Virus record (IMG/VR): IMGVR_UViG_3300048858_000123 | Coordinates: 1-43,211 of that record | Source: a virus | Taxonomy: Duplodnaviria > Caudoviricetes | DNA length: 43,211 bases | Strand: one strand, 5' to 3' | Part shown: positions 1 to 43,211 of the stretch, piece after piece | Position numbering within the stretch: the stretch's first letter is position 1 | Layout of the letters: every line of letters starts with the position of its first letter | The notes under the pieces: model-generated | Told to the model about the DNA's origin: nothing | The model's input: only the letters and a program-made list of their open reading frames with translations | The model's database searches: none | Program-made: the position numbers and the translations under genes

Positions 1-1362
<1,362 letters not shown>

Positions 1363-1436
1363 TCAAGCCGGCACGAAGACGCGCGCAGCTTTATTCTAAT
1401 GTTGGGTCATAATATTTCACAACGCCGCCTTGTCAA

Positions 1437-2396
1437 TCAGACCGCAACCGGGGCCGCGATGTGGGCCTGCGGCGCGTAGCCACTCACTTCCAAATCCTCG
1501 ATCCGATAGTCGAAGATGGACGCAGGGCGCCGCGCAAAGGTGAGCTTCGCCTCGCCCGAAGGCGCGCGCGATAGCTGCTCTTCGACGAGGCTCGCATGGT
1601 TGAGGTAGAGATGGACATCGGCACCTGTCCAAACGACTTCGCCGGGTTCCAGGTTGCATTGCTGCGCCAGCATGCGCGTCAACAGCGCCAGCGACCACAT
1701 GTTGAAGGCGAACCCCAGCCCCATGTCGCAGCTGCGCTGGAACAGCATGCCGGAGAGCCGCCCGTTCGCGACGTGGAACTGGTACGTCTTATGGCAGGGC
1801 GGCAGCGCCATCGCGTCGAGCTCGGCGACGTTCCAACCCTCGATGATGTGCCGGCGGCTGCCTGGATTGCGGGTCAAGCTGTCGACCAGTTGCGCGACCT
1901 GATTGATGCCCGGACCACGGCGGAACAGGCCTTCCCCGGCAGGCTCATAGGTGGGCCAATCGACCCACTGCTTCCCGTACACCGGTCCGAGATCCCCCCA
2001 CTGCGCCGCGAACTCCGCATCCTCGACGATCCGGCGCGAGAAAGCCGCGCGGCCGATCTCCTCGCCCGTCTCGCGGCGATAGCGATCGAGCGGCCAGTCG
2101 GTCCAGATCTCTACGCCCTGGGCGCACAAGGCGCGGATGTTGGTGTCGCCGGTGAGGAACCACAGCAGTTCGCGGCTGGCGGTCTTCCAATACACGCGCT
2201 TGGTGGTGAGCAGCGGCATGGCGCCGCCCGCCAAGTCGAAGCGGATGGTGGCCCCGAACACCGATCGCGTACCGACGCCGGTGCGGTCAACCCGTTCGTC
2301 GCCCTCGTCCCAGATGCGGCGCACCAGGTTGAGGTACTGCCACTCCCAATGATCGGATCGGTTCAGAACTGACGGCGGCGAGAGGTCGATGGACAT
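1437..2396 (-). CDS. thyA: Thymidylate synthase (host)
   Basis: DRTGVGT, PLLTTKRV, GDLGPVYGKQW, MALPPCH (catalytic Cys), QRSCDMGLG, HLYLNH motifs. Confidence 0.97.
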   Translation of the reverse strand: MSIDLSPPSVLNRSDHWEWQYLNLVRRIWDEGDERVDRTGVGTRSVFGATIRFDLAGGAMPLLTTKRVYWKTASRELLWFLTGDTNIRALCAQGVEIWTDWPLDRYRRETGEEIGRAAFSRRIVEDAEFAAQWGDLGPVYGKQWVDWPTYEPAGEGLFRRGPGINQVAQLVDSLTRNPGSRRHIIEGWNVAELDAMALPPCHKTYQFHVANGRLSGMLFQRSCDMGLGFAFNMWSLALLTRMLAQQCNLEPGEVVWTGADVHLYLNHASLVEEQLSRAPSGEAKLTFARRPASIFDYRIEDLEVSGYAPQAHIAAPVAV

Positions 2397-2490
2397 GGAG
2401 TCTGGTTAGACCCGGTGCGCAAAGCTGCCAAGTCCCGGCCCGGAGCCAAACCCCGGCGCCAGCGCGGCGCTCACCAGTGATGTAAGAAAA

Positions 2491-2538
2491 TGGTCGGGGA
2501 GAGAGGATTCGAACCTCCGGCCCCTGCCTCCCGAAGAC
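2491..2538 (-). repeat. Prophage att site: 3' half of tRNA-Pro(CGG), displaced fragment
   Basis: Minus strand reads GTC-TTCGGGA-GGCAG-GGGCCGGAGGTTCGAATCCTCTCTCCCCGACCA (anticodon loop, T-arm, CCA). tRNA similarity stops at the anticodon stem, with no D-arm or 5' acceptor strand. It lies about 100 bp from the integrase stop. Confidence 0.88.
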
Positions 2539-2642
2539 TGCAGGCGAAACAGCAATGGCGCTTTTCTGCGGGTCTTGCGAGCCGTAGTTGGCGGAACAGG
2601 ACGTGAATCGCTGTTCGTTGCGGGAACTGACAGTCAACAGCA

Positions 2643-3680
2643 TCAACGCCTCCGATCTGCGGCCTCTAAGGCCTTGTCCATGAAGTCCGGCGAATGGTGG
2701 GCGTAGATGCGTGCGGTGGTCTCTGGGTCCTGCCCGAGCCAACCGGCGATGTCCCACATCGGCACCCCATTCTGCGCCAACCAGGTGCCTCGCGTGTGCC
2801 GCAAGGTGTGCGGCGTCACGTCTTCCAGCTTGGCCCTGGCGACCGCGGCACGAAAGCCCTTGTCGATTCGCTGGATAGGCTTGCCGTCGATATGCAGGAC
2901 CGGGCCGATGTCGCTTGATCGGCGAGCCCAGGCCAAGTGCATGAAGGTCATGAGCCGGCGCGGGATCGGCAGCGTCGGCCGGCGCTTCTTCGTCTTTGCG
3001 CGGCCAGGCACGGCAAACGACATGCGCTTCGCCTTAAGATCTACCTGAGGCCACTTGAGCGACAGGATCGCCTCCTTGCGTGCTCCGGTGTAGAGCGCGA
3101 TCAGCACGAACAGCGGCAGATAGAGCCGGGTGTCGCGCCCACCCTGCCGAGCCGCGTTCAGCAACTTGGCGGCTTCGGGCATGGTCAGCCAGCGGTCCTT
3201 CGGCTCTGGCTTGGCAGGCAGAGGAACGGCGACCACGCGCGTCAGCTTGCCAGACTTGAACAGGAAGTTCTGCGCCGCGGTGATCGTCGCCAGCTCGCGC
3301 CGCACTGTGCCGGGCGATTTGCCCCGGTAGCGCACGTAGGCATCACAGGTCAGCGGCGTGATCTGGTCGAGCATGTTGTGCTCCCAGAACGGCAGCAGCG
3401 CTTCCACGGCGTAGGCAATGCGCGCGGCGTCAGTGGCCTTGGGCGCTCGGTGCTCCAGGTAGAAGGACAGCGCCTCAGCCACGCCTATTTGCCCTGGTTC
3501 CCGCGGCCCGGCATGCTGATGACTTGCCCCGATGAACCGCGCGAGGGCTGCTTCAGCTTCGCGGCGGTCTGACGTGCCAGTTGACCGAATGCACTTCTTC
3601 CCGTGGTCGTACCAGAGAATGTAGAAGGCCTCTCGACCAGCGATCCAGTGGAGACGCGGCCCTCGGTTTGGTCTTGGCAT
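2643..3680 (-). CDS. int: Tyrosine recombinase (phage integrase)
   Basis: LYTGARKEAIL (catalytic R), PHTLRHT (HxxR), LGQ in place of LGH, RIYAHH (catalytic Y). Probable start ATG 3680 (MPRPNRGPRL). Confidence 0.93.
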   Translation of the reverse strand: MPRPNRGPRLHWIAGREAFYILWYDHGKKCIRSTGTSDRREAEAALARFIGASHQHAGPREPGQIGVAEALSFYLEHRAPKATDAARIAYAVEALLPFWEHNMLDQITPLTCDAYVRYRGKSPGTVRRELATITAAQNFLFKSGKLTRVVAVPLPAKPEPKDRWLTMPEAAKLLNAARQGGRDTRLYLPLFVLIALYTGARKEAILSLKWPQVDLKAKRMSFAVPGRAKTKKRRPTLPIPRRLMTFMHLAWARRSSDIGPVLHIDGKPIQRIDKGFRAAVARAKLEDVTPHTLRHTRGTWLAQNGVPMWDIAGWLGQDPETTARIYAHHSPDFMDKALEAADRRR

Positions 3681-3844
3681 GTCTTCTGCTTTTCGATGAA
3701 GGTGACGACGTCTTTTTCGTCGTAGAGGAAGGCCTTGCCGAGGCGCACCGCGGCCAAGCCCTTTTCGCGCATGGTGCGCACTGTGCGAGCTGATGGGATG
3801 CCGAAGTTCTGGCAAACCTGCTCTGCCGTGAGAAGCCGGGTCAT
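3485..3844 (-). CDS. Excisionase-like HTH protein
   Basis: N-terminal MerR/Xis-type HTH (LLTAEQVCQNFGIPSARTVRTMREKGLAAVRLGKAFLY); its 3' part overlaps the start of int. Confidence 0.72.
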   Translation of the reverse strand: MTRLLTAEQVCQNFGIPSARTVRTMREKGLAAVRLGKAFLYDEKDVVTFIEKQKTCQDQTEGRVSTGSLVERPSTFSGTTTGRSAFGQLARQTAAKLKQPSRGSSGQVISMPGRGNQGK

Positions 3845-3902
3845 GTCGCCTGCTCTTGTGTGTGAGGGTTGCTACTGGTGTCGGGCGCATCCTGGCGCTG
3901 GG

Positions 3903-4232
3903 CTATATGCGGCATGGCCTCACCTTTCCTGTCGCGAGTTCATCGGCGACGATTAGGATGCGGGCGGCTGAGAGAAGGATCTGCTCAGCCTCAGTTATAT
4001 TGTGGACGCGCCTACGTGCTGCCCGCCACGAAAGTATCTTCGCTGCTTCATACAGAGTGGCCGCTTGTGCTTTGCCCTCGTCCGAAACAGGCGGTTCTTT
4101 GGGCGCCGCGGTCATGCCGGCCGCCTCTCGTCGTGCCGCCCACTGCGCTTTGCTGCGTTCGCTTGCCGCGCGTCGGCGCTCCTCAGGCCAAGGTGAATAG
4201 CGGTAGTCCGGGTGAGCCATTGATCGGGGCAT
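3903..4232 (-). CDS. Hypothetical phage protein
   Basis: ORF co-oriented with the early-left operon. Confidence 0.5.
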   Translation of the reverse strand: MPRSMAHPDYRYSPWPEERRRAASERSKAQWAARREAAGMTAAPKEPPVSDEGKAQAATLYEAAKILSWRAARRRVHNITEAEQILLSAARILIVADELATGKVRPCRI

Positions 4233-4331
4233 TTCATGTGCGCCTCACGATCGCGCTAGGGACGGAAGCCGGAACGGCGGAGACGCTTGCGGCTCCGTTC
4301 ACGACGGCCCGGTCCGACTTGTCGGAAGCGC

Positions 4332-4520
4332 TCATACCACCCCCGTCCCAACAGTGCAGACCACCCCCAAAGCACCGATCGCCACCAGCGCGCTAAGGAT
4401 GGTGCGATAGGTGACAGGGCGAGGCTTGGAGAGGGGGCCGAACACTTGCTGCCGGCGTGCCTCAAGCATGGGCGGGCGAGCGGTGTAGAGGCTGCCGTAG
4501 CGGATCTTGACGCCGCTCAT
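4332..4520 (-). CDS. Small hypothetical protein with C-terminal hydrophobic segment
   Basis: ATGA overlap with the upstream ORF; ILSALVAIGALGVVC. Confidence 0.55.
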   Translation of the reverse strand: MSGVKIRYGSLYTARPPMLEARRQQVFGPLSKPRPVTYRTILSALVAIGALGVVCTVGTGVV

Positions 4521-5005
4521 GCTTCCTCGCTCCCGTTCTGGCGGGCGCGGGTGAGGAGTTCGTCGACATGGCGGCGGAAGAACTCTTCGCCGAACCCGTT
4601 ATTGCGGGCGTCCTCCAGCGCCTCGACCAACTCCGTGACCAGCCGCTCCTGATCGGTGGAGGGCATGGATGCGGCATAGCGGCGGATGCCTTCGCGGATC
4701 ATCTGCGCGCCCATGCTGTCAGCGCTGCATTCCTCAACCGGATGGCCAAGGCTGTCGCTCATAACCCCGCGCGCGATCAGTGCCGCAATCTCTTCTAGGC
4801 TATCACTGATGGGCTTGGACAACGCATGGGCGCGCTCGGCTTCGGCCTGGAAAGCCTGCCACAGAACGTCCTCCTGAGCGGTCGATCGACGGATGCGCTC
4901 GGCGTCTGGTGCCTCGCCGCTCTTGATAGGATGGTTCGGCGCGTACTCCTCGCCGCTATCGGGGTTCCAGAATACCCATCCGCCCCCATTAGTCGGCGCG
5001 GTCAT
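4517..5005 (-). CDS. Hypothetical phage protein
   Basis: ATGA-coupled to both neighbours. Confidence 0.65.
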   Translation of the reverse strand: MTAPTNGGGWVFWNPDSGEEYAPNHPIKSGEAPDAERIRRSTAQEDVLWQAFQAEAERAHALSKPISDSLEEIAALIARGVMSDSLGHPVEECSADSMGAQMIREGIRRYAASMPSTDQERLVTELVEALEDARNNGFGEEFFRRHVDELLTRARQNGSEEA

Positions 5006-5271
5006 GCGGGGGTGCCTACGACTTCGGTGTGAGCGGGGCCGGCCTTGAGCTTGATGCCCATTTCTTCGGCCGGCCCGTAGCCCTCAATGAAGGGCTTATA
5101 GTCGTTGACGAGCCCACGTGCCTCAAGCTGCGCCAGATGTTCCGCATGCTCTTCCAGCGTGTCGAACTGGTAGAAGCTCTCGCGGAACTCCTCCATGAAC
5201 GTGTCGTCAAACTTGGACTCGTCCAGCGTGACGGTGATAATCTGCGTCACTTCTACGGTGAAGGTTTTCAC
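5002..5271 (-). CDS. Hypothetical acidic phage protein
   Basis: GTG start at 5271 overlaps the upstream stop (GTGA); KTFTVEVTQ...FRESFYQFDTLEEHAEHLA. Confidence 0.65.
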   Translation of the reverse strand: MKTFTVEVTQIITVTLDESKFDDTFMEEFRESFYQFDTLEEHAEHLAQLEARGLVNDYKPFIEGYGPAEEMGIKLKAGPAHTEVVGTPA

Positions 5272-5483
5272 GAGCGCACTCCCTTCATCTGCTTGAGGTG
5301 TTGATCCAAGTGGTGGGCCTCTCTCGCGCACTCAAAGCTCTCCTGAGTCTGCTCGCGAAGGTGCCAGTGACCGGTGCGCTCTATCCAGGCGTGGAGGTCG
5401 GCGTCGAACTCGTCAGCCGGTTCGGGCCAGGGCGTGAAAGGCTGATACGGCTCGGTGAATTGCTGGAAGCGGAGCGCGTTCAT
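5268..5483 (-). CDS. Hypothetical phage protein
   Basis: ATGA-coupled start at 5483. Confidence 0.5.
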   Translation of the reverse strand: MNALRFQQFTEPYQPFTPWPEPADEFDADLHAWIERTGHWHLREQTQESFECAREAHHLDQHLKQMKGVRS

Positions 5484-5674
5484 GAGCGCATACCTTTCGC
5501 GAAGGCGTAGCCACAGACGGCCAGCAAAACCGACTCTATGAAGACCATCCCGCGAGCCCCTGGACGCCAATCGAGAGGGTTGGGCACATGGAGATAGGCG
5601 ACGGCATCAAGCGCGCAGGTGAAGAGCCAAACGCCAACGAATACCGCCAGCGCGATGCGAACCGGGCTGCTCAT
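5480..5674 (-). CDS. Small two-TM membrane protein
   Basis: Two hydrophobic stretches; ATGA coupling. Confidence 0.55.
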   Translation of the reverse strand: MSSPVRIALAVFVGVWLFTCALDAVAYLHVPNPLDWRPGARGMVFIESVLLAVCGYAFAKGMRS

Positions 5675-5952
5675 ACTGCGCTCTCCTTCTTCTTCTCAGC
5701 AGCCTTCACCTTCGCGGCCTTGGCATCGCGGCACTTGGCCCGTGCCAGCGTGATTGCCACGTCGAGGTACTTGCCCTCCGCCGTCGCCTCCTCGTCGCCG
5801 ATGCGGACGGTCGCGACAGGGTTGCCGTTGCGGAACTCGATGTTCGGGCCATGCGTGCCGACAGAGACGATCACGTAGTCGTCATCGGGTTCGCACAGGC
5901 GGGAAAGCGTATGCTGCAAGTCGCGCAGCTCTTGTGTCGAGAGACGACTCAT
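5671..5952 (-). CDS. Hypothetical phage protein
   Basis: Start MSRLSTQEL at 5952 coupled to the methylase stop. Confidence 0.6.
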   Translation of the reverse strand: MSRLSTQELRDLQHTLSRLCEPDDDYVIVSVGTHGPNIEFRNGNPVATVRIGDEEATAEGKYLDVAITLARAKCRDAKAAKVKAAEKKKESAV

Positions 5953-6494
5953 CGGCTTGCCTCCGTGGGCAGGGTTGTGGGGATTGCAGCGGCGATGGCG
6001 GCGCGGGCGACCCTTTCGGGCGTAGCGAGGATGCCGAGGCCGTGGCGAGCAGCGCGCACCAGAGCGTTGTATCCCTCGTGACCGATGGCCCAGAGCGCGG
6101 TTCCGGTGGATGGGCTCTTGCCCTCGCTGCCATCGGGCCGGATGAAGCGGACCTTGGGCATGAACAGGACAAGCTCTGCTCGCTGCCATGCCTTGCGGAA
6201 CCAAGGGGCCGATGTTCGGTCGGGCGTCAGGGCAATGCCGTCGCCATGGTCGAAGAACTTATCGAGCCAGGGTTCCAAGGCGTTGCGACCACCGAACGGC
6301 GGGTTCATCCAGACGAAGCCGTCCCATGCCCGCTCAAGCCCGCTATCGGTGAACCATAGGGCGGCAGGAACGCAGCAAGCGGTGTTGATGCCCGGGTGCG
6401 CCACATCGAGATCGAACCGGCAGCCAAGCGCGTCGAAGATGTACTTCGGCGTGTACCATTCGTCCGACTGGCCAGAGGCTTCCCAGGCGCTCAT
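5949..6494 (-). CDS. Phage DNA N6-adenine methyltransferase (phage Dam family)
   Basis: SDEWYTP...FDLDVA and catalytic VWMNPPFG; start MSAWEASG at 6494. Confidence 0.88.
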   Translation of the reverse strand: MSAWEASGQSDEWYTPKYIFDALGCRFDLDVAHPGINTACCVPAALWFTDSGLERAWDGFVWMNPPFGGRNALEPWLDKFFDHGDGIALTPDRTSAPWFRKAWQRAELVLFMPKVRFIRPDGSEGKSPSTGTALWAIGHEGYNALVRAARHGLGILATPERVARAAIAAAIPTTLPTEASR

Positions 6495-6703
6495 GGAACC
6501 ATCATCCAAACGATGGCAGCAAGGACCGTCAGCACGCCGATGAGCGCGCACCATTCTAGGCGTTCATGGCGGTCCTCCTGAGCCTCACCTTCGAGCTGCA
6601 CAAGCAACTCACCGAGAGACCGGCTGCGTGAACGGTTGCAGGCGGGTGCGATGGCGTTCGGCCAGGAAGGCTTGCGAATGTCGCGGCGATCAGCCTGGGT
6701 CAC
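6491..6703 (-). CDS. Small protein with C-terminal TM helix
   Basis: Coupled ORF; WCALIGVLTVLAAIVWMMV. Confidence 0.5.
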   Translation of the reverse strand: MTQADRRDIRKPSWPNAIAPACNRSRSRSLGELLVQLEGEAQEDRHERLEWCALIGVLTVLAAIVWMMVP

Positions 6704-6854
6704 GCCACACCTCGACGGTTCAGATGAGCACGACAGGCGCGCTGTATCCGCTCAAGCCGCAGATGCTCATCCCGGCATGCAATGTGGTGGAAGTGATGCG
6801 CGTTGAAGGTACGGCCACGCATGTCCGGCCCTGCGTATGAGGCTTCGGCGTACA

Positions 6855-7106
6855 TCATGCTTCACCTCGGAAGCTGGCGAGTGCATCGGAGACGGTATCG
6901 CCCACCAATTCGGGCGTTAGGTATCCGCCCAAGCCTGCGCGCTCGATCTTTTCCAGCGCATCGAGGAACTCGGGAGCCGCAACGATCAAGCGCTCGACTG
7001 CATCCGTATCGCGATCTAGCGGGATGCCGCCGTTGTGAGTGACGAGATAGAAACCGTCTGCGCCGTGCTCAGCCTCCCAAGGGCCGAATGGATGATCGCC
7101 GCTCAT
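6855..7106 (-). CDS. Hypothetical phage protein
   Basis: HPFGPWE...RLIVAAPEFLDALE pattern common in phage early genes; ATGA coupling. Confidence 0.6.
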   Translation of the reverse strand: MSGDHPFGPWEAEHGADGFYLVTHNGGIPLDRDTDAVERLIVAAPEFLDALEKIERAGLGGYLTPELVGDTVSDALASFRGEA

Positions 7107-7405
7107 GCTGCCACCTGCAAAACCGGAGCAGTGACCCGTGCCCACTCAGCGCGGGCTTCCTGCATGTTCTCTTCACGGCGAGCGTTCCAAGCTGCCAACC
7201 ATGCGCGATCGCCAATGGTGTTCAGGCTGTTCGCCACACCCAGGATCGGACGGTTTGCGTAGTCGTGGGCGCGGTGCATCTCCGCAAGTTCGAGCTCGAT
7301 GCTCGCAGCCGGGTTGCAGCCATATGAGCGGCACATCGTCTCGACTTCAGCGAGGCGCGCTAGGTCGGTGTCGGTAAGGCGGAAGGGGCTTGCCTGGTGT
7401 GGCAT
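7103..7405 (-). CDS. Hypothetical phage protein, first gene after the second leftward promoter
   Basis: RBS GGAGA upstream; ORF ends in the phage-typical QVAA. Confidence 0.6.
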   Translation of the reverse strand: MPHQASPFRLTDTDLARLAEVETMCRSYGCNPAASIELELAEMHRAHDYANRPILGVANSLNTIGDRAWLAAWNARREENMQEARAEWARVTAPVLQVAA

Positions 7406-7441
7406 GGAACGGTCTCCATCAGCGTCTTGCTGCTGAGACCT

Positions 7442-7484
7442 TGCTACGATAAACGTAGCACCGCGTCAATACGAAAATCGTAGC
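7442..7484 (-). promoter_or_regulatory. Leftward promoter with two repressor operators (distal PL copy)
   Basis: Palindrome TGCTACG-ataaa-CGTAGCA (7442-7460) and ATACG-aaaat-CGTAG (7469-7483); minus strand TTGACG-17 bp-TAGCAA. Confidence 0.8.
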
Positions 7485-7507
7485 GCGTTATTTTCTCCCT
7501 CCACACC

Positions 7508-7540
7508 AAAACGGCCGCTCAAGTTTCCCTGAGCGGCCGT
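7508..7540 (-). terminator. Intrinsic terminator downstream of bstA
   Basis: 11-bp stem ACGGCCGCTCA/TGAGCGGCCGT followed by TTTT on the minus strand. Confidence 0.8.
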
Positions 7541-7567
7541 GGTCGTCGTCAGTGGTGGTAGGCCGGC

Positions 7568-8491
7568 CTAGCTGGCTTTCGTCAGCTTCTTGATGCCGAA
7601 CGCCTCGATCGCTGCGGTTGCCTTAGGTGCGGGCAGCTCCCCCTGCTTCACTTTGGACTGCAAGTAGTTCGGGAGCTGTTTAGGGATGTAGTGCTCGCGT
7701 ACCCACTTCCGAAACTCGCCAAGGGCATCGTCAGGGTAGCACTTCGGGGTTTGAGGGTTAGACACCGACTGCGGAAAATACGCTGGATAGTTGTGCTCGT
7801 ATTTCTTGCTCGGGCCGTACAGAACCTCAAGGTTCTCGGCGATCCAAAACTTGGACCAGGCCATTCCCACGCTGATGTCTGGAATGAAAGAGTTGCCCAA
7901 CTCAGCACCCTGCCGGATCAGTGTCACCAGCATGTCGGCCACTTCCTTGAACACGCTGAAATAGCCATCTGGCACCGTGTGATAGGACAGGCCAACCCGA
8001 TCGTGGAACTGCTTCCATGCGATGCCGGCGTCGCCCTTGGGGTTGTAACCTACCTGAGCATAGATGAAGTCATTGAACCCCTTGCGGGCTAGCGTCCGGT
8101 AGCTCTTAGCGGCTGCTTCATAGGTGGTGCCGGACTCGAACGCGTAGTACTCTAGAACCGCCATGCAAACTGCTGCCGGAATGGCGTGCTGGATAGTTCC
8201 GTCTTTGACCAGAGCAATAAAAGCGACGTTATCATCAGCGCCTTGTGCGCGAACGAGTTCTCGGATCTTTCGGACACGCACCTTAGCTGGTGTCTCAAGC
8301 CAGTCTGCGGTGATTCGAATGATGTTCGTGTGATCCACGCCACACATCCGAGCCAAGCCGCGGATGTTAAGGAACGGCGTGCCATCGCTCAGCACCCCCA
8401 TTCCCACTCCGTCGATTTCACGTTCGACCGCGATCTGAAGATCTAGCCGTAGCTGTTCGGGGGTGGTGACCAAATCCTTAGGTATCGCCAT
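7568..8491 (-). CDS. bstA: BstA-family abortive-infection (anti-phage) protein
   Basis: 307 aa. Motifs EIDGVGMGVLSDGTPFLNIRGLARMCGVDH, VCMAVLEYYAFE, PDGYFSVFKEVAD, IPDISVG, HNYPAYFPQ, YPDDALGEFRKW match my recollection of BstA; lower GC than its flanks. Confidence 0.85.
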   Translation of the reverse strand: MAIPKDLVTTPEQLRLDLQIAVEREIDGVGMGVLSDGTPFLNIRGLARMCGVDHTNIIRITADWLETPAKVRVRKIRELVRAQGADDNVAFIALVKDGTIQHAIPAAVCMAVLEYYAFESGTTYEAAAKSYRTLARKGFNDFIYAQVGYNPKGDAGIAWKQFHDRVGLSYHTVPDGYFSVFKEVADMLVTLIRQGAELGNSFIPDISVGMAWSKFWIAENLEVLYGPSKKYEHNYPAYFPQSVSNPQTPKCYPDDALGEFRKWVREHYIPKQLPNYLQSKVKQGELPAPKATAAIEAFGIKKLTKAS

Positions 8492-8524
8492 ATTTACTAG
8501 CCTTTTCAGAAAGTTGAGGTGGTG
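8462..8524 (-). promoter_or_regulatory. Putative aba (anti-BstA) self-immunity element
   Basis: 63 bp spanning the bstA ATG, bounded by direct repeats CACCACC (8518-8524 and 8462-8468) around an AT-rich core. Confidence 0.65.
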
Positions 8525-8682
8525 CTCAACTCGGCTAGTCGCGATCTTTCCGTTCGCTTAGAACGGATTTGCACAAGAGGGCGGCTCCACCGAGCAAAGC
8601 CTGGGACGGTAATCTGCCCCAGGCTGCCCAACCTATCAGCGGCTTGTGAACGCGGCGACTCCGTCTTGCTTAAAAAGCACGG

Positions 8683-9120
8683 TTAAGCTGCGTTAAGAGC
8701 TTCTTCTCTCAGCGTCGTGACATCTACGCCACACCAAGTGCTCCAAAGTTGAAGCGCCTTGTCGGTGAAGGCCGCGCGATCAGCCTCATTCATCGCGCGG
8801 TTGCTGGTAGACCGCCGTCGTCGGTAGACCTCGCCTGATGGCAGCACTTGCTCATCATACAAACGCAGTTTGTCGCGGGTAATGTCGTGCAAATCCTGCT
8901 CGTCGAGCGAAAGGCTGTGCAGGTCATTTAAGAGAGGCGCCACTAGGGCGGCGACTGTCCAGTAGAGACCGCGGCGGCGCTGGTTGGCCGTGCCGCCCTT
9001 AATCTCGATCCGCACCTTGCCCTTAATCTCGCGCATAGCCTCCTCGGCTGCGCGGTTCGCCGGCCTCAGCATTCCTAGGCGAACCTCGAAGACCAGAGGT
9101 GGCTTGTCAGCTCCGGGCAT
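8683..9120 (-). CDS. NinB/DUF1367-like recombination-associated protein
   Basis: ANQRRRGLYW...RRSTSNRAMNEADRAAF pattern; position in the recombination cluster; start ATG 9120. Confidence 0.55.
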   Translation of the reverse strand: MPGADKPPLVFEVRLGMLRPANRAAEEAMREIKGKVRIEIKGGTANQRRRGLYWTVAALVAPLLNDLHSLSLDEQDLHDITRDKLRLYDEQVLPSGEVYRRRRSTSNRAMNEADRAAFTDKALQLWSTWCGVDVTTLREEALNAA

Positions 9121-9505
9121 CGCCGCGCTCCCGTTGTATGTTCCTGATCTCTGCGGCTCGAGGCGAAGCTTTCGCGAGTTCATCCAGAAGCTGGTCGATG
9201 GTCTGACCCTTGGCTCCGGCGTAGTCGTTCCAGAAGGTTCGTTCGCCGATGTCGTGCTGCCGGTTGTGACAGCCAGGCTGACCATCGATACCGCTCCAGG
9301 GGCCATCACAGAGCGGAACGGTTCGCCAGTCGTCCGGCTTGGCACCTAAGGCCGTGTGGCTGCCAATGCGAACGTGCGCGACGATTACGTTGGTGGTCGA
9401 ACCGCAGTTGCAGCAGGCAAAGCCTCTGATCCATGTGCAGTGGGCGGGAGAGCGCCAGCGGTCCGACCGCTTGCGCTCTTTGGGTATCCGGCGAGGGAGT
9501 GCCAT
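9107..9505 (-). CDS. His-Me finger (DUF968/HNH-like) putative nuclease
   Basis: CCNCG...AHVR...KPDDWRTVPLC...CHNRQH. Confidence 0.7.
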   Translation of the reverse strand: MALPRRIPKERKRSDRWRSPAHCTWIRGFACCNCGSTTNVIVAHVRIGSHTALGAKPDDWRTVPLCDGPWSGIDGQPGCHNRQHDIGERTFWNDYAGAKGQTIDQLLDELAKASPRAAEIRNIQRERGDARS

Positions 9506-9516
9506 AACCGCGCCCC

Positions 9517-10149
9517 TTAGAAGGGAATGTCGTCGTCGAGGTCGTCGCCGAACCCGCCGCCACCACTGTTCTGCTGGTAGATCACGACATCCTTGATCTG
9601 ATCGTCGACCTTCTTGCGCAGCCACTCGGGCAGGTCATCATAGGCGCTGGCGTTGTCTTCGTCGTAGATCAGTAGGCCGATCGTGGACCGGGGCGGGTTA
9701 TCCTTGAGCGCCTTAGGTAGCGGGGTAACGGCGGCGACGTTCGCGTATGTTTTGCCGCCCTTCTCGACATGCGTGACGTTGACCATGCAGGGCACGCCAA
9801 GCAGCTTTGAAATATCGAAGCCGGCAAGCTCTTCACGAGTGAACGGACGGCCGCGCCAGCTTTCCAGATCGCCGCGCAAGGCCGCGTTCTCGTGCAGCGA
9901 GACGGTGTAGGTCTTGCCGATCACCCGGGCGCCAGCTTGCTTGTTGCCGTCGCGATCGGTCCACTCCATCACTTCGTCGGGAGTTTCCCAACGGATGTAG
10001 ACCTGGTGCTTGATCTTCTCGCCGTACTGCTGCGAGACGGTGCGCTGCTTGCCGAGATCCGCAACCAAGTTGCAGACCGCTACGTGGTTGCCCTGCGGCA
10101 TGGGGCTGAAGTCGCCGCCGCCGCCATTGTCCGACGCCATGATTGCCAT
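9517..10149 (-). CDS. Phage single-stranded DNA-binding-like protein
   Basis: Beta-rich core, FDISKLLGVPCMVNV, Gly-rich linker and SSB-type acidic tail DDLDDDIPF. Confidence 0.7.
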   Translation of the reverse strand: MAIMASDNGGGGDFSPMPQGNHVAVCNLVADLGKQRTVSQQYGEKIKHQVYIRWETPDEVMEWTDRDGNKQAGARVIGKTYTVSLHENAALRGDLESWRGRPFTREELAGFDISKLLGVPCMVNVTHVEKGGKTYANVAAVTPLPKALKDNPPRSTIGLLIYDEDNASAYDDLPEWLRKKVDDQIKDVVIYQQNSGGGGFGDDLDDDIPF

Positions 10150-10173
10150 TGTACTTTCTCCTAGGGGGTGGGG

Positions 10174-10839
10174 TTACGCCGCCTGCTTCTCAGGGGTAAT
10201 TTCGACGCCGGGCATGTCGCGCACGCCGGCTGCGACCTTCTGCCGCACCAGCTCGTTGAGCATGTCAGCCAGATCCTCGGGGTATCGCTCCTTGACGTGC
10301 TTCAGCAGCTCACCCCGGCTAACGATGCGATGCGACCAGCGGGTGCGCAGGCCGCTTGAGGTGCGATCCAGCTTGTTCGCCACGGCGGTCAGCTTCTTCG
10401 CGCCCTTGAGCTTCTGCTCTGCCTCGAAGCGCTCTTCCATGTCGTCGGACGAGCGCAGAGCCTCCTGCGCCTCGCGCTGCTGCTGTTCCGCAGCTTCGCG
10501 TGCCTGCCGCGCTTCCTCGTCGCGGGCGCGCTGCTTGCCTTCCCGATAGGGCGTCAGCAGCCTCTTGATCTGGAGTGCTGCCATGTCGCAGCGATCGAGC
10601 AGCGGCTTCCACTTGGCCTGCACTGCCTTGGCGGCGTCATCGTGGGGCTTCTTCTCGGTCGCCCGCTCGGTACCAGCGTCCTTCTTCGCCCGCCGAAGGT
10701 CATCGAGCAGATTGTCGAGCGCTTCCTCAGTGCCGTCGTCTTCCACCGCGCCGGCGCCGTTGGCCATCGTGAACAGGTCTTCGATGTGCAGCGAGTGGGC
10801 GTCGAAAGCCGGCGGGTTGTTGTGCCCCGGCCCGGTCAC
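10174..10839 (-). CDS. Coiled-coil phage protein of the recombination module
   Basis: GHNNPP N-terminus, long charged helix, C-terminal MPGVEI; function not assignable. Confidence 0.6.
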   Translation of the reverse strand: MTGPGHNNPPAFDAHSLHIEDLFTMANGAGAVEDDGTEEALDNLLDDLRRAKKDAGTERATEKKPHDDAAKAVQAKWKPLLDRCDMAALQIKRLLTPYREGKQRARDEEARQAREAAEQQQREAQEALRSSDDMEERFEAEQKLKGAKKLTAVANKLDRTSSGLRTRWSHRIVSRGELLKHVKERYPEDLADMLNELVRQKVAAGVRDMPGVEITPEKQAA

Positions 10840-11039
10840 GCCTGCCCCCGCGCGTTGGCGAAGGCCTCGCCCACGGTCTTGCCGCAGCCCATCCTGTCGC
10901 CGGTGATGTAGACGCTGAAGTTATCGCCAAGCTGGGCAATGCGCAGGACGCCGTTGCGCCGCATGAAGCTGGTGAGGTCGAAGCCCTCGTGACCATCATC
11001 CGCGATCGCGGGAGGTCTGATTTTCGTGATTGCGTTCAC
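10836..11039 (-). CDS. Hypothetical protein, first gene after PL
   Basis: RBS GGAGA, GTG start, coupled to the next ORF. Confidence 0.6.
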   Translation of the reverse strand: MNAITKIRPPAIADDGHEGFDLTSFMRRNGVLRIAQLGDNFSVYITGDRMGCGKTVGEAFANARGQA

Positions 11040-11078
11040 GGGTGATCTCCAGAGGGCGCTGTGCCCTGCTGGAAATAG

Positions 11079-11121
11079 TGCTACGCATATCGTAGCTATT
11101 GGTCAATACGAAAATCGTAGC
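11079..11121 (-). promoter_or_regulatory. PL promoter with two operators
   Basis: GCTACG-catat-CGTAGC (11080-11096) and ATACG-aaaat-CGTAGC; minus strand TTGACC-17 bp-TAGCAC. GTCAATACGAAAATCGTAGC (11102-11121) is identical to 7465-7484. Confidence 0.82.
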
Positions 11122-11163
11122 AGGAAATCACTTTCCTACATCCGTCCAGATCCCCATTTATCG

Positions 11164-11178
11164 GAACAGAATGAGAAC
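11164..11178 (+). promoter_or_regulatory. Alphaproteobacterial LexA (SOS) box
   Basis: GAAC-AGAATGA-GAAC (GAAC-N7-GAAC), 12 bp upstream of ATG 11191. Confidence 0.78.
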
Positions 11179-11190
11179 AGAGGCGAATCG

Positions 11191-11490
11191 ATGAAGCGGG
11201 TCAGACTGCCTAGTCCAGAATGCGAAGGCGGTTGTTCGCCCTGCTACCTCGATTGCGCGATGACGCGCATGGCGATCAGTTCATTAGCTCGCGAAATCGA
11301 GTTACTGATGCGCGAGCAGCCGCCGAGACGACATCGGCACTGGCCTGACTGGTGGGAGAACCGCCGAGCATGCCAAGACCATATGCAAACGCTTCAGCTA
11401 AGGCTCTCCGAGATTGATCCGTCATCCGACCAGGTGGCGGAGCGATCGGCAGCAGCGCGTCTAGTAAGGGCTCCAGAGCGTCTGCACTGA
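11191..11490 (+). CDS. Candidate SOS-induced antirepressor, antisense-overlapping cI
   Basis: LexA box, GAGG RBS 7 nt before the ATG, 99 aa with CX3CX2CX3C (CEGGCSPCYLDC) followed by a helical region; 215 nt overlap with cI on the opposite strand. Confidence 0.55.
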   Translation: MKRVRLPSPECEGGCSPCYLDCAMTRMAISSLAREIELLMREQPPRRHRHWPDWWENRRACQDHMQTLQLRLSEIDPSSDQVAERSAAARLVRAPERLH

Positions 11491-11692
11491 AGGTCTGGGC
11501 GCCGCCAAGCTCTAAACCATAGCGCTCTACAAGCAGCTTCATCTCATCGATTTTGATAGCACGCTTGCCGGTGAATATCTCTGCAACTCGCGAGCTGGGC
11601 AGCTTGAGAAGGCGTTGAAGGTCAGCGTTTTTCACGATCCCCTGTTCGCGGAGTCGTTCCAGTTCGGAAATCAGGCCTTTTGAATCAAGCAT
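11276..11692 (-). CDS. CI-like prophage repressor (HTH, no S24 peptidase domain)
   Basis: HTH KNADLQRLLKLPSSRVAEIFTGKRAIKIDE; divergent from the cro-like gene across operator sites; 138 aa from ATG 11692. Confidence 0.82.
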   Translation of the reverse strand: MLDSKGLISELERLREQGIVKNADLQRLLKLPSSRVAEIFTGKRAIKIDEMKLLVERYGLELGGAQTFSADALEPLLDALLPIAPPPGRMTDQSRRALAEAFAYGLGMLGGSPTSQASADVVSAAARASVTRFRELMN

Positions 11693-11784
11693 GCCTGATT
11701 TTAGGCGAAATCCTCGTACTGCGTCCGCAACGAACATCGTACTAAGCACTTGCGTTGCCGCTACGTTTATCGTAGCACTGCCGT
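11693..11784. promoter_or_regulatory. OR region: PR and PRM with operators
   Basis: GCTACG-tttat-CGTAGC (11760-11776), GCAACG-aacat-CGTACT (11727-11743), weak third site 11704-11720. PR is TTGCGT-17 bp-TAGCAC; minus-strand TAAAAT lies 5 nt before the cI ATG. Confidence 0.78.
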
Positions 11785-12000
11785 ATGAAGACAGCAGCGG
11801 ACATCATCGAAGTGCTCGACGGCGCGGCGTCTATCGCCCGCAAGACGGGCTTCCCCCTTAGCACGGTTGCAAGCTGGAAAGCGGCCAACTTCATTCCTGA
11901 GTGGCGCCGGCCCGCGCTTATCAAGCTGGGCAAGGGCAAGATCCGCGCTGAAGATTTCCCGCCCGAGACCGCACGGGTTTCCCGGAAGCAGGCGGCATGA
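11785..12000 (+). CDS. Cro-like HTH protein
   Basis: IIEVLDGAASIARKTGFPLSTVASWKAANFIP; 71 aa; divergent from cI. Confidence 0.82.
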   Translation: MKTAADIIEVLDGAASIARKTGFPLSTVASWKAANFIPEWRRPALIKLGKGKIRAEDFPPETARVSRKQAA

Positions 12001-12131
12001 AGCGTCTCCTCGCTCATATGCGTGAATGGTCCAAGCGGACTGCAACGACGACTGACATCATCCTAGCGGTGGCAACAACGATTGTCGGACTGCTTGTTGG
12101 CATGATGGTGCTGGAGGCGATCCGGTCATGA
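11997..12131 (+). CDS. 44-aa single-TM protein (not in the ORF track)
   Basis: ATGA-coupled at both ends; [19 protein letters not shown]. Confidence 0.5.
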
Positions 12132-12430
12132 TCGGCCTCACCCATAAGCAGAGAGACTGCCTCTCCTTCATCCAGAGCTACACCGATGAACACGGTGCCT
12201 CGCCCAGCTTCGAGGAGATGAAGGCGGGCCTCGGGCTCAAGAGCAAAAGCGGTGTTCACCGTCTTCTCGATGCCTTGGAAGAGCGCGGTCATATCCGCCG
12301 GATGCCCTGGCGCGCTCGGGCGATCGAGGTGGTCACGGCTAACCCGCTTGCTGGCGTGTCGACTGCCGACTTGCTGGCTGAGATCGAGCGTCGGCGCCCC
12401 GGCCTCGCAGCAATGGCGCTGGCAGCATGA
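12128..12430 (+). CDS. Truncated LexA-like protein (DNA-binding domain only)
   Basis: LTHKQ...[44 protein letters not shown] closely follows the alphaproteobacterial LexA N-terminus; no peptidase domain in 100 aa. Confidence 0.85.
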
Positions 12431-12663
12431 GCGTCGGTTGGCAGGTTGGCGACCGCGCCATGTGCATCGACGATCGGTGGCTTGGAGACGAGTATCTCGA
12501 AGTTGGCCGGGTATACCACGTAACCGGCGTCCTGAACGATGGTGCCGGACTGACGCTGGCTGAGTTCACGCCCCCAGAGGGGTATCGCGGAGTTCGCGCT
12601 TCCCGGTTCCACCGCATCCCCGAGGGCATGACGTACGCGCAGTCTGTGGGAGGGCTTCTCTAG
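12427..12663 (+). CDS. Hypothetical protein (small beta-rich)
   Basis: ATGA coupling; [12 protein letters not shown]...LEVGRVYHV. Confidence 0.6.
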
Positions 12664-12912
12664 ATGGCCCATCCCGACAGCGTCCTGATCCGCCGCATGC
12701 TCTGCGGCCCAATCGGCGGCGCTAAACTCCACAAACTGAGCCCGCCCGCCCACAACCCTGCGAGCGATCTCACCAAAGCAACGCGCGTCGCTGCGGCGCG
12801 CATCGATGCTGACGCCTTCGTCAGCAACCTCGCGCCGGTCGCGTCTCCCCTCAGCCCCCCGATCGCGACCGGCGCCCCTTGTTACCCGTTTCCCCATACG
12901 GAGGATTACTAA
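12664..12912 (+). CDS. Hypothetical protein
   Basis: Abuts both neighbours (TAATG overlap at the 3' end). Confidence 0.4.
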   Translation: MAHPDSVLIRRMLCGPIGGAKLHKLSPPAHNPASDLTKATRVAAARIDADAFVSNLAPVASPLSPPIATGAPCYPFPHTEDY

Positions 12913-13373
12913 TGGCCCAGATTGGCCAAGTCCGTCCTGCTGCACCTGCGAAGTCGGACGTATCTGACGCTCTGGCGGTAGGCTGGGCACGCGCATCGCG
13001 AACGCTCGGCAAGGGCGCGATGGCGGACTCGATCGGTGCAAGCACGAAGACCATCGACCGTGCTCTGACTGGCGAGACGCTGCCCGAGCTGCATACCGCA
13101 TTGGCGAGCCTTCATGCCGAAGAGAGCGCGCTGGACGAGGTATTCGCCCTCTACGGCTTCGAGCGCCCTCGCCGAAAGAACGCCCAGGCCGCGAACGATC
13201 TTGCAACCGTGTCCGGTCTGTCCGCCGTGGTGTCTCACTTCTGCGAGGCGCTTTCGGACGGCAGCCGCGATCACGTCGAGACGCTCGAACTGGCTGAGAT
13301 GGTCCGCAAGGTCATGCCTTCGCTGACCGCCATTCTAGATGACGCTGCTCGCCTGCGCGGGGTGGCGGCATGA
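12912..13373 (+). CDS. CII-like HTH regulator
   Basis: GKGAMADSIGASTKTIDRALTGETLP HTH; RBS GAGGA; position downstream of cro. Confidence 0.55.
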   Translation: MAQIGQVRPAAPAKSDVSDALAVGWARASRTLGKGAMADSIGASTKTIDRALTGETLPELHTALASLHAEESALDEVFALYGFERPRRKNAQAANDLATVSGLSAVVSHFCEALSDGSRDHVETLELAEMVRKVMPSLTAILDDAARLRGVAA

Positions 13374-13708
13374 GGGACTATAACTTCGCCTGTGGCCATC
13401 GCCGCACCCCCGGCAACATCAGCGGCAGAATCACTCCGCGCTGCAAGACGTGCGAGAACACTCAACGCGCTCGCCGCAAGGGCAAGGTAAAGGGCGGTTC
13501 TCAGCTCCAGTACGCCCCGCCCAAGGCCGGCAGCAGTGCCAAGTTGTACACCGATGCTGCTCGTCAAGACGAAGGCATCCTCGGGTTCGACAGCTGGCTC
13601 ACCAGCCTTCCGGAAGGGTCTCAAGCTCTGCTGGAAGCAATCTACCGGGCTCACCCATACGTGTTCGATGCTGCTGAGCGCGCCGGCAGACGGGTGGTGC
13701 GCCCGTGA
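13370..13708 (+). CDS. Hypothetical protein with CGH...CxxC motif
   Basis: Coupled ORF; putative Zn ligands. Confidence 0.55.
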   Translation: MRDYNFACGHRRTPGNISGRITPRCKTCENTQRARRKGKVKGGSQLQYAPPKAGSSAKLYTDAARQDEGILGFDSWLTSLPEGSQALLEAIYRAHPYVFDAAERAGRRVVRP

Positions 13709-14046
13709 TTGTATTGCCGTTCCCGCACAAGGCCCTTTGGCCGAATGGTCGCGCCCACTTCATGACGAAAGCTCGTGAGGTGAAGAAGCACCGTGAGTGG
13801 GCTCGTGTCGCCACGATGGCTGCGATCTCACGGTCGTTCCAGTGGAACGGCGAGCCGATCAGGATCCGCTACACTGTCACGCCCAAGACCGCGCATGCGA
13901 TCGATCGCGACAACTGCGTAGCCGCCATGAAGTCCTACCAGGACGGGATCGCTGCGGCACTCGGCGTGGACGACCGCGCGTTCGCCGTTCCCGAGATCAT
14001 CTTCGCCAAGCCGAAGAAGCCGGGCGGCATCGAGGTATCCCTGTGA
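13705..14046 (+). CDS. rusA: RusA-like Holliday junction resolvase
   Basis: DRDNCVAAMKSYQDGIAAALGVDD matches the DxDN..K...D...DD pattern. Confidence 0.78.
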   Translation: MIVLPFPHKALWPNGRAHFMTKAREVKKHREWARVATMAAISRSFQWNGEPIRIRYTVTPKTAHAIDRDNCVAAMKSYQDGIAAALGVDDRAFAVPEIIFAKPKKPGGIEVSL

Positions 14047-14123
14047 AATTCGCCGGAGCGGTGTGGGCCACGCTCCGAGGAAAGCGAAACGCGGCCCGTC
14101 ACGAAGTCGAAGAGGAATCTACA

Positions 14124-14981
14124 ATGGCTACGCAGCTTTTTCAACCGCCCCACGGCTCTCCCGCGTGGTTCCATCACATGGTGTCGGCATCGCAGGACAC
14201 CGTCCTGACCGATGTAGTGAACCTGACGCCCGAGTTGGCATCCGAACTGCTCAAGAATAACGATCGCAATCGTAGCGTCCGGCAGACCAAGGTACAGCAG
14301 TACGCAACTGACATCGTCGCAGGTCGCTGGGTCTTCAATGGCGAGCCGCTGATCGTATCGAAGAACGGCCTTCTGAACGACGGGCAGCACCGTGCCTACG
14401 CCGTGATCGACTCCAATTCGCCAATCAGCACGCTGATCGTATTTGGGGTGGACCGGGATAGCCGCACGACTGTCGATCAGGGCGGTGCGCGTGGCGCAAG
14501 CGACTACGCGCAGATGGAAGGCGTCCTGAACGCAGCATCTGCAACGTCGATCGCGCGCATGGTGATGGCCTACGAGCGGACAGATGGGCAGCACCTGTCG
14601 AAAACCAAGGAAGTCACGAACGCCGAGATTATGGCGCGGATTGCCAGTGATCCTAAGATCGGAGACGCCGCGCACTTCGCCGTGTCGACAGCTCGGCACG
14701 CGAGCAAGTTCGCAGCCGGGACGGTGCTCGGCTTCTGCTTCTACGTCCTGACCCGCATTCATCGTGGCGAGGCCGAGCGCTATCTAGAGCAGGTGTGCAT
14801 CGGAGAGGGGCTGAGGCGTGGTGACCCGGCCCATACGGTTCGGGAGAAGCTGCTCGACGAAGGTAAGTCGCGTGACCGCAAGGCCTCGATCATCTTCCGG
14901 GGGTGGAACTTCAACCGTCGCGGTCGGAAGGTGCAGCCTAACGGATTGAAGTCGACGCTCCCGTTCCCGGCTCTGATCTAA
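14124..14981 (+). CDS. ParB/Srx-superfamily protein with DGQHR motif
   Basis: NRSVRQTKVQQYATDIVAGRW..NGEPLIV...LNDGQHR; RBS GAGGA before ATG 14124. Confidence 0.7.
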   Translation: MATQLFQPPHGSPAWFHHMVSASQDTVLTDVVNLTPELASELLKNNDRNRSVRQTKVQQYATDIVAGRWVFNGEPLIVSKNGLLNDGQHRAYAVIDSNSPISTLIVFGVDRDSRTTVDQGGARGASDYAQMEGVLNAASATSIARMVMAYERTDGQHLSKTKEVTNAEIMARIASDPKIGDAAHFAVSTARHASKFAAGTVLGFCFYVLTRIHRGEAERYLEQVCIGEGLRRGDPAHTVREKLLDEGKSRDRKASIIFRGWNFNRRGRKVQPNGLKSTLPFPALI

Positions 14982-15670
14982 TGCAGTCGCACTCCATACG
15001 CGTTGACGACATCGTAATTGGGGAGCGCCACCGCGCGCTCTCCGAGGATGCCGTGCAACGCCTCGCCGGCTCGATGAAGGACATCGGCCTTCTACAGCCT
15101 GTGACAGTTCGCATCGCCGACGAGATGATGCTCGATGGTGAGCTTACCGCTGGTGTGCCGGTGCTGGTGGCGGGTGGCCATCGCCTTGCCGCTGCCAAGC
15201 AGCTTGGCTGGTCGCACGTCGACTGCGTCGAAGTCGCTGACGACGATATTACGGCAGAGCTTTGTGAGATCGCGGAGAACCTTCATCGCCACGATCTTAC
15301 CAAGGATCAGCGCGACCAGCACATCCGTCGCTATGCGGAGTTGTTGGAGCGCAGAGCCGCAGAGGATAGGATTGTCCCGCAAAATGCGGAACAAATGCCG
15401 CGCCCTCGGGGCCGGCCCGTCAGCGTCACGACGCAGATCGCTGAAGCCACTGGCTTAAGTGATGACACTGTCCGGCGCGCTCTCAATCCGAAGCCTACGC
15501 CGCGACCACAGCTAGTCGAGGTAAAGGACGACTACGACGTGATCGGCGCTCAAGCCGATGCGATCGTGCGCGCTTGGAACCGTGCCTGCCCTGAGGCGCG
15601 TGCGCTGGCCATGGAACAGATCGAAGGCCCGGTGATGGACCACGCTATGGTAGGAGCTGTGGGCCGGTGA
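14981..15670 (+). CDS. ParB N-terminal domain protein with HTH
   Basis: GLLQPVTV, LVAGGHRLAAAKQLGW, ENLHRHDLT, then HTH IAEATGLSDDTVRRAL. Confidence 0.82.
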   Translation: MQSHSIRVDDIVIGERHRALSEDAVQRLAGSMKDIGLLQPVTVRIADEMMLDGELTAGVPVLVAGGHRLAAAKQLGWSHVDCVEVADDDITAELCEIAENLHRHDLTKDQRDQHIRRYAELLERRAAEDRIVPQNAEQMPRPRGRPVSVTTQIAEATGLSDDTVRRALNPKPTPRPQLVEVKDDYDVIGAQADAIVRAWNRACPEARALAMEQIEGPVMDHAMVGAVGR

Positions 15671-16380
15671 GCGACCTTCTTACACGCCTAATACAAGCCG
15701 GCACTCCCGCCGATCTCGTTGCTGAGGTCGCGCGGGAGCTTGCCCGGGCTGAGGTGACGCAAGAAGCTATCGAGCAGCGCCGCGCTAAGGATCGGGACCG
15801 CCAAGCTCGGCGCAGGGAAGCACAGGCCGAACAACCAGTCTGTCGCGTGACGTCACGTGACACCGCGGATGTCACGACGCCGGGTTCCCTTTCCCTCCTC
15901 CCCAATGAGAATAAATCTAACCCTACCACCCATACCCTCCCGGAGAGAGATACCCCGCGTACATGCGAGGCTCGTCCGGTTTCTGACGACTGCGCAGCGG
16001 TCATGTCGAGCTGGAACGAGATGGCATCGGCTACCAGCCTTCCTGCCTGCCAGAAGCTCAGCCCTGCCCGCCGCAAAGCCTGCCAAGCCCGGCTTCGGGA
16101 CGACGGCTTGGCCGCGATCCAGCAAGCGATCCAGCGAGTGCCGAACAGCGCATTTCTCCGCGGCGAGACCGGAAGCTGGTCTGGCGCGAACATCGATTTC
16201 CTCCTCCGCCCCGACACCGTGACCAAAATCCTGGAAGGCAAGTACGATGACCGACCTGTCCAATCCGCCACGAGTTCCCCGGAAGCTTGGCGAGGTGCTG
16301 CCCGCCCTGTCGACAATCGCGACGGTTTCACCCGGGCAATCGACGAACTCGCATTCAGCGCTGGCGGTTCGCCTCACTGA
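15667..16380 (+). CDS. Putative phage replication initiator
   Basis: Typical layout: DRDRQARRR, low-complexity linker, C-terminal WNE...WSGANIDFLLRPDTVTKILEGKYDD. Confidence 0.65.
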   Translation: MSDLLTRLIQAGTPADLVAEVARELARAEVTQEAIEQRRAKDRDRQARRREAQAEQPVCRVTSRDTADVTTPGSLSLLPNENKSNPTTHTLPERDTPRTCEARPVSDDCAAVMSSWNEMASATSLPACQKLSPARRKACQARLRDDGLAAIQQAIQRVPNSAFLRGETGSWSGANIDFLLRPDTVTKILEGKYDDRPVQSATSSPEAWRGAARPVDNRDGFTRAIDELAFSAGGSPH

Positions 16381-17002
16381 CAGCCAGCTTGCCGCTGCCG
16401 AGGCCATCGCCGCCGCGCCGCTGCCTGCCCTGGTCACCGCCGACACGCAGTTCTTCGCGCAGTGCCTCCGCTTGCTGGACACCCTGCCGCGCCGGAAGGA
16501 CGACGATGTCGGAGGGCAACTGCGGGTCCGCGCCTACGAGCTGGCGATCGGGACGCGTTCTCGAGCCGAGCTGGAGTTCATGGTCACCCATGCCCTGCGC
16601 AACTGCAAGTTCTTCCCCAGCACCTCCGAGTGCGTCGAGATCCTGTCGCGCTGGTCGCGTGATGACGAGGCGGTGAAGGAGCGCAACCGCGCCGAGACGG
16701 CTGCCCGCCATGAGCGCCAGGCTCGCTTCGACGAGGCCATGCGCTGGCTTGCCCGCGGCGAGTGCGACCAGGCTGAGATCGACGCCCTGCCGCAGCGCTG
16801 GAAAGAAATGGCCCTGACCTATGGCCACCTTCAGCGCGATGACGATGGGCGGTTTGTGCTGCGCTCTACAGTCCCCCCACCCGAGCCGGAGAACACCGCG
16901 CGCGCGGCGCCTCGCTGCACAAACTGCCAAGACATCGGCCGCATCCTGACGCTTGAGGGCGAGGAAGCCGACTGCCCGGCCTGCGCCATGGTGTCGGCGT
17001 GA
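16247..17002 (+). CDS. Putative replication accessory/helicase loader-like protein
   Basis: Follows the initiator; CKFFPSTSEC motif; C-terminal CxxC...CxxC. Confidence 0.55.
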   Translation: MTDLSNPPRVPRKLGEVLPALSTIATVSPGQSTNSHSALAVRLTDSQLAAAEAIAAAPLPALVTADTQFFAQCLRLLDTLPRRKDDDVGGQLRVRAYELAIGTRSRAELEFMVTHALRNCKFFPSTSECVEILSRWSRDDEAVKERNRAETAARHERQARFDEAMRWLARGECDQAEIDALPQRWKEMALTYGHLQRDDDGRFVLRSTVPPPEPENTARAAPRCTNCQDIGRILTLEGEEADCPACAMVSA

Positions 17003-17146
17003 CGCGACCTGCGAAAGCGATCGAAGCCCAACGGGCGGAGATGCGTAGCAGCTCCGTTCACGAGAGCGCGGTGCCGCTGTGCGGCATTCGCCCTGAACAC
17101 GGCTCCACCCACCAAGCAGGTCTACACCCACAGAGGAGAAGCGCTG

Positions 17147-17413
17147 ATGGCTGACCGCATGACCATCAACGACACCCTAGCCGAACGCGGTGGATGGCAG
17201 CCGATGACAATCGACCCGCCCAAGGATGCGCCGTTTCTGACAGCGATCCCGCACAACGGACGCTGGATCTACGACATCGCCGAGTGGGACGAGGAGTATC
17301 AAGCGTACTTCAACCATGGTTGCGGGATGGATCTAGTCACTCGCTGGCACGCCTTCACACCTTTGCCGATCGCCGCCCCTGACGAACGCGCTGGCACGGG
17401 AGAACAGGGCTAA
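17147..17413 (+). CDS. DUF551-like small phage protein
   Basis: WQPMTIDPPKD...VTRWHAFTPLP; RBS GAGGAG. Confidence 0.6.
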   Translation: MADRMTINDTLAERGGWQPMTIDPPKDAPFLTAIPHNGRWIYDIAEWDEEYQAYFNHGCGMDLVTRWHAFTPLPIAAPDERAGTGEQG

Positions 17414-17604
17414 TGTGCCGGCACATCGAAACGCTTGTGGAGGACGGCGGACCTCGCAATCCTTGGCGGGGCTACACCTTCTGCGCTGACTGCGGCGAAA
17501 CTGTGGGAGCGAAGTGGCGGCGGAAGATCGACGATGTCTGCGAGAGCCATTGGAACTTCCGGCCGCATCGCACCAAGCGTGGTACCCAAGGGGACAAGCC
17601 GTGA
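17413..17604 (+). CDS. Small Zn-binding hypothetical protein
   Basis: CRH...CADCG; TAATG coupling. Confidence 0.5.
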   Translation: MCRHIETLVEDGGPRNPWRGYTFCADCGETVGAKWRRKIDDVCESHWNFRPHRTKRGTQGDKP

Positions 17605-17876
17605 CCGACATCACGCAGAGCGATCGGCTTTGCTGCCATTGCCGGTTCTTCCACGGCATGAACCAGCGCGATCTGTGCTTGGTGCGCCGTAGCTATGATC
17701 CGGTGCGAGGCAGCAAGACTGATCCGAAGTGGGCGCCTGCAATGCGCTCAGGCGGCTTCCTGGGGCTGTTCAAGGGCGAATGTGGACCCGAGGGTAGGCT
17801 GTGGGAGCAGAACCCGCCGAGCACGCCTCCTACGGGCGGCAGCGCTGTAAGCCGACCAGCGAGGCCATCACGATGA
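17601..17876 (+). CDS. Cys-rich hypothetical protein
   Basis: GTGA coupling; CCHCRFF...CGPEGRLWE. Confidence 0.55.
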   Translation: MTDITQSDRLCCHCRFFHGMNQRDLCLVRRSYDPVRGSKTDPKWAPAMRSGGFLGLFKGECGPEGRLWEQNPPSTPPTGGSAVSRPARPSR

Positions 17877-18100
17877 CCGACAGCATTGAGGTTGAGACCG
17901 TGGCCGAGGTGCCTGCCGTGCATCGCCAGTGCGTCCAGGTCGCAGCTTATCCGGCCACTGAGGATGAGCCTGCGGGCATCCAGCTAAGCCAGGCGCGTCA
18001 GGGCTGGGGCGATCTTCAGTTCATCAGCTTCCCGGCTGACAAGGCTGAGGAAGTCATCGCGGCCATCCGCACACTCGCGAACCACAACCAGGAGGGATAG
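17873..18100 (+). CDS. Hypothetical protein
   Basis: ATGA coupling. Confidence 0.55.
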   Translation: MTDSIEVETVAEVPAVHRQCVQVAAYPATEDEPAGIQLSQARQGWGDLQFISFPADKAEEVIAAIRTLANHNQEG

Positions 18101-18103
18101 CCG

Positions 18104-18766
18104 ATGGCACGCAAGGGACGCCCTCGTAAGGCAAACGGCAAGCGCCACCCCAACGGCAAGCTGGTGCAGAAGCCGAAGGCGAAAGACCCGACTGCCAAGG
18201 TGACCGAAGCCCGTAAGCGGTTCGGCTCGTACTACGCGTCCGCTCTGGGCCGTTTCTACGCCTCTGGCTTCATGGGTGAGGGCGATGTGGCCAAGGACCG
18301 CTACGAGGGCGCTCTGCGCTTCCTGCGGGTCTATGCGGCGGTGTATGGCGGCCCGTACTACCGGTGTCCTCTAGACCAGTCTGTGCGTGGCCGTGGAGCC
18401 GAGTACAACAATCCCTACGCCAAAGAAGACCGGGAGTGGATGCGTGAGATGATGCAGAAGCTCGAATGGTCTGGCTGCTACCCGTACCTTGAACAGCTCT
18501 TGAGCATCAGCTACATCGACGAGGGTCCGGAATGGCTGTCGCGCATGCTGGATGTGCAGCTATGGAACCGTGAACTGGCAGAGCTGAACGCTCAGCTTCG
18601 GGCGAAGGCCAAGGTTGAGGGCAAGATGTTCTCCCCCTTATGGCCCAAGGACATCCACCCCGGAGATCGGGTAGTCGCTGACGCTGCGATCAAAGCCTTG
18701 GATGTTCTTTCGCCCGAGCGAAGAGTGGTTGGCATTGTGGCTATGCGGTGGGATGATGCGGCATGA
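18104..18766 (+). CDS. Hypothetical protein, positional candidate for late regulator/antiterminator
   Basis: Basic N-terminus RKGRPRKANGKRHPNGKL; last large gene before the late promoter; function inferred from position only. Confidence 0.5.
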   Translation: MARKGRPRKANGKRHPNGKLVQKPKAKDPTAKVTEARKRFGSYYASALGRFYASGFMGEGDVAKDRYEGALRFLRVYAAVYGGPYYRCPLDQSVRGRGAEYNNPYAKEDREWMREMMQKLEWSGCYPYLEQLLSISYIDEGPEWLSRMLDVQLWNRELAELNAQLRAKAKVEGKMFSPLWPKDIHPGDRVVADAAIKALDVLSPERRVVGIVAMRWDDAA

Positions 18767-19080
18767 ACATGATCGAACGTGCAGCACGGGCAGCCGCTGA
18801 GCAGTATGGTGAAGACTGGGATAGTCTGCCCGACATCAACCCGGTTCAGAACGGAGACCTTGATCGACGTCATTTCATTGATCAGGTGCGAGCTATCCTT
18901 ACTGCCATGCGCGAGCCGACCGAAGCCATGATCAAAGAGGGTGGCGAGTATGACTCTGAAGGTGGATATGACACAAGCGGTGGCCCTCGCGATGTTGGCG
19001 ATCACGACCGCCACACCTTCGAGCCTAACGCTCCCCGCATCTGGCGCGCCATGATCGACAAGGCGCTGGAGGAAGGCTGA
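18763..19080 (+). CDS. Hypothetical phage protein
   Basis: IERAARA...AMREPTEAM...WRAMID; ATGA coupling. Confidence 0.65.
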   Translation: MNMIERAARAAAEQYGEDWDSLPDINPVQNGDLDRRHFIDQVRAILTAMREPTEAMIKEGGEYDSEGGYDTSGGPRDVGDHDRHTFEPNAPRIWRAMIDKALEEG

Positions 19081-19286
19081 TGGATCGGAATGCTAAACTC
19101 GCTGCGGCCATAGAAGAGCTGGACAATGCGTCGGCGGCAGTCAGGACGGCCTTCGATCTGATCAGGGACTTCCACGGCACCGGCGGTGAGTATTTCGATC
19201 GCTTAGGTGATGCAAACGATGGCATCGACTGGGCCGCAAGTGTGCTGAAGGGGCACCTGCCTGCAGGGTATGGGGACGAGGCTTGA
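19080..19286 (+). CDS. Hypothetical protein
   Basis: TGATG coupling. Confidence 0.55.
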   Translation: MDRNAKLAAAIEELDNASAAVRTAFDLIRDFHGTGGEYFDRLGDANDGIDWAASVLKGHLPAGYGDEA

Positions 19287-19312
19287 CAGATCCTCCATGA
19301 TCTGATTATCTA
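19283..19312 (+). promoter_or_regulatory. Candidate late promoter
   Basis: Consensus TTGACA then 17-18 bp to TTATCT/TATCTA; inverted repeat CAGATC-N6-GATCTG overlapping the spacer; upstream of HNH/terminase. Confidence 0.55.
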
Positions 19313-19382
19313 CCGTAAATGATATCTCGTATTGCGCCCGCGGCTTAGGCCTGTCGGGCGCATCGTCGTTATGGGGCTAGCA

Positions 19383-19691
19383 ATGGCATGGTCCCACACC
19401 TCACGACATGAGCGTGGATACGGAGCAGCCTGGGACAAGCTCAGAGCTCGCATCCTCACCAGAGACAAGCACCTCTGCCAGGCCTGCAAGCGCAAGGGCA
19501 GATTGACCGCGGCTAACCAGGTCGATCACATTAAGCCAAAGGCTAAGGGTGGCACGGACGACGAGCAGAACCTGCAGAGCCTGTGCAAGCCCTGTCACGA
19601 TGCCAAGAGCGTCGTTGATGCAGGTGGGCGCGCACGGGTTGAGATCGGCGCTGATGGGTGGCCTGTCGAGTATTCAGATCGTGGGCGCTAA
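19383..19691 (+). CDS. HNH endonuclease (terminase-associated, HK97 gp74-like)
   Basis: RGYGAAWDKLR, CQAC, VDHIKPKAKGGTDDEQNLQSLCKPCHDAKS. Confidence 0.92.
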   Translation: MAWSHTSRHERGYGAAWDKLRARILTRDKHLCQACKRKGRLTAANQVDHIKPKAKGGTDDEQNLQSLCKPCHDAKSVVDAGGRARVEIGADGWPVEYSDRGR

Positions 19692-19894
19692 CCCCGTCAC
19701 CAAGACCGGTTTTCGTTCATCCAGAGGGTCGCGAGCCTGAACGCAACATTGTTGCGTGACCGCGCATCGTTCGATCGTTCATCATCAACCCCTCGAACCT
19801 GAACGGACGGAGGGGGGAGGTCGAAAGTCGGGGGTCTGACCCCGCTGGACCGCTCTGGGACCTTCATTTCAACGCTAACACAGGAATTTCTGGC

Positions 19895-20344
19895 ATGAGC
19901 CGCAAGCAGCGCATCGATAGCGTGACCGCTGCGGTTGGTGTCATGCTCGACCACACGAGGGACGAACTACAGCCACCGGAGCATACGAACCTCAACGCAG
20001 CGGCCTTGCCGTTCTGGCGAGCGATCATGCGCGGGCGCGCGCGAGACGAGTGGGAGGGTACACCCGCCCTGATGTCTACCGCGGCGAGCCTGGCGTGGAC
20101 ACAATGGCAGGTATCGAAGCTGCGAGAGGAGATCGAGAACGAGCCGCTTCCCGATGCCAAGGCGGTGCAGAGAGTGTCGGACCTGCAACGGCTCGAGATG
20201 GGCTATCTACGGGTTCTCCAGCAGCACGGCCGCGCGGCTCAAGGCGAGAGCCGGGACGTGAAGAAGAGGCGCGAAGCTGTGTCGAGCATCGCGGGCGACA
20301 ACCCGCTTGATGACGATCTACTCGCGAGACCATCGCTACAGTGA
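19895..20344 (+). CDS. Terminase small subunit
   Basis: Immediately upstream of and coupled to terL; PPEH..L...ALPFWRAI pattern. Confidence 0.75.
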   Translation: MSRKQRIDSVTAAVGVMLDHTRDELQPPEHTNLNAAALPFWRAIMRGRARDEWEGTPALMSTAASLAWTQWQVSKLREEIENEPLPDAKAVQRVSDLQRLEMGYLRVLQQHGRAAQGESRDVKKRREAVSSIAGDNPLDDDLLARPSLQ

Positions 20345-21849
20345 CCCGCGGCGAGAAGGTGGCGGCGTTCATAGAGCGCTTCTGCCGGGTCCCAGACGGC
20401 GAGCACGTCGGCAAAAAGATCAAGCTTGCCGAGTTCCAAAGGCGTTTCATCCTGGAAGTCTACGACAATCCGGCAGGCACACGCCGGGGCTACCTGTCGA
20501 TCGGACGCAAGAACGGCAAGACGGCGCTCATCGCCTGCATTCTACTTGCTCACCTCGTCGGGCCGGAAGCCAAGTTGAACGCGCAGATCGTTTCGGGAGC
20601 CCTCTCCCGCGATCAGGCGGCGCTGGTCTTCAACCTCGCATCCAAGATGGTGCAGCTCTCGCCTGAGCTGGCGAAGATCGTCCGCATCGTTCCATCGGGC
20701 AAGCGGTTGATCGGGCTGTCGATGAATACCGAGTTTCGGGCCCTGGCGGCTGAAGGCAGGACCGCGCATGGCCTTTCACCGTTGCTGGCGATCCTGGACG
20801 AGATTGGGCAGGTCAAAGGGCCACGAAGCGACTTCGTAGACGCGATCACGACATCCCAGGGCGCCCACAAGGAACCGCTGCTGCTATGTATTTCGACGCA
20901 GGCCCCGACCGACGCCGATCTGTTTTCGATATGGCTCGATGACGCCGAGCAATCTGCTGACCCGTCAATCGTCAGCCACGTCTATCGGGCACCTGAAGAT
21001 TGCGAACTTGACGACCGCGAGGCTTGGAAAGCAGCTAACCCGGCCCTGGGCCTGTTTCGGTCAGAGCGCGATGTTGCCGAGCAGGCGGCACAGGCGGCAC
21101 GAATGCCTACAGCGGAGGCCGCGTTCCGGGTTCTAACGCTTAACCAGCGTGTGAACATGGTGGCGGCGTTCGTCTCGCCGAGCGTGTGGAAGCAGGGCAA
21201 CGAAGCGCCGGACTCGTTCGGAAGCGCTCTCTGCTATGGCGGGCTCGATCTGTCGGCCACTACCGACCTGACCGCGCTGGTGCTGACGTGTCGCAAGGAT
21301 GGTTTGCTCCATGTGCAGGCGTTCTTTTGGATGCCGCAGGACATGGTGTCGGAGGCCGCGCGACGGGATCGTGCGCCTTACGATGTATGGGTTCAGAAGG
21401 GCCTACTCAGGACGACGCCCGGCAAGGTCATCGACTACGATTTTGTGGCTCGCGACATCGGCAAGATCACCGCGGACCTGAATGTCGGCCGGATCGGCTT
21501 CGATCGCTGGCGCATGGACCGCATGAAGGGCGCGCTTGAGCGACAGGCGGTTGAGCTGCCGCTAGAGCCGTTCGGCCAGGGCTTCGTGAGCATGTCGCCC
21601 GCACTGGATGCGCTGGAAGCCGACTTGTTGAACGGTGTCGTTCGGCATGGCGGGCATCCGGTGCTGGCGATGTGTGCCGCGAATGCCGTGTCGGTCCCCG
21701 ATGCGGCCAATAATCGGAAGTTGGACAAGTCGAAAGCGACGGGCCGCATTGACGGCATGGTTGCGCTCGCGATGGCGGAAGGGGTCGAAGCGATGTTTGC
21801 TGAGACCGAGATGTCTGTCGACGACTGGCTTGCGGGCCTCGCTGCATGA
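20341..21849 (+). CDS. Terminase large subunit
   Basis: Walker A GRKNGKT, Walker B AILDE, nuclease GGLDLSATTDLTA, RIDGMVALAMA. Confidence 0.95.
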   Translation: MTRGEKVAAFIERFCRVPDGEHVGKKIKLAEFQRRFILEVYDNPAGTRRGYLSIGRKNGKTALIACILLAHLVGPEAKLNAQIVSGALSRDQAALVFNLASKMVQLSPELAKIVRIVPSGKRLIGLSMNTEFRALAAEGRTAHGLSPLLAILDEIGQVKGPRSDFVDAITTSQGAHKEPLLLCISTQAPTDADLFSIWLDDAEQSADPSIVSHVYRAPEDCELDDREAWKAANPALGLFRSERDVAEQAAQAARMPTAEAAFRVLTLNQRVNMVAAFVSPSVWKQGNEAPDSFGSALCYGGLDLSATTDLTALVLTCRKDGLLHVQAFFWMPQDMVSEAARRDRAPYDVWVQKGLLRTTPGKVIDYDFVARDIGKITADLNVGRIGFDRWRMDRMKGALERQAVELPLEPFGQGFVSMSPALDALEADLLNGVVRHGGHPVLAMCAANAVSVPDAANNRKLDKSKATGRIDGMVALAMAEGVEAMFAETEMSVDDWLAGLAA

Positions 21850-23162
21850 CGGGGTACAAACTGTCGCGCCAGGCGGCAGAAGCATACAACCGGCGCGCGG
21901 TCTGGACGGGCCCGCGGGCAGAGACGAAGGCAATCGTCAGCCTGGATAACGGCATGGCGGAATGGGCCGGCGTCTCTCGGCAGGACGGGGTTAATTTCCG
22001 CACGAACCAAGTAAGCTTGGCGCAACATCAGGACGCGACTCCCGGCGGTAACTCTGGGGCGCTCGGACTGTCCGCCACTTGGGCGTGCGTCAACCTGCTC
22101 GCCGGCACGATCGCGTCTCTGCCGCTGGTTGTATACCGCAAGGGCCCGCTCGGCGTGGCTGTGGAAGCGACCGACCACCCGCTCTACTGGCTGCTTCACG
22201 ACAGCCCGAACTATGACCAATCCGCCTACGACTTCTGGGAGTTCATCTGCGCGGGCCTTGAGCTGCACGGAAATGCTTACGCCGTTTTAGATCGGCGCTC
22301 AGACGGTTTTCTCGTCTCACTTACGCCAATCAGGCCAGATATCGTTGCAGTGCGCCGCATTCGAACGGGCCAGCTCGAATATCGCTGGACGATCGACGGC
22401 CGCGAGGCGGTCAAGTTGCAGGAGGATATCCTTCATATCCGCGGCTTTGGCGGCAGTCCGCTGGGCGGCGCATCACCGCTGTCGGCATGCAGGCAGGTTT
22501 TCGGCGCCGCTCTCAACACAGACCGCAGTGCCAGCTCCATGTTCGCGAACGGCGTTCAGACAAGCGGCGTATTCGCGATGCAGGAGAAGCTGACAGAAGA
22601 CCAAATGCGGCAGGCCGAGCAGAAGGTGACTGAGAAGTACGTCGGCGCCGCCAACGCCGGACGACCTCTGGTACTGAATGGCGGCGTGAAGTGGGAGCAG
22701 ATCTCGATCAGCCCCGAAGATGCGCAGATGCTCGAAAGCCGCAAGTTCAGCGTGGAGGAAATCTGCCGCGTCTTCGACGTGCCGCCTCATCTGATCGGCC
22801 ACACCGAGGGCAACACACAGCTTGGCAGCAGCATAGGCGAGCAGACCCTCGGCTTTCTCAAGTTCAAACTTCGCAAGCGGCTGAAGCGGATCGAAGGCGC
22901 GCTTGAAAAGCAGCTTCTGACCCGCGCCGATCGCGCTGCCGGAGTGTCGATCGAGTTCAACGTCGAGGGCCTGTTGCGCGCCGATAGCGCCGGCCGTGCT
23001 CAGTATTACGAGATCATGCAGCAGTTCATGACCAAGAACGAGATTCGTGCCTTGGAAGGCCTTGCGCCCGTCGAGGGTGGCGATGTCCTTATGGCGCAGA
23101 TGCAGGATGTCCCTCTGTCGGAGGCATTGAAGGCGCGGACGGCGCCGGGAGCAGTAGAATGA
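21846..23162 (+). CDS. Portal protein, HK97 family
   Basis: WACVNLLAGTIASLPL, DILHIR, EEICRVFDVPPHLIG, MTKNEIRALEGL. Confidence 0.95.
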   Translation: MTGYKLSRQAAEAYNRRAVWTGPRAETKAIVSLDNGMAEWAGVSRQDGVNFRTNQVSLAQHQDATPGGNSGALGLSATWACVNLLAGTIASLPLVVYRKGPLGVAVEATDHPLYWLLHDSPNYDQSAYDFWEFICAGLELHGNAYAVLDRRSDGFLVSLTPIRPDIVAVRRIRTGQLEYRWTIDGREAVKLQEDILHIRGFGGSPLGGASPLSACRQVFGAALNTDRSASSMFANGVQTSGVFAMQEKLTEDQMRQAEQKVTEKYVGAANAGRPLVLNGGVKWEQISISPEDAQMLESRKFSVEEICRVFDVPPHLIGHTEGNTQLGSSIGEQTLGFLKFKLRKRLKRIEGALEKQLLTRADRAAGVSIEFNVEGLLRADSAGRAQYYEIMQQFMTKNEIRALEGLAPVEGGDVLMAQMQDVPLSEALKARTAPGAVE

Positions 23163-23782
23163 ACGAGTTCGACTTCGCCCTTGAGACTAAGGCGCTAGAC
23201 GATAGCGGGCATATCGAGGGCCTGGCTGCCGGCTATGGCAATGAGGACTTCGGCGGCGATGTGATGCTGCCTGGATCAATCACTAAGTCGCTCACCGGAA
23301 AGTCGCGCATCCCCATGCTGATGTACCATGACCACAAGCGCCCCGCTGGCGTGTGGACGGACTTCACAGAGACTGCAGACGGTCTGCTGGTCAAGGGCCG
23401 TATCTCGATGTCGACTTCTGACGGGAAGGAAGCCTACGGCCTCGTAAAGGACGGCGCGCTAGGCGGTCTCTCGATCGGCATGCACAAGGTGAAAGCGCGG
23501 ATGGTCGGCAAGGCCCGGCACATCTACGATGCCATCCTTCATGAAATCTCGCTGGTGACAGTGCCGCTGAATGAGCGGACCCAAGTGCTGAGCGTGAAAG
23601 ATCTTGTGACCAACGGCGAGCTGCCAACGGTCCGTCAATTCGAGGACTTCTTGCGGGATGCAGGCGGTTTCTCGAAGTCCCTGGCTGCGGCAATCGCATC
23701 CAAGGCACAACCGCTACTCAATCGGGGGGAGCCCGACGCAGCGGATGAACTGGCTGAGTTCCTGAGGGCGCTCAAAGCCTAA
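23159..23782 (+). CDS. Prohead protease, HK97 family
   Basis: MLMYHDH, GLSIG, LHEISLVTVPLN. Confidence 0.92.
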   Translation: MNEFDFALETKALDDSGHIEGLAAGYGNEDFGGDVMLPGSITKSLTGKSRIPMLMYHDHKRPAGVWTDFTETADGLLVKGRISMSTSDGKEAYGLVKDGALGGLSIGMHKVKARMVGKARHIYDAILHEISLVTVPLNERTQVLSVKDLVTNGELPTVRQFEDFLRDAGGFSKSLAAAIASKAQPLLNRGEPDAADELAEFLRALKA

Positions 23783-23812
23783 TCCTCCTCTACGCCTGGA
23801 AAGGGCAATCCT

Positions 23813-25039
23813 ATGACTACGGAAACGAAGTCGTTGGCCGAGCTGGCCTCCGAAGTGAAGTCGCTTGTCGACGAGAAGACGAGCAAGCTGCAGGAAATCG
23901 CAGAGAAGGCGCTTGCCGAGGCCGAAAAGGGCATTGGCATGAGCGAGACCACGAAGGGTCTCGTCGACCAGATCGCGATTGATCGTAACGAGCTGAAGGG
24001 CCGTCTCGACGAGCTTGAGCAGAAGATGGCCCGCCCGGGCAGCTTCGATGCTGAAGCGCCGCGCACCGCCGGCCACATGCTCGTGGAAGACGAGAACGTG
24101 AAGTCGTTCCTGGCCAACCCCACGTCTGGCCAGCGCGTCGGCGTCGAAACCAAGGCGATCATTTCCGCCCTGGCCACCGATGCAAATGGTTCCGCTGGCG
24201 ATCTTCTGACGCCGCAGCGTGTCGACCTCCTGCCGATCCTTCGCCGGGAGCTGACCGTGCGCGATCTCCTCACCCCGGGGCGCACGAACACGAATGCGAT
24301 CCAGTACCCGAAGCAGACCGGCTTCACGAACAGCGCGGCGACTGTTTCGGAAACGACCGGCGCGACCAAGCCGCAGTCGGAGATCAAGTTCGACATCGTG
24401 ACCACCTCGGTGACCACGATCGCGCACTTCGTTATCGCAACCCGCCAGATCCTCGATGATGCCCCTGCCCTGCAGAGCTACATCGATGGCGAGATGCGCG
24501 CCGGCCTTGCTGAAGTTGAAGAGAACCAGCTTCTCAATGGCGGCGGCACGGGCACGGACCTCAACGGCATCTACACGCAGGCAACCCCATTTGCTGCAGG
24601 AACGGCGATCGTTTCGGCTCCAACTCGCTTGGATGCTATCCGCTTCGCCATGCTTCAGGGCGAACTCGCGTTCCTTCCGCCTACCGGCATCGTCATGCAC
24701 TCGACTGACTGGGCTCTGATCGAGTCCACCAAGGACGCGGCCGGCGGCTACATCATCGGCAACCCACAGGACGGCACCTCCCCGCGCCTATGGGGCCTGC
24801 CCGTAGTCAAGTCGTTGGCGATGACGGCCGGCACGTTCCTGACGGGTGCCTTCCGTCGCGGCGCGCAGATCTTTGATCGCTGGGATGCGCGGGTCGAGAT
24901 CTCCACAGAAGACAGCACAAACTTTCGTCAGAATCTCATCACGATTTTGGCGGAAGAGCGTTTGGCGCTCGCGGTTTATCGGCCTGAAGCCTTCGTGAAG
25001 GGCACGTTCTCGGCCGCGATCACCGACCTGACGAGCTAA
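23813..25039 (+). CDS. Major capsid protein, HK97 fold
   Basis: N-terminal coiled-coil delta domain, EENQLLNGGGTG, RLWGLPVV, ILAEERLALAVYRPEAFVKG. Confidence 0.95.
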   Translation: MTTETKSLAELASEVKSLVDEKTSKLQEIAEKALAEAEKGIGMSETTKGLVDQIAIDRNELKGRLDELEQKMARPGSFDAEAPRTAGHMLVEDENVKSFLANPTSGQRVGVETKAIISALATDANGSAGDLLTPQRVDLLPILRRELTVRDLLTPGRTNTNAIQYPKQTGFTNSAATVSETTGATKPQSEIKFDIVTTSVTTIAHFVIATRQILDDAPALQSYIDGEMRAGLAEVEENQLLNGGGTGTDLNGIYTQATPFAAGTAIVSAPTRLDAIRFAMLQGELAFLPPTGIVMHSTDWALIESTKDAAGGYIIGNPQDGTSPRLWGLPVVKSLAMTAGTFLTGAFRRGAQIFDRWDARVEISTEDSTNFRQNLITILAEERLALAVYRPEAFVKGTFSAAITDLTS

Positions 25040-25056
25040 TCTGGCTGAACTGGAAC

Positions 25057-25087
25057 GAGGGGCTGGCTCGAGCTGGCCCCTCTTTTC
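25057..25087 (+). terminator. Intrinsic terminator after the capsid gene
   Basis: GAGGGGCTGGC-TCGA-GCTGGCCCCTC followed by TTTT. Confidence 0.7.
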
Positions 25088-25127
25088 TCGAACCCCGTCC
25101 GCGGGTGTCTGGAAAGGAGATCGCACG

Positions 25128-25400
25128 ATGACGAATGTAACGATGAAGGCGGTAGATACGCTGCACATCAGCAGCGTGAAGCCCGATAGCCTTCAGCCTG
25201 GCGAAGAGTTCGAGGTGGCCGGCTATGTGGCTGAAGACCTCGAGGCCCGCGGTCTGGCTGAGCGGGTGAGCGACAAGCCCGCGCAGACCGAAGCGCCCGC
25301 TTCTGACCCCGAAGCGAAGGCCGAGCCCGCCCCTGAAAACAAGATGGAAGCGGCGCCGGAGAACAAGGCTTCCACCACCCGGAAGCGCAAGCTGAACTAA
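25128..25400 (+). CDS. Small head-associated hypothetical protein
   Basis: RBS AAGGAG; repeated APENK motif typical of post-capsid genes. Confidence 0.7.
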   Translation: MTNVTMKAVDTLHISSVKPDSLQPGEEFEVAGYVAEDLEARGLAERVSDKPAQTEAPASDPEAKAEPAPENKMEAAPENKASTTRKRKLN

Positions 25401-25894
25401 TGGCCGTCACCCTCGCCCTCGCCAAACAGCACCTCCGGGCACTCAACGATCGCGAGAACGACCTTATCGAGCACTATCTCGCCGCGGCGAAGGCATGGGT
25501 CGAGCATCACACCGGCAAGAAGCTCATCAGAGGCCCCGTAGAGCAGCGCGAGCAGGCTTTCGGCTCGTATGTGCCGCTCCTGTGGGGCCCGAGCCCTGAG
25601 GGCGTCTCTGTGGCTTACGTGGACGGCTCTGGTGCGCCGCAGACCTTCACCGACGCGCGCCTCGTGCGCGATCGCCTGTACAGCCCGGCAGCGGGTTGGC
25701 CTTCGATCACCGCGAACACGCCCATCGTGCTGACGTACACCGCGGGCTTCACAGACACGCCGGCTGATTTGGATGCGGCTGTCCTGCTCCTCGTGGCCGA
25801 CTTCTTCACCAACCGAGAGAGCGGCAACGCTACCCCGGCGACCACAGCGGCTGTGCAAGCGCTCTGCTCGCCGTATCGCGCGGTGCTGGTATGA
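25400..25894 (+). CDS. Head-tail connector (gp6-like)
   Basis: VTLALAKQHLR...AVLLLVADFFTNRE...LCSPYR. Confidence 0.88.
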   Translation: MAVTLALAKQHLRALNDRENDLIEHYLAAAKAWVEHHTGKKLIRGPVEQREQAFGSYVPLLWGPSPEGVSVAYVDGSGAPQTFTDARLVRDRLYSPAAGWPSITANTPIVLTYTAGFTDTPADLDAAVLLLVADFFTNRESGNATPATTAAVQALCSPYRAVLV

Positions 25895-26262
25895 CCGCCG
25901 GGCGCCGCGACACCCTCGTCATCTTCGAGCAACGCCAGACCACCCAAGACCCCGCGTACGGTTCCACTGTCGAGGGCGCATGGGTGACCTACAGCCAAGC
26001 CTGGGCCGAACTGCAGGACATGCTGCCGAGCCGGTCGGAGAACGTGGACGAGAGCATATCGCTTGCTCGCCGCCCTGCCCGTCTGCGGATCGACTACCTC
26101 GATGGCGTGGGCATCACTTCGAGCATGCGCGTGCGGATCGAGGCGGACGAGCTGTTCCCCGAGCGCATCATGCAGATCATCAGCGGGCCGGCTCACAAGC
26201 GCGATAGCAGCGAGATGGAATTCGTTGTCGAAGAGATGACGACGATGGGAGAGGCGCCGTGA
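25891..26262 (+). CDS. Head-tail adaptor / head closure protein
   Basis: AGRRDTLVIFEQ...WAE...ITSSMRV pattern and gene position. Confidence 0.8.
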   Translation: MTAGRRDTLVIFEQRQTTQDPAYGSTVEGAWVTYSQAWAELQDMLPSRSENVDESISLARRPARLRIDYLDGVGITSSMRVRIEADELFPERIMQIISGPAHKRDSSEMEFVVEEMTTMGEAP

Positions 26263-26486
26263 GCAAGCACGAAACAGTCGAGCACTGGCCTATCGGTGGC
26301 AACGGTCCTGTCCGCGCCAAAGGTGCTGTTGAGGTGCCACTGTCTGATCTCACCAAGGGCCTGACCCTGCAGCTTGTCCTCACCGGCGTGTGGCGCATGC
26401 GCTTCCGCCTGTGGCTGGGCACGAAGCTCTTGAGGCTCGCGGCTGCGGTGATCGGCTGCAAGGTCGAGGTGGAGGTGAAGCCGTGA
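26259..26486 (+). CDS. Hypothetical protein
   Basis: GTGA coupling at both ends. Confidence 0.55.
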   Translation: MSKHETVEHWPIGGNGPVRAKGAVEVPLSDLTKGLTLQLVLTGVWRMRFRLWLGTKLLRLAAAVIGCKVEVEVKP

Positions 26487-26989
26487 TCGACATGAAGATC
26501 ACCGGCGGCAAGCAGGTTCACGATCTGCTGCAGCAGCTTCCCGTCGAGGTTGAGACGAAGATCATGCGCAATGCGCTGTCTGCTGGCGTGCGCGTGTATC
26601 GCGATGAAGCCCGCAACCAGGTCGCCGATACGACGGACACCGGCCTACTGCGCAAGGCGATCAAGACGAGCCGCAACACCAAGCGCGGCCGGGTCATCGC
26701 CAAGGTCAAGCTCAAGGGCAAGCACAGCTACGCAGGCCTGTTCCTGGAGTTCGGCGTTGCTGCCCACGCGATCACCGTTCGGGATGCCGAGGGTTCGCTA
26801 AAGATCGGCAAGAATTTCGTGGGAGCCGAGGTCATGCACCCCGGCTTTTCGCCCAAGCCGTTCCTGCGCCCATCCTTCGACCTGAAGTCCAAGGACGCGG
26901 TCAACGCTGTGGGCGCCTACATCGGCAAGTACCTGCAATTCGGCTCGATCACGGCTCCCACCATCGCGGTTGACGAGGAAGAGGCCTAA
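26483..26989 (+). CDS. HK97 gp10-family neck/tail protein
   Basis: DTGLLRKAI, FLEFG, PKPFLRPSFD. Confidence 0.85.
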   Translation: MIDMKITGGKQVHDLLQQLPVEVETKIMRNALSAGVRVYRDEARNQVADTTDTGLLRKAIKTSRNTKRGRVIAKVKLKGKHSYAGLFLEFGVAAHAITVRDAEGSLKIGKNFVGAEVMHPGFSPKPFLRPSFDLKSKDAVNAVGAYIGKYLQFGSITAPTIAVDEEEA

Positions 26990-27393
26990 TGGACGGGGTC
27001 GCCGCGATCAGGCAGTTGCTGGTCGCGCATTCTCCCCTAACCGCTCTTGTGCCCGCTGCTCGCGTCATCGCTGGCGTGCTGCCGCAAGGCACTGCCCTGC
27101 CCGCGGTGGCCCTCACCTCAGTTTCGAGCAGCGAGGACGACAGCATCAACCCCGGCTCGCATCGCTTCATTACCGAGCGAGTTCAGGCGACCATCTTCGC
27201 GCAGAACTACCCGCAGAAGAGGGCAATCCTGAAGGCGGTTCTTCGCGGAGCCGCTGACAAGGTGCCAACCATGGACGGACTCAGGACCATGCCGGTCGCC
27301 AGTGGTGGCGCAGGGCCGGACTTCATGAGCGAAGACGCTTCGATCCACATGGGGACGCACGACTTCATCATCCGCTGGAACGATCCAACCTGA
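26989..27393 (+). CDS. Tail terminator/completion protein (DUF3168-like)
   Basis: LTALVPAARV...LPQGTALPAV...RVQATIFA; gene position. Confidence 0.75.
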   Translation: MDGVAAIRQLLVAHSPLTALVPAARVIAGVLPQGTALPAVALTSVSSSEDDSINPGSHRFITERVQATIFAQNYPQKRAILKAVLRGAADKVPTMDGLRTMPVASGGAGPDFMSEDASIHMGTHDFIIRWNDPT

Positions 27394-27404
27394 GGAGAAC
27401 CACC

Positions 27405-27635
27405 ATGGCAGACAAAAGCGGCGTCGTGCTTCGCAAGCGCGGCATCAACTACAATGGCCAGCACTATCCGCATAAGGCTGCGATCACCCTGCCCGCCCAG
27501 CAGTTCGAAGACTGGGCCGGCGCTAAGATCGTCGGCGAGGCGACCGAAGCTCAGGCCAAGAAGGCCAAGCCGGTGAGCAACGAGCGGGCGCCCGCGAAGC
27601 GCACTGAAGCCGCGGAACCGCTCCAGACCATCTAA
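27405..27635 (+). CDS. Hypothetical protein
   Basis: Strong RBS GAGGAG. Confidence 0.6.
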   Translation: MADKSGVVLRKRGINYNGQHYPHKAAITLPAQQFEDWAGAKIVGEATEAQAKKAKPVSNERAPAKRTEAAEPLQTI

Positions 27636-27661
27636 CCAGTTTGCCAGAACGGCAAAGCCGC

Positions 27662-27688
27662 GGGTCGCCTTTGGCGGCCTTTTTTTAT
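27662..27688 (+). terminator. Intrinsic terminator before the tail tube gene
   Basis: GGTCGCC-TTT-GGCGGCC followed by 7 T. Confidence 0.75.
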
Positions 27689-27705
27689 TCCCGAAAGGAT
27701 AGACA

Positions 27706-28164
27706 ATGACGTACTTTACCACGTCGGGGACGCAGCTTGCTGTCTCTGCAACGCCGCCCGCGACCTTCAACGAAGCTGGCTATGAGGCGGGCACCTACAC
27801 GAAGATCGGCGAAGTGACCGACCTTGGCGCCCGCGGTCGCCAGTACGCTCTGGTCACGCATCAGCCTATCGAGAGCGAGGGCGACAAGAAGGGCAAGGGC
27901 GGCTTCAACGCCGGGAGCCAGGCCTTCACGGTGGCTCTCGATCGCGCCGATGCCGGCCAGATCATCATGGCCAATGCCGCCAACTCGCGGAACAACTACT
28001 ACTTCAAGGAAACCGAGCCCGATGGCACGGTGACCTATTACGAAGCGCTCGTGATGGGCTGGAACATCAACAAGGGTACGCGCGACAACATCGTGACCGC
28101 GACCACCACGCTGGAAATCCAGCAGCGCGACGGCGTCGATTTCATCACCATCGAGCCTGACTGA
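27706..28164 (+). CDS. Major tail (tube) protein
   Basis: YTKIGEVTDLG...KGKGGFNAGS...DAGQ; position before the chaperone genes. Confidence 0.82.
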   Translation: MTYFTTSGTQLAVSATPPATFNEAGYEAGTYTKIGEVTDLGARGRQYALVTHQPIESEGDKKGKGGFNAGSQAFTVALDRADAGQIIMANAANSRNNYYFKETEPDGTVTYYEALVMGWNINKGTRDNIVTATTTLEIQQRDGVDFITIEPD

Positions 28165-28260
28165 TCAACCCTAGCCCCTGAGCTTCGCCCGCTTCGGCGG
28201 GCCTCCATGTCGGCCGATCATCAGGGTGGTCGGCCGGCACCCCTCCCTGAAGGATGAGCC

Positions 28261-28668
28261 ATGCTAAATATCAAGACCAAGGCTGTTGACGAGACTGGCA
28301 CCGTCGAGCTGAACGATGTTGACGAAGAGGCGCTGTTCGATGAGCAGGGCAACCGCTGCTCCATCACTGCTTTCAGCCCCGGCACTCGGGAGTATGCCGA
28401 AGCGGACGCTGAACGTCAGAACCGCATCACCACGCTGATGATGACCCGTCCCGGCAAGGCGAAAATCTCGGCGGAAGAGCGCCGGCAGATCGACGCGCAG
28501 TTCTACTCGCGCATCACCAAGAGCTTCAACCACTGGGAATACGACCCTTTGCTGTCCGGCCAGGACCAGTTCAAGGCGGCGTACCTCGATAACTCGATCG
28601 GCTTCATCAAGGAGCAGTTCGCCCAGTGGTTGGGCGACTGGGGAAACTTCAAGAAGAAGTCGGCCTAG
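28261..28668 (+). CDS. Tail assembly chaperone (G-like)
   Basis: Follows the tube gene; ends at slippery site G-GGA-AAC (DWGNF). Confidence 0.8.
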   Translation: MLNIKTKAVDETGTVELNDVDEEALFDEQGNRCSITAFSPGTREYAEADAERQNRITTLMMTRPGKAKISAEERRQIDAQFYSRITKSFNHWEYDPLLSGQDQFKAAYLDNSIGFIKEQFAQWLGDWGNFKKKSA

Positions 28669-29141
28669 AGCTGGAAGCGTACGTTCGGCAGGTCGCGTGG
28701 CTCAATGCGGTTCCGCGACGCCGGACGGAAAGCGTGTCTGAAGGCGGCAGCGACTCACGCAGCCGCTTGCAGCAGGCCCGTGACGCTGGTGAAGAGCCCG
28801 CCCTGCCCTACTGCTCGGCTCGGTTCCTATCGGATTACCTCTTCGAGATCGGACCTATCAAAGCGGTCGGGATGGGCACCGGCCCGATCGACTGGCAGGA
28901 CATTGAGGCTTGGCAGCGCTGCACTGCGATCACTCTGCCGCCGTGGCAGGCCCGATTGCTGCGCAGCCTGTCTCGCTCCTACCTGGCGATGTCGCGCGAG
29001 GCGGAAGAACCTGATTGCCGCTCGCCCATGGAAGATGAAGTAACCAAGCGCGAGCGCGAGGCTGTCTCGCAGAAGCTGCGTGCAATGCGCGCAGGGGCGA
29101 ACATCAAGCGGGTGAAGCGTAGCTCGCTCGCGGCTCAATAG
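28641..29141 (+). CDS. Tail assembly chaperone -1 frameshift extension (GT-like)
   Basis: GGGAAAC at 28641-28647 opens the -1 frame ORF to 29141 (PIDWQDIEAW motif), which has no good start of its own. Confidence 0.75.
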   Translation, partial: GKLQEEVGLELEAYVRQVAWLNAVPRRRTESVSEGGSDSRSRLQQARDAGEEPALPYCSARFLSDYLFEIGPIKAVGMGTGPIDWQDIEAWQRCTAITLPPWQARLLRSLSRSYLAMSREAEEPDCRSPMEDEVTKREREAVSQKLRAMRAGANIKRVKRSSLAAQ

Positions 29142-29153
29142 ATGGAGGACAGA

Positions 29154-29315
29154 ATGGAAGTGTTCACCCCTGAGCAGGAATATCGGCTGCGCGAGATTCT
29201 GCGAGAAGAAATTGCCGCCGCGCTCAAGTCTCACGACCAAACCGAAGGCGGTGCTGCGGCTCTGATGAGGAGCGTTATTGCTCCGGCTTCTGGCCTTTTA
29301 TCGGTACGGGGTTGA
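29154..29315 (+). CDS. Possible 53-aa protein (not in the ORF track)
   Basis: RBS GGAGG; MEVFTPEQEYRLREILREEIAAAL. Confidence 0.4.
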   Translation: MEVFTPEQEYRLREILREEIAAALKSHDQTEGGAAALMRSVIAPASGLLSVRG

Positions 29316-29487
29316 AGTGTTCAAGATCGTCGATTTTCTGAAACATTAGGTAGTTCTCGTACAGCCCAGTCACGTACTGTGAGACATCTTTATGCGAGAC
29401 AGAGGTCGTAAACGAAGGTGCGGCCGCACAGTGAGCGGCGGCAAGCTGGGCGGCGACGATTGCCATCGTTTCTTCTGAAAGTGCCAT
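29275..29487 (-). CDS. Moron-like hypothetical protein
   Basis: Opposite to the tail operon, lower GC; start MALSEET at 29487. Confidence 0.55.
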   Translation of the reverse strand: MALSEETMAIVAAQLAAAHCAAAPSFTTSVSHKDVSQYVTGLYENYLMFQKIDDLEHFNPVPIKGQKPEQ

Positions 29488-29558
29488 ACTCGAATCCCCT
29501 GCTGATTTAAACAATCGCAGGAAGCCCGATGCCGGCCGGGAGTCAATCTCGGTCGGCG

Positions 29559-29747
29559 TCATCCGTTACAGGCGCAGCCCTTGCCCTTCTTGCATGGCTT
29601 GTCGCGACTGATGCAGCTATCACCGCAGGCCTTACCCGCCTTGCAAACCTTGCAGCAGCCCTGAGCGAATGCAGTCCCACACAGCGGCTCCGCGCCACCG
29701 ACTGTGCCGGCAAGTAGAAGCGCGGCCGCGAAGAAGATCGATTTCAT
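29559..29747 (-). CDS. Secreted cysteine-rich cationic peptide (moron)
   Basis: Signal peptide MKSIFFAAALLLAG...AFA, then 34 aa with 8 Cys (CCKVCKAGKACGDSCISRDKPCKKGKGCAC); G-rich RBS. Confidence 0.72.
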   Translation of the reverse strand: MKSIFFAAALLLAGTVGGAEPLCGTAFAQGCCKVCKAGKACGDSCISRDKPCKKGKGCACNG

Positions 29748-29829
29748 AGAACCCCCCGATTCGATGCGGTTAGGGTATCCTGTTCATCAAGGACTCGCCA
29801 AGCCAGCTAGCTGGGCTTAGGCTGCGGGT

Positions 29830-30078
29830 ATGTGGTATCTATTCGCATGTATCGCCACGCCAACGAGCGTGTCTTGCATTCCGCCGGTGGCCGTTGAATC
29901 GGAGGCGGTCTGTCGGGACCTAGCTGCTCGCTGGGAAGGTACGGCTACCGTGACACATGACCGTGCTAACGCGCGGACGCAATGCGCTTCGGTCGGCAGT
30001 CAGGTGCCTGGTGCGAGCCCTGCTCCATCAGCGCCGTCAGCAGATCTAAACTTGGGCGTTCCTCGCATCCGCAGGTAA
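29830..30078 (+). CDS. Small Cys-containing hypothetical protein (moron)
   Basis: 4 Cys, hydrophobic N-terminus, followed by its own terminator. Confidence 0.45.
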   Translation: MWYLFACIATPTSVSCIPPVAVESEAVCRDLAARWEGTATVTHDRANARTQCASVGSQVPGASPAPSAPSADLNLGVPRIRR

Positions 30079-30109
30079 TCCCCCTCACCTCAAGCACGAG
30101 CTTGCAGAC

Positions 30110-30139
30110 AAAGAGCGGTCCTAACGGGCCGCTTTTTTC
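30110..30139 (+). terminator. Intrinsic terminator before the tape measure gene
   Basis: AGCGGTCC-TAAC-GGGCCGCT followed by a T run. Confidence 0.75.
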
Positions 30140-30155
30140 GTTTCAGGAGAAGCCC

Positions 30156-33100
30156 ATGGGTCAGCCAGTTGCCTCTCTTGAAATCCAGCTGGTGAGCGAC
30201 ATCGCGCGTCTGCAGCGTGACATGAAGGATGCTCAGCGCGCCATAGATGGCATGAGCAATGCAGGCACAACCAGCGCCGGGCGCCTGGGCGGTGCGTTTA
30301 GGGCTGCAAACGACAACATCGCAGGGGTCAGCAGAGGAGCGGCTATCGCGCAGAGCGCGCTTAGTGCGCTGTCCCAAGTGGTGGCGACCATCGGGCTAGG
30401 CGCGATCGCTGGCCAGATCGTGCAGACGAACGCGGAGTTTCAGAGCCTCACAGCTAGCTTGAAGATCGCCACCGGCTCGATGGAGGGCGCGGGCAAAGCG
30501 ATGGAGATGCTGAAGACCTTTGCGGCCGAGACGCCATACGGTCTTCAGCAGTCCGTAGAGGCCTTCATCAAGCTGAAGAACCTTGGCCTGACGCCGAGCA
30601 TCGAAGCCATGCGCGCCTACGGCAACACAGCATCCAGCATGGGTAAGGATCTCATGCAGATGGTCGAGGCGGTTGCCGACGCCACCACGGGCGAGTTCGA
30701 GCGTCTGAAGGAGTTCGGCATTAAAGCCAGTGCCGAGGGCGACAAGGTGAAATTCACCTTCGCAGGGGTCTCAACCACGGTGGCCAACACCAGCGCCGAG
30801 ATCGAGAAGTATCTCCAGAACCTGGGCAACACCAAGTTCGCTGGCGCGATGGCCGAGCAGATGAAGACGCTCAACGGCCAGTGGGCTGGATTGATGGACA
30901 ATCTGGACGCGCTCTATGTCGCAATCGGGCAGCTTGGGGCGAACAATGCCCTGACCGGCATGATGGCCGGCGCCGCGGATGCGATCAAGTTCGTGGGCGA
31001 CAATCTCGACACCATCGTGACCTTGCTCGGCACGGCGGCGGTTGCTTACGGCACCTACACCGCGGCTGTCGTCATCGGCACGGCGGCCACGGCAGCAATG
31101 TCGGGCGTGACTGGCATTTGGATTGGCACGATCGCCACTGCGTACACGCAGCTAGGCTTGCTCGCCGCCGCAGAGGTTGCGGTTGTCTCGACTACCGCCG
31201 GCCTGTCTGCCGCCTTTGGCACGCTCACCACGATCATGCTTGCCAACCCAGCGGTATGGCTTGCCGGTGCTGTCACCGCTCTCGCCCTCACCTTTAAAAT
31301 GATGAGCGACGCGGGGGCCGCTGCAGAGGAACGTCTACGGGCTAATGCGGCCGCAGCGAAAGAGCTTGGGATCACGCTCACTTCGGCCGGTGAGGCAGCG
31401 CTTCGAGCTTCGGGGGAGACCGCCAGTGTCGGCTCGTCAGCTGCTAGTTCAACTCCTCAGATCTGGAGCTTCAAAAACGCCTCTGATAATCTGACCGAAT
31501 CTCTGTGGGCGCAAGCAAAGGCAGCGCGCGCCGCCCGCGTTGAAATGCTCCAGCAGACGATAGCTAAGGCCAAGGCCCGGGCTGACGAGGCGAAGGACCT
31601 CACCGCCGGCGGGCCCCAAGCAACGTTCACGCAAGGTAATCAGGCGTTGCTTCAGGGCGATCTGCTGAAAAGCGGGCCGCTGCTTTGGAAGGGCTTGGCA
31701 GACCGCTGGAAGCAGGTCCTCAGCAACGGCCGTGTGACGCGGGAAGCTGCACGTGACTACGCCGACTCCACCAAGGTACTCGCGGCAGCAGAGAGGCAGC
31801 TGAAGGAGGCGATGTCTACGCCTCTCGGCAAGTCCGATATCCCGGCAGCGATGGCTCGTGTGACTACGGCTCGCGAGGGCGCCGCTCGCGCAGCGCAAAA
31901 GCTGGGCGGCGTGGAGCGTGGCCACCAGAAGGATTTGGCGAATACGGCCGAGCAGCTCGTGAAACTCCGCCTCCAAATCATGGCGACATCCCAAGCGATG
32001 GAAACTTCGCTGGGTAAGTCGTTGCTGCCTGACCTGATCGCCGAGGATCAAAGGCAGTGGGATGACTTCAACCGCCGCGTGCGTGGCGGAGTTGAGGACG
32101 CTGGGGTGGCCACGGCTGACTGGAACGCAGAACTGCGCGATACCGTTCGCCTGCTCGATAGCATTGGTAAGGGCGGGCAGGCACTTGGCGATATAGCCGC
32201 CGCAATTGTGGGCCTCACCAGCGGCGACTTCAGCGGGTCGCGAGGTCCGCTCAGTGGCCTACTGCAGACGATAGGCGACATCTCGTGGCGCGAAAGTTCT
32301 GACGACGGCCGCGGGCAGATCCGCATCTTGCGCGAAGAGATCGTTGGCGCACTCGACAAGGTGTTCGGCGGCAACGGAAGCTTCGCCCAGACCATGACCG
32401 GCGTTTTGCAGGGGGCGGGCACCGGCGCGGCAGTCGGCGGCATCCTCGGCGGCGGCAAGACCTCACAGCTTGGCAGCCAACTCGGCGGCGCGATTGGTCA
32501 GGCAGTCGGCACGAAGCTGCTCAGCTCGTTGGGCGCTGCGGCCGGCCCTGTCGGCGCAATCGGCGGCGCTATCCTTGGCTCTATCGGCGGCGACCTGCTC
32601 AAGGGCATCCTCAGCCCGAACCGCTCAGCCAGCGCCAACATCACCGGCGCGAACAGCGTCAACGTCAACGGCAAGGACCGAGCTCAGTACGGCGCCGCCA
32701 ACGATCTCGCAGGCAGCGTCACCTCTGGTCTCAAGCAGATCGCCGACGCCTTCGGTGCCCAGCTTGGAGCCTTCCAGGTCGCAATCGGCACCCGCGGCGA
32801 CGAGATCCGCGTCAACACTGGCGGCACGAGCCTCAAGACCGGTGCAGGCGCGAAGGGTTTCGGCGAGGACGCAGAGGCAGCCGCCCGCTACGCCATCCTG
32901 GACGCGATCAACGACGGCGCGCTCAAGGGCATGCGCGAGGGCTCGCTGAACCTGCTCAAGGCCGGAGACGACCTGGACGCGGCACTGCAGAAGGCCACCA
33001 GCTTCGAGAACGTATTCGCCGAACTGCGCAACGCCAGCGACCCAACCGGCGCCGCGCTCGAGCAGTTGGACAAGCAGTTCGCCCAATTACGCACGATCTT

Positions 33101-34262
33101 CGAGGAAGCCGGTGCCAGCGCTGCTGAGTACGCCGATCTGGAGCGTTTGCTGTCGATCCGCCGCGAGGAGGTGCTGTCGAAGGAGCGCGATGCCTTGGAT
33201 GACGTTCGCAGCCGGATTGCCGAGGCTCTGGGCGACGATGAGACGGTGCGGGCGATCGAGCGCCAACGTGAGCTGAAGGACGCGATGTCCGACACCGTTC
33301 GTGTTGAGCTTGAGCGGCTGTACGCGATCGAGAACATGACGCGCGGTCAGGAAGAGTCCGCCGCAGCCGCCCAAGCCGCAGCCGACGCGCAGCAGGAACT
33401 TGCGGACGCTCAGAAGGCGGCGGCCGAAGCTGCACAGGCCGAGGCCGACCGCCTCGCCAACAGCCTTGGCGATCTGCAAATCCGCCTCGCTCGTGCGCAG
33501 GGCAACGATGCGCTGGCCGAGCAGCTTGAGCAGGCGCGGGAGCTTTCTGCCGCACGGACCCAGGAAGAGAAGGACTACCTCAACCTCATCTATGCGGTTG
33601 ATCGCGCCATGGCCGCCCAGCAAGCCGCCGCTGACGCGCAGTCCAAGATCGTCGACGCCCAGTCTCAGGCAAACGATGGCTTTGTCGCCATGGCCGGCTT
33701 CATCGCCGACATGACCAACCAGATGCGCCAAGCCTCCGCAGGCCTGCGCGAGTTCGCGAACGAGCTATTCGGCAAGAACACCGTCGGCGACACGGATGCG
33801 ATGCGCCGCCAGGTTCTCTCGACGATGGAGATGGCCGGGATGGGTGACCAGGCCGCGATCGCAAAGCTGCCGGACCTCATCAACTCGTACCTGCCCAACG
33901 CCATGAAGGCCGCCGGCTCGATGAACGACTACCTGCGCGAGGTAGCTCTGTTCGCCCAGGGCAGCCGTGACGTGGCTGACGTGAACGATGCGCGGGCCGA
34001 CTACAGCGCGACGGTGCTGTCATCCTGGGCGCGGGACGGCTCTGGTCTGGACATGCGTACCCCGGCGGTGGCCGGTGCCATGGCCGAGCAGTTGGCTGCG
34101 ATCAAGGACGCGGTTGCCGACCTGAAGGATACGATCAAGGCTGCGGACGAGAACAACGTGCAAGGCCACCAGCGGGTGATCGCCAACACAGGCAAGGCAG
34201 CCGACACGCTTGATCAGGTTTCGAATGGCGGCTTCGCGGTGATGATGGAGCCTGTCACGTGA
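30156..34262 (+). CDS. Tail tape measure protein
   Basis: About 1368 aa, Ala-rich helical; tape-measure motif FAAETPYGLQQSVEAF...EAVADATTGEFERLKEFGI; RBS AGGAG before ATG 30156. Confidence 0.92.
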   Translation: MGQPVASLEIQLVSDIARLQRDMKDAQRAIDGMSNAGTTSAGRLGGAFRAANDNIAGVSRGAAIAQSALSALSQVVATIGLGAIAGQIVQTNAEFQSLTASLKIATGSMEGAGKAMEMLKTFAAETPYGLQQSVEAFIKLKNLGLTPSIEAMRAYGNTASSMGKDLMQMVEAVADATTGEFERLKEFGIKASAEGDKVKFTFAGVSTTVANTSAEIEKYLQNLGNTKFAGAMAEQMKTLNGQWAGLMDNLDALYVAIGQLGANNALTGMMAGAADAIKFVGDNLDTIVTLLGTAAVAYGTYTAAVVIGTAATAAMSGVTGIWIGTIATAYTQLGLLAAAEVAVVSTTAGLSAAFGTLTTIMLANPAVWLAGAVTALALTFKMMSDAGAAAEERLRANAAAAKELGITLTSAGEAALRASGETASVGSSAASSTPQIWSFKNASDNLTESLWAQAKAARAARVEMLQQTIAKAKARADEAKDLTAGGPQATFTQGNQALLQGDLLKSGPLLWKGLADRWKQVLSNGRVTREAARDYADSTKVLAAAERQLKEAMSTPLGKSDIPAAMARVTTAREGAARAAQKLGGVERGHQKDLANTAEQLVKLRLQIMATSQAMETSLGKSLLPDLIAEDQRQWDDFNRRVRGGVEDAGVATADWNAELRDTVRLLDSIGKGGQALGDIAAAIVGLTSGDFSGSRGPLSGLLQTIGDISWRESSDDGRGQIRILREEIVGALDKVFGGNGSFAQTMTGVLQGAGTGAAVGGILGGGKTSQLGSQLGGAIGQAVGTKLLSSLGAAAGPVGAIGGAILGSIGGDLLKGILSPNRSASANITGANSVNVNGKDRAQYGAANDLAGSVTSGLKQIADAFGAQLGAFQVAIGTRGDEIRVNTGGTSLKTGAGAKGFGEDAEAAARYAILDAINDGALKGMREGSLNLLKAGDDLDAALQKATSFENVFAELRNASDPTGAALEQLDKQFAQLRTIFEEAGASAAEYADLERLLSIRREEVLSKERDALDDVRSRIAEALGDDETVRAIERQRELKDAMSDTVRVELERLYAIENMTRGQEESAAAAQAAADAQQELADAQKAAAEAAQAEADRLANSLGDLQIRLARAQGNDALAEQLEQARELSAARTQEEKDYLNLIYAVDRAMAAQQAAADAQSKIVDAQSQANDGFVAMAGFIADMTNQMRQASAGLREFANELFGKNTVGDTDAMRRQVLSTMEMAGMGDQAAIAKLPDLINSYLPNAMKAAGSMNDYLREVALFAQGSRDVADVNDARADYSATVLSSWARDGSGLDMRTPAVAGAMAEQLAAIKDAVADLKDTIKAADENNVQGHQRVIANTGKAADTLDQVSNGGFAVMMEPVT

Positions 34263-35152
34263 GCGATGTGATACGCCCCTTCACCGTTGGTACCGGCGCG
34301 TTAATATCCACGAATGTCACCGAGACCGTGGCGGCTTGGTCCCCCGGCGTGAACTATGGCGTCGTCCAAACGGTCAACCGCGCAAACCGCATCTACATGA
34401 GCTTGCTGAGCGACAACCTGGGGAAAGACCCGGCCAGCAACCCCTTTGACGAAGATGACAATCCCTACTGGAAGGACATAGGCCCGAACAACGCTTGGTC
34501 GATGTTCGACAATGCCAACCGCACTCGTTCAACCCGTGATGGGGACATCGAGGTCGTGCTTCAGACGACCGGCTATGTCGACCGCATCGCCCTGTTCAAT
34601 CTGCAGGCAAGCTCTGCTCGCGTGGTTGCGCGCAAGAACGGGACCGTCGTGTATGACCGCCAGATCTCGCTTCTGAACAACAACGTGGTGGATAGCTGGG
34701 GCACATACTTCTTCGAGCCCGTGGTGCTTCGCCGTAAAGTGATCTTCCGCGATATCCCGCTCATCGGAAGCTTGCGCTTCACCGTGACAGTCAGCGGCGG
34801 TTCGGTCGGGGTAGGGTCGCTCATTCCAGGTCGCTCAAGGTTTATCGGAGAGGCCGAGTACGGCGCGAACCTGCGTATCAAGGACTACTCGCGGGCCGAC
34901 TTTGACGAGTTCGGGAACTACGACCCTAAGCAGCGGCCAAGCTCTCAGGGCGGCGCCTTCGATCTCTATATCGATAGCTCCAAGACAGAGGCTGTGACCG
35001 ATCTGCTCACCGAGCTGCGCACCGTGCCTCTCGTATGGGACATGACGCCCGAGCCGCGCGGGCTGCTCTTCGGCAAACTGAACTCTTTTGTGCCGACTTG
35101 GAGCTATCCGACCATCGACAAATGCTCACTCGATATTGAGGGCCTTACATGA
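34259..35152 (+). CDS. Tail tip (distal tail-like) protein
   Basis: Coupled to the tape measure gene; beta-rich; IKDYSRADFDEFGN motif. Confidence 0.65.
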   Translation: MSDVIRPFTVGTGALISTNVTETVAAWSPGVNYGVVQTVNRANRIYMSLLSDNLGKDPASNPFDEDDNPYWKDIGPNNAWSMFDNANRTRSTRDGDIEVVLQTTGYVDRIALFNLQASSARVVARKNGTVVYDRQISLLNNNVVDSWGTYFFEPVVLRRKVIFRDIPLIGSLRFTVTVSGGSVGVGSLIPGRSRFIGEAEYGANLRIKDYSRADFDEFGNYDPKQRPSSQGGAFDLYIDSSKTEAVTDLLTELRTVPLVWDMTPEPRGLLFGKLNSFVPTWSYPTIDKCSLDIEGLT

Positions 35153-35976
35153 CCGTTCGCCAAATCACGCCGTTCTCAGCGGTCCCGCTGCGTAGCCAGG
35201 TGGCAAGCGCCGACGAATACGAGGGTAAGCTAGAGCACTTCTTGGATGTAGACCTGACAGGCTTGTCTCAGGAGCTTGCCGAGGCGGTTCCGCAGATGAA
35301 TGCCGACTTCGCCCGCGTGGCGCAGATCCAGGTCGACAACGGCCTGCCCGACACAATCGGCACCTCGGCCACATCGAACGCCATCAGCCTGGGCGTAAAG
35401 ACCTTCGCCACGCAGCCGAACAAGCTATACTGGGTGGGGCAGGCGCTTGTAATTCGAGCCACCGCAGCGCCTGCCAACCGCATAATCTGCGGCGTGTCCT
35501 CCTACGACACCGCCACCGGCGCTCTGCAAGTGAACCCGATCGTCCTTGAGGGGGCCGGCACTTTTACCAGTTGGGAGATTGTGCCGGCGAGCGGCGTCAT
35601 CCCGCTGCTGAGGCCTTGGGTGCAGATCGGTCCGACTGTGAACGTGGCAGGGACGGCACAGTGGACGTTTCAGCCTCTGCCCACCGGCTACAGCGATATC
35701 CTGTTCGACATCAATGTGACCCATCCATCGAGCAATCTTTCAGCGCAAGTGCTGAGCTCTGGCGCTTACGTAAGCATCGGGCGACTGGATGGTGGGTCAA
35801 CGGACGTGCCGTCAACAGAGGTCGCCATGCAGTTCGTGAACTACAACGCGCCTAGATCGCAGTTGATTTCAATCCGTGGCGTTTTCCCGAGTGTCGGCCA
35901 GATACAGGGCGTCAGTTTCGCCGTTGCGAACGGCCAAGCCGCCACCGCCGGCACCATCAAGCTGTACATGAGGTAA
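35149..35976 (+). CDS. Tail fibre/receptor-binding-like protein
   Basis: GTSATSNAISLGVKTFAT...VSSYDTATGALQV..G.GTFTSW module; followed by a fibre-assembly-like gene. Confidence 0.6.
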   Translation: MTVRQITPFSAVPLRSQVASADEYEGKLEHFLDVDLTGLSQELAEAVPQMNADFARVAQIQVDNGLPDTIGTSATSNAISLGVKTFATQPNKLYWVGQALVIRATAAPANRIICGVSSYDTATGALQVNPIVLEGAGTFTSWEIVPASGVIPLLRPWVQIGPTVNVAGTAQWTFQPLPTGYSDILFDINVTHPSSNLSAQVLSSGAYVSIGRLDGGSTDVPSTEVAMQFVNYNAPRSQLISIRGVFPSVGQIQGVSFAVANGQAATAGTIKLYMR

Positions 35977-35979
35977 GCC

Positions 35980-36426
35980 ATGCCAACCGAGATCATCATG
36001 AACCCGGTGACGGGTGAGGTTACCGAGGCGCAGTTTCAGCCTTCAGAGCCGCCCCTCGACACGCTCAGGTTCGCAAAGTGGGACCAGGTCAAAGCGCAGC
36101 GTGATGCCTGCATAGATGCCGGCACGCTGATCCCCGGCGTTGGCCCATTCGACAGCAACCTGACGAGCCGCATCAACATCACAGGCGCGGTCCAGATGGC
36201 CACCATCGCACAAGCGAACGGCCTGCCTTTCGAGATCTCGTGGACGTTGGCCGACAACAGCGTTCAGGTGCTCGACGCGGCGACGATGATCGCGGCCGGC
36301 GTGGGCATCGGGCAGCACGTCTCTGCCTGCCATGCCCGCGCTCAGGTGCTGCGTAGCGAGATCGAGGCGGCTGCTGACAAGGCTGCTCTCGACGCGATCG
36401 ACACCGCTGAGGGCTGGCCCGCCTAA
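35980..36426 (+). CDS. DUF4376-like tail fibre-associated protein
   Basis: FDSNLTSRINI...ISWTLADNSVQVLDA...ALDAI...W. Confidence 0.72.
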   Translation: MPTEIIMNPVTGEVTEAQFQPSEPPLDTLRFAKWDQVKAQRDACIDAGTLIPGVGPFDSNLTSRINITGAVQMATIAQANGLPFEISWTLADNSVQVLDAATMIAAGVGIGQHVSACHARAQVLRSEIEAAADKAALDAIDTAEGWPA

Positions 36427-36517
36427 CACCTCTCCCGACTACCGAACCCCACCACCCTGACCGCACGCGGCTTCGGGGCAATCCTGCTGTCTGACGTCCA
36501 GAAAGGACCATCGAGCA

Positions 36518-37789
36518 ATGCCATATCGTAACCGCCAAGCCCGTGCCCGTGCTGCGTTCATCGCGAAGGGAGGCACCCCTACGCCGAGCCCGACGCCTAC
36601 CCTGCGTATCGCGACCACCAACAACGAGATCGACCGCGTTGCCGGCAGCGCGGCTACGAGTGCAAACCTCAAGCAGGTCTGCCGCAAGCGCAAGTTCATC
36701 GGTTCGGCGGATGCATCGTCGCTGGTGATCAGCGTCAGCTCGTTCCTAGTCACCTCTCCTTCGCCGACGTTGGAGACCGCTGGCCCCGCCTACATCGCGC
36801 GCGCCGATCTAGAGATCAACGGCGTCTGTGTTCCGGCAACCTGGGACGGAGGCGCTACCAGCAAGGTCATCGCGGCCGGGGCTTCTGATATCCAGGCCGA
36901 CCCGTTCACCCCTTCGCAGTTCGGCCTTACGTCCTTCCCCGCAGGCGCAGAGCTGTGGGTCAAGCTTGAGCGCGAATACGCTGTTGGCGATCTACCGACA
37001 TACCAGGGGCTTAGCGCCTATTCGATGCCGATTGCGGGCGAGAGCACACTGCGCGCGGCCACTGGCACGGCAAGCAAGATCGGCGCGGCCGGCGCTATGG
37101 TGACGGGTTCCGGATGGGCCAGTACCGCTGCGCATTACGGGCCGGTCCTGCTGGGCGTTTCGACGTGCCCTGCAATCGGCATCATCGGGGCGAGCATCGA
37201 GTATTCCACCAACGACGCCGATGGCTCTGGCTTGGAGGGCACCGGCGGATATCTGCGCCGCGCCCTGATGACCGGGACCAAGCTTGCCTTCATGAATATG
37301 GCGAAGGGCAGCGACGGTGCCTACAACTTCGTCGCAGGCTTCGCGAGGCGTCAAGCCTACTTCAAGTATTTCACCCGCGCTCTTGAAGCGTACGGCGGCA
37401 ACGACTTCACCGACAACAGAACTGCCGCGCAGCTCATTGCCGACAAGAAGACCATCTCGGCCGCGCTCAAAGCTGCGGGGGTGCCTAAGTCCTATCAGAT
37501 CCGGCTCTACCCGAAGTCGGACGGCACGTGGGACACGCTGGCGAACCAGACAGTTCGCACGAACATCGGTGGAGTGGGCTTTGTTGCCTACCGAACCTCC
37601 GTAGACGCGGGGATGGCCGGCGATCCGAACACGACTGGCATGCTCGACGTGACACCTGCCGTCGAGTCCCAGACCGAGCCGGGCAAGTGGCAGGTGCCGG
37701 GCAAGACGATCGACGGCACACACCCTGAGCCCGCTGCGCATGGCGACATGGCCGTGCTGGTCCGCCCCCTCATCAACGCGGTGTTGTGA
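36518..37789 (+). CDS. SGNH/GDSL esterase-domain protein with N-terminal beta domain
   Basis: Block I IIGASIE, block III YGGND, block V DGTHP; Pro/Thr linker near the N-terminus; RBS AAGGA. Confidence 0.75.
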   Translation: MPYRNRQARARAAFIAKGGTPTPSPTPTLRIATTNNEIDRVAGSAATSANLKQVCRKRKFIGSADASSLVISVSSFLVTSPSPTLETAGPAYIARADLEINGVCVPATWDGGATSKVIAAGASDIQADPFTPSQFGLTSFPAGAELWVKLEREYAVGDLPTYQGLSAYSMPIAGESTLRAATGTASKIGAAGAMVTGSGWASTAAHYGPVLLGVSTCPAIGIIGASIEYSTNDADGSGLEGTGGYLRRALMTGTKLAFMNMAKGSDGAYNFVAGFARRQAYFKYFTRALEAYGGNDFTDNRTAAQLIADKKTISAALKAAGVPKSYQIRLYPKSDGTWDTLANQTVRTNIGGVGFVAYRTSVDAGMAGDPNTTGMLDVTPAVESQTEPGKWQVPGKTIDGTHPEPAAHGDMAVLVRPLINAVL

Positions 37790-38020
37790 GGAGCGTCACC
37801 AGCTCAACTCAGAATGGCTGGTCTGCAACGCAGTAGCGGCACCGGTCCTTCGGAGTGCAGGTGGGGTCATCGAATTCACACCTGTTCTCTCGCTCTCTTT
37901 GAGCCTGAAGACGAAGGTAGGACGCCCATTTTTTGGGAATGAACCGTGAAAGTATCAAAGGAAGCCACCTGGATGAGTCGGGCTCCATGTAGTCGGTTGT
38001 TTTCTGAAAAGGAAAGATGA

Positions 38021-38839
38021 ATGCGCACTTTGTTAAGCATTTTGTTCGCACTTCATTGTGCAGTTGCAGCATCTCCACTGTCCGCTCAGACCATCGTAAA
38101 GACCGACCGCCAATGGACAAGCGAGGGCCAGCACATGGCCTTCGCCTCCCCCTGGTGCTCGAACTACGACAAGACGCTCGTAGAGGGCCGGGATTACTCG
38201 GACACGATCACCTACCAGACCGGCGATCTGGCCACCGCGACCAACGTGCAGCTATCGTGGCGCTGGCCCCTGGTGATGTCCCCCAAGTGCGGCGTGCGCG
38301 GGTACAACCACGTAGCCTGGGGCAACTACGACAGCGGCGCAGTGCGCAGTCCGGTTGCGCCTCGTCAGGTGTCCAGCATCGCCGACTTCACACTCGCCTA
38401 TGAGGTGGAGGACGCTGGCGGATATGCGGTGGGCACTCAGGGCTACAACGGCCTGGGCGAGTTCTACCTGACCACCAAGCCCGGTGACGCGAGCACCAAG
38501 GCCATCGAGATAGGCTGGTACTGGAACGCGCCTCTCGCAACCCGCGCCTGGGCGGCGACCGGCAAGCAGCTCGGCACCTTCAAGGACCGCTACAAGCAGT
38601 CGTGGAAGGTCGCGGCGAACGTTGGCGGTGCTGCCGGCCTGTTCGTCACGTTCACGCCTGACAACGCCACGGGGCGCCGCGTCAAGGGCAGCTTCGACGG
38701 CAAGGGCGCGCTCGACTTCCTGCGCGCGGCCGGCGTCGTGAAGGGCGAGTGGTGGCTCAACGGTGCTGCGCTTGGCGTGGAGCCGGTCAAGGGCATGGGG
38801 ACCGCGGTGGTGCGCAAGTTCGAGGTTGTGGCGCGGTGA
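38021..38839 (+). CDS. Secreted GH12-like (clan C) glycoside hydrolase
   Basis: Signal peptide ending PLSA-Q; SWRWP, VRGYNHVAWG, NGLGEFYLT, AIEIGWY (nucleophile Glu position), WLNGAALGVEPVKG (acid/base Glu position). Confidence 0.62.
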   Translation: MRTLLSILFALHCAVAASPLSAQTIVKTDRQWTSEGQHMAFASPWCSNYDKTLVEGRDYSDTITYQTGDLATATNVQLSWRWPLVMSPKCGVRGYNHVAWGNYDSGAVRSPVAPRQVSSIADFTLAYEVEDAGGYAVGTQGYNGLGEFYLTTKPGDASTKAIEIGWYWNAPLATRAWAATGKQLGTFKDRYKQSWKVAANVGGAAGLFVTFTPDNATGRRVKGSFDGKGALDFLRAAGVVKGEWWLNGAALGVEPVKGMGTAVVRKFEVVAR

Positions 38840-39282
38840 TCACGATACGCTTCCCTGACCACTTCCCGGTCAGGGCCACCGAATGGATGCTCGCGGCCAT
38901 GAAGACGAGCTGGGGCTTCCTGCTCCTGCTTCCCTACCCGATCTTTCATCAGCCGATGATGGTCGCCCTGGCGCGCATGGCAGATCAGCGCACATGGGGC
39001 AGCATCGCGTTCGTCGCGGGCTCACTCCATTTGATCGCACTCTACGTCAACGGCACCCGGCGCAAAAGCCCGCATGTGCGAGCAATCTGCTCTGGCATAG
39101 GCGCGCTCTTCTGGATCTTCGTCTGCCGCGGCATGTACGCTCCAGGTATCCCCAGCACGGGATGGGCAATCTACCCGTGGCTCGTCATCTTCAGCTTCCG
39201 CAATGTCTGGACCGCGATGGAAGACGCGCGCCGATCCGACGAGAGGTTCAAGTCGGAGGGCGCAACTGGTGGCAGATCCTAG
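38836..39282 (+). CDS. Multi-pass membrane protein of the lysis region
   Basis: About 4 hydrophobic helices; GTGA coupling. Confidence 0.65.
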   Translation: MITIRFPDHFPVRATEWMLAAMKTSWGFLLLLPYPIFHQPMMVALARMADQRTWGSIAFVAGSLHLIALYVNGTRRKSPHVRAICSGIGALFWIFVCRGMYAPGIPSTGWAIYPWLVIFSFRNVWTAMEDARRSDERFKSEGATGGRS

Positions 39283-39586
39283 TGCAGTACCGCAGGTCAC
39301 CGATATCCTCTGGACTGTCGGAGGCGCACTAGCCGCGCTGTTCGCTGGCTACGCCGCTTACAAGAAACCTCCCAACACGCCCGACCCGAGCAAGGACGTG
39401 GCCGTCGTGTCGGCATCGCTGTTCTCGGACAAGCAGCTGATCATGGACCTTCTGGCTGCCCTGCGCGGCGTGGAGCGCACGCTCGAATGCACCAACGAAC
39501 TGCTCGAGGCCGATGCCCAGCGCCGGCACGACGAGGCCATCATCCGCGATGCGCTGGCCAAGCATGGAGTGATCAAGCATGACTGA
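39269..39586 (+). CDS. Single-TM protein (holin/antiholin-like)
   Basis: ILWTVGGALAALFAGYAAY followed by a coiled tail; directly before the endolysin. Confidence 0.55.
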   Translation: MADPSAVPQVTDILWTVGGALAALFAGYAAYKKPPNTPDPSKDVAVVSASLFSDKQLIMDLLAALRGVERTLECTNELLEADAQRRHDEAIIRDALAKHGVIKHD

Positions 39587-40160
39587 CGTCCGCAAGCTGC
39601 AAGCCGCGGTCGGCGTGCCGGCAGACGGCATCGCTGGCCTAGCCACCTACACCGCCCTGTTCCGCAAGTGCGGCGCCACCATCGACCGAGCGCAGGAACT
39701 TGCCATTGCCGCAACGCGCTGGCTGCCTGAGTACGGTATCCTGGAAAGCACCCAGCGGCTCGCACACTTTCTCGGGCAGCTCATCCACGAAAGCGGCTCG
39801 TTCCGCTACATGGAGGAGATCGCCAGCGGCGCCGCCTACGAGGGACGCGCGGATCTGGGCAACAGAGAGTCCGGCGACGGCAAGCGGTTCAAGGGCCGCG
39901 GTCCAATCCAGATCACCGGGCGGGCGAACTATCGCTACTTCGGCCGCAAAATCGGCATCGACCTTGAGCGCCACCCGGAGATCGCTGCGAAGCCGTCGAT
40001 CGGCCTGCATCTGGCGTTGGAATACTGGGCCGACCGCAAGCTGAACGCACTGGCTGACACCGACAGCCTCGAAGCGATCACCCGCAAGATCAATGGTGGC
40101 ACGAACGGCCTTTCCGATCGCCGGGCCCACGTCACTGCGGTGAGGGGGTGGCTATCATGA
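39579..40160 (+). CDS. Endolysin, glycoside hydrolase family 19
   Basis: AHFLGQLIHESG, YEGRADLGN..GDGKRFKGRGPIQITGRANY, ITRKINGGTNGLSDR; short N-terminal peptidoglycan-binding-like ADGIAG. Confidence 0.93.
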   Translation: MTDVRKLQAAVGVPADGIAGLATYTALFRKCGATIDRAQELAIAATRWLPEYGILESTQRLAHFLGQLIHESGSFRYMEEIASGAAYEGRADLGNRESGDGKRFKGRGPIQITGRANYRYFGRKIGIDLERHPEIAAKPSIGLHLALEYWADRKLNALADTDSLEAITRKINGGTNGLSDRRAHVTAVRGWLS

Positions 40161-40447
40161 GCGGCTTCAAAGACCCGAAGTTCGTCATCGCCTACACGAT
40201 CATCCTGGGCTTCGCTGCGGCCTACGTAAACCGGCCCGACGACACCATGAACGGCGCGCTGATTGCGGCGTTTGCTGGTGCGTGGGGCTTCTACTTGGGC
40301 TCATCGAACAGCAGCAACCAGGTGCGAGACCAGGTCGGCAAGGCGCTTGATATTGCCGCGGCCAACTCGCCGTCACCGGCTAATCCCTTGCCCGTCGAAG
40401 TCGTGAACTCACCGGCTAAGCCTATGCCAACGGAGGATGCGATATGA
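40157..40447 (+). CDS. Putative holin (2 TM)
   Basis: Two TM segments and FYLGSS motif; coupled to the endolysin. Confidence 0.7.
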   Translation: MSGFKDPKFVIAYTIILGFAAAYVNRPDDTMNGALIAAFAGAWGFYLGSSNSSNQVRDQVGKALDIAAANSPSPANPLPVEVVNSPAKPMPTEDAI

Positions 40448-40725
40448 CCTGGCTGCTGAAGCTCTCCCCTGCCCTGCGCTGGGCCATCGGCGGCGTGCTG
40501 CTCATCATCGCCCTGGCAGCCCTCTACCACTGGCTTGGTGCTCGCGAGGAAGCGGATGACCGGGCGAACCAGAACGTCGGTGCCGCGGTGCAGCGGGAGG
40601 CGAACCAAGCCGCTACGATCGACAACGCCAGAAAGGCTGACCATGCTGAACAAGAGCTTCGCCGCGATCCTGTTGCTCGCGATGACGAGTGCATGCGTTA
40701 CGCGACCAACCCCGACGACTGCTGA
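40444..40725 (+). CDS. Inner-membrane spanin (Rz-like)
   Basis: N-terminal TM, periplasmic helix, C-terminal Cys pair. Confidence 0.7.
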   Translation: MTWLLKLSPALRWAIGGVLLIIALAALYHWLGAREEADDRANQNVGAAVQREANQAATIDNARKADHAEQELRRDPVARDDECMRYATNPDDC

Positions 40726-40894
40726 TAGTGCGTGCCTGTCGTTCTCGCCGCTGCGCTACACCATCCCGCCACGACAGGCTGACGGTACGCGGGATCTGGT
40801 GATGGACGAGGGCAACCGCTACGACACGCCGTCTACGGTAGATCGGATCGCCGGGCACAACGCGCGCTGGGATGCTATCTGCGCGGTGAAGTAA
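40643..40894 (+). CDS. Outer-membrane spanin lipoprotein (Rz1-like)
   Basis: Overlaps the Rz 3' end in another frame; signal MLNKSFAAILLLAMTSA-C lipobox; HNARWDAIC C-terminus. Confidence 0.75.
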   Translation: MLNKSFAAILLLAMTSACVTRPTPTTADSACLSFSPLRYTIPPRQADGTRDLVMDEGNRYDTPSTVDRIAGHNARWDAICAVK

Positions 40895-40969
40895 TGGAGC
40901 GGCGACCGAGACTCGAACTCGGCTCTTCAGCTTGGAAGGCTGAGGCACAAACCTCTATACCACCGCCGC
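40895..40969 (-). tRNA. tRNA-Gly(TCC)
   Basis: GCGGCGG TG GTAT AGAGGTTT GTGC C TCAGC CTTCCAA GCTGA AGAG CCGAG TTCGAGT CTCGG TCGCCGC T CCA: full cloverleaf, U73 discriminator, encoded CCA. Confidence 0.9.
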
Positions 40970-40972
40970 AGT

Positions 40973-41029
40973 TGGCGGGGATCGCGACGGACGGCAACCG
41001 AGAAAGCCCAGTCCATGTCCACCATCCCC
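40973..41029 (-). ncRNA. CCA-terminated hairpin (acceptor-stem mimic)
   Basis: GGGGAT...ATCCCC-G-CCA with inner stem ATGGAC/GTCCGT; 57 nt; no D or T arm. Confidence 0.4.
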
Positions 41030-41072
41030 AACTAGCGCAGCGCTACGCCAGCACCGTCTTTCCGGCTGTCAG

Positions 41073-41151
41073 TTACCGCAAACGGCAGGATTTGAACCTG
41101 CAACCTCTGCCTTCCAGGCAGCGCTCTGTCCAGTTGAGCTACAAGCGGTAA
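41073..41151 (-). ncRNA. tRNA-like RNA / pseudo-tRNA (tRNA-Arg-like body)
   Basis: TAGCTCAACTGGACAGAGC D-arm, CTGCC-TGGAA-GGCAG (5-nt loop), GCAGG-TTCAAAT-CCTGC T-arm, closed by TTACCGC/GCGGTAA; no CCA. Confidence 0.72.
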
Positions 41152-41158
41152 TCTGGGG

Positions 41159-41188
41159 ATTCTACACCCACGCGACTCGTGGAATCAA
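41159..41188 (-). promoter_or_regulatory. Sigma70-type promoter for the tRNA-like cluster
   Basis: TTGATT-18 bp-TAGAAT; predicted start near 41152, at the 5' end of the tRNA-like stem. Confidence 0.65.
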
Positions 41189-41287
41189 GGCCGACTTCGC
41201 TGCTCGGTCGCCCATTAAACACAAGCCGCCTTGTGTAACACCAAAGCCGGTTTCGCGAACGACAAGCTTGACCGACTCGCCCGCAAT

Positions 41288-41302
41288 GTTCTCCTACTGT
41301 TC
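41288..41302 (+). promoter_or_regulatory. Alphaproteobacterial LexA (SOS) box
   Basis: GTTC-TCCTACT-GTTC, 2 nt before ATG 41305. Confidence 0.78.
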
Positions 41303-41304
41303 TC

Positions 41305-41481
41305 ATGCGCCGCATCGCGATCGAACAACCAGATGGGGGCCTCTACAGGTGGCAAGACGGCAGGCCCGTCACCTTCAAGACCGTTGCTCAGGCAAGCCTC
41401 TTCAGGGCACCGGATGAGCGCCTGAAGCCCATAGACGTGCCTGAGGACCATGAGGACGCGCAGTTCTCTGGTCCGCACTGA
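41305..41481 (+). CDS. 58-aa SOS-box-preceded protein (not in the ORF track)
   Basis: MRRIAIEQPDGGLYRWQDGRPVTFKTVAQASLFRAPDERLKPIDVPEDHEDAQFSGPH; stop overlaps the next ATG (TGATG). Confidence 0.6.
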   Translation: MRRIAIEQPDGGLYRWQDGRPVTFKTVAQASLFRAPDERLKPIDVPEDHEDAQFSGPH

Positions 41482-41705
41482 TGGGCAGCAAGCGCCTCGA
41501 CGACATAGCTGCCCTCGCCCGGTATAAGCTCGACCTGCAGGTGAAATGCCGGTGTGGGCACACGGCGGTGCTGAACAGTGACAAGGTGCTGAAGGAATGC
41601 CTGGGATCGACGCGCGACCGGAGCTTGGTGGCCATCCAGCGCCGACTACGGTGTTCGGCCTGCAAGGGGCGTGAGGTGACTTGTGGGCCTTGTTTTCGTG
41701 GTTAG
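41481..41705 (+). CDS. Small Zn-ribbon protein
   Basis: VKCRCGH...RLRCSACKGR; coupled to the upstream ORF. Confidence 0.7.
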   Translation: MGSKRLDDIAALARYKLDLQVKCRCGHTAVLNSDKVLKECLGSTRDRSLVAIQRRLRCSACKGREVTCGPCFRG

Positions 41706-41926
41706 GCCTCAGTGACCGGTCGATTGATGTCGGCCCAATATTCTGGCTCTATTTCCAGCAGCTCTTGGCTCTCCACCCAATAACCCGGCTCAGGATCACA
41801 GTAGGGGCTGCTGCTGGGGATGCGCCACTCGCCCACTACGGGCCTGCCGTCTACCCAGAACAGCAAGTGCCGCCCCTCCTCGCGGTCCTCAGGCATGGAG
41901 GCAATAGGCTGCCAGTTAATAGCCAT
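41702..41926 (-). CDS. DUF551-like small phage protein
   Basis: WQPIASMPED...PEYWADINRP. Confidence 0.6.
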   Translation of the reverse strand: MAINWQPIASMPEDREEGRHLLFWVDGRPVVGEWRIPSSSPYCDPEPGYWVESQELLEIEPEYWADINRPVTEA

Positions 41927-42204
41927 CAGCCCACCGCATCAATCATCGCGCGCCACACGTTGGCAGCATCACCCTCGAACGCTGCGTGACCATTCTCGCC
42001 ATGGACGTTCCTGACGATCTCGGCACCGGCTTGGGCCATGACAGGATCGGGCTCACGAAGCGCCTCCACCACCGCCTTTACGCTCTCGATCACCTGCTCC
42101 TGAAGCTCAGGCTCAAGCGCGTCGAAGCTGTCGGTGCCGCTTTCCTTGAGGACGAGGGCGCGGGCTGCTCTAGCAAGGGGCGTCATGTGCGTCTCCAAGT
42201 TCAT
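41926..42204 (-). CDS. Hypothetical protein, paralogue of 18763-19080
   Basis: ARAARA...ALREPDPVM...WRAMID. Confidence 0.65.
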   Translation of the reverse strand: MNLETHMTPLARAARALVLKESGTDSFDALEPELQEQVIESVKAVVEALREPDPVMAQAGAEIVRNVHGENGHAAFEGDAANVWRAMIDAVG

Positions 42205-42208
42205 GCGA

Positions 42209-42439
42209 TCACTGCCCGGCGGCTTCCTCGATCGTCAAGCCATCATACGCCTTACGATCAAGCGTAATCACGATCTTGTCGATAGCGTTCCAGTCCGGCC
42301 CGCGCTCGACGATGTCTTGGAGATCCTCGATCTCCTCGATGCCGTGCTCGACGTCGATCAAGCCAAAACCGCTGCGGTAGTAGATCGTCGCCTTCCACCG
42401 GGCGGTGGTCACTTCGTCATCCGCTATCACATCATCCAT
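42209..42439 (-). CDS. Hypothetical acidic protein
   Basis: RBS AAGGAG; IEEIEDLQDIVERGPDWNAIDKIVI. Confidence 0.65.
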   Translation of the reverse strand: MDDVIADDEVTTARWKATIYYRSGFGLIDVEHGIEEIEDLQDIVERGPDWNAIDKIVITLDRKAYDGLTIEEAAGQ

Positions 42440-42475
42440 CGTTCTGCTCCTTGCTGATTGAGATGAACGCCTTGG

Positions 42476-42916
42476 TCACTCCCGCACTCCTTCAAGGGCG
42501 GCGCGGGCGGCTGCGCACTGAGCTATAGTGAGTGTGATCGGCTCTTTGCGGTCACCAGCGAGCGCTTGGTAGATCACTCTGTCCCCATGATCGCGGCAGA
42601 AGGCATCTCCCCACCAATCAGCAATGGCTGCCAACGGCTTCAATGCCTCCCGCAGCGCGGTGACCTGAGCGTCCTTGTCAGCCAGCTTCGTTTCCATCCA
42701 ACATGCGGGCGCATACTCACCTGCCTCGTCCTGATGGATCGCCGTCACGGTGCCGCATGGCCATGCATCCGTCTCGAAGTAGCGACCTGCCTCTGACTTC
42801 TTTCCTGTGTACCCCTGGTTATCCGGCCGATAGTAGAGGCCGCGCTTCACCAGCAGGAAGCAGGGTTCCTTCGGCACACTCTGGGCGACGGCAAAGACCT
42901 TAGGTTCAGTGGGCAT
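42476..42916 (-). CDS. Hypothetical phage protein
   Basis: LYYRPDNQGYT...AGRY motif; overlaps the upstream ORF. Confidence 0.6.
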   Translation of the reverse strand: MPTEPKVFAVAQSVPKEPCFLLVKRGLYYRPDNQGYTGKKSEAGRYFETDAWPCGTVTAIHQDEAGEYAPACWMETKLADKDAQVTALREALKPLAAIADWWGDAFCRDHGDRVIYQALAGDRKEPITLTIAQCAAARAALEGVRE

Positions 42917-43211
42917 CAGGGCTTCCCTTCACTTCGGGGGATTGGGCGCGGGCACGGAGGGCGGCTTGAAGGCCGAACCCCAAGGCTGTGAGGCGATAGG
43001 CTGCTCGCTTGTGTTTCCCAGCGGGGCGGGCCTCATACTCGGCCAATTGCCCGCGTCCACCTACACCCTTCGTCCAGTGCAAACTCCATGCACCGTTCGC
43101 GTTGAAGGTGTCTCGTCCGGGGAACTGCCAATCGCCAGTCATCGCGAGACACGCCCTAGCCGCACCCTTTGGCAGCCTCTTTGCCAACGCCAGCATCTCT
43201 TCACGGTTCAT
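42906..43211 (-). CDS. Hypothetical phage protein
   Basis: ORF starts at the window edge; YRLTALG wing-like motif. Confidence 0.55.
   Translation of the reverse strand: MNREEMLALAKRLPKGAARACLAMTGDWQFPGRDTFNANGAWSLHWTKGVGGRGQLAEYEARPAGKHKRAAYRLTALGFGLQAALRARAQSPEVKGSPDAH

Follow-up and report, generated by a model that had tools for sequence, protein, structure and literature searches.

The 43,211-nt stretch of viral DNA analysed here (the window) contains a 99-codon open reading frame (the ORF) that is fronted by a LexA-type box and runs antisense into the part of a CI-like repressor gene (cI) that encodes the C-terminal domain. We consider it probable, though well short of certain, that the ORF product is a LexA-repressed antirepressor of the non-cleavable CI, which would free the phage operators after DNA damage. 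The relevant features are given below in coordinates of the window.

1-2396: host genes for an E1 dehydrogenase and thymidylate synthase
2643-3890: integrase
Right of the integrase: terminase and capsid genes
11077-11121: OL-like leftward operator pair of TACG-N5-CGTA palindromes (repeat family D1 and inverted pairs I1, I2 and I6 with 11755-11779)
11123-11140: AGGAA...TTCCTAC element upstream of the box, candidate RogA-like repressor site or -35 element
11164-11178, plus strand: LexA-type box GAAC-N7-GAAC, GAACAGAATGAGAAC
11180-11183, plus strand: GAGG ribosome-binding site, 7 nt 5' of the ATG
11191-11490, plus strand: candidate antirepressor of 99 aa, ATG at 11191, with Cys4 knuckle (11-22), helical hairpin (20-41/51-75) and disordered tail (79-99)
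11276-11490, both strands: dual-coding segment of 215 nt, encoding CI residues 69-138 on the minus strand and ORF residues 29-99 on the plus strand
11276-11692, minus strand: non-cleavable CI-like repressor of 138 aa, HTH (4-58) and three-helix C-terminal domain (70-137), alternative start at 11737
11725-11779: OR-like rightward operators in the cI-cro interval (repeats D1, D4, I1 and I2)
11785-12000, plus strand: cro-like gene divergent from cI (YdaS-like, E = 0.019; phrog_8008 DNA binding protein, E = 3e-4)

The window represents an integrated temperate prophage with host genes at one end and phage genes beyond, and named relatives point to a sphingomonad as the host. Its immunity region is lambdoid, with cI on the minus strand, a cro-like gene on the plus strand and operators on either side of cI; the operator role of the OL-like pair would follow from this layout. 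OL and the leftward early genes (a 67-aa ORF and an exonuclease) are located upstream of the antisense ORF. The cro operon also encodes a 100-aa protein that comprises a LexA DNA-binding domain alone (12128-12430, plus strand) and could feed back on SOS boxes. Elsewhere, a BstA anti-phage defence gene was identified within a stretch of lower GC content (7568-8491, minus strand; PADLOC E = 1.6e-122), and a tRNA-Gly(TCC) gene was located 3' of the lysis genes (40895-40969, minus strand).

The sole domain match of CI was HTH_3, and the S24 peptidase halves of five relatives matched nothing anywhere in the window at E < 0.04. The closest longer relatives of CI shared 53-67% identity across their N-terminal 63-91 residues (the HTH) but contained an S24 domain; Peptidase_S24 was detected in none of 19 partner repressors scanned, most of which were trimmed to the last 170 aa. 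CI may start at the ATG at 11737 (153 aa) instead of 11692, as many homologues were called from MFVAD, and it lacks S24 from either start. The longer start (MFVAD..., 11723-11737, minus strand) sits within the OR operators, and its conservation may therefore reflect operator DNA. AlphaFold2 predicted an HTH followed by helices 70-83, 92-109 and 119-137 (pLDDT 81.6); in distant members helix 3 is degenerate or cut off, and helices 1 and 2 are kept. A Foldseek search of CI against the PDB gave nothing at E ≤ 0.001, with weak DdrO/XRE rows, and the ESM Atlas returned generic HTH clusters only.

The four cysteines of the ORF product (Cys11, 15, 18 and 22), which likely bind a metal, assumed to be Zn, are encoded ahead of the cI stop and thus outside the overlap. 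Within the overlap, the two frames are not codon-aligned, with ORF position 1 pairing with cI position 1 and ORF position 2 with cI position 3. AlphaFold2 predicted the hairpin 20-41/51-75 at pLDDT values of 88-96, followed by a disordered tail. The tail is encoded opposite CI residues 69-91, ORF helix 2 opposite CI 93-118 and ORF helix 1 opposite the CI tail. These results agree with the original prediction, which had placed the 99-aa ORF at the same coordinates, had reported the box, the GAGG, the 138-aa repressor and the 215-nt overlap, and had described the repressor as devoid of an S24 peptidase, the Cys motif as lying outside the overlap, and the ORF frame as distinct from the codon-aligned shadow frame. 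No Pfam or PHROG match was obtained for the window ORF; NCBIfam gave no match common to 37 ORF family members, Foldseek nothing at E ≤ 0.001 in the PDB or BFVD, and the ESM Atlas no usable match.

In the window alone, the box count was at chance level (2 seen versus 1.1 expected; 30 of 100 shuffles), and the probability of an open antisense frame given the CI protein was 0.10-0.14. As these features are no better than chance, support rests on the homologues. The two values would fit an ORF that is a shadow of a conserved CI domain, the box serving something else, as would the fact that gene callers mostly leave the ORF out; it is usually lost from annotation because it overlaps cI.

Homologous loci were gathered by searches through cI and by searches through the ORF. 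Duplicates, a locus on a contig that ends within cI (L010), two S24-bearing relatives (L018 and L019) and an HTH-only match (L029) were left out before counting; L011, L020 and L021 were left out of the counts, and L076 of the cassette/HTH-group and proline-codon analyses. Among the 64 unique loci including the window, the C-x3-C-x2-C-x3-C motif was present in 63 and the perfect box in 57, being missing in the other seven. The overlap amounted to 209-242 nt in 57 of the 64 loci. In 57 loci the box was located 45-128 nt 5' of the first Cys codon; it was inverted in two of these, as expected for a protein-binding site. The short C-terminal domain of an HTH gene lay opposite the ORF in 63 loci; in the remaining one (L076) the opposite HTH gene was not recognisable, and in L058 the ORF reads past its usual stop. 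Neither box nor ORF was found in the S24-bearing L018 and L019. In 22 loci judged by eye, the neighbouring genes were mostly cro-like and early phage genes. Box, start, motif and same-frame overlap thus recur in homologous loci, which is the check that had been proposed.

A 48-row ORF profile retrieved 146 clusters at 50% identity, and the gene was found in 29 of 401 Sphingomonas genomes searched. A class-wide search of 401 genomes returned, besides the seed genome, a single match, rejected as a box-less shadow of an apparent MarR-type gene; the family was not seen outside the sphingomonads in this set. A single-protein search with P0001 found no relative among viral contigs; with P0002, the 90% protein set yielded no homologue, and a 14-row profile found three. 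The isolated Sphingopyxis phage VSN-002 carries the module with the ORF unannotated, and its genome announcement makes no mention of the module (PMC9302152).

The three loci left out of the counts as a group contain Cys-less antisense ORFs in the same frame (L020, 3194-3433, minus; L021, 3119-3433, minus; L011, 1005-1253, minus) that overlap short non-S24 repressors with a related HTH by 209-257 nt. Two of the three ORFs are preceded by a GAAC-N7-GAAC box. They were not linkable to the family (best E = 0.003), and their layout would represent a distant or independent version of the overlap arrangement. In two box-less loci (L078 and L080), an apparent LuxR-type HTH gene follows cI on the opposite strand and abuts the ORF start, which suggests that the ORF has been rewired to another input.

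In the 20 loci found through cI, the only set free of bias from fetching through the ORF, the ORF frame was open across the C-terminal domain in every case, compared with 0/20 and 3/20 for the other antisense frames. Seven representatives with <60% identity contained 0 stops versus 8.6 expected (log10P -4.4), which bears out the predicted depletion of stops; pairwise counts are not independent, and this clustered test is the conservative one. In a set of 34 loci that includes ORF-fetched ones, 0 stops occurred in 2393 overlap codons versus 47-55 expected, and the same frame opposite the HTH part contained 68 stops in 1972 codons. The fourfold-site divergence of cI was 0.343 in the overlap versus 0.554 in the HTH (50 versus 35 columns, 15 loci), and this synonymous constraint was significant by column permutation (p = 5e-5). 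Codons of the ORF outside the overlap had divergences of 0.20, 0.22 and 0.55 at positions 1, 2 and 3, a coding signature. In all 34 loci the ORF stop occupied the same alignment column, where the first C-terminal helix of CI begins (TAG in 20, TGA in 12, TAA in 2); the TAG form requires a CCT proline codon in cI, a codon that accounts for 16% of the other prolines of the gene. Selection also acts on the cI side, with ORF fourfold-site divergence of 0.13-0.22 in the overlap versus 0.615 outside, and 0 cI stops in the overlap versus 36 expected.

Comparison of the loci shows the ORF to be a real, conserved gene under purifying selection as a protein, and by the same codon statistics the ORF and cI form an antisense overlapping pair with both frames selected. 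In agreement with the earlier claim, the gene is thus real, conserved, box-fronted and dual-coded with the CI C-terminal domain. The shadow explanation is effectively refuted by the family-level stop depletion, the synonymous constraint, the coding signature outside the overlap and the fixed stop, and we assign it almost no weight.

The box, read as GTTC-N7-GTTC, was also present upstream of six out of six recA/lexA genes in all three Sphingomonadaceae genomes inspected, and GTTC-N7-GTTC is given as the Caulobacter SOS box in the accessible part of a published study (PMC9578287). A second conserved element is found further upstream. Of 57 loci, 51 had a TCCTA/TAGGA half-site no more than 60 nt from the box, mostly 23-29 nt 5' of it; the frequency was 3.6% in control windows and 13% in shuffles. 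The TCCTA/TAGGA element also precedes a chromosomal HTH-S24 gene in four of four genomes, three of which have a box no more than 35 nt away. The ORF promoter of many loci (e.g. L013 and L055) is closely similar to the intergenic region that separates this host HTH-S24 gene from a divergent operon of small genes (L100-L103), both having the order TAGGA-N4-TCCTA, then GTTGGA, then box. The genes divergent from the host HTH-S24 gene appear to be gafY/gafZ. A scan for sigma-70 consensus promoters found none. No RNA holder was listed for the region, a result that does not bear on expression.

The element recalls the sites of Caulobacter RogA, described in the available text as an HTH-S24-like host repressor with GGAA...TTCC inverted repeats at its target promoter (PMC9632790). 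RogA sites have the form GGAA-N4-TTCC, whereas those observed here are mostly TAGGA-N4-TCCTA (GGAA-N2-TTCC), and the sphingomonad HTH-S24 protein keeps Ser/Lys-like motifs that are said to be missing from RogA (PMC9632790, available part). Dual control of the ORF by LexA and a RogA-like repressor is possible on these grounds, and the element may instead be part of the promoter.

The conserved second element would also suit an ORF product that binds CI as a co-repressor or tuner that delays induction, or that requires a second signal through the cysteine cluster or the RogA-like site. A model of the complex gives no sign of the effect of binding, which leaves room for such a role, but the LexA-controlled CI binders in the consulted literature are antirepressors. 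Moreover, a CI that has no self-cleavage route implies that the missing piece is an SOS-induced activator of lysis, and we regard a tuner as very unlikely.

Repressor domain and ORF remained associated while the HTH changed. In the nearest ORF relatives (L031 and L032), identity to the window was 64-71% for the ORF and 65-68% for the C-terminal domain but only 6-12% for the HTH, and the 63 loci comprised 18 HTH groups. This supports, at the level of sequence comparison, a cassette of C-terminal domain and ORF that stays intact across HTH swaps, and the expectation that the two are tied together held in that both stay joined while the HTH varies. The tree, in which 20 of 60 branches had good support, was poorly resolved and does not reveal the order in which the swaps occurred.

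A complex of CI residues 65-138, ORF residues 1-80 and Zn was modelled in three runs. The ipSAE values were 0.07, 0.67 and 0.67 (median 0.67), compared with 0.01 for the best of three controls, and both types of control were near 0. The runs agreed in at least 24% of contacts, with a partner pLDDT of at least 67 and a CI-side pLDDT of only 62-65. The score mark applied was reached by 116 of 157 solved versus 2 of 215 mismatched pairs, counts that are a rough guide here; our own alignments and the Zn ligand place the modelling outside the calibration. The predicted interface comprises CI residues 75-85 and 89-109 and ORF residues 4-10, 20-39 and 57-71; CI helix 3, lost or degenerate in distant members, falls outside it. 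All CI interface residues and 14 of the 24 ORF interface residues are encoded by the overlap. The ORF and CI alignments are genetically coupled through their shared DNA, and shared codons could mimic covariation; the contacts were therefore compared with the shared-codon diagonal. Among the best 25 contacts, 20 were at least 36 residues off this diagonal and none was closer than 7. On the ORF side, interface residues showed higher conservation (p = 0.028) and hydrophobicity (p = 0.002); on the CI side, conservation was borderline (p = 0.054) and hydrophobic residues were not enriched (fraction 0.49 versus 0.48). At the level of prediction, the model speaks for docking of the ORF hairpin onto the CI C-terminal domain; structure prediction for the pair had been among the checks suggested, and the predicted complex passes its controls.

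An SOS product overprinted on cI could have another target (host LexA or RecA, a host repressor, cell division or a phage protein), with the prophage induced by another route. Some phage proteins under LexA control do act on host targets, GIL01 gp7 being an example in the accessible literature, and neither homology nor fold searches linked the ORF to a known antirepressor. The window also contains a second GAAC-N7-GAAC box (41288-41302) at its right end, beside a 58-aa ORF and a 74-aa Cys-containing ORF (operon 41305-41705), neither of which had a family match. This operon could be an alternative source of the inducer, which would speak against the role proposed for the ORF; PHROG scans of 29 other window ORFs gave no antirepressor family, scans that would miss an undescribed family. 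Finally, 33 of 137 relatives with the Cys motif have a long N-terminal and a short C-terminal part, so that the domain may exist outside the overlap. Against another target stand the short C-terminal domain of the HTH gene opposite the ORF in 63 of 64 loci, kept across HTH swaps, the absence of the ORF beside S24-bearing relatives, and the predicted complex with both control types near 0. We consider another target unlikely, though of the alternatives it is the one to be taken most seriously.

The 33 relatives, which are among proteins P0102-P0187, are extended at the N-terminus and stop shortly past helix 1. A helix-2 profile scored >5 bits on the N-terminal part in 8 of the 33 versus 0 of 42 others and 4% of shuffles, and a circular permutation is possible. 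A search for the genomic context of these permuted-looking relatives returned only the known loci L064 and L026.

The closest described counterpart is the AimX/AimC pair of the Bacillus extended arbitrium phages phi106, phiW23 and BMBtp14, in which, according to the available part of the report, a small ORF with an upstream LexA site is convergent on and overlaps the repressor gene. AimX of phi106 is a helical antirepressor of 29 aa encoded just 3' of a LexA site, convergent with aimC and overlapping it by 30 bp; AimC is a short repressor with an HTH and a small helical C-terminal domain, insensitive to RecA and mitomycin. An AimX-AimC heterodimer was demonstrated, and binding to the C-terminal oligomerisation domain was modelled (bioRxiv 10.1101/2025.11.23.689978, available part). 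The original prediction that no described switch has this layout therefore does not stand, since LexA site, convergent antirepressor and antisense overlap are all found in AimX/AimC. The two systems, compared by description rather than sequence, differ in several respects: AimX proteins have 29-80 aa, overlap by 30 bp in phi106 and are tied to AimR/AimP, whereas the candidate described here has 99 aa, a Cys4 motif, a 215-nt overlap spanning the whole C-terminal domain and an alphaproteobacterial direct-repeat box. Furthermore, no AimR/AimP was noted beside the ORF, upstream of which lie OL and the leftward early genes; in the AimX module, aimR and aimP precede the antirepressor gene.

The AimX system also bears on the idea that induction acts mainly in cis, the derepressed promoter silencing cI by polymerase collision or antisense pairing with the protein as an accessory. 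The geometry is head-on, with no terminator-like site in 10900-12200, and part of the constraint on the shared DNA could act at the RNA level. The constraint is, however, patterned by codons, the cysteines are invariant and the stop is fixed. Moreover, phi106 and phiW23 aimX alleles with the start changed to a stop codon are reported to be unresponsive despite an intact antisense transcript, AimX acting as a protein with little role for an antisense or collision effect (bioRxiv 10.1101/2025.11.23.689978, available part). The RNA-silencing add-on of the original prediction is therefore less likely, and induction mainly in cis appears distinctly unlikely, slightly more so than another protein target.

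By function, a protein antirepressor of CI would resemble Tum of 186, AntC of N15 and the Gifsy antirepressors. GfoA, GftA and GfhA of Gifsy-1, -2 and -3 are small LexA-controlled proteins that bind GfoR, GftR and GfhR; as in the present case, the repressor is short (~136 aa), without a cleavage signature, and it is inactivated by antirepressor binding (PMC3121763, accessible part, where 186 Tum and N15 AntC are cited). The sequence features of this functional class, a repressor without S24 and a box at the ORF promoter, are both found here. The Gifsy antirepressor gene lies outside the immunity region in the available description, whereas the ORF is located between OL and cI and overlaps cI. 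No sequence or fold homology of the ORF to the Tum, AntC or Gifsy families was detected (Pfam, PHROG, NCBIfam, and Foldseek against PDB and BFVD). Capture of the oligomerisation domain of an HTH repressor by a small helical protein is also described for SinI/SinR (per bioRxiv 10.1101/2025.11.23.689978, available part). Mimicry of the SinI type was rejected: the profile-profile probability between ORF and CI domain was only 1.1% (hhalign, E = 0.049), and the ORF is therefore not a sequence mimic of that domain. The control region of a temperate phage likewise contains an antisense dual-coding pair in the case of olg1/gene 10 of Pseudomonas phage Fc02; according to the accessible text, these are superinfection-exclusion genes and not a repressor and its inducer (PMC9936078). 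No description of the ORF family was found in the literature searched. Within that scope, the Cys4-hairpin family, the dual coding of the whole C-terminal domain together with most of the predicted interface, and the cassette exchange between HTHs are new, as the second, RogA-like upstream element appears to be.

For the antirepressor, we propose the following course of events. By its sequence, CI consists of an HTH and a helical C-terminal domain without S24 and is flanked by OL- and OR-like operators in an integrated prophage; the antisense gene, under purifying selection as judged by comparison, always ends at the start of the C-terminal domain. Host LexA very probably represses the box promoter, and RecA-driven cleavage of LexA would turn the ORF on. 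The ORF hairpin is predicted to pack against CI helices 70-83 and 92-109. By analogy with AimX/AimC and the Gifsy antirepressors, this binding would block CI oligomerisation, free OL and OR and induce the prophage. Since a single DNA segment encodes most of both predicted surfaces, recombination would be unable to part domain from ORF, and the two would be transferred together, as an induction cassette, to HTHs of other specificity. A more far-reaching version, which we offer tentatively and hold to be rather doubtful, is a lock-and-key cassette in which the oligomerisation helix of the repressor and the antirepressor helix gripping it are encoded on opposite strands of one DNA segment, co-evolving and shuffled onto at least 18 specificities, its promoter borrowed from the host HTH-S24 (RogA-like) locus, which would place induction under both LexA and the regulator of the gene-transfer-agent type.

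The module is testable because the isolated phage-host pair VSN-002 / BSN-002 carries it. It may explain how DNA damage is sensed in many sphingomonad prophages whose repressors are short and uncleavable. It would also provide a natural example of long dual coding on opposite strands whose two products are predicted to bind each other, of value for work on overprinting and on the co-evolution of interfaces.
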